Source of the DNA: Sarea resinae
Taxonomy: Eukaryota
Reading direction: 5' to 3'
Assembly: GCA_026026165.1 (NCBI GenBank)
Contig: JAPEUD010000001.1
Span: 310,001 to 374,000 of the forward strand
Length of the DNA: 64,000 nt
In this document: positions 1 through 64,000 of the stretch, piece after piece
How the letters are laid out: every line of letters starts with the position of its first letter
Numbering within the stretch: the stretch's first letter is position 1
The notes under the pieces: model-generated
Seen by the model: only the letters and a program-made list of their open reading frames with translations
Told to the model about the DNA's origin: nothing
The model's database searches: none
Program-made: the position numbers and the translations under genes

Positions 1-1
1 C

Positions 2-224
2 GTGTCCCAGAGCGCCGCCGACATCCAGCAAATCTGCCGAGTCCGGAATAAGGATATCCGAAAGGTATGCCTGACCATCACATCACACGCTGCTTTCTGC
101 CCTTCCACTTCCCCTATCGGACATACATTTTCAAACAGAAGCATAAGTCACTAATTCTTCCCGACTTTAGTTTTTGGACGGTCTGTACGTCTCGGAGCGG
201 GGTAACATTGTTGACGCGGCATAG
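2..224 (+). CDS. RPL9: 60S ribosomal protein L9 (uL6), 3' end only; exons 2-64 and 171-224
   Basis: Spliced translation VSQSAADIQQICRVRNKDIRK|FLDGLYVSERGNIVDAA* matches the uL6 C-terminal signature. Intron 65-170 is GTATGC...CTAAT...TAG. Confidence 0.95.
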
Positions 225-1281
225 ATGGGAGTCATAGTTGTTGTTGGGCGCTGCGAGAGAGGAGAGGGGCTGTTGCTGTAGTTTGATGCATACGTGGTCG
301 CGTTAGAAAAGAAGCAGAAGGAGGAGAAGAAAGGAGGAGCAGCAAGGAATCACGTCTGGTGTCTGCGTCTCTATCTCTGAAGCTAGCCAAAATTCCGATG
401 CGATTATTTCCAAACAAAACCAACAAAGCCAAAGCTCTCTTGACTCCCGTGTCTGTCTGTCTACTGTCCACTGCCTGCTGTATACTGTATACTGTCTCAG
501 TACAAGTGTAAGTGGAAGTCGATGATCTGCAAATGAGAAGAAGCAGACAGACACCTACCTGATCGATGGCCTAGCAATAACATGGGAGAGCATATGATCC
601 TAAAGTCAGTAGACCGTCTGAGAACAGAGATTGAGGGTAAGTGGGCATCTACGAAAGAAGAACAACCCAGACGGCAAATAGCACGGCGAGAAAAGGGTTC
701 TTGACCCAGGGAAATCTATTCCGGAAGGCGACGTGCGGTGGAGTTAATCGTGAAGCATCTGCATTTCCGTCATCGCAATGGGCATGGATGTCAGACAGGA
801 TGAGGAAGATATATGGTAAGCTTTGGTTTGTTCATTTCCCACACGCCTTGGAGCCAGACAAAGACTTTCGTCCGGCGCCAGCGGATATCATTCGCCATGT
901 AAAGTACAGCTACAGCTAGCTAGCCCATTACGAGAAACTCCATGCCATGTCGTCTTGTCATTTACTGTTCCTTCTCTCTTCATGCATCGCATATATAATT
1001 GCCATCGACCATCTCTTCAAGTCATGTACCGAGAATTAGTTCATTCGTCCCATTCGTCGTATGTTCCCTTTTTCATCCATCATCTCATAGGTTCTCCTTC
1101 GATCAATCACAAGGAAGAAAATAAGAAAAAAGTTGAAAGCCCCATCTGGAGCTACTAAAACGCCACCCCAATTCCCATTTGCAATGCCAAAGCGCTCAAA
1201 GATGCATAAAACCCCGTCTCATGAGAATATTCGGATGTGACGGGTCAGTGGTAAAAGGACGATTCAATCCAACAAGACAGA

Positions 1282-2512
1282 TCAATGATGAGAATGCGAA
1301 TGTCGATCGTCGTGGATCCGCGAATCCGAGCTTTCGCTACCTGTTATGGCTGTTAGAATACCTGCGACAACTTCCCTCCAGACGATGATGGAGGCATTAT
1401 CACTACTTACTGGCACTAGTTGAGTAATCGCTGGTGTAGTAGCTGCTTCCCGTGTATTCGGTCTTCTCTTCCTCAACCTTGCGGTCATGTTTTCTCTTGA
1501 GTCCGAGGATGAGAGCGAGACCCGCCAGGCCCGCGGCCACCGCGCCTGCTCCGCCCAATCCACCCGACTTCCTCGGAGGGGGCGGTCGTGAACTTGGTGG
1601 CGGTGGTCTGCTTCCGGTGCCGTAGTACCCAGTTCCACCGCCACTATGATGCGAGTAGCGTTCTTCAATGACTGTCTCTTCGCGTCTCTTATGCTTGCCC
1701 AGGCCGAATATTGCCAGGAGACCGTCGATGCCTGCTTTAGCGCAGCAAAGCGCCAAGAGAAGCAGCAACAGGAGAATTCCTGCGAGAACACCGATGACAA
1801 TTCCTGCAATTGCGCCACCGCTGAGTCCATGATTTGTTGAAGATGTAACACCGGCCGTGGAGTTTGATCCAGTGGCAACAGGTGTCTGGTAGGGGACCGT
1901 GGTCGTCGGAGAGGATGTCGATGTAACGGTGGTTTTCCCAGAGCTCGTCGGTCGAAGCGGCGCGGAATAGGAACTATACCAGCTACTGTAGTATGCTGAG
2001 CTACCACCCCCACCAGCTGCACATTGCCCCGAGGTTTGACAGTATTGGCCACTTGCGCAGCAGATACTCCCACAAGGTGTTTCGTTTAGTGCATAGTTGC
2101 ATTTTGCGGTGGTTGATGGTTGTGATGTGCAGCTCGTTGTCGTGGCTTGCTGTGTCGCGCCCCCGAGGTAGGTACTATAGGTTGAGGTTTTCGTTTCCAA
2201 GTCCGTCTCGACCCAGGTAGTCGTGTAATATTGCCAACCAGAAGCCGTTGCGGGCGCGCTGGTGGTCGCCCCAGTCCCGCACTGGGCCTCGCCGGCTGAA
2301 TCGGTATAGCATGTTTGATCAGAAGCGCAGCACAGTTGACCGGACCATCCACATGGATTTGCGCATCGTTTATCCACTATCGTCTCATTGCCGATCGAAA
2401 CTGGAAAGGCTTCTTCAGCGCGAGGATATGGCTTCGCAGCGATAAGGTGTGCCGACGCTAGGAGGATGGTCAAGAGGGAGAGCAGAGTCGGTGATGATCT
2501 CGAAGCACGCAT
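1282..2512 (-). CDS. Cys-rich, Ser/Thr-rich cell-surface membrane protein (Mid2/Skg6-like architecture); exons 2512-1411 and 1340-1282
   Basis: Signal peptide, two Cys clusters (CANPCGWSGQLCC..., ETPCGSICCASGQYC), S/T stalk, TM segment LSGGAIAGIVIGVLAGILLLLLLLALCC and a second hydrophobic segment. Intron is GTAAGT...CTAAC...CAG. Confidence 0.85.
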
Positions 2513-3613
2513 CTCGGGGGTAGGTTGATTGATTTGGTCAGGCCCAAATCCTCTCAGCTGTGTTTTGGGTTCACAAGCCCCGGAGACGGTTGGCGAGATG
2601 GACGTGATTTCCCTATCTTAACGATTGATCGTTTTGATGATTTTCTTCTCGTATGCCAATTGAAGCATCAACAAGAGGTCGCAGGAATAGTAGGGAGCGT
2701 CCAATGATTTCCTTCTCTCAGTCCAGCATACCAGATTGTCGGATTGCAGCTTGCACAAACAAAGCGCAGGTAACGAACGCGAGTGCGAGCGAGGATGAAA
2801 GTTTGGAGAGAAGACAGTTGCGGGAAGGAAGATTGGAGGTGAGGAATGGAATATACAGAGTGGTGTCGAATTAGTCAATGGCTGGTGGTGGTGGTGGTGG
2901 TGGGTGTGAAGGGGATTAATTGTGGTGGTGGTGGTGGGGTTCCCAGCCACCTCAGAGTCCAGCCACCTGTTTGAAGATGCCGACCTGGGAATGAGGAGGT
3001 TGGACGAACAGACATGATGGATGGATCAGATGTGAATGGCACGATGAAGGTGAAGTGGGGATGTGCATGGATGCCAACGCATGGAAGGCATGATCGGAGT
3101 GCATGTGCATGTCCCTCTTAATCCTCCCTTCCATTCCATCTGCATCTCACAGACGTTTGATCAATCAATCGCTTTGTCGTCGTCCGGGTCTGTTGACACG
3201 GTCGGCAAAGTACAAGGTACCTCCCAGGCCGCCCAGTCGCTTATGATCAACCAGCCCCATCGGTCGGTTACCGCAGTGATCTCAAGTACCCTCGTACCTA
3301 GCTCATCTCGTACCGGAGTACCTGTACATTTTTCGATAAGATAAGATCTACTCCATAGGTACGAGCCGAGCTCCAGCTGATCTCCACAACTGAGTACTCT
3401 AGCGCAAGGTACTACCGGAGAGCATGCAAGGGAAATCGAGGTAGGTAAGGTAGGTAGGTAGTGGAGATAAGCTACCGTATGTAACAAATCTATAGATAGT
3501 AGTGTCACTGAGGTGAGGTGAACGACGTTCTTGAGTATTGTTCTGCGCAATTGATATGCAGCATCTCTGCTGGTGCAGCAGAGAGGGTTTTGGATTCATC
3601 ATGATATGCTTAC

Positions 3614-3636
3614 ATATATATATATATATATATATA
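3614..3636. repeat. (AT)n microsatellite just downstream of the permease stop
   Basis: About 11 AT units read directly. Confidence 0.95.
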
Positions 3637-3695
3637 CCGGAAAGTTACACGTGGGGAAACGAGATGGAGCTCAATATGTGCAAAGCAAAGAAAAA

Positions 3696-5593
3696 TCACA
3701 GGCCATTGTTACTGCAGCTGAAAGCCCCGCCAAACTGTTTCTGTTTGTACCCGTCGATAATGCTCTGAACAGAGGCCTAATGACGTATTAGCAAATGCCA
3801 TCTCTCGACATACAACGAGCTGACTTACGTAAGTACCGGCACCCAGGAAAAAGAAGCCGATTGCTATGATCAAGAGATTGAAGCATAGCCCTCCAATTCC
3901 TCGTATCCCACGTCGGTGGTAGAAACCGGGACCATAATCGTCCTGTCTCATCCGAATATAGGCAGTGCCCCAGAAGATGAAGCCGAAGAAGGAATCGAAC
4001 AATGAGCTCATCAGGGAGAGCAGATCGGAGAAGAATGGAATAACTTCGGCAATGATGAAGGCGAGAACCCAGGTGCAGGCAAGAATACCAGCCCATGAGG
4101 CCCATCCGACGACCGTATGACTGCCCTTGTGGCGGGTACCCTCGAAAATGCGGAAGAAGACAAACCGAGCCGATACGGAGGCGTACAGAACTCCGAGGAA
4201 GATCAAGGTGGGAATCATGAACGAGAACGCTACTTTTTTGTACACCTCGTTTCCGAGGGAGCCGAAAGCGGGCGATGTGTTGTAATTGGTGCCCGTATAT
4301 GCATAGACGACGGCTCCAACGAGACTGAATAAGATAACCTCAGCGATGGTAACGCACCATAAAGCCTTGGGGAAGTCCTTCGGATTCTTCATTTCTGCCA
4401 TGAAACTGGGGATCGTAATTTGCCCTATAAAGGTATAGCTGATGTTCAAAAATGCGTTCATCCCAGCAACGAACGTGGTGCCTTTCGCCGGAATAGCTAG
4501 GACTGTTGGAGCACCGCCGTGGAGCCCAGTCAAGGGAATGATTGAATTTGGGTCTGGGTTGTAACCAGTTGGGTGAGCTTCAATTCCCGCGAAGATCGCG
4601 GCCAGGAGGACCGAGATGAATGTGAAGAAGGCGGAGGCAGTGGCCAGCTTCGCGAGAGTGGAGAAAGTCCTTGGTAGGGAGCAAATGAAGGATATCACAG
4701 CCATGATGGCGGAGAATCCGATCGTGCAGACACTGTGATTGGTCATCGTGTTGAGATATTTAGCGCCGGTCAAGACGTGAAGAGCCTGTATTTGTTCAGC
4801 CTCTACACAATATTTGCCACCAGAGCGAAGTTCATACCTGGATGAATGTGTTGTTCAGCAAGAACATCACAGCGGTCAAATACCATGCCCATCTCTGGTT
4901 CCAATAGAGCATTTGACCCACGTCACAGACATCCCTGATCTGAGGATGACGAAGACAATATTCCCTGATATCCTTGGTCAGCTTGCGGATTAGGCCCCAA
5001 CAGCGAGCGAGAGACATACCACACAATTAAAGATGTGTACAGAACGAGACCCGCGATGACTACTGTCAGGATCAGTCCCGGGACCAGACCCAGAATCGAG
5101 TACGAGTACGGAAAGGACATGATAGCCAAGCAGATGTATTCAGAGAACAATAAGGCAGCGGTCTGGGAAATTCAACGTCAGTAAACTTTCGAAAAGGCCA
5201 ATCGATTTTGCTTGGTCAAGCAACAAATATGCTATGAAAACACTATAACTCATTTCAGGTTTGTTATCATCGCTGTGAAAGGTCGCAAACTAAAACAAAG
5301 TACTGGGGGATCTGGAACGAATACGGGCGCGACTGGAGAATGAGGTCAGACTTCACCTTTGGCCAGCTGCATGTCCTATACTTGATGGCATTTGAAGCCT
5401 CGAGCTCCACCTGCTTGCCCACGGTCAAGCTTGAATCCGTGTCCGATTCATGTCCGACGGCCGTCCTACTCAATCTCCGTCCGCTGTGCTTTTCGGGGTC
5501 ATATTCGTAGGTCTGCTGCAAGGGGTCTGATCCCTCTCTGGCTTGGTTGGAGTCATCGACTGACTTTTTGTGAAATCGGCCGCCTAACGCCAT
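3696..5593 (-). CDS. Neutral amino-acid permease (Aa_trans family, Neurospora Mtr-like), multi-exon
   Basis: Motifs AIKYRTCSWPK|TAALLFSEYICLAIMSFP, RDVCDVGQ, GQITIPSFMAEMKNPKDFPKAL, IAEVIPFFSDLLSLMSSLFD and many TM helices. The last exon ends ...GGAFSCSNNGL*. Confidence 0.93.
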
Positions 5594-5848
5594 TTTACCG
5601 TGCGGATCGTCTGGATGAATGGGGTGTAGTAAAGAGGTTTGCGCGCGAAGATCACCGACAGCATTAACCACGAGAAGCGCCTGCTATTGGGAAAGAAGAG
5701 CACGTGAACGAGGAATTGTCGCTCGTACACGGGCTATATAAGGGAGGAAGATGTAGCAGCGTCGTCTCGTCTCCTCGGAATCCTGGAGAGGCAAGGGAAT
5801 GAGATTCGGTGATTGGAGTTGGGATGCGTAGGGCAGAGCTCAATGCAA

Positions 5849-6008
5849 GATAAGAGAGTGCCAGTGGAAAGGAAGTGTGGCAAGCCCAAGGTCCAGTAAA
5901 AGAGCGCTGCTTCAGATCTGTGCCACGATGTGACGATAAGGGTAGGTAATAAGTATCCGATCTTTGGAGGGTCCTGGAGGGATGCGCGTATTATACAGAC
6001 GCAGGGCA

Positions 6009-6045
<37 letters not shown>

Positions 6046-6240
6046 GGGAGGGGAGGTGTTTTGTGGACGCCTTAGATGGGGCTGAGAACCATGGAGTGTG
6101 GAGTGCTATGAAAGTTGCACGCGGAGGGCTGCCGTCTACCTGGGGGTTTGATCCATGGGCCATTTCGATCCATTGGGCAATTGTCGATAACGCAGCAACA
6201 AAAGAGTCTAAAGCCGAACCTTTTCCTCTTTCACGATAAT
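5849..6240. promoter_or_regulatory. Cluster of GATAA elements upstream of the permease (putative AreA/NIT2 nitrogen control)
   Basis: GATAAG at 5849 and 5935, GATAAC at 6186, GATAAT at 6235, plus a TATA-like TATATA near 5735. Function is inferred from gene type. Confidence 0.4.
6009..6044 (+). repeat. Poly-G tract (36 G)
   Basis: Direct reading; flanked by further GGG runs. Confidence 0.95.
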
Positions 6241-8873
6241 GGAGGTCTTAGATCACCCCGTTTTTCTCTTTGCCTGACCTCACTCGGAACAAGGAACTGG
6301 GCAACGACGACTATTCGGACAGCAGAGAATTCAGCATGGAATACGGCACAATTGCGTATGCCCTATGGGAGTAGAGCAGAAGTCCATGAGAATACCACAT
6401 CACCAGGATGGATACGTACCTCTGATAGGCTACTAAAGTTGGGGAGGTGTGGGTGAGTGGAGGAGCGACGGAAGGACCGAACAACGACGCTACGCTGTCT
6501 TGCGCTTCAAGAGGCGTTCCCGGTGCGCTCTATGCAGACTAAGGTACCTAAGCAGTCTAATATACCTTAGTCCACTATGAGTTAGGTACCCAGCACGAAG
6601 TACGAATACGCCCTGCCTCCCAGGTACTTCGTACTATCTAGCAGCACCGTCCCACGGAGTATGGGGCGCCCGATCAAATCCAAGACTCCCGTCCATCACT
6701 GACGGATCTGTGTCTCCTGCTCATCACGTACCTACTAGGCAGGCAGCATCAATCATCCACCCCTATCGGGGTTTCGTGGTGAGGTTGGTACCTAAAGGTA
6801 GGTACTGAACGCATCTATTACCGCTCCCATGGACCTTTTCGCCCGACCGATCGGCCTCTGTCGCAATTGCCATGTGCGAAAAAGGAATGAATCGTACTGA
6901 AAGAGCAAGGTTCGGTCAGCGATCCAGGCCATCTCGATCGGGATCCGTGAAACTCAGACGCTTCTGGCTTCCAGAAGCAAGAGACGAGAGGCAGCGTCGG
7001 TCAATCAGTTGCCCAGAGTTACAAATGTCTATCAGCGGTGGCCTGCAACACAGAAACCCCCACGGTTTGGCTGGTTGCGGTGATCGAGAGCACTGCCGCC
7101 ATAACACGTACTAAAGGCAACTCCGATAAGATACCCACGAGTACTCACTGCAGTAGCACGTTAGCAGAGCAATGAGAGTGCTCTACATACATAGTACTCC
7201 GAGTAGTACTCCAGCTCCGTAGAGAGTGACCCGCAAAGGGCCAGAAAAAGCAATTCTCACTTGTCTATTCATTATTAAGATTACCTATTATGTACCCAAT
7301 GGCTTCGACCTCTACCCGCAAGCTTCGTACTTGACGTAGTCTAGGTCCTCTCTGCTGGCTGTCCCTGCGCCCGTCGCACCAGGACTGGCGCACCCCACAG
7401 CGACTAATTTTCAAAAGTCCGTAGTCCGTCGTCTGCGTGAGCTCTGGCGTGACGGCAGGAATCAGAGCGAACGTCGAAAATTGTTCTTTGAGCAGTAGTG
7501 TCAACCTGGAAGGCAAATGAGGATCCAACCACCGCCACCGTCAGTGACGTGCTTTGCGCTCCAGAATGGCCATAGACGCCATCCAGCCTAGATCTGCCAA
7601 CAGAGGCTAGACCTCCAGCAGGTTGGGACTGAACAACAGAATGAGAGAAGGTCCGAGGTCTTACCATCCATGGAGAGTACTTTGTACAGAGTAATGTACG
7701 TACTTTGTACAGAGTACCGTCTTCAGTGAGCCTACCTTGGCCTTCGCCCTCCGTAGGTAGTACGAGCGGAGACTTTTGTGTCAGGGCCCCTCGGCCCCGT
7801 CGAATCTCGAATACTGGTCGAGTGAATGCTCTTCGAGAATGATTGTTGCTTTGCGGGCGGGGCGGACGATGTACCTTTGGGAATTGGACTGCGTACTGAG
7901 CAGGCGGGATTGGTACGGAGTGCTGAGATCGACTCTATCACGGTACCTACTTCGTACAGGAGAGTACTATGTACGGAGTTGGTATTCCCCATACCATTCC
8001 AGGCCATGCTGCCCTGTGGACGAGCTGCTGGGCAGTCCAGAAGCTGCCTTACGTGGGCGGATACTGAGAGTATCCCGAGGGTAAGACGGCCACGAAAATC
8101 ATTCGAAGAATCGAAGACGGAGGAGATGATGTCAAGCGCCTCAGCGTCAGTCGACAAAAACCGTCTGTGGCGCCCCGAATTTACCTAAGACCTATTCATG
8201 CTGCACAACCTGGAAGAGCAACCGAATGCTGTACGTAAGCGTTCGGTTACCGTCGCATTACGCCGTACGCCCCCAGCACAAGAGTCTTGCAGAAAGGCTG
8301 TCCACATCCTTTTACCTGTTCCCTGTTGATGGTATGATGGCAATTTGAACCCCAAGCGACTTTCTCCTCGCTATGATTTTGTGTTGAGATCTCCTATGCG
8401 GTTGTGATGACAGGGGCCTGCTAGTTCTCTGTTGGTCCTTCGCATGTCCCTGGACAGGCTCCTGGACAAGTCATTCTGGAGCGAAAGCCCCATTGTCACC
8501 TGTAAGAAAAAGGAAGACAGAACAATAATAGGACTTCCATTGTCATTCCACCCGCAAAAGGACGTGATGCATATCCCGGACTACGGCTGAGAGCCGCCGC
8601 TGAAAGCAAATCAGTCCCACCCCCCCTCGCTGAAACCAATAACGTTATATTTTGGCAGTGTGATCCTGTTTACATAGAAGATTGAACGATTCGAGAAACA
8701 TAGGTACTCTCCATAGTACTTCCAAGTATCGTGAAAAGGTGTTGCTGGATCATAAGGCTCTCTTCAAGTGGTGAGACTGCGCGAAGCAAACACTCACCGC
8801 CCATGTCATATGTTCAAGCTACAGGTTACCGACGTATCATACTACATTCCCCAAAACTACTCTCGGGCAGTAA

Positions 8874-11760
8874 TCAAGCGTTCGTATCTCCAGAGGCAAG
8901 CTCGATCACTCTCTTCGCCGCCGCCTCGAAGTCATCGATCGCGTGAAGGGCAAGTCCGCTGTCAGCTATCTGATTTTAGGTTAGCACACCTTATCTATAT
9001 CTTATCAATGGGACATGAGCATTGTAGCACGATTCACCTTCTGTTGTCCGAGCTCTTCATTCGTTCCCTTCAACCGCACCACCACAGGAATGTCCATCGA
9101 AAGATCCTTGAATGCTAAGATGATACCATCGGCTATCACATCACAACGTATCAAGCCCCCGAATATGTTCACGAGAATTGCTTTGACCCTCAGATCTTTG
9201 AGTATGATTCTGAAGGAGCTTCGGATCGTTTCACTGGTGGCTTTGCCGCCAGTGTCGAGGAAATTGACGCACTTACCGCCGTGATCAGCCAATGCATCGA
9301 CAGTATTCATTGCAAGTCCTGCGCCATTGTCTTGATAGAAATCAGTCGTCATGGATAAATTTGATGAAAGTCAATTAGTAGCTAAGACAGTCGTGACCTT
9401 GCTGAGAAAGGTTCCAATGTCATTTCCCTATAAAAAGTAAAGAAAGCATGAGCCTTACCAAGGGTACCAATGGATCCGTCCCCAGGAAGACTAAAGGTAT
9501 GTTAATCGAAAGTGAACTAGCATGATGATGATACAGAGTGTAGCTTCGTACCTGATGTAAACAATCACCTCAGATTCAGCCTCAATCTCTTCCGGCTTCT
9601 GGTCTTCTATCGTCTTCAGGCCATGTACTTCTTCCTGCCTTCTTGCGCTCTTATATGCAGCATCATCGAACTCAAAGTTTGCCGTATGTATCTTGAAGGA
9701 GCCTTTTGCATCTACTGTGAATCGTGTCTCAAGAGAAACGCCTCTCTTATCAGAAATAAATCCACGAGAACTTTCAACAGCTTCGCAACGCTCTTCTTTG
9801 CGGCGTCGGATGTGAGATCCTGCAGCATATGGTTGGCTATCAGAGCGATCGTAGCTTGGCTTAGGCCGCTTCCATAGTCGAAGAGAGACCTTCGAAAGCG
9901 GACGTAGGCCTCGTGTGGATCTGCTGGAGATGAGGCTATCACGCATGGACAGCATTCAGTCCGGTCGATTGAAATGGTAAGAGAACGCTCGATGAAGGCC
10001 TCTCAGCTGATAGATTTCAACCGCCTCATCTTGAAGTAGCCTGAAGGCATCACACCGCTTAATATGCAATTTTCGCTTTTGTGTTACCTTCCCTGACTCT
10101 TGGAAAGATAGATCGATCTGGGTTCGAATACCGACGTGGTCTAGAACTTGAATCTTCGAACCCCCTTCTTTGAGCTAGAGAGCCTAGCGTCTATGGATGT
10201 AGTATCGCCATGAGTCCTCTGTATATGCACGAGGAAGTACATCTTACCTTGTGGTCGAATCCGACTATTGGCCTCGAAAGCAATTTTCTCATCTGGCTTC
10301 CGAACCTAGCTGGGTGATTCACTGTGAGGACACCAGCTTCCTTGAATGCTGTGATCTTAGCTCGGGCATCTGATTGTCCATTTCCAGTGAAAGCTCCAGC
10401 GTGCCCTATGACACGTCCAGGGGGAGCTTGTATGCCCGCAACGAGCGCCATAATAGGTCTATCGAATCAGATCAACAAATAGAAAGCCGACGGGAAATTG
10501 CCGTCATACTTCGGAATCAATGTTCTAGCATGATAATCCTTGATCCACTCCGCGGCTTCTTCTTCAGCTGTACCTCCTATTTCTATAACGATAATGATAC
10601 CCTCTGTCGCTTGGTCATGCTCGAATACTCTGAGAGCGTCCACGAAATTTGTGCCAGCAAGAACATCACCTCCCATACCAATGCAGATGCTTTGGCCAAG
10701 CCCAACTTCAGTGGTAGAGGCGACCGTCTCGTAGCTTAGAGTCCCAGATTTTGCAACAACTCCTATGCAACCAGGCGAGAAGCTTGTAAGGGGCTGGAAG
10801 CCTATACGGCAGTGGCCATTTGGTGATATAATGCCCGGGCTATTGGCGCCCACCAGCCGGGACTTGGATTGAGTTTTCAATATCGAGTGAATCTGTCATG
10901 GTAAACATCGACAAGACAACTGATGTTCATTGAGGCCAAATGCACATACACGCAATAGGTCATGAAGAGGAACATGTTCAGCAACAGGAACCACGAGTGG
11001 GATTTCGGCTTCGATTGCCTCTTCTATGGCCCTGGCGGCATGATTTGCTGCCACAAATACAGCTGTCGCGTCTGGTTTTAGTTGCTCTTTAGCCTGTACA
11101 TTTATTAGGCCAAGAGCAGCATAAAATGAGACTCCTTTCCGTCCTAGGACATCTGCTGGAACTCTCAGAGTCAAACGGCGTGAATTCTAATGCGGATATA
11201 TGGCGGGTGTCCGCCTCGTGCTTTTTGCGGCTGCCCGGCCTTGGGGAAAGACTAAGGTACCTTACAACTCTTAAATGGAGTAGGGTAGGTTGTGAAAATC
11301 ACGTACTGCTCTAACGGACGGCAAGAGGGGTAGCCTAAGATGTTCACCGTGCTTTCCAGGCGTGGTTCCACCAACGATCTGGGTCCCATATGCTAATGAC
11401 TGTTTTGCGGTTTGCCGTTGCCTCAACCTTATTTCAGTCATCGGAATATTTCAGATTCTCATCGGGAGGTACCTGCTTGCCTGAGGCAAGCAAAGCCGGT
11501 CAGCGGGACCATGCTGGTCGGTCGTGAGCGCGAGGAAAGGGTGCCGGTCTTCTCTCACCGGTGAAGCCTTGATAAATAACTCTCGTATGGGCTCCAATCT
11601 TCAGATTCGAGATCGTATCTTGATAAGATTGGAAGACCGAATTGGTAGTAAAGCAGGCGACCGAATGGCCAGACACCGTCGAAAAGGATGTCTTTTGCTG
11701 GAATCTACGTGACCACCGACGGACAACCGCGGATAATGGGTAAGGAAATGCTCTAGCCAT
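8874..11760 (-). pseudogene. Fused succinyl-CoA synthetase alpha+beta-like gene with several frameshifts
   Basis: Alpha motifs TRVIYQGFTGKQ, GANSPGII, AKSGTLSYE, GMGGD and GHAGA are followed on the same strand by beta motifs [30 protein letters not shown] and VVRLKGTN. Frame breaks occur at ~11409, twice within ~10190-9990 and at ~9733. Confidence 0.8.
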
Positions 11761-12364
11761 ATTGAACTTTGATCTTCGCGTGTGAGAGTATATCTATTCA
11801 GGCTCGAACGCAGACAGATAGATGCAAGGAATCACAGCATGCCGATGATGTTGATCGAATCGCCCTCGGTACCTCCTACTAGCCTTGTCGGCACCTGCAG
11901 TGAGAGCTATCGAGGCCCGACAGAAGTCTGAACAATTCTTCTACTTCGCGAAGGCCTGGGAGAGGTGTCCGGTCTTTTGTCTGCACGCGATGGGATGCTA
12001 ACCGAAGTACTATGGTAAATACTGAAGCCATACCTTCCTTCCCTGTCGAAGGGATGGTTAAAACGCAATCCATCTTACCACGGGCCAGACGTTCGGAACA
12101 TAGAAAAGCCATCTATATAGACTACCCATGTATATGATTTCTCTATAAGTCGTATCATCTGCTATATTCGTATACTCCCCGAGCCAGGTCAAAGCAAGCT
12201 GCTTCGCGCATAGCTTTCATTTCCTGCGGATCGTCTGGCTTGCCAGTATTAATGCGCCGATGCGGCAAGCAGAGCGCGGTATCTCACACCCGATTGAGAT
12301 GACTGATGATCCAGACGGTAACTCGGTTTGTCCAATCGAAGCGCATGGAGCAGGCTCACTGACG

Positions 12365-12886
12365 ATGAGTCAAGACTTGAAATCCTCCTTACGAAATATG
12401 TCGCTTTCTCGACCGAGTACAACACCGACAGCTTCAAAGACAAAGACGGCCGCCGTTGCGGAATCATGGGAAGATGATATCTCGTCTGGGGAGGATGACG
12501 ACAAATATCAGCAGGAGACCCAAAATGGAGATGAGACCGTTCTCGCGCCCCCTCCAACCCCAGCATCTCCCGGCATATTATCTCCGCTACAGGGTGACGA
12601 CATGCTAGATCGCGTATATGTTCATCCCGCAGCGAATGCCGGAAGTCGTGGAGGCGGTTCATCTCCGAACACTCCTACTTTAAGGCCGGAGAAACAGACG
12701 GCCGTAGCTGGAAGGCTGATTGCCGGAGCTCTGGGGATCCGGGCGCCAAAGAAAACCGAAGAGCAGAGAGCATACGAGAAAGCTGTCAAGGAAAAGGAGA
12801 TCAAGAAAAGAAATCTTCAGCGCGAGGCTGAGGCGAAGGCCAAGGAAGAAGCGGAGAAGGTCAAAGCTGCTATATGGGAAGATTGA
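12365..12886 (+). CDS. Small conserved-looking fungal protein with ESWED motif and C-terminal coiled coil (start could be 12299)
   Basis: Intronless ORF MSQDLK...AVAESWEDD...RPEKQTAVAGRLIAGALGIRAPKKTEEQR...AAIWED*. Confidence 0.75.
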   Translation: MSQDLKSSLRNMSLSRPSTTPTASKTKTAAVAESWEDDISSGEDDDKYQQETQNGDETVLAPPPTPASPGILSPLQGDDMLDRVYVHPAANAGSRGGGSSPNTPTLRPEKQTAVAGRLIAGALGIRAPKKTEEQRAYEKAVKEKEIKKRNLQREAEAKAKEEAEKVKAAIWED

Positions 12887-13540
12887 GATATCCAGCGTAA
12901 ACTGCCAATAGGAGGCACGGAATAGAGATCATCAAATTTGATGGGTTGGCGCAAGTCATATGAGGCGGCCATATGGAACAGTCCCGTCACCGCACATTGG
13001 ATTCCAGAAGAAACTCGAGTTTGCATAAAAGCCTATAGCGCGGCAGATTGACAGGTCAGCTTCTCAGAGCATCAATTCAATCCAATAACCTAGCTAGCTT
13101 AGGTGCATTCCACAGTTTTTGAACATTGGTCAATAGCCTGCGTACTACCGAGTCGTTGTACACACTGTCAGTCTGAGACTGAACACAAGTAATAAATTAT
13201 GGTTGAGTTCTTTCACTTCCTGTATGGGTTGAAGCAATATGTTCACGGTAACTCAAATACATCTCACGTTTGATATCTGAAGCTTCTGGTGTTGCACCCA
13301 TACGATAGTGAAAGAGATTGAGAGAGTTCAGCCTGACGCTAAGAGTCTCCTTCCGAATACTCTGGATGCAAAAAGCTGACGTACCACGCCGTTGGCGCCA
13401 CGGACAACCTGCAAATGATACCTTATGCAGGGGTTCCTTCGAAGAGCACCACCTATGAATAATTTGCGCCCATCCATCCACTTGCGAAAAGATCCAACTG
13501 AGCCACGCCCCAAATGTACCGCATGCCACCTTCACCACCG

Positions 13541-13996
13541 TCAGGCTCCACCAATCTGCTCCTGATGAACTTCGAGAGTATCGCCATCTTGCATGTCGAG
13601 CTAGGTAGAAGAGACCGTCAGTAGAAGAATAGAATGTAAGACAATATAATGAGACTTGAGGTTGCTGTAGACGAGTACAAGATTTGAATGCGGCAATTCA
13701 AAGAAGCGTTTGGTGTTCCATAGCCACCGCAGAGACGAACGGGGGAAAAATAAGTATCGACGTACAGTGTCTGGACTGTCTGAAGGCTGAACACGAGTGC
13801 CGTCGAACAGAAAGCGAACAGTGCTGGGCGATTTCCCTTGGCGTTCGCAGAAAGCATCCATAAGCTTCTTCAAGGCTGTGGTGCGCTTGATCTTGAAAAA
13901 TACTTCGTTGTTATTGTCGGTGACTTTGATATTTAGATGCTCGGATACAGCAGGCTCTTCTGGCCTCTGAGTAGCAGGACTACCTTGGTCCGACAT
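13541..13996 (-). CDS. SMT3: SUMO (ubiquitin-like Smt3); exons 13996-13766 and 13600-13541
   Basis: EHLNIKVTDNNNEVFFKIKRTTALKKLMDAFCERQGK...RFLFDGTRV...|LDMQDGDTLEVHQEQIGGA*. Confidence 0.97.
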
Positions 13997-15076
13997 GGCG
14001 TACGAATCCGAGGCACGAGAATGGGTTGTTGTTGGATTGATGAGGAAATGCCGGCAGAAGTGGAGTGGTACGATGAGCGTGAGGTCAAATAAGCTCCTTG
14101 TTTACTCGCGCCGATGTCAGCAAACGAGGCTAAGTATTCGAATTCAGAGGAAAGCATTGGAGATCAAGGTGGGCATACCTTATGGCAGTGCAATCAGGAT
14201 GGTTTGAGAGAGATGTTTGGGCAGTGAGAGGAACGTGAAGTGGAAATTGTGCGTCGCGATCGCAAGAAGGTGGTGGTCTTGAAGTGACGGAGGACGAAAT
14301 TCGTGCGCGGCGATCTCCTGCCCGCCAGAGGTCCTTCCTATCGGCTTTCCGCCCCACTACTAACGTCCAAAAGTACTTCAAAGCATATGGTAAAAGCCAG
14401 TGTATGGTAGGTCACGCGTACCAACGTTGGTGTCCGGTCTCTGACCTCTAGCTGTGGCGCACTAATGAGGTGGGTAAGGTAGGTACCTTAGTAGGTAGGC
14501 AGGCACAGAGTAGGTTTCTCTGTCTGTCTCTGTTCTGCGTCTACTGCCTGAGTACGCGACACAACGCAGTGAATACCTTGCCTTCAACTACTTATGACTG
14601 CAGCTAGCGGGTACTGTTCTGTACTTGGGAGTAGTCAAACGGGTGTCTGATCGGATGTGTACCTTAGGTAGGTACCTCACCTATCCTGAAGTGTGACGCC
14701 ATTGCCTCCTGCAGTGCTCAGCTCCAGGGACCTACGGGCTGTGTACTGCGTACTCCGGAGTAGACGCTGCTACTACGACTACGTAGTATGTACGAAGTAG
14801 GAGGGACGGAAGCCTCGAGTTCAAACATCATTCCCATTACCTTACTCCGAATACTCTATCTTACCTCCAATTATCTTACTTCGACCCCTAAGGTAGGTAC
14901 TACATAGTACCTTATTGTTCCAACGTGTGACGCCTTGGGCAGAATCTCGTCTACTCCACTGCTCTTTGTTCGATCAGTACAGCCGGAAATTTCAGAGTTC
15001 AAACAGTACCTAGGTGCTGTTTGACAGTATTGATACAGCCTTACCATACGGCCATTGAAAGACACAGTGCACATCA

Positions 15077-15566
15077 ATGGCAGGCCAGCAATGTCATCCC
15101 GAAGCAGTGAGTAATTGTCATACTCACATTAACATTTCGCAACATAAGTTCCTGACAGTCCTCGAGTGTGCTATCCAAGGTAACCTCAGCCCTATTGAAG
15201 CTCTCTCGAGACCCCAACCTTCTTCATCAAGAGCATTTCCCACGGCGATTGTAGGTGACTGAAATCGTTGCTGATGGTCTTCTTATCACTTCGTCAATAG
15301 ATTGCTTGAGTAAAGCGAACTATCAGGAGGAAAGGTGTCAACGGCAGATCGACGCGCTGTACGCATGCTGTAACGGCTTCTACGAGCAGAACGGCGAGGA
15401 CGCAAGTACGGTCAGTTGCCCCAAGGCATCACTTCTTCGGTAAGACGTTCCAGGCCCGCTACCTCACGCCTTGCCGTGAATAGTAGAATCTTCAAAATGT
15501 CTAAACTTGTGCAGCCTGAAGATGAGGCAAAGAACAGAAGGCCAAGACGGTCCCAAGTCGAAGTGA
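15077..15566 (+). CDS. CMC4: Twin Cx9C mitochondrial intermembrane-space protein (Cmc4/MTCP1-like), 4 exons including a 13-nt microexon (15167-15179)
   Basis: Spliced: MAGQQCHPEA|CAIQ|DCLSKANYQEERCQRQIDALYACCNGFYEQNG...VSCPKASLLR|LKMRQRTEGQDGPKSK*. Confidence 0.85.
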
Positions 15567-16270
15567 GACCACGGGCAAAACGGGGTTGCGGAGGTCAGAC
15601 CTTCTCAATTTCATATTTTTCATTATACCATGTATCTAAAACAGCGTAAACGACCCCGTACACAGGGATAGCTACCTCTAGAGATAGTAGTAGTTATCAA
15701 AGAAATTTGAATGTAACGTGTTGTGTCCAAGCTTAAACCCTCAATCCTCTTTGCAAAGATCGGGCAAGACTAGAGACAAAACTCGTTTCGTTCTGAGACA
15801 ACCGTGAGCACGCAAGAAGCCCTCATGGGACTTGATCGAACATTGATGGATACTCTCAAGTGAGAGGTTTGATCCGAGACTCTAATGGTCGCCTGGTTAA
15901 GACATTGTTGAAGAAAGAAAAAAAGAGTTTACGATTAGAAGCGAGCGCGAGGTTTTGACCTCCGGATGATGGTCACGTGAGCAAGTCATCTACTACGTAG
16001 TACCGCGTAGGCAAGGTAAGGTAGCCCTCTTAGGTATCCCTTAGGTACTTCATACCCGTGTGTCTGAAGTTGCCGACCTTCATTCACCTTTGGCATGTTA
16101 CGGACATCCATACAAGAAAGTCAACAATTCGATTGAATAATCCATCCTGGAAGCTTCACATCTTCGGCCAGTAGCACGCAGCTGCAGCGACTCCAAGATA
16201 CTGGGATCAAACGTCGCTCCGCTCCACCAGTATACTTTCATGAGCGTGGGCACCGTGGAATTACTTCAGC

Positions 16271-19200
16271 ATGGCGCCTCTTGATCTCAATTCATTCGCA
16301 GATGCTTCGCACACGAGGCGAAGAAGCTTCGCAGACCAGGTATGTCGCATGCCCGGAGATACTCCCACGTTTCTGAAGGCCTACATTCAGATCAAAATCT
16401 TGACGCTCCGACTTCAGAGGCACATCCATGCATATACACTAATCTGGTCTTCCACCATAGTTCGAAGCCCAATCGACCGATTCTCTTGACACCACAGAGG
16501 ACTCTACAGACCACTTTGAAGACGATGAGCTGGAGAGTGATCAAGCCGGTATGCGTCTTGCTTTGCCTTCCTTAGACAGACATCACTTGGGTGAGGTAAA
16601 TGTCAACTGACTATCTCACTTCAGACGTGACCGAGACATTATCTCCACTGCTTCTAACTTCGGGGCATTTTGAGCAAGCCCTGCATCCGCTGCGCGTAGC
16701 GGCAGACCGCGTTGGTCGAGAAGTCGAGAAATTTGCCGAGAAACTAGACACTCTCAATCCACTTCGACAGCGAGGGCCTCTCCAGAAATATGATGTCGTC
16801 TTCGAATTACTCGATAGCTATAGGACCATTGCAGATGATGCTGTAAAGCGTCTTCAGAAACGTCATGCATCAGAATACGAACAGGCTATAAAGATTAGAT
16901 GGCAGCGACGAGCCTATTCCCTTAGTTTAGGACTATCGGGTGGTGACAGCGAGTCTGATGACAGAGTTGATCGGACGAATAGGGACGCGGGATTCGGCGA
17001 ACAAACAACGGTCAGAGATCTCGAATATTGGCGTTTGGAAACTCAGACTTGGGAACTCCTGAAATCTGTGCTTATGTTTCAGTATCCCAGACCAAACCAC
17101 GACGCTTCTAAAGCCAAAGCAGATTCGTTAAGTTCCATTGGTCACGTCAACAAATACTCATCTGAGGGAAAGATCTGGAAGCGCTTCTTAGCGGAGGATG
17201 ACTTGGCAAGAGAAAGACAAACGATACTGAAATGGTTAAGGTCGACGGCCGAGAGCAGTGGCAAAGACGTTGATATCATTACTGAAGAGTTGGAGACTGG
17301 GGGACCGAGAGGGAAATCGCTGTGGCGGACAGGGTGGTTATACACAAAAGAAGCTATCAAAGCACAGAAACGCCTCCGCTCATGGCCTCAAGCTCTCGAT
17401 CCCGACTCACCTGGACTTCAAAGCACGCTTAGGAATTCCGATAACACCGAAGGTTTGGTGACCCAGCTGGACCCAGATGCCGTGAATCGTCAAGGGCTAG
17501 CGTTGGAGAAGCAAGACCAATACTTCGAACGGGCCACTTGGCTAGTCTGTTGGGAAATGATAAAACGAGGGAAAAGCTGGAACCAAATTCATGAATGGTG
17601 CCAAGACCGCGTAGATGGATGGCGAATTGCGAGTATTGGTGGTGCTGAACCCACTTGGGACTCGTCACTTGAAGACGACTATGGCGAAGATCCTAGTCAT
17701 CATTCCTCCAGCTTGCCTTCGAACGCTTCTTCAAGCAATACAAGCACTTCTCGAGCTCTGTGGCGAAGAATGTGTTTCGCTGCGGCTAGGAGCGGCCACA
17801 TTGCCGAACATGAGAGTGCTGTTTACGGATTCCTGGGCGGCGATGTACAGACTGTTGAAAGAGTTTGTCAGAGCTGGGATGAGTTCCTCTTCGCTCACTA
17901 CAATTCGCTGCTGCTCAGTCAGTTCGATCACTACCTGAGATCAAATTATCCCGATCGCCTATCTACGGTCGTGGCCCATAAGTTTGGTGTATTCGACTCC
18001 GTTCAGTATCACGGAGAACCAGATTTGGTCAGTCGGCGTCTTGTGGACAGACTGAAATCCCACGAAATCACAAGTGCAGAAGCTCAACAGCCAATAAAGC
18101 TTATCCAGAGTGAGATAATTGCCAAAACCTTCAAAGATTTCCTATACCGTCAGGGTATTGCACTTTCGAAGATCGCAAACGCGGAGGCGAAATCCAAGAT
18201 CATACCTTCTGCAGACGGCATCGAGCTTGAAGACAGTGTTACTGCTTACATATCTCCTAGTGACTATGATGCTTTACGGGTCATAACACACATGCTTTTG
18301 ATTTTCCAGGATCTGGGCATGGATATTGGCCAAGATTGGAGCCAAGCCGCGATAGAGAATATCCTTGTAGCTTACATTGACTTTTTACGTTTGGCCGGAA
18401 AGTCCGAGATGATTCCTTTATATGCTTCTCGACTTTCTCAGGAACGATCCACTATGGTCCTCGGAAGGGTTTTGATCGATATAACCGATCCACGGGAACG
18501 AAATCAGCAAATCAGTTTAATGGCGGAACTAGGCATCGATGTTACTGCCGTTTTGACTATGCAACTAGAATTCATCTCGCAGGACAGAAAGTTGAACGAG
18601 CCAGAGCATCAGAAACCGGTGACAATTGAGTTCCTGGAGACGGCAGAAGATCCCAATCAGATCGGCAAGCAGGTGAAGGAGGGCTTCATGCGCGAGCAGC
18701 TGAGTGTCGAGGAAGACCTTCTCGTCCGGGCATTCGAGTGGTTCATATTGCTCGACGGCCATTGGGTTGAGACATTCGCTTTTGGAGCTAAACTCTACAA
18801 GAGCTTCTTGAGTATGTTGACATATTGGCGTTACTAGCCATCGCTAATATACATCTTTAATAGGATCTGGTCGTCTAGCAGCAGCAAAGCAGCTCTCAAT
18901 GCGCATGCCATATTCCGCGATTTCCCTTGCGAAGACGAAAGCTCTCTGGGGTAAAGCGATAGACATAAGTCAGGGGTTTGAAGACAGCGAGGATGAGAGC
19001 GGAAATGATGGCTTCGGGGAATCGCGACTGACGAGGTCTCGAAGCCAAGAGGCTAGTAGAATAAAGCGCAGCAGATCCTCTATTAAGAGAGCCAAAAGAC
19101 GGCGTGAAGCTCTTCTGGATCTATCCAGAACTTATCTGGGGCTTGAACAGCTAGTGCTAGCGCTCGAAGCTTTTGAGAAATGGCGAGACGTCCTGAACCA

Positions 19201-19789
19201 GGTCCCAGGGTAAGCAGCCAAAATATGTCCAAATCAATTTTATGTAGTGCGATGCTAACTTGTCTTGCGCAAAAGCCATAACAACCCTCGCTTTTCCAAG
19301 CAATGGAGATCACACTTACAGAAGGCTTTGGATGAGGTCTCTTTGACTGTCGAGCCTTTACTGCATGACTGGTTGACCAAACCAGTGGATGGTAAGCGCA
19401 ATGAAGCCTTTTCGCATCCAAAAGACGACATCCACTGACTGTGATCGTGTCCTCTAGACGCAGAGGCTATTGAATTGGCTGAAATTCGAAAGTCCTACAT
19501 CCCAGAAGTAGTCCTAGCTTACATCGGCACCCTCCATGCGGCAGGCCACTACCTTCGCCGTGAATATTTTTTGGATTGCATGGATCTCTCCACCACAATA
19601 GCAGATCAAGGCTCTAATCTAGCAGAATGCTTTGTCGCGACAGGCCGCATGGGCGAATTGGTGGAGTATTTCGCCATCACGAGCAAGACCATACTGAAAG
19701 CCAACGAAAGTGGCGGAGCCAAGCGAGGGAAGAGCAAGAACGTTTCGAAGCAAGGTGGAAATCTTTCAATCTGGCACGTTAAAATTTGA
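16271..19789 (+). CDS. NUP84: Nuclear pore Y-complex protein Nup84/Nup107
   Basis: Motifs LETQTWELL, GWLYTKEAIK, LVTQLDPDA, WRIASIGG, RALWRRMC, ESAVYGFLGGD and IRKSYIPEVVLAY; canonical introns. Confidence 0.93.
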
Positions 19790-20211
19790 CACTAGCATAT
19801 CATTCGGACTAGGATGGTCAAGCGGGTGATGCCGCGATTGCGGATTCGAATCAGCATTAGGGACTCAGCTACGGAGTATAGAATTCAGAACTGCCTTTCT
19901 TGAATCAGAGCAGGAGTAACCATCGTGAATTAACGTTATGCCTGCTGCTTGGCTTCTCGCAACTGGTGTTCTGCCTTCTGTCTCTGTCTTTAATAAGCTT
20001 CTTGTTCGATGAGGTAGCGCGACATCTTTTTATCACTCGAGAGTTGAACACAACTAACAAAGGAAACATGACATAGTGACTCGGAAATAGAGGTACTAAT
20101 GATCTAGAAAAGACGCGTACTCGCAATTAGTTCAATCCGTTCAGGTCTAATATCCCAGGATGAGACCGAATCCTTTTGACAGCTCTATGACGAAGCGCAG
20201 CTTTTTCCCTT

Positions 20212-20535
20212 CTAATAGACTCGATTGAGTAGGAGGCAGTGGCAGTATTGGCTCCCAGGCAACTGAAAGAGAACGGTATTAGACGAGTTTTCCCCATCGC
20301 TTCTCAATCTGTGCGAACAATTTACCTGCAGCTGCCTGCTAATCCAAGCTTGAAGTCTAGCCTCGTTCTTCTTCGCCTTGTTGATCTGAGCTCGATGGAA
20401 ACGCAGGCGAGCCTGCTCGGCCGTGCCTGGATAGAAGGTGTCAGTCAAAAGCAGATCCATTATGGTTACTCCAAGAGCCTCTCTCTCACCTTTGCCAGCG
20501 CAAAGGTCGGCCAGCCAATGCAAGAGTTGGGCCAT
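20212..20535 (-). CDS. Possible small orphan gene (about 65 aa spliced)
   Basis: The ORF contains two canonical-looking 63-nt introns (20427-20489 and 20263-20325). No family recognised. Confidence 0.35.
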   Translation of the reverse strand: MAQLLHWLADLCAGKGEREALGVTIMDLLLTDTFYPGTAEQARLRFHRAQINKAKKNEARLQAWISRQLQVNCSHRLRSDGENSSNTVLFQLPGSQYCHCLLLNRVY

Positions 20536-21498
20536 TGAGAAATCCTATCAATTGGTGATGATTTTGATGGTTGGATCCTAATCCAAAGATTTGATAGCAA
20601 GGATGTCCTGAGACTTGGGATGTCTGGTGGAAGATCAGTGGGCGGTTGTGATAGAAAGGTTCGAAGTAAAGCGATGTGATGCAGCATTCAAGAGTCAGAG
20701 GTATGTGCGCACTTTTTAGGAGCGGTAGCTGTGGTCATTGTCAATTCAATAATACCTTGTCACGGCAGAAGGTTGCAAGTGAATGTGTGACATCGATCCC
20801 GTTCACTATCTCGATCCTGTGTATCACTTCCGTCGAACCAAGACAATAGCACCAGATTCATCATGGTCAGTCACCTAGCAGACAAGCTGCATGCAAGACC
20901 ATGAACGCGTGCCAGTGAATGCCATGAGTCAATGACAAGTAGCTCCTTCGTGTGGCCTTTTGAAGTCGGCAGGACATGGCATCAATCTGTCAAATCCCGT
21001 AAAGTCAGCATCAATATCGCCCACCCAAGTCATTACAAGCAAGCAGAGTAGCCATCTTCATGATAACTGCGTCATCACTCGAGGCTTTAGTATTCGATCT
21101 CGCATATCAAAATGCATGGTGGACGAAGAAAACGTAGGAGAACAAACATATTACCAGAAGCGGAAAGGTGGGGATTATGTCGATGTGTACGTATTGCTTT
21201 CTGCCAGAGGCCATCTTGACCGCCCTCACTCCGAAGACGCAATCCCCGCCAGACTGCCCCACTAGTGTCAAACCCCCTTCTCAGTCTCCCACCATCAGAA
21301 TCCACGCACAATCGATAACTTCTTCGGACATTTCTGGAACAGTGTGCCTCACTCTCTACCGAATCCTGTCATTTAATCTAGGATTTCGCCCTCAGTCGTG
21401 TTTTGCTCATCAAGCACGCACACCATCTTGATCGTCAACCAGAGAGTACTGTATCAGGAGCAGCTCCAAGTGCAGCAGCAGCTCCTATCTGCGCAACA

Positions 21499-22295
21499 AT
21501 GGCGACGTACGTGCGCCCCTGGTCCTCATGCGCCCATGATCTTTCTGCACACTCACTCAAATACACATGCACATGGAAGAGCTAATCGCAATGGCCGATG
21601 CAATTCAGGAATATCACCTGGCACCCCTCGCTATCGCGTCACGAACGCTTCAGTCTGCGGAAGCAGCGCGGCCTGACAATATGGTTCACGGGGCTTTCAG
21701 CCTCAGGCAAGTCGACCATCGCGACGGCACTGGAGCAACACTTACTCCACCTTGGCTACGCCTCCTATCGCCTCGACGGAGACAACGTGCGCTTCGGACT
21801 GAACAAGGATCTGGGCTTCTCGGAGAAAGATCGAAATGAGAACATCCGAAGAATTGCAGAGGTATGATAACCAAGAGAGAGACACCTAGAAGGCTCAATT
21901 CATTGTTCAAGTAAAATCAGGTGGCGAAGCTCTTTGCCGACTCTTCGACTATTGCTCTTACTTCCTTCATCTCCCCCTACCGAGCAGACCGCGAGGTTGC
22001 TCGAAACCTGCATGCGACCGCGAGCCAGCAGGGTGGAGACGACCCCATCCCTTTCGTCGAGGTCTTCGTTGACGTGCCTGTGGAAGTGGCCGAACAGCGT
22101 GATCCTAAGGGTCTATATAAAAAGGCGAGGGCTGGCGAGATTAAGGAGTTCACCGGCATATCTGCGCCATACGAGGAGCCTCAAAATCCGGAGATTAGAA
22201 TCCGGGCTGATCAGCAGACTGTTGAAGATTCCGTACGAGAGATATATGAGTACCTGGTCAAAAATGGGCTGTTGGTAGTGAAGGATGGCAACTGA
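21499..22295 (+). CDS. MET14: Adenylyl-sulfate (APS) kinase; exons 21499-21506, 21609-21861, 21921-22295
   Basis: MAT|NITWH..., [33 protein letters not shown] and [26 protein letters not shown]. Confidence 0.97.
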
Positions 22296-22442
22296 TATGA
22301 TGTTCTCGCCAGAAGGAAAGATCTGGGTCGCGCTATCTGATAGGAAAAGTAAAGCCAGAGCTTGGCATGCATTATCAAGTAGCGCTGGAACGGTCATATA
22401 AGGTTATATGCACAGTAAAACCAAATAGCCATGATGAAAAGA

Positions 22443-23871
22443 TCAACTGATTTCGAAATCGTAGAGTACGTAAGCAGAGTATTCCCCCCCTTCAGTGGAA
22501 TGTCCAGCAGTTTGCATGTCTGTCGACGTTCCCGAATCGTCTTTGGTAATTCTTCCCTTCTTGTCGCGGCCAAAGGAATTGCCGCCGAGGTAAGAGTACG
22601 AGGCGTCAAGAGAGTGCTTCACTTTTTTCGACAGCTTGGGTGTTGTCTGTGGTCAAAGGAGCCGTCAGAACCCAGTTGAGAACGATTGTTTGATTCGAAT
22701 ATTTAAAAAGGAAGAACTTACGCGGACTAGTCCACAAACAAATTGTAATGGCAAGCCATAGCGGAGAACAGTCTCTACAAAGACCCTGAGTACGAGGACG
22801 TGTATCCAGATCATGACACTCTCGCTCCAGCCTGTCCGTCCTAATCGTAGAGCTTCCCCCCACACCTTTCTCTCTTCCTTCATAAGCCGATCGATTTCTT
22901 TCTCTTCTTCCTCTTTGCCTCCTTCTTTGTACGTGTAGTCTCTTGGTGTCCATTTGTGCTCCCTGCATTTGTGGATGAATTCCTGACCATGCTTTTTGAA
23001 TGTCGTGACTGCATAGAGGGTATACTCATCGTCCGAGGTTATTTTCACTGCTGAACGCGGGACCACCATGGGTGACACTGTTTCGTAGGTTTTCAGGAAG
23101 TCTTTGTTGATCTGGGAAGGAACAGCAATTAGATGAGTCTCGAGGTAATCCGAATCCTGTACGAGCAATGAGGGATCAACAACTGGCGCGAGGGATCGAG
23201 TTGCCAGGTTGCCTCTGCGGTTCATAAGTTAGGATCTTGAAACCAAAGTCTTATCAGATGGCTGAGCTCACGTTTGCTTTCGTTGTAACGCTGTTAGGTT
23301 CGTCTTCACCTGATTGTATTGGTTGTATTTGGTCTTAATGTCATTATCAATACTGACAACCTCCTGAATATCAGGTCAGTCTCCGCTATGGCAAACATTG
23401 TTAATGAAGGGAACCCTGCCTTTTGTAGGGAATGCAACAGCTCCGATATCGACTTATCGGCCCGATACTTCACCTTGTTCCAGTTGAAAGTTTGTAGGTA
23501 CTGGTCGACGGGCTCTATCCCCGACATATTAGTGCCAGCAGCTTCGAAATTTTCAATAGACGAGACGCACTATCGTTGACTGTTTTTTGCTGAGCAATCT
23601 TGTCCTCATCGCCTCCTAGAATGCTTTGTAATGAATCTCCGACTTTACCAACAACACCCTCACAGGCTGTGTCTAGCTTGGCGAGTTCGTCTGCCTGTTG
23701 GACGAGAGCATCAAGGGTGCCTATTTTGAATTCCGGGATAGAAAACGGGTAAACGGTCCCGAAGTCGGTCGATACGGCGGACCTCAAAGCTGTTAAGGCT
23801 TCATCGTGATCATTCGAAGGTGTTATAGATGTTGGCAGCGAAACCAGGAGGTATTTGGTGGATCCCGACAT
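22443..23871 (-). CDS. VMA5: V-type ATPase V1 subunit C
   Basis: FSIPEFKIGTLDALVQQADEL, FNWNKVKY, VFVETVLRYGLP; the last exon ends ...EYSAYVLYDFEIS*. Confidence 0.96.
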
Positions 23872-24577
23872 CTCTCGCGGCACTCTCGCTCATGCGAGGC
23901 GCTACAGTGCCTCGGAATCTTTGCAGAAGACCAGTGAAGTGTACAGCGGTGATCCGTGCTTTGCTCAAAGCTGCAATTGAGGATCGTCGACCTTGAAGCG
24001 CCACTCTCTTCGGAGCTGCATTTAGATGGGGTGGGGGGTACGGGGAGCAGACGGTGTGCAGATTGAGGTCAACTACCGTACCTAGAAGTACGGTGGGTAG
24101 CTGGAGGGCTCACTGCCACTGGATCGAACGCGTACCGTAGCGCTCCGGCATACGAAGTGGCCCATATTTCCGAGGTACCAGGACTCTCATCCATCGTCAA
24201 CAACATTATCCATCCATTTGGCGGCTGTAGTGGAATCGATTCTATCACTCTATGATTTTATACCTGTGCAATGACCCATCCTATCATTGACCTGAATTCA
24301 AGTTTCTTCCTGTCCGTATCGCGGGTGATAGGCTTCTCAATCCATCATCTAATCTCCCAGATCCGCTCCATGTGCTCTTCTCTCTGAGCCCCTGACGACG
24401 ATGATCTATGTGTATACTACCAAATAAACATGATGAATCCTGGCCATCCAGAATATCTCTTCTATGTTGTAACAGCTTTATGGGAATGACAGCTAAGTAG
24501 AACTCTCCTAAATGATTAGCCACCGTCGCTGATGGGTCGTATTAAAGGGCCGCGCCGCCGAATGCTAATAATGTTTT

Positions 24578-25643
24578 CTATGCGATTGGATAAACCCGAG
24601 CCATAGTCTGCAGCGGTTTTTTCAGAGATCAGCATTAATTCATTAAGCGTGTTATATAATACAGCAGGAGAGGCTATGAAAGACAATATTAAACTGACCG
24701 CTGCTTGTTTGGGCTCCACAAATAGAGCGGACGCCTCAACAAGGACGACGGGCTTCTCGCCCGCTTTTGGGAGGGTTTCAATGTGGCCCTCAACCCATGC
24801 TTTTCGCCCCTCCGTCTTCACCGTCTTCGCCCTGAGAACAACGAACGTTCCGGCAGGGGCAGGTTTTCGATAATTTATGTTCAGGTTTGCTGTCACACCA
24901 AATCGATTCGGCAGCGTTGGAAAGCAGCATTTTGCGAGGCCTTCATCCAAAAGCGTCGCAAGTAACCCGCCATGTACTATGTTGGGATGACCACACAAAT
25001 CCGTCCCGAGGAAGCAGATTGAAACCATACTCTTCCCTCCCTGTTCACTCCATGTGTACGGTGGGACTACAATCTTCCCCGGGCCTGCTAAAGTACCTCC
25101 CGTAAGATTATGATCACGTTGCGCCGCAGGGATCTTGAAATGCGGTCTTGATTCCGTAAAGTTGGCATCAGCCCTGAGTTCCTGTGCGATTGGGTGATTC
25201 GTGATGAATTCTTCGACTTGGGCGGATGCTTCATCCGGGGGGTCGAACATCGACAATGTCTCGGAGTCTGTGGGTGGGTTGATATAGCCATCAATGGATG
25301 GTATCGCAGTAGCTGTGGCCATTATGAATCCAGCTGTTGTGAAGGATATTGACAGAGCACCTAATTTTATTGCTCGTCGGATCAAAGTATCGCTACGTGC
25401 TGGTCTTGAAAAGGGTCCTGCTAAGTCTGGCCTTAGCAAAGTCGACTTAGGCTAAAGTGGAGCGACTCCGGGCTTCATAGCACTGAACGAACCTGACGAA
25501 TTGCCAATTGATCGCCCGAAGTCGGTTGGGATGTGAGAATATTGGTAGACGCGGTGGTTGAAGCCAGATAGTGGGTGATGGGAAACGACATGGCCTCGTG
25601 AAAACCCCGACTTGAGGAAAGCATGTTTAATAGTGGCAGGCAT
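24578..25643 (-). CDS. Hotdog-fold (PaaI-type) thioesterase, Fmp10-like, probably mitochondrial
   Basis: LCGHPNIVHGGLLATLLDEGLA and GVTANLNINYRKP. The first exon and start are inferred from splice phase. Confidence 0.85.
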
Positions 25644-26205
25644 CGGAGACAAGATACCAATGAGAAAAAGTGATCTACGAGTAGAGTAGGTGTTGATAGA
25701 CTTTCATGTCCCCAATGGGGTGCTTAGAATAGTTGAAATCTCTATTGATCTCTACCAAGTCTATGAAGTACATACCTACTCATAGTACTGCGGTATGCCG
25801 TAAGTTACTATCGGAGTTCATCGCTTGCGCCGAGTTTGAGCCTCGGCATCTTGACAGATACGAAGGTACGAAGTACGAAGTACATCCATGTGGGCATTTT
25901 CTGCGAGGTTCCCACCTGGGCAGGGATTTGATCTACCTCTGAAACCCATTGACCGCCTACTACGTACAGAGTTGGCACATGATTTACCACGCAGCGGACC
26001 GGGGCGGACTTTCATCATTTTAAGGGTACGGAACAGTTTAGGTAACATGATCTTAACTTTCACTCGGTACCTTAATCTAGCTCCTTTAGGTTACATATAC
26101 CTTGTCATCCATCACCTTCACCATGTTCAGGTCCAAAATGGACTCCTCAAATGTCTCTGGGACTCAAGCCGAAGACCCTCCAAAGATATAGGCCCGCTTG
26201 ATGAA

Positions 26206-29200
26206 TTAGAAAGACTCCTCATCATCCCCAGCCAGCATCTCGGCGTAGTCTTCTGCCGAAGCAAATGTAGGCAAATGCTTAAGCTTCCGCCGCTTTTTTC
26301 TCTCCGTCTCCCTCCCTACCGAAGCACCTGGGGTTTTCGTACTGGTTTCGAGCTCTTCCTCAAATACGTCATCAAGATCAGAGGGTACCTCATCCTCGCT
26401 GTCAAAGAGAGTGTCCTCTTCCTCAAGCGTAGCATTGTCACCAGCTGAATAGCTTTCGTCATGCTCAACGCCAGACTTAGGTTCTGGGCCCTCCTCAGAT
26501 CCAGCTTCTGATCCAGAGTCACTTCCTTCAGAGTCTAGGTCGCCCAGTTCCAGATCGCCATCACTATCCTCATCTCCTTCCAATTCGGGCCTGGATTCTA
26601 CTAGAGCCTCCCAAATTTCATCGTCGTCCTCTTCTTCCCCACTTTGTGGAGATGATGTTCTCTTTTGCGGAGCAGCTTTTCCTTTGCTCATTTGGTTGAA
26701 ATAACGATGGAAGAAGACCTCATCGACAGCCACATCCTCGCTCTTCTTGCCCCAGAATGATTCCATATTAACAGGAATTTGACTCCGATTGTTACCTTTG
26801 GCTGAAATGAGAAACTCAGACGTGTCGCCCCCAGCCATCGGCTGCATAATGGAGGTGCCGCGGAGTCCAGCGGAATCAGACTTTGCATTACGATAAACAA
26901 AGCGGTCAAGGAAGTGAATGAGAGTATGGAGAGAAAGATCAGGCTTTGCGGGCATCGGGCCGCCGAGCAAGAGACGTGAGGCGAATAGTGAAACAGAAGG
27001 ATGGAAATGGGAGAGGAATGGGGTCTAGAATTACAGTCAGCAAGAGCTAAATTCAAAAGAGTTCATCGGCGTCTCTTACAAGCTCCCAAAGGCAGCTCTT
27101 GTGGGCATTGCTATGCTCAGGGTCTCTTTTTCTACCATCATAACAGTCGTGTGAGCCTCGATGGTCACGAGAATTTTCCTTGGTCTGGTCGGCCGTGATT
27201 ACCCTTCCTATACTGTTAACCCTTGATGTATCTCCTTCGTCTGGCGCATCAACGAAGACTTCTTCGTCTGCATCATCCAGTTCCTGAGGTTGGTCTAGTA
27301 ATGCCTTGATGCTTGGGAAGGTTGATTCCAGCTCCTTGATAAGATAAAGGACGCCGCAAATAAATGGTGGTTGATGTAACGTGATGACCTGAAGCAGCCT
27401 TTTGACGAAGGCTTTGACTCTCTTGACGTTGAGATCCGATCGCAAGGACTGAAAAAGCATATTCAAGTACATGGCCTGCTTAGAGGATGCGATTAACCGC
27501 GGGTCAAGCAAAGATTCGTACAAAGTACGGTAAAAGCGATCAGCAGAAAGCTGATCTGATTTCGAGATTTGTTGAATCAGCTTAAGAGCTTGAACACTGG
27601 TGTTGAAATTTGACGAGTGGGTTATCCTGAACAAAGTGTCCATATGATTCCGGAAACTTTGAGTACTAAATTAGCTGAAGGGTAAGTGCGAGCCAGTCAT
27701 CAGGGACTCACGTATTGTCGTCGGTTTTCGAAAATGATATTGCACGATTAACTCCAGTCAGAACGGCAGAGATCATCTTTTCGTGCAATTCCTGATCAGA
27801 ACTGCCAATGGGCTTCTTTGGATCTGAATGTTTATCGAACGTTTTCCCATGTGCGCCGTCACGAGCCTGCTTTTGTCCTTTCCGGGGTTCTGTTTGACGG
27901 TGCTTTGTCTTTTCCTCTGCATGCGACGGCTTCAAAAGAGCAACAAATAGACTGAAGTAGATCTCCAAAAGCTTTCCCGCAAGTTGCTCCTCTTTGAGGC
28001 TAAGTATTGTTTGATTGAGTGTGATAATGGCGTAGTATTTTGCATGATCACTCTGGCCAGGCCGGAAAAGTAGTTCGGACTCGATCGAAGAAATTATGAC
28101 AGGTTTCATGAGAGGATGTGTTGCCTGCAGTTGGAGAAGTAGAAATGACGCTTTTGAAGCGATTTTCTTGTCTGGGTCGCCGACTTTGTTAACAAGCAAC
28201 CGGAGCAGATTGGATTCTTGCTCCGGCTTTTCCTTCAAGAGCTCCCAAACATAGCCAATAGCCCTACCACGGGCAAAGTCGACCTCATCATTGCACCAAA
28301 TCTCAAGAATCTTCAACATTTCAAAATATGTCTTCTTCAGCCAATCCTCGTAAGCCCACGACACAAGGTGAATCTCCTGTAGTCCATCAGGTAGACCATC
28401 TCCAGTCTTCCATGATTTTCCTGAATGTTGTAGAGCACCTACCAACCCTGGCTGACTACCGAAGGCCCGAAGTCTTCTTTGAGGTGGTAATACAGCGCCT
28501 TGCGCAAGTAAGTCCTTTAGAGCGCCTAAAGCAGTCACGGCTTGTCCTCTACTACGCTTCCTGGCTAATCCGATCAAGCTTTCGAATGCTTTGACGTTGT
28601 GCAAGGGAGATTCTTGGACAACCAAAGTCAATGCCGAGACTTTGTCTGATAACGTACCCGAAGACATGATAGTAGACAAAAATCGGTGCGACGATGTTGA
28701 TGACAGTTGGCTTGAAGTATAGCCATTATTGTCCGATTCGAGAAGGGAAATGGCGCGTTGATATAGCCGGTCAATCACATCAGAACTTGGTGCTGTCTGA
28801 CCTTTATTGGGTAGTGGTAATGCAGGAAGGTCTGCAGCGTGCCAGTCCGGTCTAGGCTTGACAATCTGATTTGACATAATTAGTACCTAGTAGATATTCA
28901 ATAAATGGATTGAGGAACCCACCAGTCGAACATCAGACTTTGCGGGAGAACTTCCTTTACTAGAACTTAGTTTTGCGACAGAGGGTTCCTTGGCAGAAGG
29001 CTCGGGCACTCTAGACTTCTGTGAAGCAGTGGCAATTCCTCCATCGACCCCGTTGCGATTATCTTGGGATGAAGTGCTCTCTAGGTCGCTTGGGTCATGT
29101 TGAAGAGATGCTTCTCCAAGACCAAGCTCTTGAACGAGGTTGACGACATCGTTATGTAACCCTTTGATAACTCTTCGAGGGTTTGATTCCCCCGCTTTGG

Positions 29201-29609
29201 CGCCCTTTTCATCCAATGATTCAGATCCGGATGAAACATCTCCGACAAGTTCTAGGTCATCCTTCGTACCTCCGAGTGCGAGAATCTCTTGCAGCAAATC
29301 CGTCTTTTTAGCAATGCGACCTTTTGGCGGGACACTCGCTGGCTTCGATAAAATCTTCCCTCGACCTTGTTGAACTTGCTTGACTTGTCCAGCCCGATCA
29401 CGTTTGAGGCCTCGCCTTGCCTCGTCTTTGCTCTTGGCACTTTTGCTGGGTTTGGGGGTTTGGTCCTTCGAAGGTCGGGGCTGGGAGCTATTCTTTGGTG
29501 CTTTCAAGTCATCCGCGATCCGTCTAGTCATAGTAGAGAGAGTAGCTTCATTGAATTCTGGAAATTGTGCCTCTGCTGATGCAGCAGGAGTATTAAATGG
29601 TTTCTTCAT
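26206..29609 (-). CDS. MAK21: Ribosome biogenesis protein Mak21/Noc1 (CBF domain)
   Basis: SGTLSDKVSAL, KPEQESNLLRLLVNK, LTGVNRA, DRFYRTLYESLLDPRL, YDGRKRDP, FLDRFVYRN and LPTFASAEDYAEML. Confidence 0.96.
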
Positions 29610-30354
29610 GGCTCATTCGGCAGATCCTCAGCGCTGGCAGTTGAATATCAAAATCGGTTCGACAGCTCAACCAAAAGGTCACACTCTGCCTCAAGGCAGA
29701 GGTCCAATCGTGAGAGGATTGCAGTTCCTTGGGCGTTTATTCCGCTGTTCATGTGCTCAGTATGACTGTTGGACTTGTTTGTTAACACAAGACGCCTGAA
29801 GATATCAAAAGTTTCGGCTTGAATGTAAATAGTCGGGCTGCTCACAATTCTTTTTCGCAGCGAGCGCTAGGTGGAAGTTGCCGTACGGATTAGCGTACGA
29901 GTACCTTCATACATAGGTAGGTACCTTATGTAGTAGAGACCTCCAGTACCCTCCGAGGGTACCTTACGGATCGGAGTACATCCATGGGTAAGGACTGAAG
30001 GACGTATCTGGATAAAAAGCGAATTACGGAGTACGAAGGAACTTTGTACACCTAGGTAACCATGCACCCTCAGGTACCCGACGGTAAGTTGCGATCTACC
30101 AAAAGAAAAGATCTGGGATTCCGGCGTCAGAGGGCTTCGAGAAGCCATCGTTGAACAGCAGAGGGTCTTCATCTTCTCTGATGTTCAATCGAGGCCTTTT
30201 CCATGTTCACGGAGTAACTGAGCTATAGAGTCTAGCCCTCGCCGCGTCTTGTTGAAGTGTCTGGATCCTCCTGTAGAGGCATATGCCATGCGCCTTTCAT
30301 CTGGGAGCGTCTCCAGCAATTGAATTGACGTGGTTGCTTTCCAATTTCTGCACA

Positions 30355-32705
30355 ATGTATTGTCCTCGGCGCTTCAGATGTTCATTCTTCTTCGATCATT
30401 CGCGAGCTGCCGGTTGCTCTGGTGTTCTTCCCAGCGGCCCGAGTAGTCAACGGCGCTTCTTGCACGTGAGCATTTTAACACCATGAATATCCAGACATAA
30501 GCTCTCATGATGAACGCTAACTTCTGATAGCACGATGGACGCAACAGGCTCTCTGCTTTCTGGATGCCGACTGGAGGAATTGCTCCAAGTGCTCGACGCG
30601 GAGGTAGTGTCTTGAGCATGTAAAAGCTATGTATCGAGCTGATTGTCTCCTCAGGCACAGAAGATTCCCATTCACTATTACTTAGAGCGGGCTTTCTTCG
30701 ACAGGTCAGTACAAAATTTCTGAAGAAGCTGGAGGAAGTTTATTGCTGAATGGCGTCTTCTAGGCTTATTCTGGTGTCTTTCAGCTTCTCCCCCTCGGTC
30801 TTCGAGTGCAGGAGAAAATCGAACGTCTAGTAGAAAAGCATATGAACAGGCTGGGTAGGCTTAGACTCAGTCGACAGATTGGACCTCATTGGAATATTGA
30901 TTAACTTTGACAACAGGCGCCTCTAAGCTATCCCTATCTTCCATATCATCGGAGGACTTATGGCGAAGGTCGGGAAGACTTAGCAACTCGGACTCTGATG
31001 TGCGACCGTCTAGCTATCGCCAGTGTCATTGACTGCTGACCTAGGCACTCTTTCTAGTTGTTCCACTTTCAAGACAGAAAGGGCACAGAATACCTACTTT
31101 CACCTACGCATGAAGAGGAGATTACAGCTCTTGTTGCCGCTACCACGAGGTCCTACAAAGAACTTCCCTTGAGGCTCTACCAGATAAGTGTGTACTTTCC
31201 GACCATCAATGATGGGAAATTGCCTATATTGACCGATATCAGCAAGAAAGTATAGGGATGAGCCTCGCCCACGGCAGGGTTTGCTCCGCACGCGTGAATT
31301 TATGATGAAGGATCTATATACCTTTGACGAAACTCAAGACTTAGCATTAAAAACTTATCAAGAGGTCAGAGCGGCATATGCGGCCTTATTCGATGAGCTG
31401 AAGATTCCATATCTCGTCGCCGAGGCAGACTCCGGTAGTATGGGCGGGAATCTGAGCCACGAATACCACTTTCCCACTTCTAAAGGAGAGGATCATATCA
31501 TTAGTTGCGGGAACTGCAGTTACGTTGCCAATGAAGAACTCGCAGAAGGCAACGTAATAGCAATCCAAACCACCACTCCAATGTCCTTGAACAACATATC
31601 ATTCTCCGAAACCGCCGCTTTACCCTCCGGTATCTCACAATGGGTTGGTGTCAGCCGTGATAGGCTCACCCTCGTCAGAGCCTTCTATCCTTCTCATTCG
31701 CACTCCAGCGATAGTCCTTCAACTTCCCAGAAAAACGAGATCAACATTCATGCCATAAAAGCCACATTCAACGCGCTGGAATCAGGGGTTGAAGATCCAC
31801 TACAGCTGTGGAAGGCTTCATTCAATACTACAAATCCCGATGAAACTGCTACGTTGAAGAGCTCCAGAATCTTGAATCTGATCGATTGTCGTCTAGTCGA
31901 AGGCGATGGCAAAAGACCACAGCCGTTGCCCTTGCCTTCCGGATTAGGTTCAATCGGCTCGCAGGGTATTCCTACAGAGGTGGTCATGTCAAGCCCGACT
32001 ACGGGCCGACCACTGAACCTCTTAAGAATTCAGGACGGTGATATATGCCCCAAATGCTCATCTAAGCATCTCAAAGTTCAGAAAGCTGTAGAGCTCGGAC
32101 ATACATTCTTCCTTGGGACTCGCTACAGCCGACCCCTTCGGGCCTCTGTGGCCACTGCGCAAGCCTCTTCGACGGAACCTCGGCCCAATGTACCTGAAAG
32201 TAAGCTTCTCGATGTGCTTGAACGAGATGGCGAAGCCGAAAATAGTGGGAAGGCTTTCCTTCAGATGGGTTGTCACGGTATAGGGGTCTCTCGGATGATC
32301 GCTGCCGTGGCGGATTCATTGGCCGACGATAAGGGTTTAAATTGGCCGACGGTAATCGCGCCCTTTGAGGTGGTTATCATCCCAAAGACGGGTCTCTTTG
32401 AGGAAGCCGAGCGACTCTGCGATAGGTTGACTGGTTATGAACACACTATTTCCAGGAGTGATAGCAGTGTCGCTCTTGGGGCTACAGGTGGTCTTGAAGT
32501 CGTAATGGACGATCGCCAGCGAGATTTTGTGTGGAAGCTTCAGGACGCAGACCTAGTCGGATACCCGATTATAGTAGTGTTAGGGAAAGCGTGGGAGAAG
32601 CATAGGAGATACGAAGTGCAGTGTCGGCGATTGGGGTTAAAAAAGGTGGAGGTACCAGCTGATGCTCTTACGGCATATATCAGGTCTTTACTAGAGCAAA
32701 TGTAA
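30355..32705 (+). CDS. AIM10: Mitochondrial (prokaryote-type) prolyl-tRNA synthetase, multi-exon
   Basis: [61 protein letters not shown] and [14 protein letters not shown]; Arg-rich N-terminal presequence. Confidence 0.92.
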
Positions 32706-34102
32706 AGGTATCGTTCTGAAGGGCTTTTATATTAGAGACTAAAAGTGTAAAGACTCTGGACATTACTTGTATAAGACTGTATTTTAGATAGCATTTAGAT
32801 AGTGTGTGCATTTTATATCTCTACTAGACAAGGTACTTGTTTTACGACTTCTTAAAGCCTGTAGCTTATAATAATTACAAAGGTTCTATGTTGTGCTTAT
32901 TAGAACCTGTTAACTACTACCTTACCTTACCTACCTTACCTATCTAATCCTACCTTTTAGCGTGGATTTTAAGTTGCTATACCTAGGAGTAGGTAAGGTA
33001 AGGTAGGTACCTTAGGTAATACACACACTACTCTAAGCAGCTATTCTATCTACTACCCAAGGTACCTACTGTAGGTACCTAGTAGGTACCTAAGGTAGGT
33101 AGGTAGTTTAGGAGATAGGAGATATAGCGCACGCAGGAAAGAGGTTGCCTCCCGAGTCTTTCTTGGCTGATTCTAATTGACTGTTGGTACTTCCTACTAC
33201 TCCGGAGTTTGCTCCCTTTACTGGACATCCATGCGTCATGCCATGATGGCACTTTGTGCGAAGTTTACATCCATGGATGATACTAGTAGTAGGTAAACAG
33301 CATTCCCCAACGGCTTCTACGTCGTTGCTTTACTGTAGCACCACATCGTCCATCATGGAGAACGCGTGCTCGCAGCTACGGCAGGGAATTCTGGACGAAA
33401 TTGAAAGTGTGAGATCGTGCAGAACAGAGGCCAGAAGATGATCGCTGGGCTGCAGCGAGTTGGTCGTGGGAGGAAGAAGGAGCCAAAGCACTCTGTCCGG
33501 ATGGCCGAAGGCCTGAGAGAGCAGTCCGAGCACCTCCCGTGCATTATGGGCCGACAGTCCAGAGCAACATAAACAAATAAACGAATAAACACACACCACA
33601 GGATTCCTACCATCTGTCTGGACCCCAGACTGGAATCTCACCCAACAATTCCGTTCACATACTTTCGGATATTACTGGCATTCTTTCAGATTCGGCTGAC
33701 ATTCTTCGTGAGCTCTGCGTCTTGGCTGACAGACCTACCGAGTACTCAAGCCCGAGTTCTGAAATTAGATTTACGTCCACTAATCGTGAGGAATGCCAGA
33801 CATTACATTGGAAAGCAAAAAGGTATGCCCCGCTTCATATGCAGATGGAAGAACATAACAATAGATGTAACGATACGGTCGAGAGGAAAAGTCCAGAGAT
33901 GCAGCGAGCATCACCCTTCTCCCCGCCAACGAACAGCTAGCAGATCTACAATCTCACATTCCAGACAAGCTCGGCCAAGGCATCATAGGGTTATCTGTGA
34001 AGCAGGCCTCGGTGCCTTAGCCTTAAAGAATCGGGAAGCCCATGATAATCTGACATTACACATTGCTCATTTTACTGTACTAATGGTAATCGCAACGCCA
34101 CG

Positions 34103-36355
34103 ATGTATGCTTCACTCTTAGTCTTGATCTTTACACTCCTCAGCGTCAGCAACGCACAAAACCTAGGGACAGCTTCGACTTTTGCTGTCCTCGGCGCCTC
34201 AGCAGTAACGAATACCGGTCTCACAATATTGAACGGTAACCTTGGAATATCTCCTGGATCGTCAATAACTGGCTTCCCCCCCGGCATAGTAAATGGAGCA
34301 ACGGACGACGATGATTCTACTGCGGTTCAAGCACAGAGCGATGCAAGCACGGCGTACACAACAGCAGCTGCGCTACCGTCTCAGCATGACCTTACAGGAC
34401 AAGACCTAGGGGGCATGACTCTTGTGGCGGGTACATATTCCTTTGACAGTACCGCTGCAATTACTGGAACTCTCACTCTTGATGGCCAGAACAACCCAAA
34501 CGCGAAGTTCGTCTTCCAGATAGGATCCTCTCTTACCACTGCAAGCGCTTCTGCCGTGGTGCTGGTCAATGGAGCAAGAGCATGCAACGTCTTCTGGCAA
34601 GTTGGCAGTTCGGCTACTCTGGGATCTGCCACTACTTTCACTGGCAACATCCTGGCATTGACTTCGATCACAGCCATAACCGGCGCAACATCAAACGGAA
34701 GCCTTATTGCCCTCAATGGAGCAGTAACTCTAGACGACAATATCATAACTGCTCCAGGTACTTGCAATGTGATCAACCCTTCTTCGACGAGCACTATCTC
34801 TTCGACAAGCACTATCTCTTCGACGAGCACTATCTCTTCGACGAGCACTATCTCTTCGACGAGCACTATCTCTTCAACGAGCACTATCTCTTCAACGAGC
34901 ACTATCTCTTCAACGAGCACTATCTCTTCAACGACGTCGCCGACCAGCCTTTCAACTGTTATCAGCACCTTGAGTAGCACTATTACCCCAACGACATCTC
35001 TGACGCTAACTTCCAATACCCGGACATTGATGTCAAACACCACCTCGACTGTAAGACCTACCACGATGGCAAATACCACCTCGATGTCAAACACCACCTC
35101 GATGTCAAACACCACCTCGATGTCAAACGCTACTACGATGGCAAATACTACTACGATGGCGAACATAACTACGATGCCAAGCAGCTTGTCCACCGGAAAC
35201 AGCTCGACATCCTTCTTTATGGCACCATCCAGAAAGCCAATTCCGACAACCAATGGCTCAATCATCTCCTCGACGCCAACATCAACGCCAGCATCAACAT
35301 CGACGGGTTATGTGATTACTCCAATGTCGATGACAACCTCGTCAATGACAATGTCTACAATTGTTTCGACTGCACTAGTAACAGAGAGTCTCACTACTTT
35401 GACATCGACGACTAACAGTGTAACCGCTATTTCCTTATTGTCTACTTCCTCGTCTCTATCATTCACGCCGTCTATGAGCCGGTCGACATTCACAGGATCT
35501 ACGGGATCTACCATTTCTACCATTTCTACGACGTCTAGCACCCCCACAACTTCGAAGTCGTATCCCTCTACTTCTTTGCCTTCCTCTTCGACGGGCTTCG
35601 CTAAGGCCTACAACAAGGCGGGAGGGCAGTCCTCTGTCATCTCAGCAATGTTTACAACGTCTATAACGCGTACAGTATACGCTGCGTCTTCGGTCTCGAA
35701 CACGGAAAAGACACATCCTGAAAAACTACACACCAATACAGTTTCCACGTGGTCCACCACTGTTGCAGCATCTACGGTATCGACAACGACGGAATCGAAC
35801 ATGTCTTCGCCGATCTGGGAAACTGAGCTTGATATTGTCTTTACCACCTTTTGCCCTACCGTTCCTACCGCTCTTACGACCGGCGGACAAACATTGACTA
35901 TAACCAAGACAGGCATGATTACCTTAACGTGTACAAAGTGTGCTGCTTCGACGTATTTGCATTTGCCTACTAAGACAAGTCCTATTTCTCCTAATTACGT
36001 CGTTGCGCCATCCGAACTTCCTTGCTCCTCTTCTTTGTCTACCCAGCTAGTTGCAACGGCGGCTTATGTGCCGACCGAGACAACCTCTAGTCCTGGTCCT
36101 ACTCTGAATACCATTGCGGCCTCAAAAGCTTCTGGATCCTTCGCTTCGTCTAGCCCTGCGACTTTCAAGGCATCTTCATATCTCCCGACTGGGATGCTTT
36201 CTATGTCTGGTCCTAGTCCTAGTCTCGCTACCTCCACGAAAAAATTTCCTACCTCTGGCCCTCTCGCTTTCACTGGTACTACAAGCTTTAATCGGCCTGT
36301 TGCTGCTCTTCTCGCGCTTAGTATCGCATTTACTACTTTGTTTGTTTTCATCTAA
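34103..36355 (+). CDS. Secreted, probably GPI-anchored DUF3494 (ice-binding-like) protein with Ser/Thr stalk, 750 aa, intronless
   Basis: Signal peptide MYASLLVLIFTLLSVSNA. DUF3494-type motifs LGTASTFAVLGASAVTNTG, ITGFPPG, DLGGMTLVAGTY, TLTLDGQNNPNAKFVFQIGS and CNVFWQVGSSATLG. Hydrophobic C-terminus AFTGTTSFNRPVAALLALSIAFTTLFVFI. Confidence 0.92.
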   Translation: MYASLLVLIFTLLSVSNAQNLGTASTFAVLGASAVTNTGLTILNGNLGISPGSSITGFPPGIVNGATDDDDSTAVQAQSDASTAYTTAAALPSQHDLTGQDLGGMTLVAGTYSFDSTAAITGTLTLDGQNNPNAKFVFQIGSSLTTASASAVVLVNGARACNVFWQVGSSATLGSATTFTGNILALTSITAITGATSNGSLIALNGAVTLDDNIITAPGTCNVINPSSTSTISSTSTISSTSTISSTSTISSTSTISSTSTISSTSTISSTSTISSTTSPTSLSTVISTLSSTITPTTSLTLTSNTRTLMSNTTSTVRPTTMANTTSMSNTTSMSNTTSMSNATTMANTTTMANITTMPSSLSTGNSSTSFFMAPSRKPIPTTNGSIISSTPTSTPASTSTGYVITPMSMTTSSMTMSTIVSTALVTESLTTLTSTTNSVTAISLLSTSSSLSFTPSMSRSTFTGSTGSTISTISTTSSTPTTSKSYPSTSLPSSSTGFAKAYNKAGGQSSVISAMFTTSITRTVYAASSVSNTEKTHPEKLHTNTVSTWSTTVAASTVSTTTESNMSSPIWETELDIVFTTFCPTVPTALTTGGQTLTITKTGMITLTCTKCAASTYLHLPTKTSPISPNYVVAPSELPCSSSLSTQLVATAAYVPTETTSSPGPTLNTIAASKASGSFASSSPATFKASSYLPTGMLSMSGPSPSLATSTKKFPTSGPLAFTGTTSFNRPVAALLALSIAFTTLFVFI
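34781..34933 (+). repeat. Coding 18-bp tandem repeat, 8.5 copies (SSTSTI)
   Basis: Unit TCTTC(G/A)AC(G/A)AGCACTATC read directly. Confidence 0.95.
35066..35173 (+). repeat. Coding 18-bp degenerate repeat, 6 copies (M[AS]N[TAI]T[ST])
   Basis: MANTTS MSNTTS MSNTTS MSNATT MANTTT MANITT; one more copy at 35030. Confidence 0.9.
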
Positions 36356-38582
36356 AGCACGCTACTAGGCAGGCTAGATGTTCTAGAGAGCTGCTAAACC
36401 TGTTTAGCTTAAAAAGCCTTACATTGTATATATTTATTTCGATAGTAACATATTAACATGCTAAATTTATAAGTCTTAATAATAACTAGAATATTCTTTA
36501 GTATAAGTTATACATAAAATATATAGAGGTATTGTACATTTAAATCTATTAGCTATAAGATAATATTAAAGTGTGTAAGTATAAGAGCTGTTATAATTCT
36601 AACACTATATATCTTAACACTGTTGTTACAGCATTAATAGTATCTAACACCTCCTATAGGTGTTAGAAACCTCTTATAGGTGTTAGAAATCTTTTATAGG
36701 CGTTGAACACCTTCTATAGGTGTTGAGACCTAGTAGTAACTGTAACTACAGGTGGTGTCAACACTTTCTATAGGTGTTGTAACAGTGTTAACACCTTCTA
36801 TAGGTGTTAGAAACCTCTTGTAGGTGTTGTAACAGTGTTGAAACTAACAGTAGGTGTTGAGACCTAGTAGTAACTGTAACAATAAGTGGTGTTAACACCT
36901 TCTATAGGTGTTGTAGCAGTGTTTAAACCTCTTATAGGTGTTAAACACTTTCTATAGGTGTTGACACAGTGTTAAGACTCATTGTAGGTGTTATAGTAGT
37001 AGTAGATATTTCTTAAAATTTTAAATAAGCTAATATTCACTGGGACATTCAACGATTTTTGCAAATATTATGTAAGCTTACGTAATCATGACATTTTCAT
37101 TGAATGTCTCAGTGAATTTAGGTGGTTGTGAATCTTAATAAAATCTAAGAATCTCTATATCAAAATAATATTATGGTTTTAGTAGGCTATATACTACTAT
37201 AGGGCTAGATTTTCTAACAAGACATATTGCCTAGTTAGTGTAACGTCTATCATTGATTATATAATACTTTTAGGATCGATTCCTACTGTACTTAATTTAC
37301 TTTTTCACTTTTTCCTTTAGGTTCTTATAGGTGTTAGAGCTTCTATAGGTATTTAAAGCTTTAGCAGTCTTAAACCTAGAGTAAATACAGTAGGTTTAAG
37401 ACTATTGTTACACTGTCACACAATTCTATGTATTACTGCTAGTCTTGAACTAGTAACAGGATTACCTAACCTAATTCCTTGTCTATTTACTATTTTCAAT
37501 TGATTTTCTATTTAATTCTAAACCACTAAAAAGTTGCAAAACTAATGCAACTTTAGGCTAATTAAGAGAGTATTAACACAGATTTTATACTAGTACAATC
37601 TATAGAACCACAACTAATTTTCTGCACCTATAGTAAGGTATTAAGACAGTTATAACACAGTCTTAACACAGTTACTAAAATAGCGCCAGGCACTTAAGTA
37701 CCTATAAGGTAGTATAAAGGGCTAGAAAAACTCTTATTAAGTGTATATATAGATAACTTAATATCTATAAGTATAGGCTTACTTTAAGTAGTCTACTCTA
37801 AGTAGTTCTTATCTATAAGTTACTTAAGTTATATAGCTAGAAGCAGTTAGTATAACTGCCTAGGAACTATAAAAACTATAGGACTAAGTCTTTTCAAATG
37901 AAAAAGAGAAGGTTTAAATCTTTTTTCAAAGTATTTTAGTACCTTAGGTACCTTATAGCCAACTCTAGGATTTCTAACACAGTCTTACAAGAGTATCACA
38001 CTCTAGTAGAAGCCTATATAGTGCGAAATTCCTAAACAGTGTTAAAACTATGTTGAGACTGTTACAATACCTACTATAGGTCGCAGAATTATTATTAGTT
38101 GCAGAGGTTCAGAACTACTCTTAGTTGCAACTGACTTTTGCACGCCTATAGAAAAAAATTAAAAATCAGAAAAAGTGAATTAATAACTGTAGGAATCAAT
38201 CTTAGGAGCACTATGTAATCACTAATGATTGATGTTACACTAACTAGGCTATATAACTTGTTAGAAAATCTAGCCCTATAGTAGTATATAGCCTACTAAA
38301 ACCATAATATTATTTTGATATAGAGATTTTTAGATTCTAAAAAGCCTTAGAACTATATAAATTCACTAAGACAATTGATAAAAAGTTATAATTATGTAAT
38401 TGCTTACCTAATAACTGCAAAAATTATTGAATGTCTTAATTCTTTCTAACTTCTACCTACTACACTACCTACTAGCAGTAGAATTACATTTGTTTTCACT
38501 ATATTAGAATGTTATTGCAGAATTTTAAGACTATATACACTATTACTAAACCTATAGGTACACCTAATTAGGTTACAACATC

Positions 38583-38696
38583 TTATATAGGTTGCAATAC
38601 CTAATATAGGTTGCAATACCTAATATAGGTTGTAATACCTAATATAGGTTGTAATACCTAATATAGGTTGTAATACCTAATATAGGTTGCAATACC
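38583..38696. repeat. 19-bp minisatellite, 6 copies (TAATATAGGTTG[C/T]AATACC)
   Basis: Direct reading; copies differ at a CpA/TpA site. Confidence 0.92.
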
Positions 38697-39237
38697 TTAT
38701 ATAAGTTTAAATTAGTAGTAGGTTGCAAAATATTAATAGGTTTTGAAAATCAGAAAAGTTTAGCTATTTTACAACCTATAGGAGGTTTTAAACCTTATAA
38801 CTGTGTTAGAAATAGTCTTAGAAGCACTTAAGTAATTTACTAGAAACTTCTAGTAATATTTAATTACATAAGTGATTTGTAATTAATAAACTACATTAGT
38901 AAAAATAGCGATGTACTTATAGAGGCTCTAGAAGGCTATAATTAGGCTAACTAATCTAACTAGGTAACCTAATCTAATAACTCTATAGGTTAGAGGTCTA
39001 GGTTATATTAGGCTAGATTTGTAATCTATAACCTATATCAGCAAAAATTGCAAACTGCTTCTAGAGACTCTAGAAGGCTAGAATAGCCTAGAGAGCCTAT
39101 AGAAGTTTTCGCCTCTTATAGAGTTGCTTATTCTATAGAGCTACTAAGGTAACTTATAATAGCTGTAAGAGTATATACTCTACCTTACTACTATATCAAG
39201 TAATTTTAAAACTGTGTTAAAACTGTGTTATTACTAC

Positions 39238-39722
39238 TAGGCTGGCATATAGGTTAGGTTGAACGGATTAGGGTTAGTGTTCACTAACTCTATGTAGGTT
39301 TCTAGAGTGAATGGGTTATAAAGTATAAAATCCAACCCAATTGTAAATTGGGTCGGTTTTTTCTTAGCACTACTGCACGTGACATATTGCTTATGTAATC
39401 GTAGGTCTAGGGTGTATAAACACTAAGAAAAGTCAATTTCCTATGTAATAAAAAGAGCGTTACCTCTTGTTATTACTGTTACATCCTATAGGTGCGTGAA
39501 ACTATGCTGTAATACATATAAACAGCACCTATAGGTGTGTTCTCAGTATGTAACAGTGCTGAAAATTACATGTTGGATTAAAATGGATTATCCTAGGTTG
39601 GGTTAACTATTGTTCTACTAACACACTATTAGTTAATAGGTTACTAGACTAGCCTTATCTAGTCTGTGAGCCTCATCCGCAGAACTATTGGATTGGAAAA
39701 TCCAGTTGGAGCGGCCACGCTA
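39238..39722. mobile_element. 485-bp non-autonomous hAT-type element (MITE)
   Basis: Perfect 8-bp direct repeat ATTACTAC at 39230-39237 and 39723-39730; imperfect termini TAGGCTGGC...GCCACGCTA. Confidence 0.75.
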
Positions 39723-41649
39723 ATTACTACTATAGGTGTTAAACACCTCTTAGATGTTAACACTAGTTGAGTTTTCAACACCTATAGAAAATTAAGGCAA
39801 AAAAAGTAAATTATCTATAGTAGGAACTAATCCTAGGAGCACTACATAATTAGTGATTGACGTTACACTAACTAGGCTATCTGACTTGCTAGAAAAACTA
39901 GCCCTCTAGTATTATATAGCCTATAGAAACTATAATATTATTTTGACATAGAGACTTTTAAGTTTTAGAAAAAATAACCAGACCTATTTTTAGTGAGGCA
40001 TTCAACGATTTTTGCAAGATTACATAATTGCTTATGTAATATTTGCAAAAATCGTCAAATATCTCAGTGAATATTAGCTTATTTAAAATTTCAAGAAATA
40101 TCTACTACTACTATAATACCTACTATTAGTTTTAACACTATGTTAACACTTATAAGAGGTTTCTAACACCTATAGAAGGTGATAACACTACCTATAGTTG
40201 CAGTTACTACTAGGTCTTAACACTTACAATTAGTTTTAACATTGTTACAACACTGTTTTAACACTGTTACAACACTGTTTCAACACTGTTTCAACACTGT
40301 TTTAACACCTATAGATAGTGTTAGATACTGTTAATACTGTAATAACACAGTGTTAGGATATATAGAGTAGGCACTTAAGTACTCTTAATAGCTATAGAAG
40401 CATATAATACTAGGTATATACTATGTATATACTCTAATAACTAGTTAATACTACTAGTGCAACTTTATAAACTTAGGACTTATAGGTAGTTCTAGTATAC
40501 CTAGCCTATAGAACTACTTACTTTAAGTAGGCTATAGATTTAGTGCTAACTAATTATAGAGTGGATTTTTATAAATTTTTATTTAGAAAGTCTTAGTGTT
40601 ACCTAATATATATAGTACTAGAGCTGCTTTCGCTAAATTTTCGCTTGATTTTTTAGCTTATATTTAATTTAGTGAATTCTTATAAAGTATTACTATATAA
40701 TCTATAGTATTATAAAGTTATATAGTAGTATTATTAGAATATATAGTAAATAGGAATATTATAAAGTTATTATAAGATTTTATAGGTATTATAACACTAT
40801 AAGTGTATAAAACGTTTAATATTTTTACAAGGATAGGTAATATAGGTTATATAGAGCACTTATAGTCACTTATACTAGAGTATACTGTTTTTTTACTAGA
40901 ATAAGTAGTATATTATAAGGGCTTCTATAAATAAGTATATAGAGTACTATACTAGTAAAGTGTAAGTAGTGTAAGTAATTAAGCTCTAGCTTTATTGTAA
41001 TACTAGTATTTAGTGATAGAAAGAGAGGTTATATATCTATATAATAATACTAGTTTACTAGGAATTAGTATTTAGTAGATTTATAGAGTTAGTGCCTACT
41101 AGTAATTATTAATAGCATTGGTTTTATATCTCTATATTAGTTATTAGTAGTATTATAGCCTACTCTACTATAGCTAGAAGTCTAAAAAGTAGCTTAATAT
41201 ATATAAAAGTAATAATAGGTTTTAAAGGCTATTTAGATATAATTTAGCTCTAAAGAACTAAAGAAGAAGTAGTATTATAGTTATTATTATAAAAGCAAAG
41301 TCCTATAGGTGTTCTATATATAATAAAGGTTATAATTCTATTACCTCTAACTCTTTAAGTTAGGTAAAGATTATAAGTAGGCTGTAGAAATCTTACCTCT
41401 AGGTCTTAATATAATTCTAATACATTTATAATATAATTTACCTTATTAAGAAACTACTTATAGAGGCTAGACACAATTAAAATTAGGTGTAGCTATTAGT
41501 CTATATAAACTCTTTACAGGTATACAGACAGATAAATAGGTGTATACCTAATAATTTAATAGTTTTTAATATCTAATGTTTAAATAACAAGGTTAGTCTC
41601 ACGCTACCTCTTAGCATTAGTAGCCTATCTAAAGACCTCTTTAGATTTT

Positions 41650-44298
41650 CTAACTAGATATGTTATTGCTTGATCCCCAGATAATATCTAATGTCTCGTT
41701 GATCTTATCGAGAAAATCAGAAAGTCCTGGCGCCGAATCTGCATCGCTCGGGAAAAAAGTGTTCAGGGTAGGCAAAGAAGGACCACATTCGCCAATTTCT
41801 AGATTTGCTTGCTGCCCAACAATGTTGTCCCATTCGGCGTTGTACATCGAGACCTGCCAATGCTCACCAGCATTCACCGATCCACGGCCGGAGAGGGTAG
41901 TTTGACGGGAAAACAGCTCATATTTAGAGGCTTCCAGAACATAAGCGCTCCGTCGCATGCTGTATCGATAGGAGCTTTTCTGGATGAAGAAACGCGTATC
42001 AATAGTCTCTGTAAAGGTAATAAGCGGCTCTTTCGACGTGATTGGATCCGGGTTGATGTTGAGACGTATGCAGTCAGCAAATTTATGCATCTTCGGCGTA
42101 ATTTGAGAATATTCAATGGCGTTGTTCGCGGCAACCTCAAATTGCCAGGCCGAATCCCTGGATCGTAACGTCAATAGACTAGATCTTGCAACGCCTGAGC
42201 ATGGGTGTCTGACTTTTCAAGGTCTACGAAATTGAGGTTCAAGGGCATCAAGATTTTGCCTGACTTTTCCATGCCATTGGTTCCGTTGCTGTTGTTGATC
42301 CTGAACCACTTTTTCAAAGGTACTTCGAATTCCCCAGGTTTTGTGCTCTTTCGAAACTCGATTTCAAGTCGCAAGTGGCCCATACCATCCGAGCTCGCAA
42401 CTTCAAACATAGCGGAATAAATTGGGCGGACCTCTTCAAGGGCTCCACACATGACATCCATTGGTTCCAATACACTACGAGCCCCACAGCAGCGCGAGAT
42501 AAGCTCACCTTCGCTGGAGAGGTGCTTGAGGCTGGGAATCAGAATCAGCGGAGAACTAACAACGAATGTTGTGGAAGTCTAACTTACTTGCGATCTATCT
42601 CTCCACTGGTCTGGAAGTTTTCCATCATCAACATGAAATCTCTGATCCCGAGTCGACCCCCTTTAGGCTTCTTATAACCCGTCAGATAAAGCGAACCAAA
42701 GTGGACCCGGACACGAATATGCCCTCGGTGAAAGCGTAATTTCTTCAGACAATCATCTATCGCTTCGCGTAGACGTCTCAAGTTTGATGAAAGGGCTCTG
42801 GACCTAAGTCCAGCCCATTCGTTAAGTTCTCTTCCAGTGAACCTGGATCCTGTCAACATTGGCAATACGGGTGCCATGCTCGGAGAGACGGAATCCTTGG
42901 GAATTTTCTCCGGGATTAATTTGACTTCTTTACGTGCCCCCTCGATGCTTGGAGGATTGACGAGATAGAGCCTTGTAGGCCTACTGCTGCGTACCATAAT
43001 TTCACAAATGGTCACTCGAATACGCTTGATAGCCTGGTCAACGTTGGTAAGATCATGGCCCAGGATTTTCAGGAGCGAGCTCCCACTTTCGTAGATGACG
43101 TGACAACGGCAAGACATCCGAACTGGATCGAGAGCTTCCAGATTGTGGCCTAATGTAGCTTCTATCCGAAGCTCCGAGCTCGGCCACAAGAAATATCCCT
43201 TTAGAAGTTAGGGATTGGTTTTGAACCTTCAAGGTAACCATAGAGTAGCTGGGAACAAAGCGACTGGACTCACCATGATATTGAAGGCGTCAGATCCTTC
43301 AGGAGCTCGACGATATGATCGCTGGTCTGCCTGCTCTTCCTTCTCCTTTGCAATGGCTGTCTTCTTCTTATCTGTCAGAGAAGGTATCCTCGGGAAGGTT
43401 TCCTTCTCTCCAGCTTGGACAGTCAAATAAGAATCATAGTATCGGTGCTTGATCCACGCAGCTAGCTCGCTTTTGGCCGCTAGGACTTGCTCCTCACTTC
43501 CCCATATAGAGAATTTCTTTGAGATCCATTGTCAGCAGACGGATGCCGGTAAGATATTCGGTTTTTGGAAGGGACTAGCTAAAGGCTTACCGGCTCGAGG
43601 CGGTTTGCAGCTTGGTCTGCCTGCTCGACGAACGCTCCTGTCGCGTGGTTGATGCGTTCAATAATAGGGAGGGGTACTGCGATCCGAGTAGAGACCGGTC
43701 CGGGGCGGTGCTTCTTTGGCAGCCTAAATGAAATTAGGAGATAATACCTTAATTCTTTGAGGACCGACTTACGGAAGCCCTCCGATTATGTCACCAGACG
43801 ATGGCAAGAACGTGCCTGAATTTGTGAGTATGAGGAACTTCTGTAGTGCAAAAGGTCTACCAACCTGTCGCTGGCTGCCTGCTTCGCCAGGCGGCCTTCG
43901 CCCGACTGTCTTCGTTCACGATGAGATGATTCGTATAGTTGTGTTTAACAGTCTTGGGAAGAGACTTGAAAGGTGCAATCTTCTGACCAGTGGGCGGCAA
44001 GGATATGGCATGGCGTGAAAATTCGGCTTGCGCGTCCGCCTCTTTTTTGTGAAACAGTTCTCTGGAGAGGCTTTGCTGCCAGACATTATCATATGACTCG
44101 GAGCGGCCACCGGGACCTTTTATCGACCGACTTAATCCGGAATTCCATTCTGATAGTGGGGATTTAGAATGGCCAGCAGCTTAGGGAAACTTATAGAGAT
44201 CACGGAAATACCTAGAGCATTGTCATTTTCAAAGCTGCAAAAGCCCGTCAGTACAGACCTGCTAGAAGTTGGCTAGTCTGCACTTACTCTCCCTCCAT
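41650..44298 (-). CDS. Uncharacterised multi-exon fungal protein with a degenerate KH-like segment
   Basis: Exons splice in phase from MEG|DFENDNAL|EWNSG... through IIERINHATGAFV...|KFSIWGSEEQVLAAKSELAAWIK and ...LEALDPVRMSCRCHV... to the stop at 41650. Confidence 0.75.
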
Positions 44299-45756
44299 GA
44301 CGTTGGTCCGCCAATATAGGATTTGTTTATTGCGCAAGTGCTTGAATTGCAAGGCTACTATACCCCAGGAGCATCTTGTTAGCCAGGAAGTGGATAGTCA
44401 ATTTGTTCAGGGAGAACATAAAGCTTGCGAGACTGCGAATATGCACCTTAATGTGACTTGTAGGGAGTACAACTTTTTCTAGTAGGACTGTAGGTCTAGC
44501 GGGCGACTAGCCGTTGACAGAGACTCTCGTGGAAGGAAGAATCACCGGGAATCCGAAATGCTCTGTCCTTGGTTTCAGAAGCTTACCATGGCACTCGACG
44601 GATGGATGGTCGGCTATGAAATTGTTGGGTGGAAACCTGGAGTTAGTTGGTAATGGCTTAGAGAAGTTTCTGGCCGAAAAGTTTACCACCAATATTGGCG
44701 TCGATGTCGGGCAGAAGAAGAATGATGCGGTCCGGAGGATCTTCTCTAGAAATTTAGCTCGGTTGGTGTGTGATATCAAAATGCCATACTTCGTACCAGA
44801 ACGTAAGCCAAAGGTAAGGTAAGATAGGTTGCCAGTGAGGTGTCTATGCCGACTATCGAGTAATGGAAAGAGACTTGAAGCAGGAATTCATAGATGTGAA
44901 TCGTGGTGGGGAAGATTAGTGAAGACGACGTTTGATGATTTATCTAGTGCTTGCTTGTTGATGGATGTCCATGAATGAACCTTGACAAGTGAATTGAATC
45001 TGGATAGATATGACTTAGAACCCAGCGATCTGACGGATGGACTCGAGTTGGCGGCCCATATGATCCATTGGATGGGAATTATTCAAAGCATGACCTCGGA
45101 CCACTCGAAGATGTCGACGCTGGATGCGACTTTCGAATCCGTAGAAGACAATGCACCTTTATGTGATGGACACCTGACAAGATGATAGAGAATTGGTACA
45201 GGAACCTGCCCGGAAAGGACGGGACTCGACGACAACGGAAGCGTCTGACGTAGGTAGGGGGGATATGGGAAGCTGCAGACATATTGTCTTGGAAGGATGG
45301 ATCCATCTACTGGTATATTTGCGTCGGCTTTATATCTGCTTCGACAAATGTCAAAACGTCCAGCACCATATAGTCGAGGAAACACCTCGATAGTAGAGTA
45401 TCAAAAGCATTCACTCTACCACCTACCTAAAATACCTAGGAGCTGGAGATAGATACCTAAGGAAGACTGGCATGATACGACGGAGAGATGATTCAACGGG
45501 TGCAGGTGGGTTAATGGTTCACGATCATAGCGACCGCGTTGAGACGGCAACCTAAGGTAATGCCGCTATTTGAATTATGTAGTGGGAGACAAGGTACCTA
45601 AGGTACCGTCACTAGATATGGATGGCACATCGTGTATTTATGTATTCCATACATTAGTTTCATCAATCCGATGGTATCTTGTATCGTATCTGTACTCGTA
45701 CTTTGTATGAAGTATCTGGCGTTTCTCCATCGGTCCAGGGGTACCATGACCGAGGC

Positions 45757-45818
45757 GGGCGCGCGAACGCGTCTTCCCGGTCCTATCTGGACTGCTGTGC
45801 ACGCGCGTAACCGCGTTC
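45757..45818. promoter_or_regulatory. MCB-like (ACGCGT/CGCG) cluster upstream of ORC1
   Basis: ACGCGT at 45767 with GCGCGCGAA, ACGCGCGT and CCGCGT nearby, about 250 bp before the ORC1 ATG. Confidence 0.55.
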
Positions 45819-46020
45819 CTTGCTTCGTAGTACAACGTACTCGACTAGCTTAGGTACCTACCTAATGTACCTTATCGATATGCCAGGGGCATTACTCGGG
45901 CTGCTGAGCGAAGCGGCGACGGCTGGCACAGACCTTGGGCTTCACGGACATTGGGATTCACTCGTATCACTGCCCTTTTCAGTAGTGCTGCCAGGAAGAT
46001 CTTTACTCAAGACAAGGAAT

Positions 46021-48541
46021 ATGACCAGACAATCAAGAGTCGACCGGGCGCGACGACAATTGACAGGTGCTGGTGTCAATAGAGAAGATTCGGACGATGA
46101 GCTCGGCCTGGAAGACCACCCATGGGAATGGATCTATGGGGAAGCCAATGGCGCAGACCTGGACGCGCAAAAGTCTAATGAGTCACTCGTCGGCACTTCT
46201 GATACTGAGTCGGCAGACGCTTTGGGACAGGACATCGCCAATCGAAACCGGAAGAGAAAAGGTCTCCCTGTACCGGTAGAGAGGAAGATAATTGGCGCAA
46301 GAATGGGCGACTTTCAGTGTCAGATTGGCGATTGCGTTCTTCTCAAATCCGAACTGTCTAATGAGGCATGGGTCGGTCTGATATGCGAATTTCTCGAGGA
46401 CGAAGATGAAGAGAAAGCCGCAAATTTCATGTGGTTTTCGACGGAAAAGGAGATACGTAACAAGATTAAGAAGAGGACAGATTTTGAGCAGGTAAGAGGT
46501 TCATCCTCTTTGAAGGCCTGCTTTGGCTCTGTTCTTACGTTTGTGATTCCAGAATGAACTTTATATCAGCCCCTCATGGGATATCAACCCTTTAGCTTCC
46601 ATAAATGGAAAAGCTTCTGTCATGTCTCTCGAAAGCTTTTTATCGAGATATCCTGATCGCAGGGTACCCAAGAACGCCAAAGAGTTCGGCAAGACATTCA
46701 TATGTCGAAGAGGTTGTAACACTCGGACCGCAACTTACACTGACGAATTCATATGGGAGGATATATACAAAGGAACAGAAGCACACATATTTGCCCTGAT
46801 TGAGCGCATCAAGAGCGAGACTAAATCGACAAGAAAACGGCGCGGCAAGCGTTCAGAGGACGATGATAATCGAGATGAAGTGCGTTGTATGTTTCACATG
46901 TCAAGCAGAAGGAATCTAATCTTTGCAGTTCGTACAAGGAGATGAGCCTCATTGCCACCCAGAGACTCCCAGGAAGAAGAGGAAGCTCGATTCAGTCTCA
47001 ACGCCGACATCGAGGCATTTTGACAAGACACCACAAAAGTTTACCACCCCATCGCACAAACGGTAATTAATATCAAGGAACCTAAAGGATAGTGCTAATG
47101 GGGAACAGAGTCACCATAAAAAAACCTCTAGAATTTACGCCTCTTGGTACTAGAATTCTTTCCCCTAGCCGTGTTTCGTCCTCCCCCTTCCAGATAGCAA
47201 GGTCAAGGCTTCATGTATCGTCTGTTCCGGCGACACTTCCATGCCGAGAACAGGAGTTCGCAGCTGTATACTCACACTTGGAAACCGCAATATCTGACGG
47301 ATCCAGCTCCTGCATATATATTTCTGGCACTCCAGGAACAGGAAAGACGGCGACAGTGAGGGAGGTTATTGCCCAACTCAATGCAGCAGTCCTAGCAGAT
47401 GAAATAGACGATTTCATCTTCGTTGAAATTAACGGTATGAAGGTGACAGACCCACATCAATCATATTCCCTACTTTGGGAAGCTTTGAAAGGAGACAGAA
47501 TAAGTCCAGCGCATGCATTGGAATTACTCGAGCACGAGTTCGGGAACCCCAGCCCCCGAAGAGTTCCTTGCGTTGTTCTCATGGATGAGCTCGACCAATT
47601 GGTGACGAGAAATCAAAGCGTAATGTATAACTTTTTCAATTGGCCAGGCCTACGGCATAGTAGGCTCATCGTTCTAGCTGTGGCCAACACCATGGATTTA
47701 CCAGAACGAACATTGAGTAATAAAATTAGCAGTCGGCTCGGTAGTATCCCTCTTTCTCTGTCGTTCACCATGCTAAAGCTGACATGAAACAGGCTTAACC
47801 AGAATAACATTCCCAGGCTATACCCACGATCAGCTCATGAGGATTGTCCAGTCTCGGCTCGAAGGGGTTCCTGGAGACATTGTCGACTCGGATGCCGTAC
47901 AATTCGCTAGCCGAAAAGTTGCGGCTGTGAGTGGGGACGCACGCCGAGCGCTCGACATCTGCAGAAGAGCGGTGGAAATTGCTGAAGCAGGAAGTAGAGA
48001 CGACGCTATTCTACCACCAACTCCAACTAAAAAGGCTAAGGAGGGAAATGCTTCTACCAAGCCCAAGGCGGCAAAAGTTACAATAAACACGATCAAACAA
48101 GCCATCAACGAGGCAACTACAAGTCCTCTTCAGCAGTATCTCCGCTGTCTGCCATTAGCGTCTAAGGTGTTTTTAGCAGCTGTTTTATCGAGGGTAGAGA
48201 GGACAGGAATCGCAGAGAGCGTCGTTGGCGACGTCCTTGAGGAGGCCAAACGGATTGGGCGTATGGCCGACAACATTGACGTCCAAAATACGCTCATGTC
48301 GGAAGCGACGATAGCACTTAAGCAGAAGCATCCACCGAGATGGTCTCAATCTGTGATTATCCCTCCTCGTGTATTGTCCATGGGAGGAGCTGCCATGGAG
48401 TTAATGGAGGCAGGCATCGTTGGATTTGAAGTACGAAAGGGCGAAAGGACTGGTAAGGTTCGACTGAGCGTTGGCAATGAGGAGGTCAAGCTTGCATTAA
48501 GAGACGACCCTGAAGTGCGAGGTCTTGGTTTTGCAAATTAA
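46021..48541 (+). CDS. ORC1: Origin recognition complex subunit 1 (BAH + AAA+)
   Basis: BAH region (IGDCVLLK...AWVGLI), LPCREQEF, YISGTPGTGKTATV, MDELDQL, ANTMDLPER and SGDARRALDICRRA. Confidence 0.96.
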
Positions 48542-48687
48542 AGGATTGAGATAGTTCATATATCTGGCGTCCGCCAAATGATTGGTTGCGTCCCATGAGA
48601 AGATGTCGCTGAACACCCATGCGCCTCCACGCGCCTTCACAGACGGACCAACCAGACCAATAGTATCTACAGAGAAATCGTCAAGTT

Positions 48688-50366
48688 TTAGAACTTCTGC
48701 CTCCCTAGCGTCGGCTTCCAGTCCAGCGGATGCGTTTCGGGGGTAGCTTCATCATCCTGCTTCCATATTTTGACTGAGCGCCAACGGGATTAGCTTTTGA
48801 CAGGAGAGAATTCGAAATTTTGACATACTCGTTTTATCGGCCTCGCCGCATATTAGCCGGAGACCCGTGCGATCATACGTCGAGCTCATTAGACCGGCTT
48901 CCGCGTCCAAGGAGCCAGGCTGTGCAGTCGTTTCCAAAGACTGGAAGCGGTGACCGGATTTCCAATCCCAGAAGCTCATGGAGCCGTTATCACCTTTTCT
49001 TGATCAGTGTACTGTAAATGGAGAATTTCGGAGTGGAAGACCGACCTCCAGAAAATAGAACATTGTCCTCGTTGACACTTAGTGTGTTGATGATCGCATT
49101 GTGCCCATCAAAATTTTGCATGAATGCCCCTTCTGGACACTTCCATTGCTTGATAGTACCCGAGCTTCCGCTCGCGAAGGTGAATTCACTCGGATGAACA
49201 GAGAGGGCCCTAACACCCTTTTTGTGATGGGTGAGAACACCCATCGTCTTGCCCGCCGCAAGATCCCATAGTCGAATCGTAGAATCCAGCGAGGAGCTGA
49301 TGACCTGCGGATCCGCCTCTTGACATTTTATATCAGACACAGTACCCTTGTGCCCGCTCAAGACGTGAATGTTGCTTCTGGATCTCATGTCCCAGACGCG
49401 AGCCACACCGTCTCGGCCACCAGTAACCAGGACATCGAGAGTTGGGTGCAGAGCGAGGGTATAGACACCACTCAAATGGCCGTGGTAGTGACGAATGACC
49501 TTGTTCGTTTCCAGGTCCCAGCATTTCACCATCTTGTCCTCGCCACATGAGAATAGGTAGGGGTGTCTCGGTGAGACCGCCAAACCGCGGACGGTGGAGA
49601 TGTGGCCCGTCAGGGTGAGACGCAGAGAACCCGAAGCCAGATCCCAGATCTTGATTGTCCGATCCCCCGCACCACTAGCAAACCACTCGTTACCAGGCTC
49701 CACTGCTAAACTTCGAACCCAACCTAAGTGACCGGAGATTACCCGCATAAGCTTCCACGGCGGGTGCCAATCAGGCCTAATCTGTTGCACAGTCTGCTTG
49801 CGTACAAGACTCGACGATGGCAGATTCCTCTGAGGTGTTGGACCATTTGCATTTGGGGGTATAACGCCAGGCCCTTTGCCGCGTACTGTCAACGCCGATG
49901 ACGACCCAAGACCACTCGAAACACTCGCTTTCGAAGGGATCCCTTCGATTAACTTGGCGGTTTTCGGGTCGGACGACTCTCCATCGTTTGCTTGTAACCT
50001 GGGCTTTTTTCGTCGCGCAGCAGCCGCCCCAGTCTGCTTTGCTACCAACGGCGCTGGTAGCTCGCGAACATGTTCATATTCACTTCGTATGCGGGAGATT
50101 ATGTTGGCACGGTCCGCAAGGTCTGTGGAATACTGAACATTCGTCTGCTGCGTTGAAGGAGTAATACTGGAATCGGTGAGCGTAGATGGCAGCCCAAAGT
50201 CTGAAGCAAACAGCTCCCTCGTCCGCTTTGCGGAATCTCTCAAAGACAGCTGACAGAAAATATTAGTACACGAGGGGAAAGAGAGCGATCCGGGGATCGG
50301 TGGGAGGTGCCTTCTTACCTGCGGCGACGGAAGTGGCTGCGAATGAGTAGATGCTGCGCTAGCCAT
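48688..50366 (-). CDS. PRP46: Pre-mRNA splicing factor Prp46/PLRG1 (WD40)
   Basis: [46 protein letters not shown] and [10 protein letters not shown]. Confidence 0.97.
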
Positions 50367-51005
50367 CTTTACCTGAACCGTCCGGAGAAACAGTCCTCAC
50401 CGAGATCCGCTAGTAAGGCGAGTAACGGCAGTGAGCAGATTGCCTGATGGACGAGCTTCAAGTGGGTTTGGTAGAGTACAGTGGTTCTGGAATCCCGCGA
50501 TGGTTAGTAGTGATGAACGGAACTTGAGTGGTTAAATCATTCATGTACCTAGAATGTAAGATACCTCGTACCTACCTAGAGCTTACTTTTAACGGTGACA
50601 GCTATGTTACCTAGAGTAGTCTTACTGAACATAAATTCGTAAGGTATAGAGTACATAGTACTCCACCTGTTACGTACCTACCTAAGGTACCTAGTACTTA
50701 TTACTACGTAGTAGTACCCTTCTCAGGCTCGGCTCCACTACTACTCATAAGGCTGGACTGATGTCGTACGCAGTAGTACGGTTAACTATAACTACCTCGA
50801 TGAATAATACTAATGAAGGTAATATCTATGATGGAATCTCAGCCTGAGCTCCTATACCAACTTACCTCACATCCTCAAACTCCCGTCGCGACTCAATAAG
50901 TTATGAGGATAAAGGTGCTTTGACTTACTTCAAACTCAATGCGAGTTAGGCTCTGCTCCATGACTGAAGGTTGAAATCTAATCTATCTCATTCATCAAGA
51001 GCATC

Positions 51006-52167
51006 ATGGATTCGAAAGACCAAGAACAATCAAAATTTGCCATCCATGAAGCTGCGCGGGAAGGCAAGAGTAAGCTGACATGTTCTGTCTGTTCATGACC
51101 AGTAAGTTCCGTTTGAACTGACTCAATTCTTTTCAGCAACCGTTGTGGAATCACTCTTGAATGTAAGCGTCATGCTTGAAAAAGTCCTCGATAAAGGCAC
51201 GAAGCTGCGTCTGGAAGATGTCGCGGCCTTGTTGATAAGATGTGATACAGGCGAATACGCATTTGGCAACTCGTCGAGATGGAGACGACCGTCTTGCCAT
51301 CCACTGGGCAGTCTCGTACAATCAACGAGAAATAGTCGAGCTATTAATGCAAAACAAATATTTTGATCCTGATGTGCAGGTCCGTAGAATTTGTTGTCTT
51401 GTCATTATCATGTACTCATATACTAAATCATGATTAGGATGGATCTGGCTGGACACCTTTGATGATCGCTTCGAGCTTGAAAGATGGGGATGAGCTTGTA
51501 GACCTCCTTCTCCGCAAGGACGCAGATGTCAACGCCAAAAGTAAGTCAGCAAAGGAAATGCTGCATGATAGCAGCGTGCTGCTAATATTAGGGGCTACGT
51601 AGACTTCAACGGACAGGTATGTCTTCATGCTGCGTGTTCGCAGAACTGGCACACATGGAGCTTATCCTCTGATCTGTGATGGTAGTCGGCTTTGCATTTC
51701 TGCGCGTCGAAGAACAATCTTGATATCGCCCGAAAGCTCATTGCATATAAGGCTTCGGCGAGAGTAAAGGATAGACTGGGTCAGCTTGCTCTGCACAGAG
51801 CTGCCGCTATCGGCTCAGTGCCTATGGTCGGACTTCTAATTGACAACCGAAGTCCCTTGAATGCGGCGGACATTTCGGGTCTCACGCCTTTACATCATGG
51901 TGAGCAAAGCGAAACCTGTGGTTCGGCATGATACTGAGTCAATCACCATCAGCAATCTCTGAGGGACACGGAGACACTGCGTTGCTCCTTTTGAAGGCTG
52001 GTGCAGAGACAGACAAGCGAGACGTGGATGGCAATCTAGCAATTGAGCTAGCCCCCGATACTAAGGTCAGAATCTATTAAGCACTTGGGAACGCCCGTCT
52101 CTGACTGCTGTAGATACGCGATTTCATTTTGCAAAGCGCCGAGCGGGAGGGCATCGATCTCTTATAG
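51006..52167 (+). CDS. NAS6: Ankyrin-repeat proteasome assembly chaperone (Nas6/gankyrin), many short exons
   Basis: FAIHEAAREGK, DDRLAIHWAVS, DGSGWTPLMIASS, ALHFCASKNN, ALHRAAAIGS and AISEGHGDTALLLLKAGA. Confidence 0.9.
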
Positions 52168-52290
52168 CATTCGTTCCTTTCTTGCAAAGCTAGATGCTCC
52201 TTCGCCATCATCGCTGAATGCCAGATGTTGTAAATTTCTTATCAAGCTATACATCGGGCCAACTCATACTCGAACGGACTCGCCCTAAGA

Positions 52291-55115
52291 CTATCTCATG
52301 GTGCTCTCGACAAGCTCCCGATATATCTTTTTCAGATCTGCAATGTCCGCCCGCTGCTCTTCAACTTGCTCGCTTTTCTCCCCAAGCATCTCCAATGTAG
52401 TTTGATATCTCTTGTCCATTTCCACGATGTGAAGCTCCAGTCTTTTAATACGTTCGTCGGCATTCCGCTTCTCTTCTACTTCCCGCATCAAAGCAACCAC
52501 CTCCTCTCGTGCCTCGTCTCGTTGAGCACATAGTCGGACAAGCTCTTCCTCAGTTGCCGCTTTTTCGCTTTCGAGACGCCGCACCGCGGCGCTCATACGC
52601 TCCACTAACTGTACTGACGGGCCGGTGCCTACTGTTGATGCTGAGATCACATCGTTCACTGTACGGTGGGGCGACGAAGGTGTGATAACCCCGTTGAAGA
52701 AATCCTCATTTTCCATAGCATGAATGGAAGGCGTTTCCGGGATGCTGCCATGCTGTGGTAACGACGGCAAGGAATCTTGCCTGGGCGGGGTCCCAAACTC
52801 CGGTCGCAAGGGCTGGCCTGAGGCCCGACGGCTTGAAGGACGCTCGTAAGCAGAAGCGGACGTATCTCCTGCGATCGACCGCCCTGGGGCCCTGCGCATG
52901 TGTAGATAGAGAAGATCCGAAGCCGAGTGCTTTCGATTTGGTGTTGCTGGCGATTCCGGCCGGAGATGTTGATCGGCAACAAGTGCCTGGGGCTCCTCTC
53001 CTTTCCATCGGGCTCCGTATTCTTCGTTACGCTGGCGCATTTCGGAATCCCAGGCTTGGCGCTCCCTGTCGTGTTCTGCTCTAGCATCAATGAATGACGT
53101 GTTCAATTGCATAAGCTTCTGTTGTAGTCTCTCAAGCTGGAGCTTGCTCTCAGAAAAATCTTGCTCGGTATTATGGAGTGTATCGCGAGCCTTTTCTAAT
53201 TCCTCCTCAATTCGTTTCATTTTTTGTGTCTTCGTAATGATCAGCAGCTGCCTGTATACCCTAAATTGTTGGCTGGAGTACATACCACTTCACGCGCTCT
53301 CCGCCTCGCTTCTCCCTCTCTTTTCGACAACTCATCTCGCTCCTTTTCTAGATCTGCGACTCGAGATAGAAGAGCTCCCTCGATCCCTTGCCAATTCTCG
53401 CTTGCCACAGCGTACTGTGTCTGAAGAGTCTCGATTTGCCGAAGCAATTTCACTTGTGCATCTCCCGTAGCGCCAGCAGAAACTTCTTCAGCATGACTCC
53501 GTAACGTTTCTATCCTCCTCTCGAGAGCCTAAATGCGCGTCAGCGTGAGCAATATTGACCTCGCACAACACGTACTGATTGCTCTCGGCGCAGCTCTACC
53601 TCGACCAGATGTGACCGTTCCTTTTCCCTTTCAAGTTCACCTTTCAAGCCGTTGATCTCACTCTGGTATTTCTCCTCCGAAATCTGCTTTTCAATCCTAG
53701 CGTTCGATAGATCGTCCTGTAATTCTGTGATGGCTGTCCTCTCGGCCTCAAGTGCCCCAGATTTCGCCTCCTTTTCCGCGACTTCAGCTCTTTTTGTGGC
53801 CTCAGAGAGCTGCGACCGAAGTGTTGCTAGAAGTGCATTGCTAGAATCTCGTCCTGCCTTCATATTCTCCAACTCCTTCTCTAAATTAGACAGAGACTTC
53901 AACTTATTCTTCGCCTGCTTTTCTGCATTCTCGGCGCGCCTGGCCTTCTCCTTTACGGCCTGTAAATCTTTCTCAACCTTTGCCCAACGACGTTGCCCTT
54001 CCAATAGATTCTTACTATCCTCACTAGCTTTGGCGCGCAGACTCTTGATTGTATTTATATGTTTGAGTTCTTGTTTCGAGAGCTTTTGACCTTCTTCCAT
54101 GATCAGTGCAATTTGTTCTTCCCTTTCCGCGAGTTTCCTCTCAAGGCTACCAGGCGGATTGGCAAACGAGGTCTGCTTGGCCGAATCAGCAATTTCTCTG
54201 GATAGGTATTGGAGTTTTGCCTGGAGAGCGTCAATTCGCTCCATGTAGCTGTGCATTTCTTCCTGCCGTCGCAGCTCGCACACCTCATAGTCAGACTTCA
54301 TCTGTGCTATTATCGCCTGGTAGTCCGCCGGCGACATAGCTTCTGAGTCTGTATCTCGAGCATCCAAGTTCGTATCTGTGAAGTTTTGAGTAACAGGACG
54401 CTCCTGCGTTATTTCTGTGGGTTGTCGAGAGACGGCCGAAGACTTCGATTCAATAGATGGTTTGGGAGAGACAGTAGAAGCGAGCAATGATGATGGAAGA
54501 CGAGTGCCTAATTCTGCACTTGGCTGCTGAGGAATGTCTTTGTTCTTGAAGCTTGATCCCTGGGTACTGCCATCCAAGTCTCGAGTCTCTTCTCTTTCGT
54601 TCGTTTCTGTCGTAGCTGGATAACTTTTTGTTGCCTCAACTTCTATGGACCTTGATCTATTGTCGAGGCTTGACCGGGGACTAGCCGTACTGACAACTGG
54701 ACTAGCAGCTCGAGAGGATACGCCCGAAGGAGTACCAGAGCTTCCGTCATTGCGTATCGAGTTGTTTTTAACCATGGCCTTCGCCAATCGCTCTTGGAGG
54801 CGATCCTGAGCCCTGCTACTCGAAGGGCTTCGCGACAAACCTAGAGTGAGTGTCAGCCACTTTTGAAGTATGCTCAAAACCCACGGGGATTTTACTCTTG
54901 CGTGGCTTGGATTCTGCAGCAGGTGTTGATGCCGTTGATGCATTGCGTCCCGACTCCGACTCCTGCGTGCCGAGATCTTGCGCCTTGAAATCCTCTCCCG
55001 CCTTATCATCCTCGGCCAAGATGTTGTCAAGCCTGGACTCGACACCAGCAACAGCTTGCTGCAACAGCGAGCCCCATCGCGAAGACTGCTTGCTAGATCG
55101 AGATGGTGTTGCCAT
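52291..55115 (-). CDS. SGM1: Golgin Sgm1/TMF1 (coiled coil with TMF domains)
   Basis: WGSLLQQAVAGVESRLD, LIMEEGQKLSKQELKH, LLRQIETLQTQY, PSVQLVERMSAAVRRLESE and LEMLGEKSEQVEE. Confidence 0.92.
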
Positions 55116-56072
55116 AGCCACTAATAAAGAATGAGCGCGATGACTTGAGGTCTCATTTCACAGCGGTTGTCTAGCTACCTTCAGGGCTCAAGGCGCAATC
55201 ATCCCTCTCGCATTACGGATTCATCCAGACTACTTTGAAAGAAAGACGGGAAGGAGCTTATATTTGGGGAAGAGCCCTTATGATCATAACAACAGCAGCT
55301 TCTTGGCTCCGAGGTTGTGGAGAGAGATTTCCATTAAGAATGTACCGATGGCTCTCTAGTGAGTGAGTACCGGGGTACCTTCTCTGTACGAGCTATCTGT
55401 ACTTCGTACCTGGCCAAAAGTCGCGACCAATTACCAGCTGTCCACCCAAGCCACGTTTTGTTTTAGATGAGGTGTACTGCAGTGTACTCGAGAGCATCCA
55501 GATGTGACCACTTTCAGATACCTAAACCAAGTCGGACATTTAGGCTATTTTTGTAGCAAACGATCTCTACAATTCTTTCGTCCTTATCAGATGAATTGCA
55601 TTCACACCCAAGGTGGGCGCAGATGTACTTTCAGAACCTTACGCAGACTTCTGTCATTACACTACAAAAAATCTCCTAAGCTGGCGAAATGGGCTGCTGT
55701 GAGTACTTTATAGCCCTTTATTTGTCAGAGCGACGGCGTGAGGCCTAAAAGCCCTTTGGCCTTTGTATGAAGTGCTGTAGCAGGACCTTCAAATCTGGGG
55801 GCATCTACCAGTACAGTAAGGTACCTGCTAATCAGTCCCTGAACGGCTTGAGGATGACAACAATTCATGCCGTTACTGAAATATCCGTTGACATACAGTT
55901 GAGACGTATTCATTTTCCACCTTTAGCTTTGGAAGGGGAAATGCCAACCATCAAGTCTTGGTCAAAGACCTCCACACAAATATCGAAATATGCAGCTCAA
56001 GATACAATGTCTATGGTAGATCCCCTCACGCCTAACACACTCCCACACTTAGAGAACTAATTATCGTTGGCT

Positions 56073-59000
56073 TTACCATTCCTCATCAGCATCTACCCAG
56101 ACCAGTATACCCTGTTTGTCCATCCTCATGCCCGTTGTTGGGATGACCTTCAGAGTCTTGTTGAAGTACCGATCGACGACTTTGAGTTGTGGCTGAATCC
56201 ATGTGCCTCTCGCGGACGGAAGGAGACTGTAGCGAACCACCCGCCTGGAGAGAGGTAAGACCTGCAATGACCCTAGTTTCGGACCGCTAAAGGCAAAGTC
56301 CTCACTTGCTTCCATTGATACATCAAACGTTAACAAATGCATCGAAGGATTCTCCATATAGTAGTCAAGGCAGGTGAGTGCTGGGATCTCCTTCGATGGA
56401 TACGCAGAGGCCAGTACGCGGGGCTCGCCATAACGAATTGCGAGACGCGGCGCTGCTAGAGACGTAACATTCTGTTCTGCATCAGGTTCAGGCCTTCTCC
56501 ACTTTATCACGAGTGCCAAATCGAGCGAAACTCCGTTCCGGTCTTCGAGAGTCAGCTTTCTCGCGTCAAGGACGAAAGATCTTTCCACCATATCTCCATG
56601 GAGAAGTTCCAAAGGCATATGACCCCCGTAACCCTGAGGATTGATAGAGCAGGAGACTCTACCGCCGTTCGAGTCTATCATGAGAAGCTCCGTATCTTCG
56701 ACTACTAGCTTCTGCACCGCAAATGAGGCTATCTTCGAAGCCACGTGCCAGCTTTGGGCAATACCGACGGCTTTAGGAAGCGACGCCTCATCAAGTTCAT
56801 CGTCTTCCGCCAATTCACCCAGCTGGAAGAAGCTTGGCCATTTGTCGTGGTGAATTTGAGGTTGAAAATCATAATTAGCTTCGAAAGGCCTTACAATAAG
56901 GATATTTGCCGTCAAGGTCTTGGAGATGGGCGTCTCCAAATCTGATAAGAGATGATAAAGGACCTTAATCTCAAGAACGTATTCAGTGGGCTCTGATGTC
57001 GTAGCAAAGCTGACACTTTCCAACGCGCTTGCTGTTGGTCTGAGTTTGCCTATACTATGGCCAGGGAGGCCGATGTGATTATCTTCTGAAGAGTCATCAT
57101 TGCTGACATCACTTTGTCGATTGTGCTTCTGCGACCAGATCACTTCAGGCACTTTCTCCGAGCGTGAGAGCAGACGTAAATCGAGTGTAGCTTCGGCTTC
57201 CTCCTCTTCCTCGTTCAGCACCAAGATTTGAATCGTGACCATCTCATCAGTAAAATACTGATCTCTCATTGTTGGGACTTGGATTTCCATTTTTGGAGGC
57301 CGCGGTAGGATCTTCAAAGCGGATGGGTCGACTCTCGCAATCGGTCTCTTCTTGATACCACTTGTCCCGTTCGCCCACCAATGATTCGAACTATTAAGAC
57401 TTTCGATGGTTGAGCTACAGTCTAAATCGAAAAGTGGTTCTTTCAAAGAAAAAATTACACAGTCAACTCGGACCTCGCCAGCCTCTCTAAAGATATTGGA
57501 GAAGCTGAAGACCTTTGTCTGCCCCGGGAAGAACGTCAGACTTGCCTTGCCTTCTAAGAGCAATGCAGAAGCGGTGGTTTGCGGTTGAGCAGGTAGGTGA
57601 TCTGCACGAGGTACTTCAGAAAGTGAGACATCCATCAACACTAGACTCCCCGAGCTGAAGCCGTTAGGGCCTTGGGGAGTATCTGGGTTCCGAAGTTGAA
57701 TTGTCCTGGAACTTCCTATGTAGTTGATTGATATTTGAGAGAATGTTATTGGTGCCGAACCTTTGTGAGCTCTTGACTTCAAGACCAACTGAGAGATCAC
57801 CGATTCGCCAACATTGCCTTCTAGACTTTCAAAGCAATACGTAGCGGACACTTGGATAGTGAGTATTCAACTAAGCCTCTGGAAATATCGCTCAAGAACT
57901 TACTGAAAGATACTATGTTGCCAGATTTCAAAGAAACATGGGGCCTCGTCTTGATGTGCTGGAGGCCGTTCAAAGAGTCAGAGAAATTGTAATTCCAGCC
58001 CGGCATGAGTGCAAAGACTAGAATCAGATCGTAAGCATGAATCTTGAGAGAACAAAAGCTCGGCTTGAGCTGGCCGTCAATCATACGATCAAGAACGGCC
58101 TACCTTCATTCATCAATTCCCACTCGACAGCTAAGAAGGTATGTGAATCTCCGGTGCGGGAGGCACAGTCCTTGAGAGCCCAACCAACTTCCTCGACCAG
58201 TTCCCACCAGCCTTCCTTTCGCCAGCTCATGGATTGCCACAAGGGTTCTAGAACCTCTTGAGCTTCGGCCCAACTGCTCTGTCCCATGAACTCCTTCGCG
58301 ACATCAAGCTTTAACCGCTCCTCGGCTCGCTTCTGGCCCCGAGCCCGAAATTCGGCGATTGATTGTTGAAGAGCGTCCACGATCAGGGCTGAATGATCTA
58401 TTCCTTTGTGGCCAGGTAGGGGAGACTCAATATGAGGTTCTGGACAAAGATAAGTGTCGTACAAGTAAGATTTACTGGCGACTTGCGAGGCCGGCGATTG
58501 CCCCGGTGAAACCCGGTCTTCCTCTGGCATCGCCTCGGCGAATGTGCGCCGCGTGCGAAGGTGTGACACAGACTGATTGAACCAATATCCAGGGTGGTGC
58601 AAATGATCGGATGGTAAGAGAGTGTCTCCAACAAGTGCACCTTTTTCCGGCGGCATAAATATAGATGTACAGTCTGGCCCCACCTGCTTTTCTGGAGCGC
58701 CTGGCGGAGCTAACAACTCAGGAAGCTCGGCCTTCTGCAGAAGCTCAGCCATAACCGTTGCCCATCTTGCCTCCCAAGCCTCCCATCCGTAGTTTGACGA
58801 ACCTTTCCCCCTACGATCCACTAAGTCTCTCAGCCTAGACCTGTGATTGCTCCACGATTGTACAGCTGAGGTGGTTTGGCCATTCCATAGCAGGCATCGA
58901 ATTATGCGGATGGCGATTGTGTCAGCTAGCAGCCGAGCTTCATTGAATCGCGGACTCCAGGAAGCTATTATCTCGAAGACCTCCTGACCCAGCAGGCTCT

Positions 59001-60056
59001 CGTAAGCCCCTTCGTAGCTACGACCGGCGGCATCCATTTCTTGGCGAAATTCTGCGAAAACTCCCAACTTATATTCATATCGGACATTCCATCCCTGACT
59101 GGGAAGTGTCTGGGAGGTACCAGACGTTGGGGGGATTGTCGGCGGGGGGATGATTCCACGATTCCTCTTTCTCCTTGAGTGTTTGGATAAGTCGCGGTAG
59201 TACTCCACACACAAAGGGTACACGGTTGAGAGCACCGTGACCGCAAAGTTTTGAATCTCCACACGGGATGAGTCCGGAGGAAGGAAAAATAACGAGGTCT
59301 TGTTATCCAAGCCAGTAGCTCGTCGTATAGCTGAGAGGCGTTCATCAGCCTCGGCTCCCAGGATAGATGATTCGCTCAAAAGAACGACTACGAAGCGAGT
59401 CTTGTAGGAAGAGCTTTCGAAAACTCTTTTGATTTTGTTGATTTCGGTCTTCAATTGATTATCACAAAGCGTACTTCGGCTGGGATCCGACGTAAAAGTA
59501 AAAAAGGATACGAACGCGGCCGGTAGTAAAGATTGATGCTTATCTACCCAAAGCGGCGTCATTACACCATCGGGAAAAGTAGTCGACTCTGGAGATAATG
59601 GAGACAAGGGAGAATGTAGGATCGGCAAAGAAGATGGCTTGGAAGCTGGACTCATCGGTGTGGCAGGTAATGTGGGTGAAACTTGCGGAGCATCTGCTTT
59701 GTGTGGTGGTAGAATGTACTTCTAGTAGATCTATCAGCAGGGCCTCATGACTAGCTGCGCGCATTGCGACCAACCCGTCCAATTGCCTTCATCCTAAAGA
59801 CAAACTTGTTTTTTTCAAGCCTGCCGTTCCAGGCTGCATTGCGTGAATCGAGATGGAGGAAGTCCTGAAGCAATCGATCGGCCGTTTCGTTCGCTACTGG
59901 AGGCACTTCTGAGCCGATCTTGAAACCCCTTTGAGCCAATAAAGGGTAGGATTGTTCAACTGAATCTGCGGGAGTATGGAGATGGTCCGGCCCCAGACCG
60001 GAAAGGACCAAAAGGGGGACATTATGAACAATATATCCCTCCGGATACGCCTCCAT
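56073..60056 (-). CDS. TRAPPC11: TRAPP III subunit TRAPPC11 (foie gras/gryzun domains)
   Basis: HSPLSPLSP..FPDGVMTPLWVDKH, WNVRYEYKLGVFAEFRQ, WRKEGWW and a C-terminal gryzun-like ENPSMHLLTF...FAFSGPK. Confidence 0.9.
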
Positions 60057-60768
60057 ATTGCAACGAGTCTCAGCAGCAGCCTTATTCAAGTTTCCGGAGC
60101 TGAAGCTCCGAGTGTTCGAGATATTCCCTGTCCTCCCAGGAACTGCAAAGAATCCAGAGGAGACGACTCTTTCGTGAAAGCTTTGCAAGTGGGAGGACAA
60201 CGGTAGAACATGGCGTTACCCAGACGTAGTATTAACTAGAGTAGGGAAGATACTGGGCGTTGACGAATTGACGAATTGATCGATATCGATATGTACTGCC
60301 CTTCTAAGCTTTCTGACTCGCCGTACTAATCCGTCTTCGGGCGTACCCGTGGACCTTACCGGGCTCCAGTGGCCGGGGGCTCGCACTTTAGTACGTTGGA
60401 GCAAGGGAACTCTCTACGAAGGAACGGCTTTTTCCGTTCCTTTTGGGATCCATCATGGATGGATACCTAGGTACCTAAGAGGTAGCTATCGGTCTTCGGT
60501 GCCTGGATCCCGAGTGCTGCGTTAAATGGCATTGCGTTGATGTAGTCAATCACCCTGCCTTTCCTTCACTGCATTTTACTCACTGCGCACTCACGAAACC
60601 ATTTTGCTTTTGAATTACTGAGACTACGACTCATTTAGCTCACCTCCTGCGTAAAACGCCCATCTACCTTCGAAGTCCGTATCCTTCTGCCACAAACCCT
60701 CTCTCTTGAGCTCCGTCGCATCGTTCGAACATCCTCTAACCCTCTCGAAAAGGTATCTTGCGCCCGAC

Positions 60769-62583
60769 ATGGCAGCGCAAGCGGTTCTCATCGCCGAGAC
60801 AATCGCCGGTATGAAGAAGGCAATATCACGGAGGGATGATGGTATGAAATCCTAGAATCACCAATTACTCCCGCCCAATTAGACTAACCCCTCCAAAAGA
60901 GTCTGATTCGGACGAATCGATCAACCACCCATCAAATCGTGGGAACAAGTTAAAACGCAAGGCGCGGTATGTCCATGAAGGACAGTTGAACCTACCAAAT
61001 GGCCCATCAGTGTATAGACGAGTAAGTGATTCAGGAACCATCACGGGCTCGTCTGATTGCTTGTGCCGAATTGTCTGACAGACTACGCGTACAGAAAATT
61101 GAGCATGCTGGCTACGAGCGACATATCATCAATCGGAACCCTCCTCGAATCGATGAAGATGGTGACGAATTGGAAGATGATGATGTTGATGAGCAAGCGG
61201 ATGCAGATGCAGCAGAAGAGAATCCATATGGGGGCATCAAGCTCGAATGTAGGTAGATGAATTCTAGCGACCTTTGGAACTCATATGCTAACGCACGAAC
61301 GATGGAAAGTTCTTCTTGCCCCTTTGACTACCGCTGCAGAATTGGTCAGCCATCCATCACTCTCAACGCCATACATATCCAACACTTTGAGCGAGATAAC
61401 GGAGCAGGCTTCCCAAATGCTTCATAGAGAAAAGGAGTCTTTATGGAGGATGAAGCAGCTACTAACAAGATTTCGGGGAGATGAGACGTGGATACCTCTT
61501 GGGAAACTTGAGACCGAGAAAGACCTCTCGCTTTTTCGTTCGACCCGTCCATTTCCAGGTGAGGATGCAGCAACTTCAGTTATACTTGGTGAGGCTGTTG
61601 AGAGATTGGAGGGAAGACATTCAACGCCTAGGTCAGACGAGAAGGGGCATGATGGCGATACCGTAAATGATAAGGAGGTGGACCCTCGAAAAACAGTCGC
61701 AAATGACGATGACAGTGTGGGACCAGAAGCAAAAGTTGATGAGCACAATGAGCCGGCAAAGGAAGATGCTTCACTCATCAAAGCTTCTGAGGCGCCTCCT
61801 TCAGAAGATACCGCCATGGCCGATGCGCCAAACGATGCTAGCTTGGATGAAGGCCAGACTGATAGTGCAAAGGAAAAAACCCCCCAAGCCAAGGCCGACG
61901 AAACAGTGAAAGAATTAAATCAGAATTCCACCTTGAAGACAACCTCAACAACAGCCCCCAGCAATGCTGATGCTGAGTCCGAGATTGGAATTCGGACGGA
62001 GGATCGTGATGCGAATGCGTATGAAAACCAGCATTTAGTACACGCTCAGAACGATACCGATATGAACGGGACCGAAGGCGGGATCACTGCAGGGGGGGCA
62101 GAAGAAGAGGACGAGGACTCTCAGCCGGCGCCGCATCGCATGACGACCCGTGCGCAAGCTCAAGCTGCATCTGACAATGCAACGTCCTCTCGGACTCGTT
62201 CATCGTCACCTGCATCATCCGAGTCACCTATGATTCACCCTCTCTTCACCGTCCCGCCTACTGCTCTGCCTGATCGTGATTTTGGACTTCCTCCTGCCGA
62301 GGCAGAGGACACACGCCGCTTATTGCTTCTCTACGTGCAGAAGCAAGAAGAAGTGTGTCGTGGTGCCGAGAAGCTGTACGATGGACTTCTCAAGGCGGAC
62401 AGAATGAGAAAGAAGGTGCTGCATTGGACCAAAGCTGATGCTCATGTGGGAGAGATGAGCGATGGGGAAGACTGGTATGACAAGGAAGAATGGGGATTGG
62501 AGGAAGATTTGAAAAAGGGGCACGAGGAGGAAGAAGATGACACCGCTAATCAAGGCAAGAAGACCAGAGGACGCCGAAATTAG
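60769..62583 (+). CDS. RXT2: Rxt2-like subunit of the Rpd3L histone deacetylase complex
   Basis: SNRGNKLKRKARYV, NPYGGIKL..LLAPL...HPSLS, YVQKQEEVCRG and HVGEMSDGEDWYD. Confidence 0.85.
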
Positions 62584-62918
62584 GGATCGCCAATCTATGA
62601 GCTGCACGGGGTCCGAGCCATGTTCCATAGTGTTGCCGATCAATGAAATGTTATTGCTGCCGGGTAAAATGCTCATGGCAGTAGCTATTAGGATCGCGTA
62701 ACGGCCTGTCGCACCTGGATGATTACAAGGACATATTCTCGCTTTTTCGGTCCCCCATGCTTTTGAATGCGTCATAGTTGATACTCTGCGACGCCAGACC
62801 ATTGTTGAAGACACCCTCCCCCTCCTTCCCTTCTTCTCCCCCCTCCCCGGGCCCCCACGGGGCGGCACCCCACCGGCGACAGGGAGCTTGACATTCCGTG
62901 TTTCATTTTTAATGATGC

Positions 62919-63934
62919 TCATGATGTCTTCTTCCCCGCGCGCCTTTCTCGTTCTCTCTTTGCATAGATTTCGGCGGTGAAAGGACTAGAACGCGGCATA
63001 TCAGCAAAGTACGACTCAGATGTGCTTGGGTTCTTTCAAGTACTCACTCCTCAAAGCGTAAAGCGATTAAGTAGACCGCTAGAATCTGAATCGTCAATAG
63101 AACGCCAGCCGGTTTTCCAAACCAAAGCGCGGTGCCGAAAAATGACAACGTCGAGCCGTAGTACATGGGAGAATCGGTGACGTTAAATGGAAATGATGTT
63201 ACTCGATCATTCATGAGGATGCCAAAGTAATCTCCGAGATATGTGCCCGTCACACCGAGCGCCCACATGCTGCTGAGCACAAGCACATTGCCGGCCGCAA
63301 TGAGTGATAAGGCTGCGTACGTGCTGGCTTTGGTTTGGAGCAGGGGGTGAGCTGGCTGGTCTCGAAGGGCACGCTCATACCTAAAGAGCAATACGAGAGG
63401 TCATGTTAGTCGACTCAACGACCGGTATCGCGTGCAATTCGTTACGGCCCAATATGGCCCATGAGATAGGGAGGCTGGGGGAGAGGTTTGAGGTACTGAC
63501 AGAGCATCTCTAAAGATACCAAGGGAGAAGATAACTACAGCGAGAAAGTAGCATCCCCGGCGTGAGTCCCCACCAAACAATTTGGTCAGGACCTTGTTCT
63601 TGTATTCTGAGGTCCAAAGTGCAAAAATTTAGCTATCGGATCGGACGTTCTGGATAGAGCAAAAAAATGGCTGAGGAGCGCACCTTGGCGAGCAACGATA
63701 CTGTAATTCCAACGATTAGAGCCGGCTAGGCGATCGTCCAAACACGATTGATTGCTTACTTCCAGAATAAAGGGTTGAAGCCAATAGAGATTGCAGACAC
63801 TGCTCAGAGCAAAGCAGGAACCATCAGTCAGGTGTTGAATGGGCCAATGGCTATACCGCGGGGCATTCCCTACCTAAGAGACTTTTCTGATTAAAGTCTA
63901 CAAGACTGTCATATTGACTCAGGAGTTTCGACAT
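62919..63934 (-). CDS. OPI3: Phosphatidyl-N-methylethanolamine N-methyltransferase (phospholipid methyltransferase), many short exons
   Basis: FNPLFWNIVARQEY, SMWALGVTGTYLGDYFGILM, FPFNVTDSPMYYGS and PFTAEIYA. Confidence 0.95.
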
Positions 63935-64000
63935 GGTGTCACGACGGCGTGTTTGCTCTTGAATCGTGGCAGAGAGCGTAGTAACGTATGCTTTGTCCGA

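Follow-up and report, generated by a model that had tools for sequence, protein, structure and literature searches.

An intronless gene in the window (the whole 64-kb stretch of DNA that was analysed) encodes a 750-aa protein in which a DUF3494 beta-solenoid head is carried on a Ser/Thr-rich, predicted disordered stalk of about 500 residues, and the protein ends in a hydrophobic C-terminus. This head-on-stalk design is real and little studied, and it is shared by other fungi, being neither unique nor recent. We tentatively lean towards the reading that the protein could be a wall-anchored surface mannoprotein of an ascomycete, whose stalk-borne head, of old bacterial origin, might bind ice or ice-like water.

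The initial annotation had described a 750-aa ORF in an intron-rich neighbourhood. The ORF was recovered as a single ATG-to-stop frame:

34103..36355, + strand: whole intronless CDS, 750 codons plus stop (ORF list and single-stretch Pfam match)

Since PF11999 was matched in one stretch, no intron lies within the domain, and the intron-rich surroundings are consistent with the CBF/Mak21 gene (26.2-29.6 kb of the window) and the ORC1 gene (45.8-48.5 kb), each divided into several ORF pieces. The 24-48 kb part of the window also includes thioesterase, tRNA synthetase and DUF7905 genes. No second copy of the head or of the Cys module described below was found within the 64-kb window. Among the sequencing runs compared, matches were confined to the probable source run and one low-depth piece of 253 bases in a second run. 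A RIP-like AT-rich TIR element, a transposon relic, lies within ~300 bp of the gene's end, a position that would suit a decaying or silent gene with no present function beside a RIP-mutated repeat. However, the 750-codon frame is uninterrupted, all 208 profile positions of the domain are matched, the GC content is 0.49 in the gene vs 0.29 in the repeat block, the confidence of the head model is very high, and a repeat array of 97% identity suggests ongoing turnover, so that such decay is very improbable.

The N-terminal part of the protein contains the following features:

34103..34156, + strand: predicted signal peptide, residues 1-18 MYASLLVLIFTLLSVSNA, with the cut predicted before Q19 (rule-based reading)
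34157..34765, + strand: DUF3494 / ice-binding-like beta-solenoid head, residues 19-221, the last residue being the conserved Cys221 (Pfam, model, Foldseek)
34583..34585, + strand: Cys161, paired in conservation with Cys221 at 34763-34765 (alignment A1)
34601..34624, + strand: VGSSATLG motif, residues 167-174, with S169 and T172 (alignment to 7bwx and the S153Y mutant 7bwy)

As annotated before, the N-terminus (MYASLLVLIFTLLSVSNA followed by QNLG) reads by rule as a signal peptide, with an h-region Kyte-Doolittle value of 2.39, S at -3 and A at -1, and a helix is predicted at residues 2-14 by the structure model. The motifs singled out by the initial annotation, ITGFPPG (residues 55-61), FVFQIGSSL (137-145) and CNVFWQVGSSATLG (161-174), are all present in the translation, and the assignment to DUF3494 is borne out by PF11999 (E 1.7e-62, 211.2 bits vs a cut-off of 28.7). 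The match covers residues 29-216 and profile positions 1-208 of 208, and its limits (nt 34187-34750) are close to the 34160-34750 claimed earlier. Among PDB sequences, the head matched 6eio with 161 bits and 7bwx with 155 bits. It was modelled with pLDDT 92-98 (residues 20-222) as strands and a single long helix (72-90), that is, an irregular beta-solenoid with one long alpha-helix alongside, as in the DUF3494 fold. All 31 Foldseek matches at E<=0.001 were ice-binding or antifreeze proteins, the best being AnpIBP (7bwy/7bwx; TM 0.95, rmsd 0.9-1.0 A, 46% identity).

AnpIBP (isoform 1a, Antarctomyces psychrotrophicus, 7BWX/7BWY) and the query share the Pfam family, the fold, an ascomycete host and the essential B-face residues: S169 and T172 are identical in the alignment to S153 and T156 of AnpIBP, whose Tyr mutants retain 17% activity according to passages of PMC7277481. 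The VGSSATLG motif is invariant in 8/8 sequences of the eukaryote-like alignment A1 and was also found in two Chloroflexota proteins, Tengunoibacter L085 and Chloroflexia L086, and a 29-row alignment including bacterial rows shows at least 90% conservation at Q166, G168, S169, S170, A171 and G174. Since the motif is kept across eukaryote-like and bacterial rows, it does not separate ice binders from non-binders. With the two essential residues of AnpIBP conserved, ice binding by the head appears plausible. AnpIBP, which is reported to derive from bacteria by horizontal transfer, differs in having just one domain (~220 residues, with a C-terminal segment that is short and basic), in lacking a stalk, a Cys module and a hydrophobic C-terminal signal, and in its ice activity, which is a measured one, that of the query being predicted. 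In the alignment AnpIBP also lacks the Cys161/Cys221 pair, which is invariant in 8/8 A1 sequences and complete in Tengunoibacter L085; a disulfide between these residues could possibly tie the C-terminus of the head to its core.

With the same wall-anchored plan, the head could instead serve for adhesion in general, its target being a surface other than ice (a mineral, a plastic-like or hydrophobic substrate or a partner organism), with ice binding absent or incidental. Relatives of the head are plentiful in ordinary soil bacteria, and the 80 named prokaryotic relatives listed belong mostly to common soil phyla (Actinomycetota 25, Acidobacteriota 18, Chloroflexota 9). A PF11999 protein was found in Trichoderma viride (P0141), and we know of no ice association for this fungus or for Drechmeria coniospora. 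According to PMC4859500, PF11999 of Drechmeria coniospora appears in a list of clusters of nematode-destroying fungi next to two adhesion domains, GLEYA and HsbA. Raymond 2024 (PMC11645318) proposes that the DUF3494 proteins of those bacteria whose habitats do not freeze may bind other surfaces. Excerpts of PMC8746771 further describe beta-helix heads on GPI stalks that mediate plastic adhesion in Candida glabrata. In these Awp1-related adhesins, a beta-helix A-region is followed by glycosylated B repeats and a GPI-remnant C-region, a layout like that of the query, and a disulfide may connect the Cys that closes their head region with the core (PMC8746771). However, they have no sequence kinship with the query, their pectate-lyase-like beta-helix and alpha-crystallin cap contrasting with the irregular solenoid and side helix of DUF3494. 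For the non-ice adhesin, moreover, it is unfavourable that every matching solved structure is that of a protein with reported ice binding, that the nearest of them, AnpIBP, comes from an ascomycete and has its two essential residues conserved in the query, and that the literature consulted shows no non-ice ligand for any DUF3494 protein; it is a serious but somewhat doubtful alternative.

Downstream of the head, the protein is made up of a stalk with two repeat arrays and a Cys-containing module:

34766..36262, + strand: Ser/Thr-rich stalk, residues 222-720 (composition and predicted disorder)
34781..34934, + strand: 18-bp tandem array, STSTIS x8 (period 18, 8.6 copies, 97% matches, score 273)
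35029..35180, + strand: second, degenerate 18-bp array of (M/T)(S/A)NTT(S/T) units (period 18, 8.4 copies, 78% matches)
35798..36025, + strand: Cys-containing module, residues ~566-641 (..SSPIWETELDIVFTTFCPTVPTALTTGGQTLTITKTGMITLTCTKCAAS..; Cys 584, 610, 613, 641; exhaustive search)

The stalk claimed by the initial annotation comprises 499 aa with an S+T fraction of 0.50 and is predicted to be disordered; pLDDT is <50 over almost all of residues 228-729, where the secondary structure consists of two 3-residue strands only. Eight STSTIS units begin at residues 228-270, and the units of the second array create potential N-glycosylation sequons, seven of them at residues 312-354, while 10 of the 11 N-X-S/T sequons of the protein fall in the stalk. 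The long S/T-rich, repeat-bearing and disordered spacer of fungal GPI wall proteins is thereby present.

The Cys module has no Pfam model, and at a model pLDDT <50 its fold is predicted with low confidence only. An exhaustive search of 1.84 billion representatives with residues 496-750 gave only three matches (P0243, P0244 and P0245), all centred on the module, and a word-index search with residues 560-750 gave 0/3867 candidates at E<=0.01, because the relatives either fall in another length class or are represented by other members of their clusters. The module is 52% identical over 48 aa to that of P0245 (pairwise E 3e-11), and residues 566-662 are 37% identical over 100 aa to P0244 (pairwise E 6e-11, library-wide E 4.1e-5), a 142-aa stand-alone metagenome protein in which AFTG stands ahead of a GPI-like tail, without DUF3494 and without a Pfam family. 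Since the module also occurs in the stand-alone P0244, the 750-aa protein is a mosaic. Its Cys motif, of the TTYCP...TLTITDCPC type, presumably resembles that of yeast Sed1/Spi1. P0244 may belong with the small fungal GPI wall proteins that carry such a Cys module and have no DUF3494 head, and a fungal origin of the C-terminal part of the query is putative on this ground.

The bacterial-like type proposed for the head agrees with its 60-69% identity to soil-bacterial and metagenome proteins, whereas its matches to fungal antifreeze proteins and the Arctic-yeast LeIBP (3vn3, 5b5h and 3uyu), whose hosts we take to be basidiomycetes, reach only ~53-64 bits and 27-30% identity. The phylogeny, however, largely goes against the domain having joined this protein in isolation: the head belongs to a eukaryote-like clade with 10 members, supported at UFBoot 96/SH-aLRT 93, which itself sits inside bacterial rows with Chloroflexota next (97/88, 90/85). 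In this unrooted tree the direction was probably from bacteria to fungi, because the bacterial spread is far wider, and transfer of this IBP type from bacteria to ascomycetes is in print already, as passages of PMC7277481 state (citing Arai et al.). The AU test did not reject a tree that unites the query's clade and the clade of the Trichoderma type (delta lnL 4.15, p 0.364), and the fungi may have acquired the domain once or twice. Two bacterial-looking sequences, L068 and P0193, which FastTree placed inside the query's clade, moved out in mixture-model trees.

At least two members of the clade share the head and a long S/T stalk, and both group with the query (SH-aLRT 87). P0241 (589 aa) has the head, a T-rich stalk and a hydrophobic GPI-like C-end; P0245 from Sarcosagium campestre (Pezizomycotina; 632 aa, PF11999 218.7 bits) has a head 57% identical to that of the query, a stalk and three Cys modules. 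A head with a Thr-rich stalk was also found in L062, L078 and P0201, and the fusion is therefore old and shared. The near-length search took the best 120 of 6429 matches, all of at least 301 bits and many with extra domains, and counts of long fungal relatives are lower bounds, forms such as P0245 being outside these 120. The contig of P0241 was not among the 80 listed of the 594 stretches confirmed in a metagenome scan. As a lead only, the L078 type is similar, at a score of 0.87, to a protein-atlas cluster of 453 aa, which is 75% Eukaryota with Ascomycota as its most frequent phylum.

The initial annotation had thus proposed that a bacterially derived domain was grafted onto an adhesin-like wall protein, of which the bacterial-type head and the mosaic with a wall-protein module stand, while the graft is neither genome-specific nor recent. 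A recent graft onto a resident adhesin gene of this genome would be in line with best matches of bacterial or metagenome origin at the identities given above, with the absence of the exact protein from a 15-billion-protein collection and with an intronless gene adjoining a transposon relic. It is nevertheless extremely unlikely, given the supported eukaryote-like clade, the fusion of head and module common to Sarcosagium campestre at only 57% head identity, and a host-like composition and codon usage. GC3 of the gene is 0.44/0.50 vs 0.41-0.51 in ten neighbouring coding pieces, and its RSCU r is 0.43/0.37 vs 0.01-0.47; no compositional signs of recent transfer were found, GC3 and RSCU both being inside the range of these ten pieces, and the acquisition is therefore old.

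The closest named bacterial neighbours in the sample, the Chloroflexota proteins L085 (Tengunoibacter tsumagoiensis, 682 aa) and L086 (Chloroflexia MAG, 572 aa), have heads 64-65% identical to that of the query and the same order of parts, namely a signal peptide, a head ending at the conserved Cys, a long Thr/Pro linker and a C-terminal wall-sorting-type signal. Their linker is of the TPTV type, whereas that of the query is Ser/Thr with N-glycosylation sequons, and they end in LPXTG-like signals (LPFTGSDP; LPYTGGGG followed by TM and basic residues) instead of an uncharged GPI-type tail and have no Cys module. Since these relatives have a head, a Thr/Pro stalk and an LPXTG-like signal, anchoring at the cell surface is common in those close relatives that we examined. 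SfIBP_1 of Shewanella frigidimarina (6BG8), which matches the head with 103 bits and TM 0.77, was reportedly proposed by Vance et al. in 2018 as a 'new type of ice adhesin'. It likewise carries a DUF3494 head on spacer domains at the cell surface, for ice adhesion and not as a free antifreeze, but it is bacterial, with folded beta-sandwich spacers in place of a disordered stalk and with another anchoring chemistry.

The C-terminus bears on whether the protein is fixed to the wall:

36266..36352, + strand: candidate GPI-attachment signal, residues 722-750 (rule-based reading)

The hydrophobic tail noted in the initial annotation is found at the very end of the protein, where the last 18 residues (VAALLALSIAFTTLFVFI) are uncharged with a Kyte-Doolittle value of 2.56, and a helix is predicted at 731-749 by the structure model. 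An uncharged hydrophobic stretch at a protein's end is typical of a GPI signal and not of a type I anchor. By rule of thumb the 18-aa C-terminus fits a putative GPI signal, with G725 as the candidate omega site, S728, a polar spacer TTSFNRP and the 18-aa tail; omega+2 would be Thr, which is less favoured in GPI signals. Dibasic residues before the omega site bear on membrane retention versus wall linkage, and a dibasic motif is absent just before the candidate site (T724, F723), with KK 11-12 residues upstream. The LAFTG before the tail was considered as a relic of a bacterial LPXTG and rejected, P0244 having PAFTG at the same place and P0241 no such motif.

Alternatively, the protein might form no covalent bond with the wall. 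It could leave the cell as a large glycoprotein, by secretion or shedding, or its C-terminal helix could keep it in the plasma membrane, and it would act like soluble fungal IBPs. AnpIBP and other characterised DUF3494 proteins of fungi are counted among secreted microbial IBPs, the GPI signal is a prediction from rules, and P0245, L062 and L078 have no hydrophobic end in the available reading frames. In P0245 it is the annotated model that ends without a hydrophobic tail, so that a GPI-like end occurs in only two of the three long relatives. On the other hand, the uncharged end is of the kind usual for GPI signals, an end of the same kind is found in P0241, the nearest relative, and a 500-aa S/T stalk with a Cys module shared with the GPI-like P0244 suits wall proteins, which leaves release or membrane retention an improbable outcome.

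According to the wall-anchored reading that we prefer, the host would be a filamentous ascomycete with a Pezizomycotina-type genome, in which the signal peptide would bring the protein into the ER and the C-terminal hydrophobic signal would be swapped for a GPI anchor at the candidate omega G725. The GPI remnant could then be joined to wall beta-1,6-glucan, as in other fungal GPI wall proteins, and the ~500-residue stalk, with its two recently expanded arrays, would probably be O-mannosylated and N-glycosylated to form a stiffened spacer through the wall. The rigid DUF3494 head would be displayed at the outer surface with its flat Ser/Thr/Ala face (the AnpIBP B-face) as the binding surface. 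Its ligand might be ice or ice-like ordered water, making the protein a hyphal-surface ice adhesin and recrystallisation inhibitor and not a diffusible antifreeze. The head might originate from a bacterial surface protein, with Chloroflexota as the nearest named bacterial neighbours in the sample; it would have entered ascomycetes long ago, and the fungal wall-protein module would have been joined before the split from the Sarcosagium campestre lineage.

To our knowledge, the fungal DUF3494 proteins studied to date are small, soluble and of the antifreeze type, and our literature search found no account of a GPI-anchored or wall-anchored fungal DUF3494 protein. A stalked, wall-fixed form would act locally, by adhering to ice, by controlling how ice grains grow at the surface of the hypha or by adhering to another substrate. 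Its biology would be different, and so would its uses, for instance as a protein that naturally displays an ice-binding module on the cell surface. Eukaryotic DUF3494 proteins have so far all come from icy habitats, as stated in passages of Raymond 2024 (PMC11645318), and the query's clade, together with the Trichoderma and Drechmeria cases, provides material to test this icy-habitat rule and non-ice ligands.

On a wider scale, ascomycetes, including a lichen-forming lineage, might own a family of wall-anchored ice adhesins, in which a wall-tethered, Chloroflexota-like DUF3494 surface protein with a head, a Thr-rich stalk and an LPXTG-type signal would have been domesticated by taking on eukaryotic parts, namely a Ser/Thr stalk that is O-mannosylated, a Cys module of fungal type and, as anchor, a GPI signal; in this broad form the proposal is unlikely. 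Ice-active properties have been reported for lichen fungi. If the domesticated-adhesin reading were true, ice-binding or ice-structuring activity would be placed on the hyphal surface, where it might aid freeze tolerance or contribute to these properties, and the same head-on-stalk design would have been rebuilt across domains of life. Apart from this broad proposal, the locus is a clean example of how a surface domain that came from bacteria is given the predicted sorting and anchoring parts of a eukaryote, with the head-on-stalk layout of its closest bacterial relatives kept.

The intronless gene at 34103..36355 on the forward strand lies exactly where the initial annotation had placed it, running for 750 codons from the first ATG, and the three motifs quoted there are all present in its translation. 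Its assignment to the DUF3494 family was confirmed by Pfam, in which PF11999 (Ice_binding, DUF3494) matched residues 29-216 at 211.2 bits (E 1.7e-62; cut-off 28.7). The match covered profile positions 1-208 of 208 in one continuous stretch, so that the domain is complete and uninterrupted. The other parts of the protein are as follows.

Predicted signal peptide (rule-based): MYASLLVLIFTLLSVSNA, then cleavage before QNLG
Stalk: residues 222-720, 499 residues, Ser+Thr 50%
First 18-bp tandem array, in the stalk: 8.6 copies, 97% identity, encoding STSTIS
Second 18-bp tandem array, in the stalk: degenerate, creating NTT sequons
C-terminal tail: final 18 residues, uncharged and hydrophobic, KD 2.56

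Ten of the 11 N-X-S/T sequons fall inside the stalk, and the tail is preceded by a polar spacer and by the small residues G725 and S728. Signal-peptide cleavage and GPI attachment are both predicted from these sequence features. An AlphaFold2 model built from a 29-row alignment gave pLDDT 92-98 for the head (about residues 20-222) and below 50 for the stalk, which was essentially without secondary structure, and predicted a terminal helix at residues 731-749. Cys161 and Cys221 are kept in 8/8 sequences of a eukaryote-like alignment (A1), and this pair could fasten the head's C-terminal end onto the core.

The neighbouring genes are of housekeeping type, encoding a 4HBT thioesterase, CBF/Mak21, DUF7905, ORC1 and a class II tRNA synthetase that carries an HGTP anticodon domain. 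Two features lie downstream of the gene.

36621-40347, directly downstream of the gene, in an AT-rich block of about 36.4-41.6 kb: degenerate TIR-type DNA transposon
41650-43207, reverse strand: PF25482 (DUF7905) in three adjacent ORF pieces, profile positions 9-76, 82-162 and 161-300

The inverted arms of the transposon (about 36.6-37.3 kb versus 39.8-40.35 kb) are 80-93% complementary, and its subterminal repeats are arrays of ~20-bp units, CTATAGGTGTTAGAAACCTCT-like. Given the RIP-like indices of the AT-rich block (GC 0.29, TpA/ApT 1.72, (CpA+TpG)/(ApC+GpT) 0.57), a contig depth raised 10-20 times over the unique flanks, and a predominance of G>A and C>T among the variants, the transposon is a RIP-mutated repeat family. 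At this block's far edge, the DUF7905 pieces resemble a single gene interrupted by introns or by frame changes. The gene at 34103-36355 is itself undegraded; its indices (TpA/ApT 0.99, composite 0.99) tilt slightly to the RIP side relative to its flanks (0.95/1.12 and 0.76/1.17), which may simply stem from the bias of the Ser/Thr stalk towards ACN/TCN codons.

By sequence, the best solved structures for the head were 6eio (161 bits), 5uyt and 7bwx/7bwy (155 bits), whereas fungal antifreeze proteins and the LeIBP of an Arctic yeast (3vn3, 5b5h, 3uyu), whose hosts are basidiomycetes, reached only about 53-64 bits. All 31 Foldseek matches at E<=0.001 were ice-binding or antifreeze proteins. The nearest fold is that of AnpIBP (7BWX) from the Antarctic ascomycete Antarctomyces psychrotrophicus, with TM 0.95, rmsd 0.9-1.0 A and 46% identity over 199 columns to 7bwy/7bwx. 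According to PMC7277481, AnpIBP reached ascomycetes from bacteria through horizontal transfer (citing Arai et al.), and its B-face mutants S153Y and T156Y lowered activity to 17%. Both residues sit in VGSSATLG (VGYSATLG in the mutant chain 7bwy), and the same motif occurs in the window protein, where S169 and T172 are the equivalents. Ice binding would agree with this, but the motif is non-discriminating: it is invariant across the eight A1 sequences, recurs in L085 and L086, two relatives from soil bacteria, and is conserved to 90% or more at most of its positions in the 29-row alignment, bacterial rows included.

We chose ice as the putative ligand because all characterised relatives are ice binders and the residues of the mapped site are kept, although the case is weak. 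Relatives are frequent in ordinary soil bacteria, and PF11999 is present in Trichoderma viride and, according to PMC4859500, in Drechmeria coniospora alongside adhesion domains. Non-ice surfaces have been suggested for DUF3494 proteins of bacteria in non-freezing habitats by Raymond 2024 (PMC11645318), and together these observations suggest that the head could bind a surface other than ice.

The exact window protein had no match in a collection of 15 billion proteins. Its best single-domain relatives among the matches listed were 60-69% identical, mostly unnamed soil or metagenome proteins, with Chloroflexota, Actinomycetota and Trichoderma viride (60%) among the named taxa. The 80 named prokaryotic loci belonged to Actinomycetota (25), Acidobacteriota (18) and Chloroflexota (9), the other 28 to eight further phyla or without assignment. 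In a quick tree of 120 shorter-class matches plus the query, the query grouped with seven sequences bearing eukaryote-style signal peptides (SH-aLRT 94), and L062 and L078 joined them when 160 locus-derived domains were added. A protein-atlas lead places the L078 type near a 453-aa PF11999 cluster (score 0.87) that is 75% Eukaryota, with Ascomycota as the commonest phylum. In a careful unrooted LG+C20+F+G4 tree of 66 rows (40 from the wider clade around the query, with 26 outgroups, omitting P0135 as a near-copy of P0241), the ten eukaryote-like rows, a set defined after inspection of the first trees, formed one group (UFBoot 96/SH-aLRT 93). Next outside stood the bacterial-looking contig row L079 (97/88), followed by P0221 (Chloroflexota), P0131, P0195 and P0202 (90/85). 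The proposed bacterial type of the head was thus upheld, the domain being closer to bacterial-type proteins than to 3vn3, 5b5h or 3uyu and its clade being flanked by bacterial rows. P0245 (KAI9797630.1), from the Pezizomycotina fungus Sarcosagium campestre, is the sole later-added member of the eukaryote-like group with a taxon name; a quick tree placed it together with P0241 and the query (SH-aLRT 87). Trichoderma-type sequences fall into a clade of their own (96/98), and joining it with the query's clade was not rejected by the AU test (p 0.364), so that one and two fungal acquisitions are both compatible with the tree.

GC3 of the head (0.44) and stalk (0.50) and their RSCU correlations with pooled neighbours (0.43 and 0.37) lie inside the ranges of ten neighbouring coding pieces (0.41-0.51 and 0.01-0.47, respectively), and the acquisition is therefore old. 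Both these neighbour-like values and the fusion shared with P0245 speak against a recent transfer.

The architecture proved not to be unique, since at least two other long proteins share the plan. P0241 (589 aa; cluster-mate of the nearest neighbour P0135; 66% identical to the query over 218 residues) carries a signal peptide, head, conserved Cys, ~360-aa Thr-rich stalk and uncharged hydrophobic C-end, and in P0245 (632 aa) PF11999 scores 218.7 bits and is accompanied by a Ser/Thr stalk and by a Cys-containing module that occurs three times. L062, L078 and P0201 have a head with a Thr-rich extension of 110-213 residues. Overall, S/T-rich extensions of at least 100 residues occur in at least six of 11 eukaryote-like sequences (the ten rows plus P0245), these counts being lower bounds drawn from the best 120 of 6429 matches; the other five have 223-249 aa, and may be incomplete at their ends, four coming from contigs of 1.1-1.3 kb. 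A similar layout is found in Tengunoibacter tsumagoiensis L085 (682 aa) and the Chloroflexia MAG protein L086 (572 aa); in each, a signal peptide precedes a head with the same Cys, and a long Thr/Pro linker leads to an LPXTG-like end. By a crude pattern table of the 40-row clade and L086 (41 rows), C-ends were LPXTG-like in 10, PEP-CTERM-like in six, a TM segment with basic end in two, unclassified in 21, and GPI-like in two, the query and P0241.

Ktedonobacteria-type sequences (L085, P0132, P0151, P0163, P0165, P0172, P0186) recurrently carry '[LMV]P.TGSDP' after the Thr/Pro linker, an unusual LPXTG-type sorting-signal variant that in L085 is the extreme C-terminus, without a following hydrophobic segment. 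Many Actinomycetota-type sequences (P0126, P0128, P0129, P0140, P0169 and similar) terminate exactly in '...(P)xxFTG' or '...LTG', preceded by a segment that is rich in Arg and holds a conserved Cys ('RFxRC..P'), as a C-terminal signature that they share. The eukaryote-looking P0118 (645 aa), with two DUF3494 domains, EGF-like Cys repeats between them and a hydrophobic tail, is a further surface-anchored layout from a different lineage.

No alignment was obtained between the query's stalk and that of P0241. Exhaustive phmmer of residues 496-750 against 1.84 billion representatives gave only three proteins at E<=0.001 (P0243, P0244 and P0245), each of them at the Cys module near residues 575-634, whose TTYCP...TLTITDCPC pattern presumably resembles yeast Sed1/Spi1. 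P0243 is a 216-aa fragment with three modules. P0244 (142 aa, without a Pfam family) has one module followed by a stretch rich in Pro, Ala and Gly and ends in a GPI-like tail, and its match to the query (37% over 100 aa, pairwise E 6e-11) relates the C-terminal part of the window protein to a small stand-alone wall-type protein. P0245 is 52% identical in the module over 48 aa (pairwise E 3e-11) and 57% in the head (E 2e-79); because it has both in identical order, the fusion is older than the split between the lineages of this fungus and of Sarcosagium campestre. The suggested chimera hence holds as a mosaic sharing its Cys module with P0244, but not as a graft unique to this genome.

Literature searches on DUF3494 or ice-binding proteins together with GPI anchoring and the fungal cell wall yielded no description of a wall- or GPI-anchored fungal DUF3494 protein. 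PMC8746771 describes Candida glabrata Awp adhesins in which a beta-helix head (A-region) is joined to glycosylated repeats (B-region) and a GPI remnant (C-region); these proteins are unrelated, but their layout matches that of the window protein, which by this analogy is read as a probable wall-tethered display of the DUF3494 head. The window protein is a novel architectural form within a known group, the ascomycete bacterial-type DUF3494 proteins.
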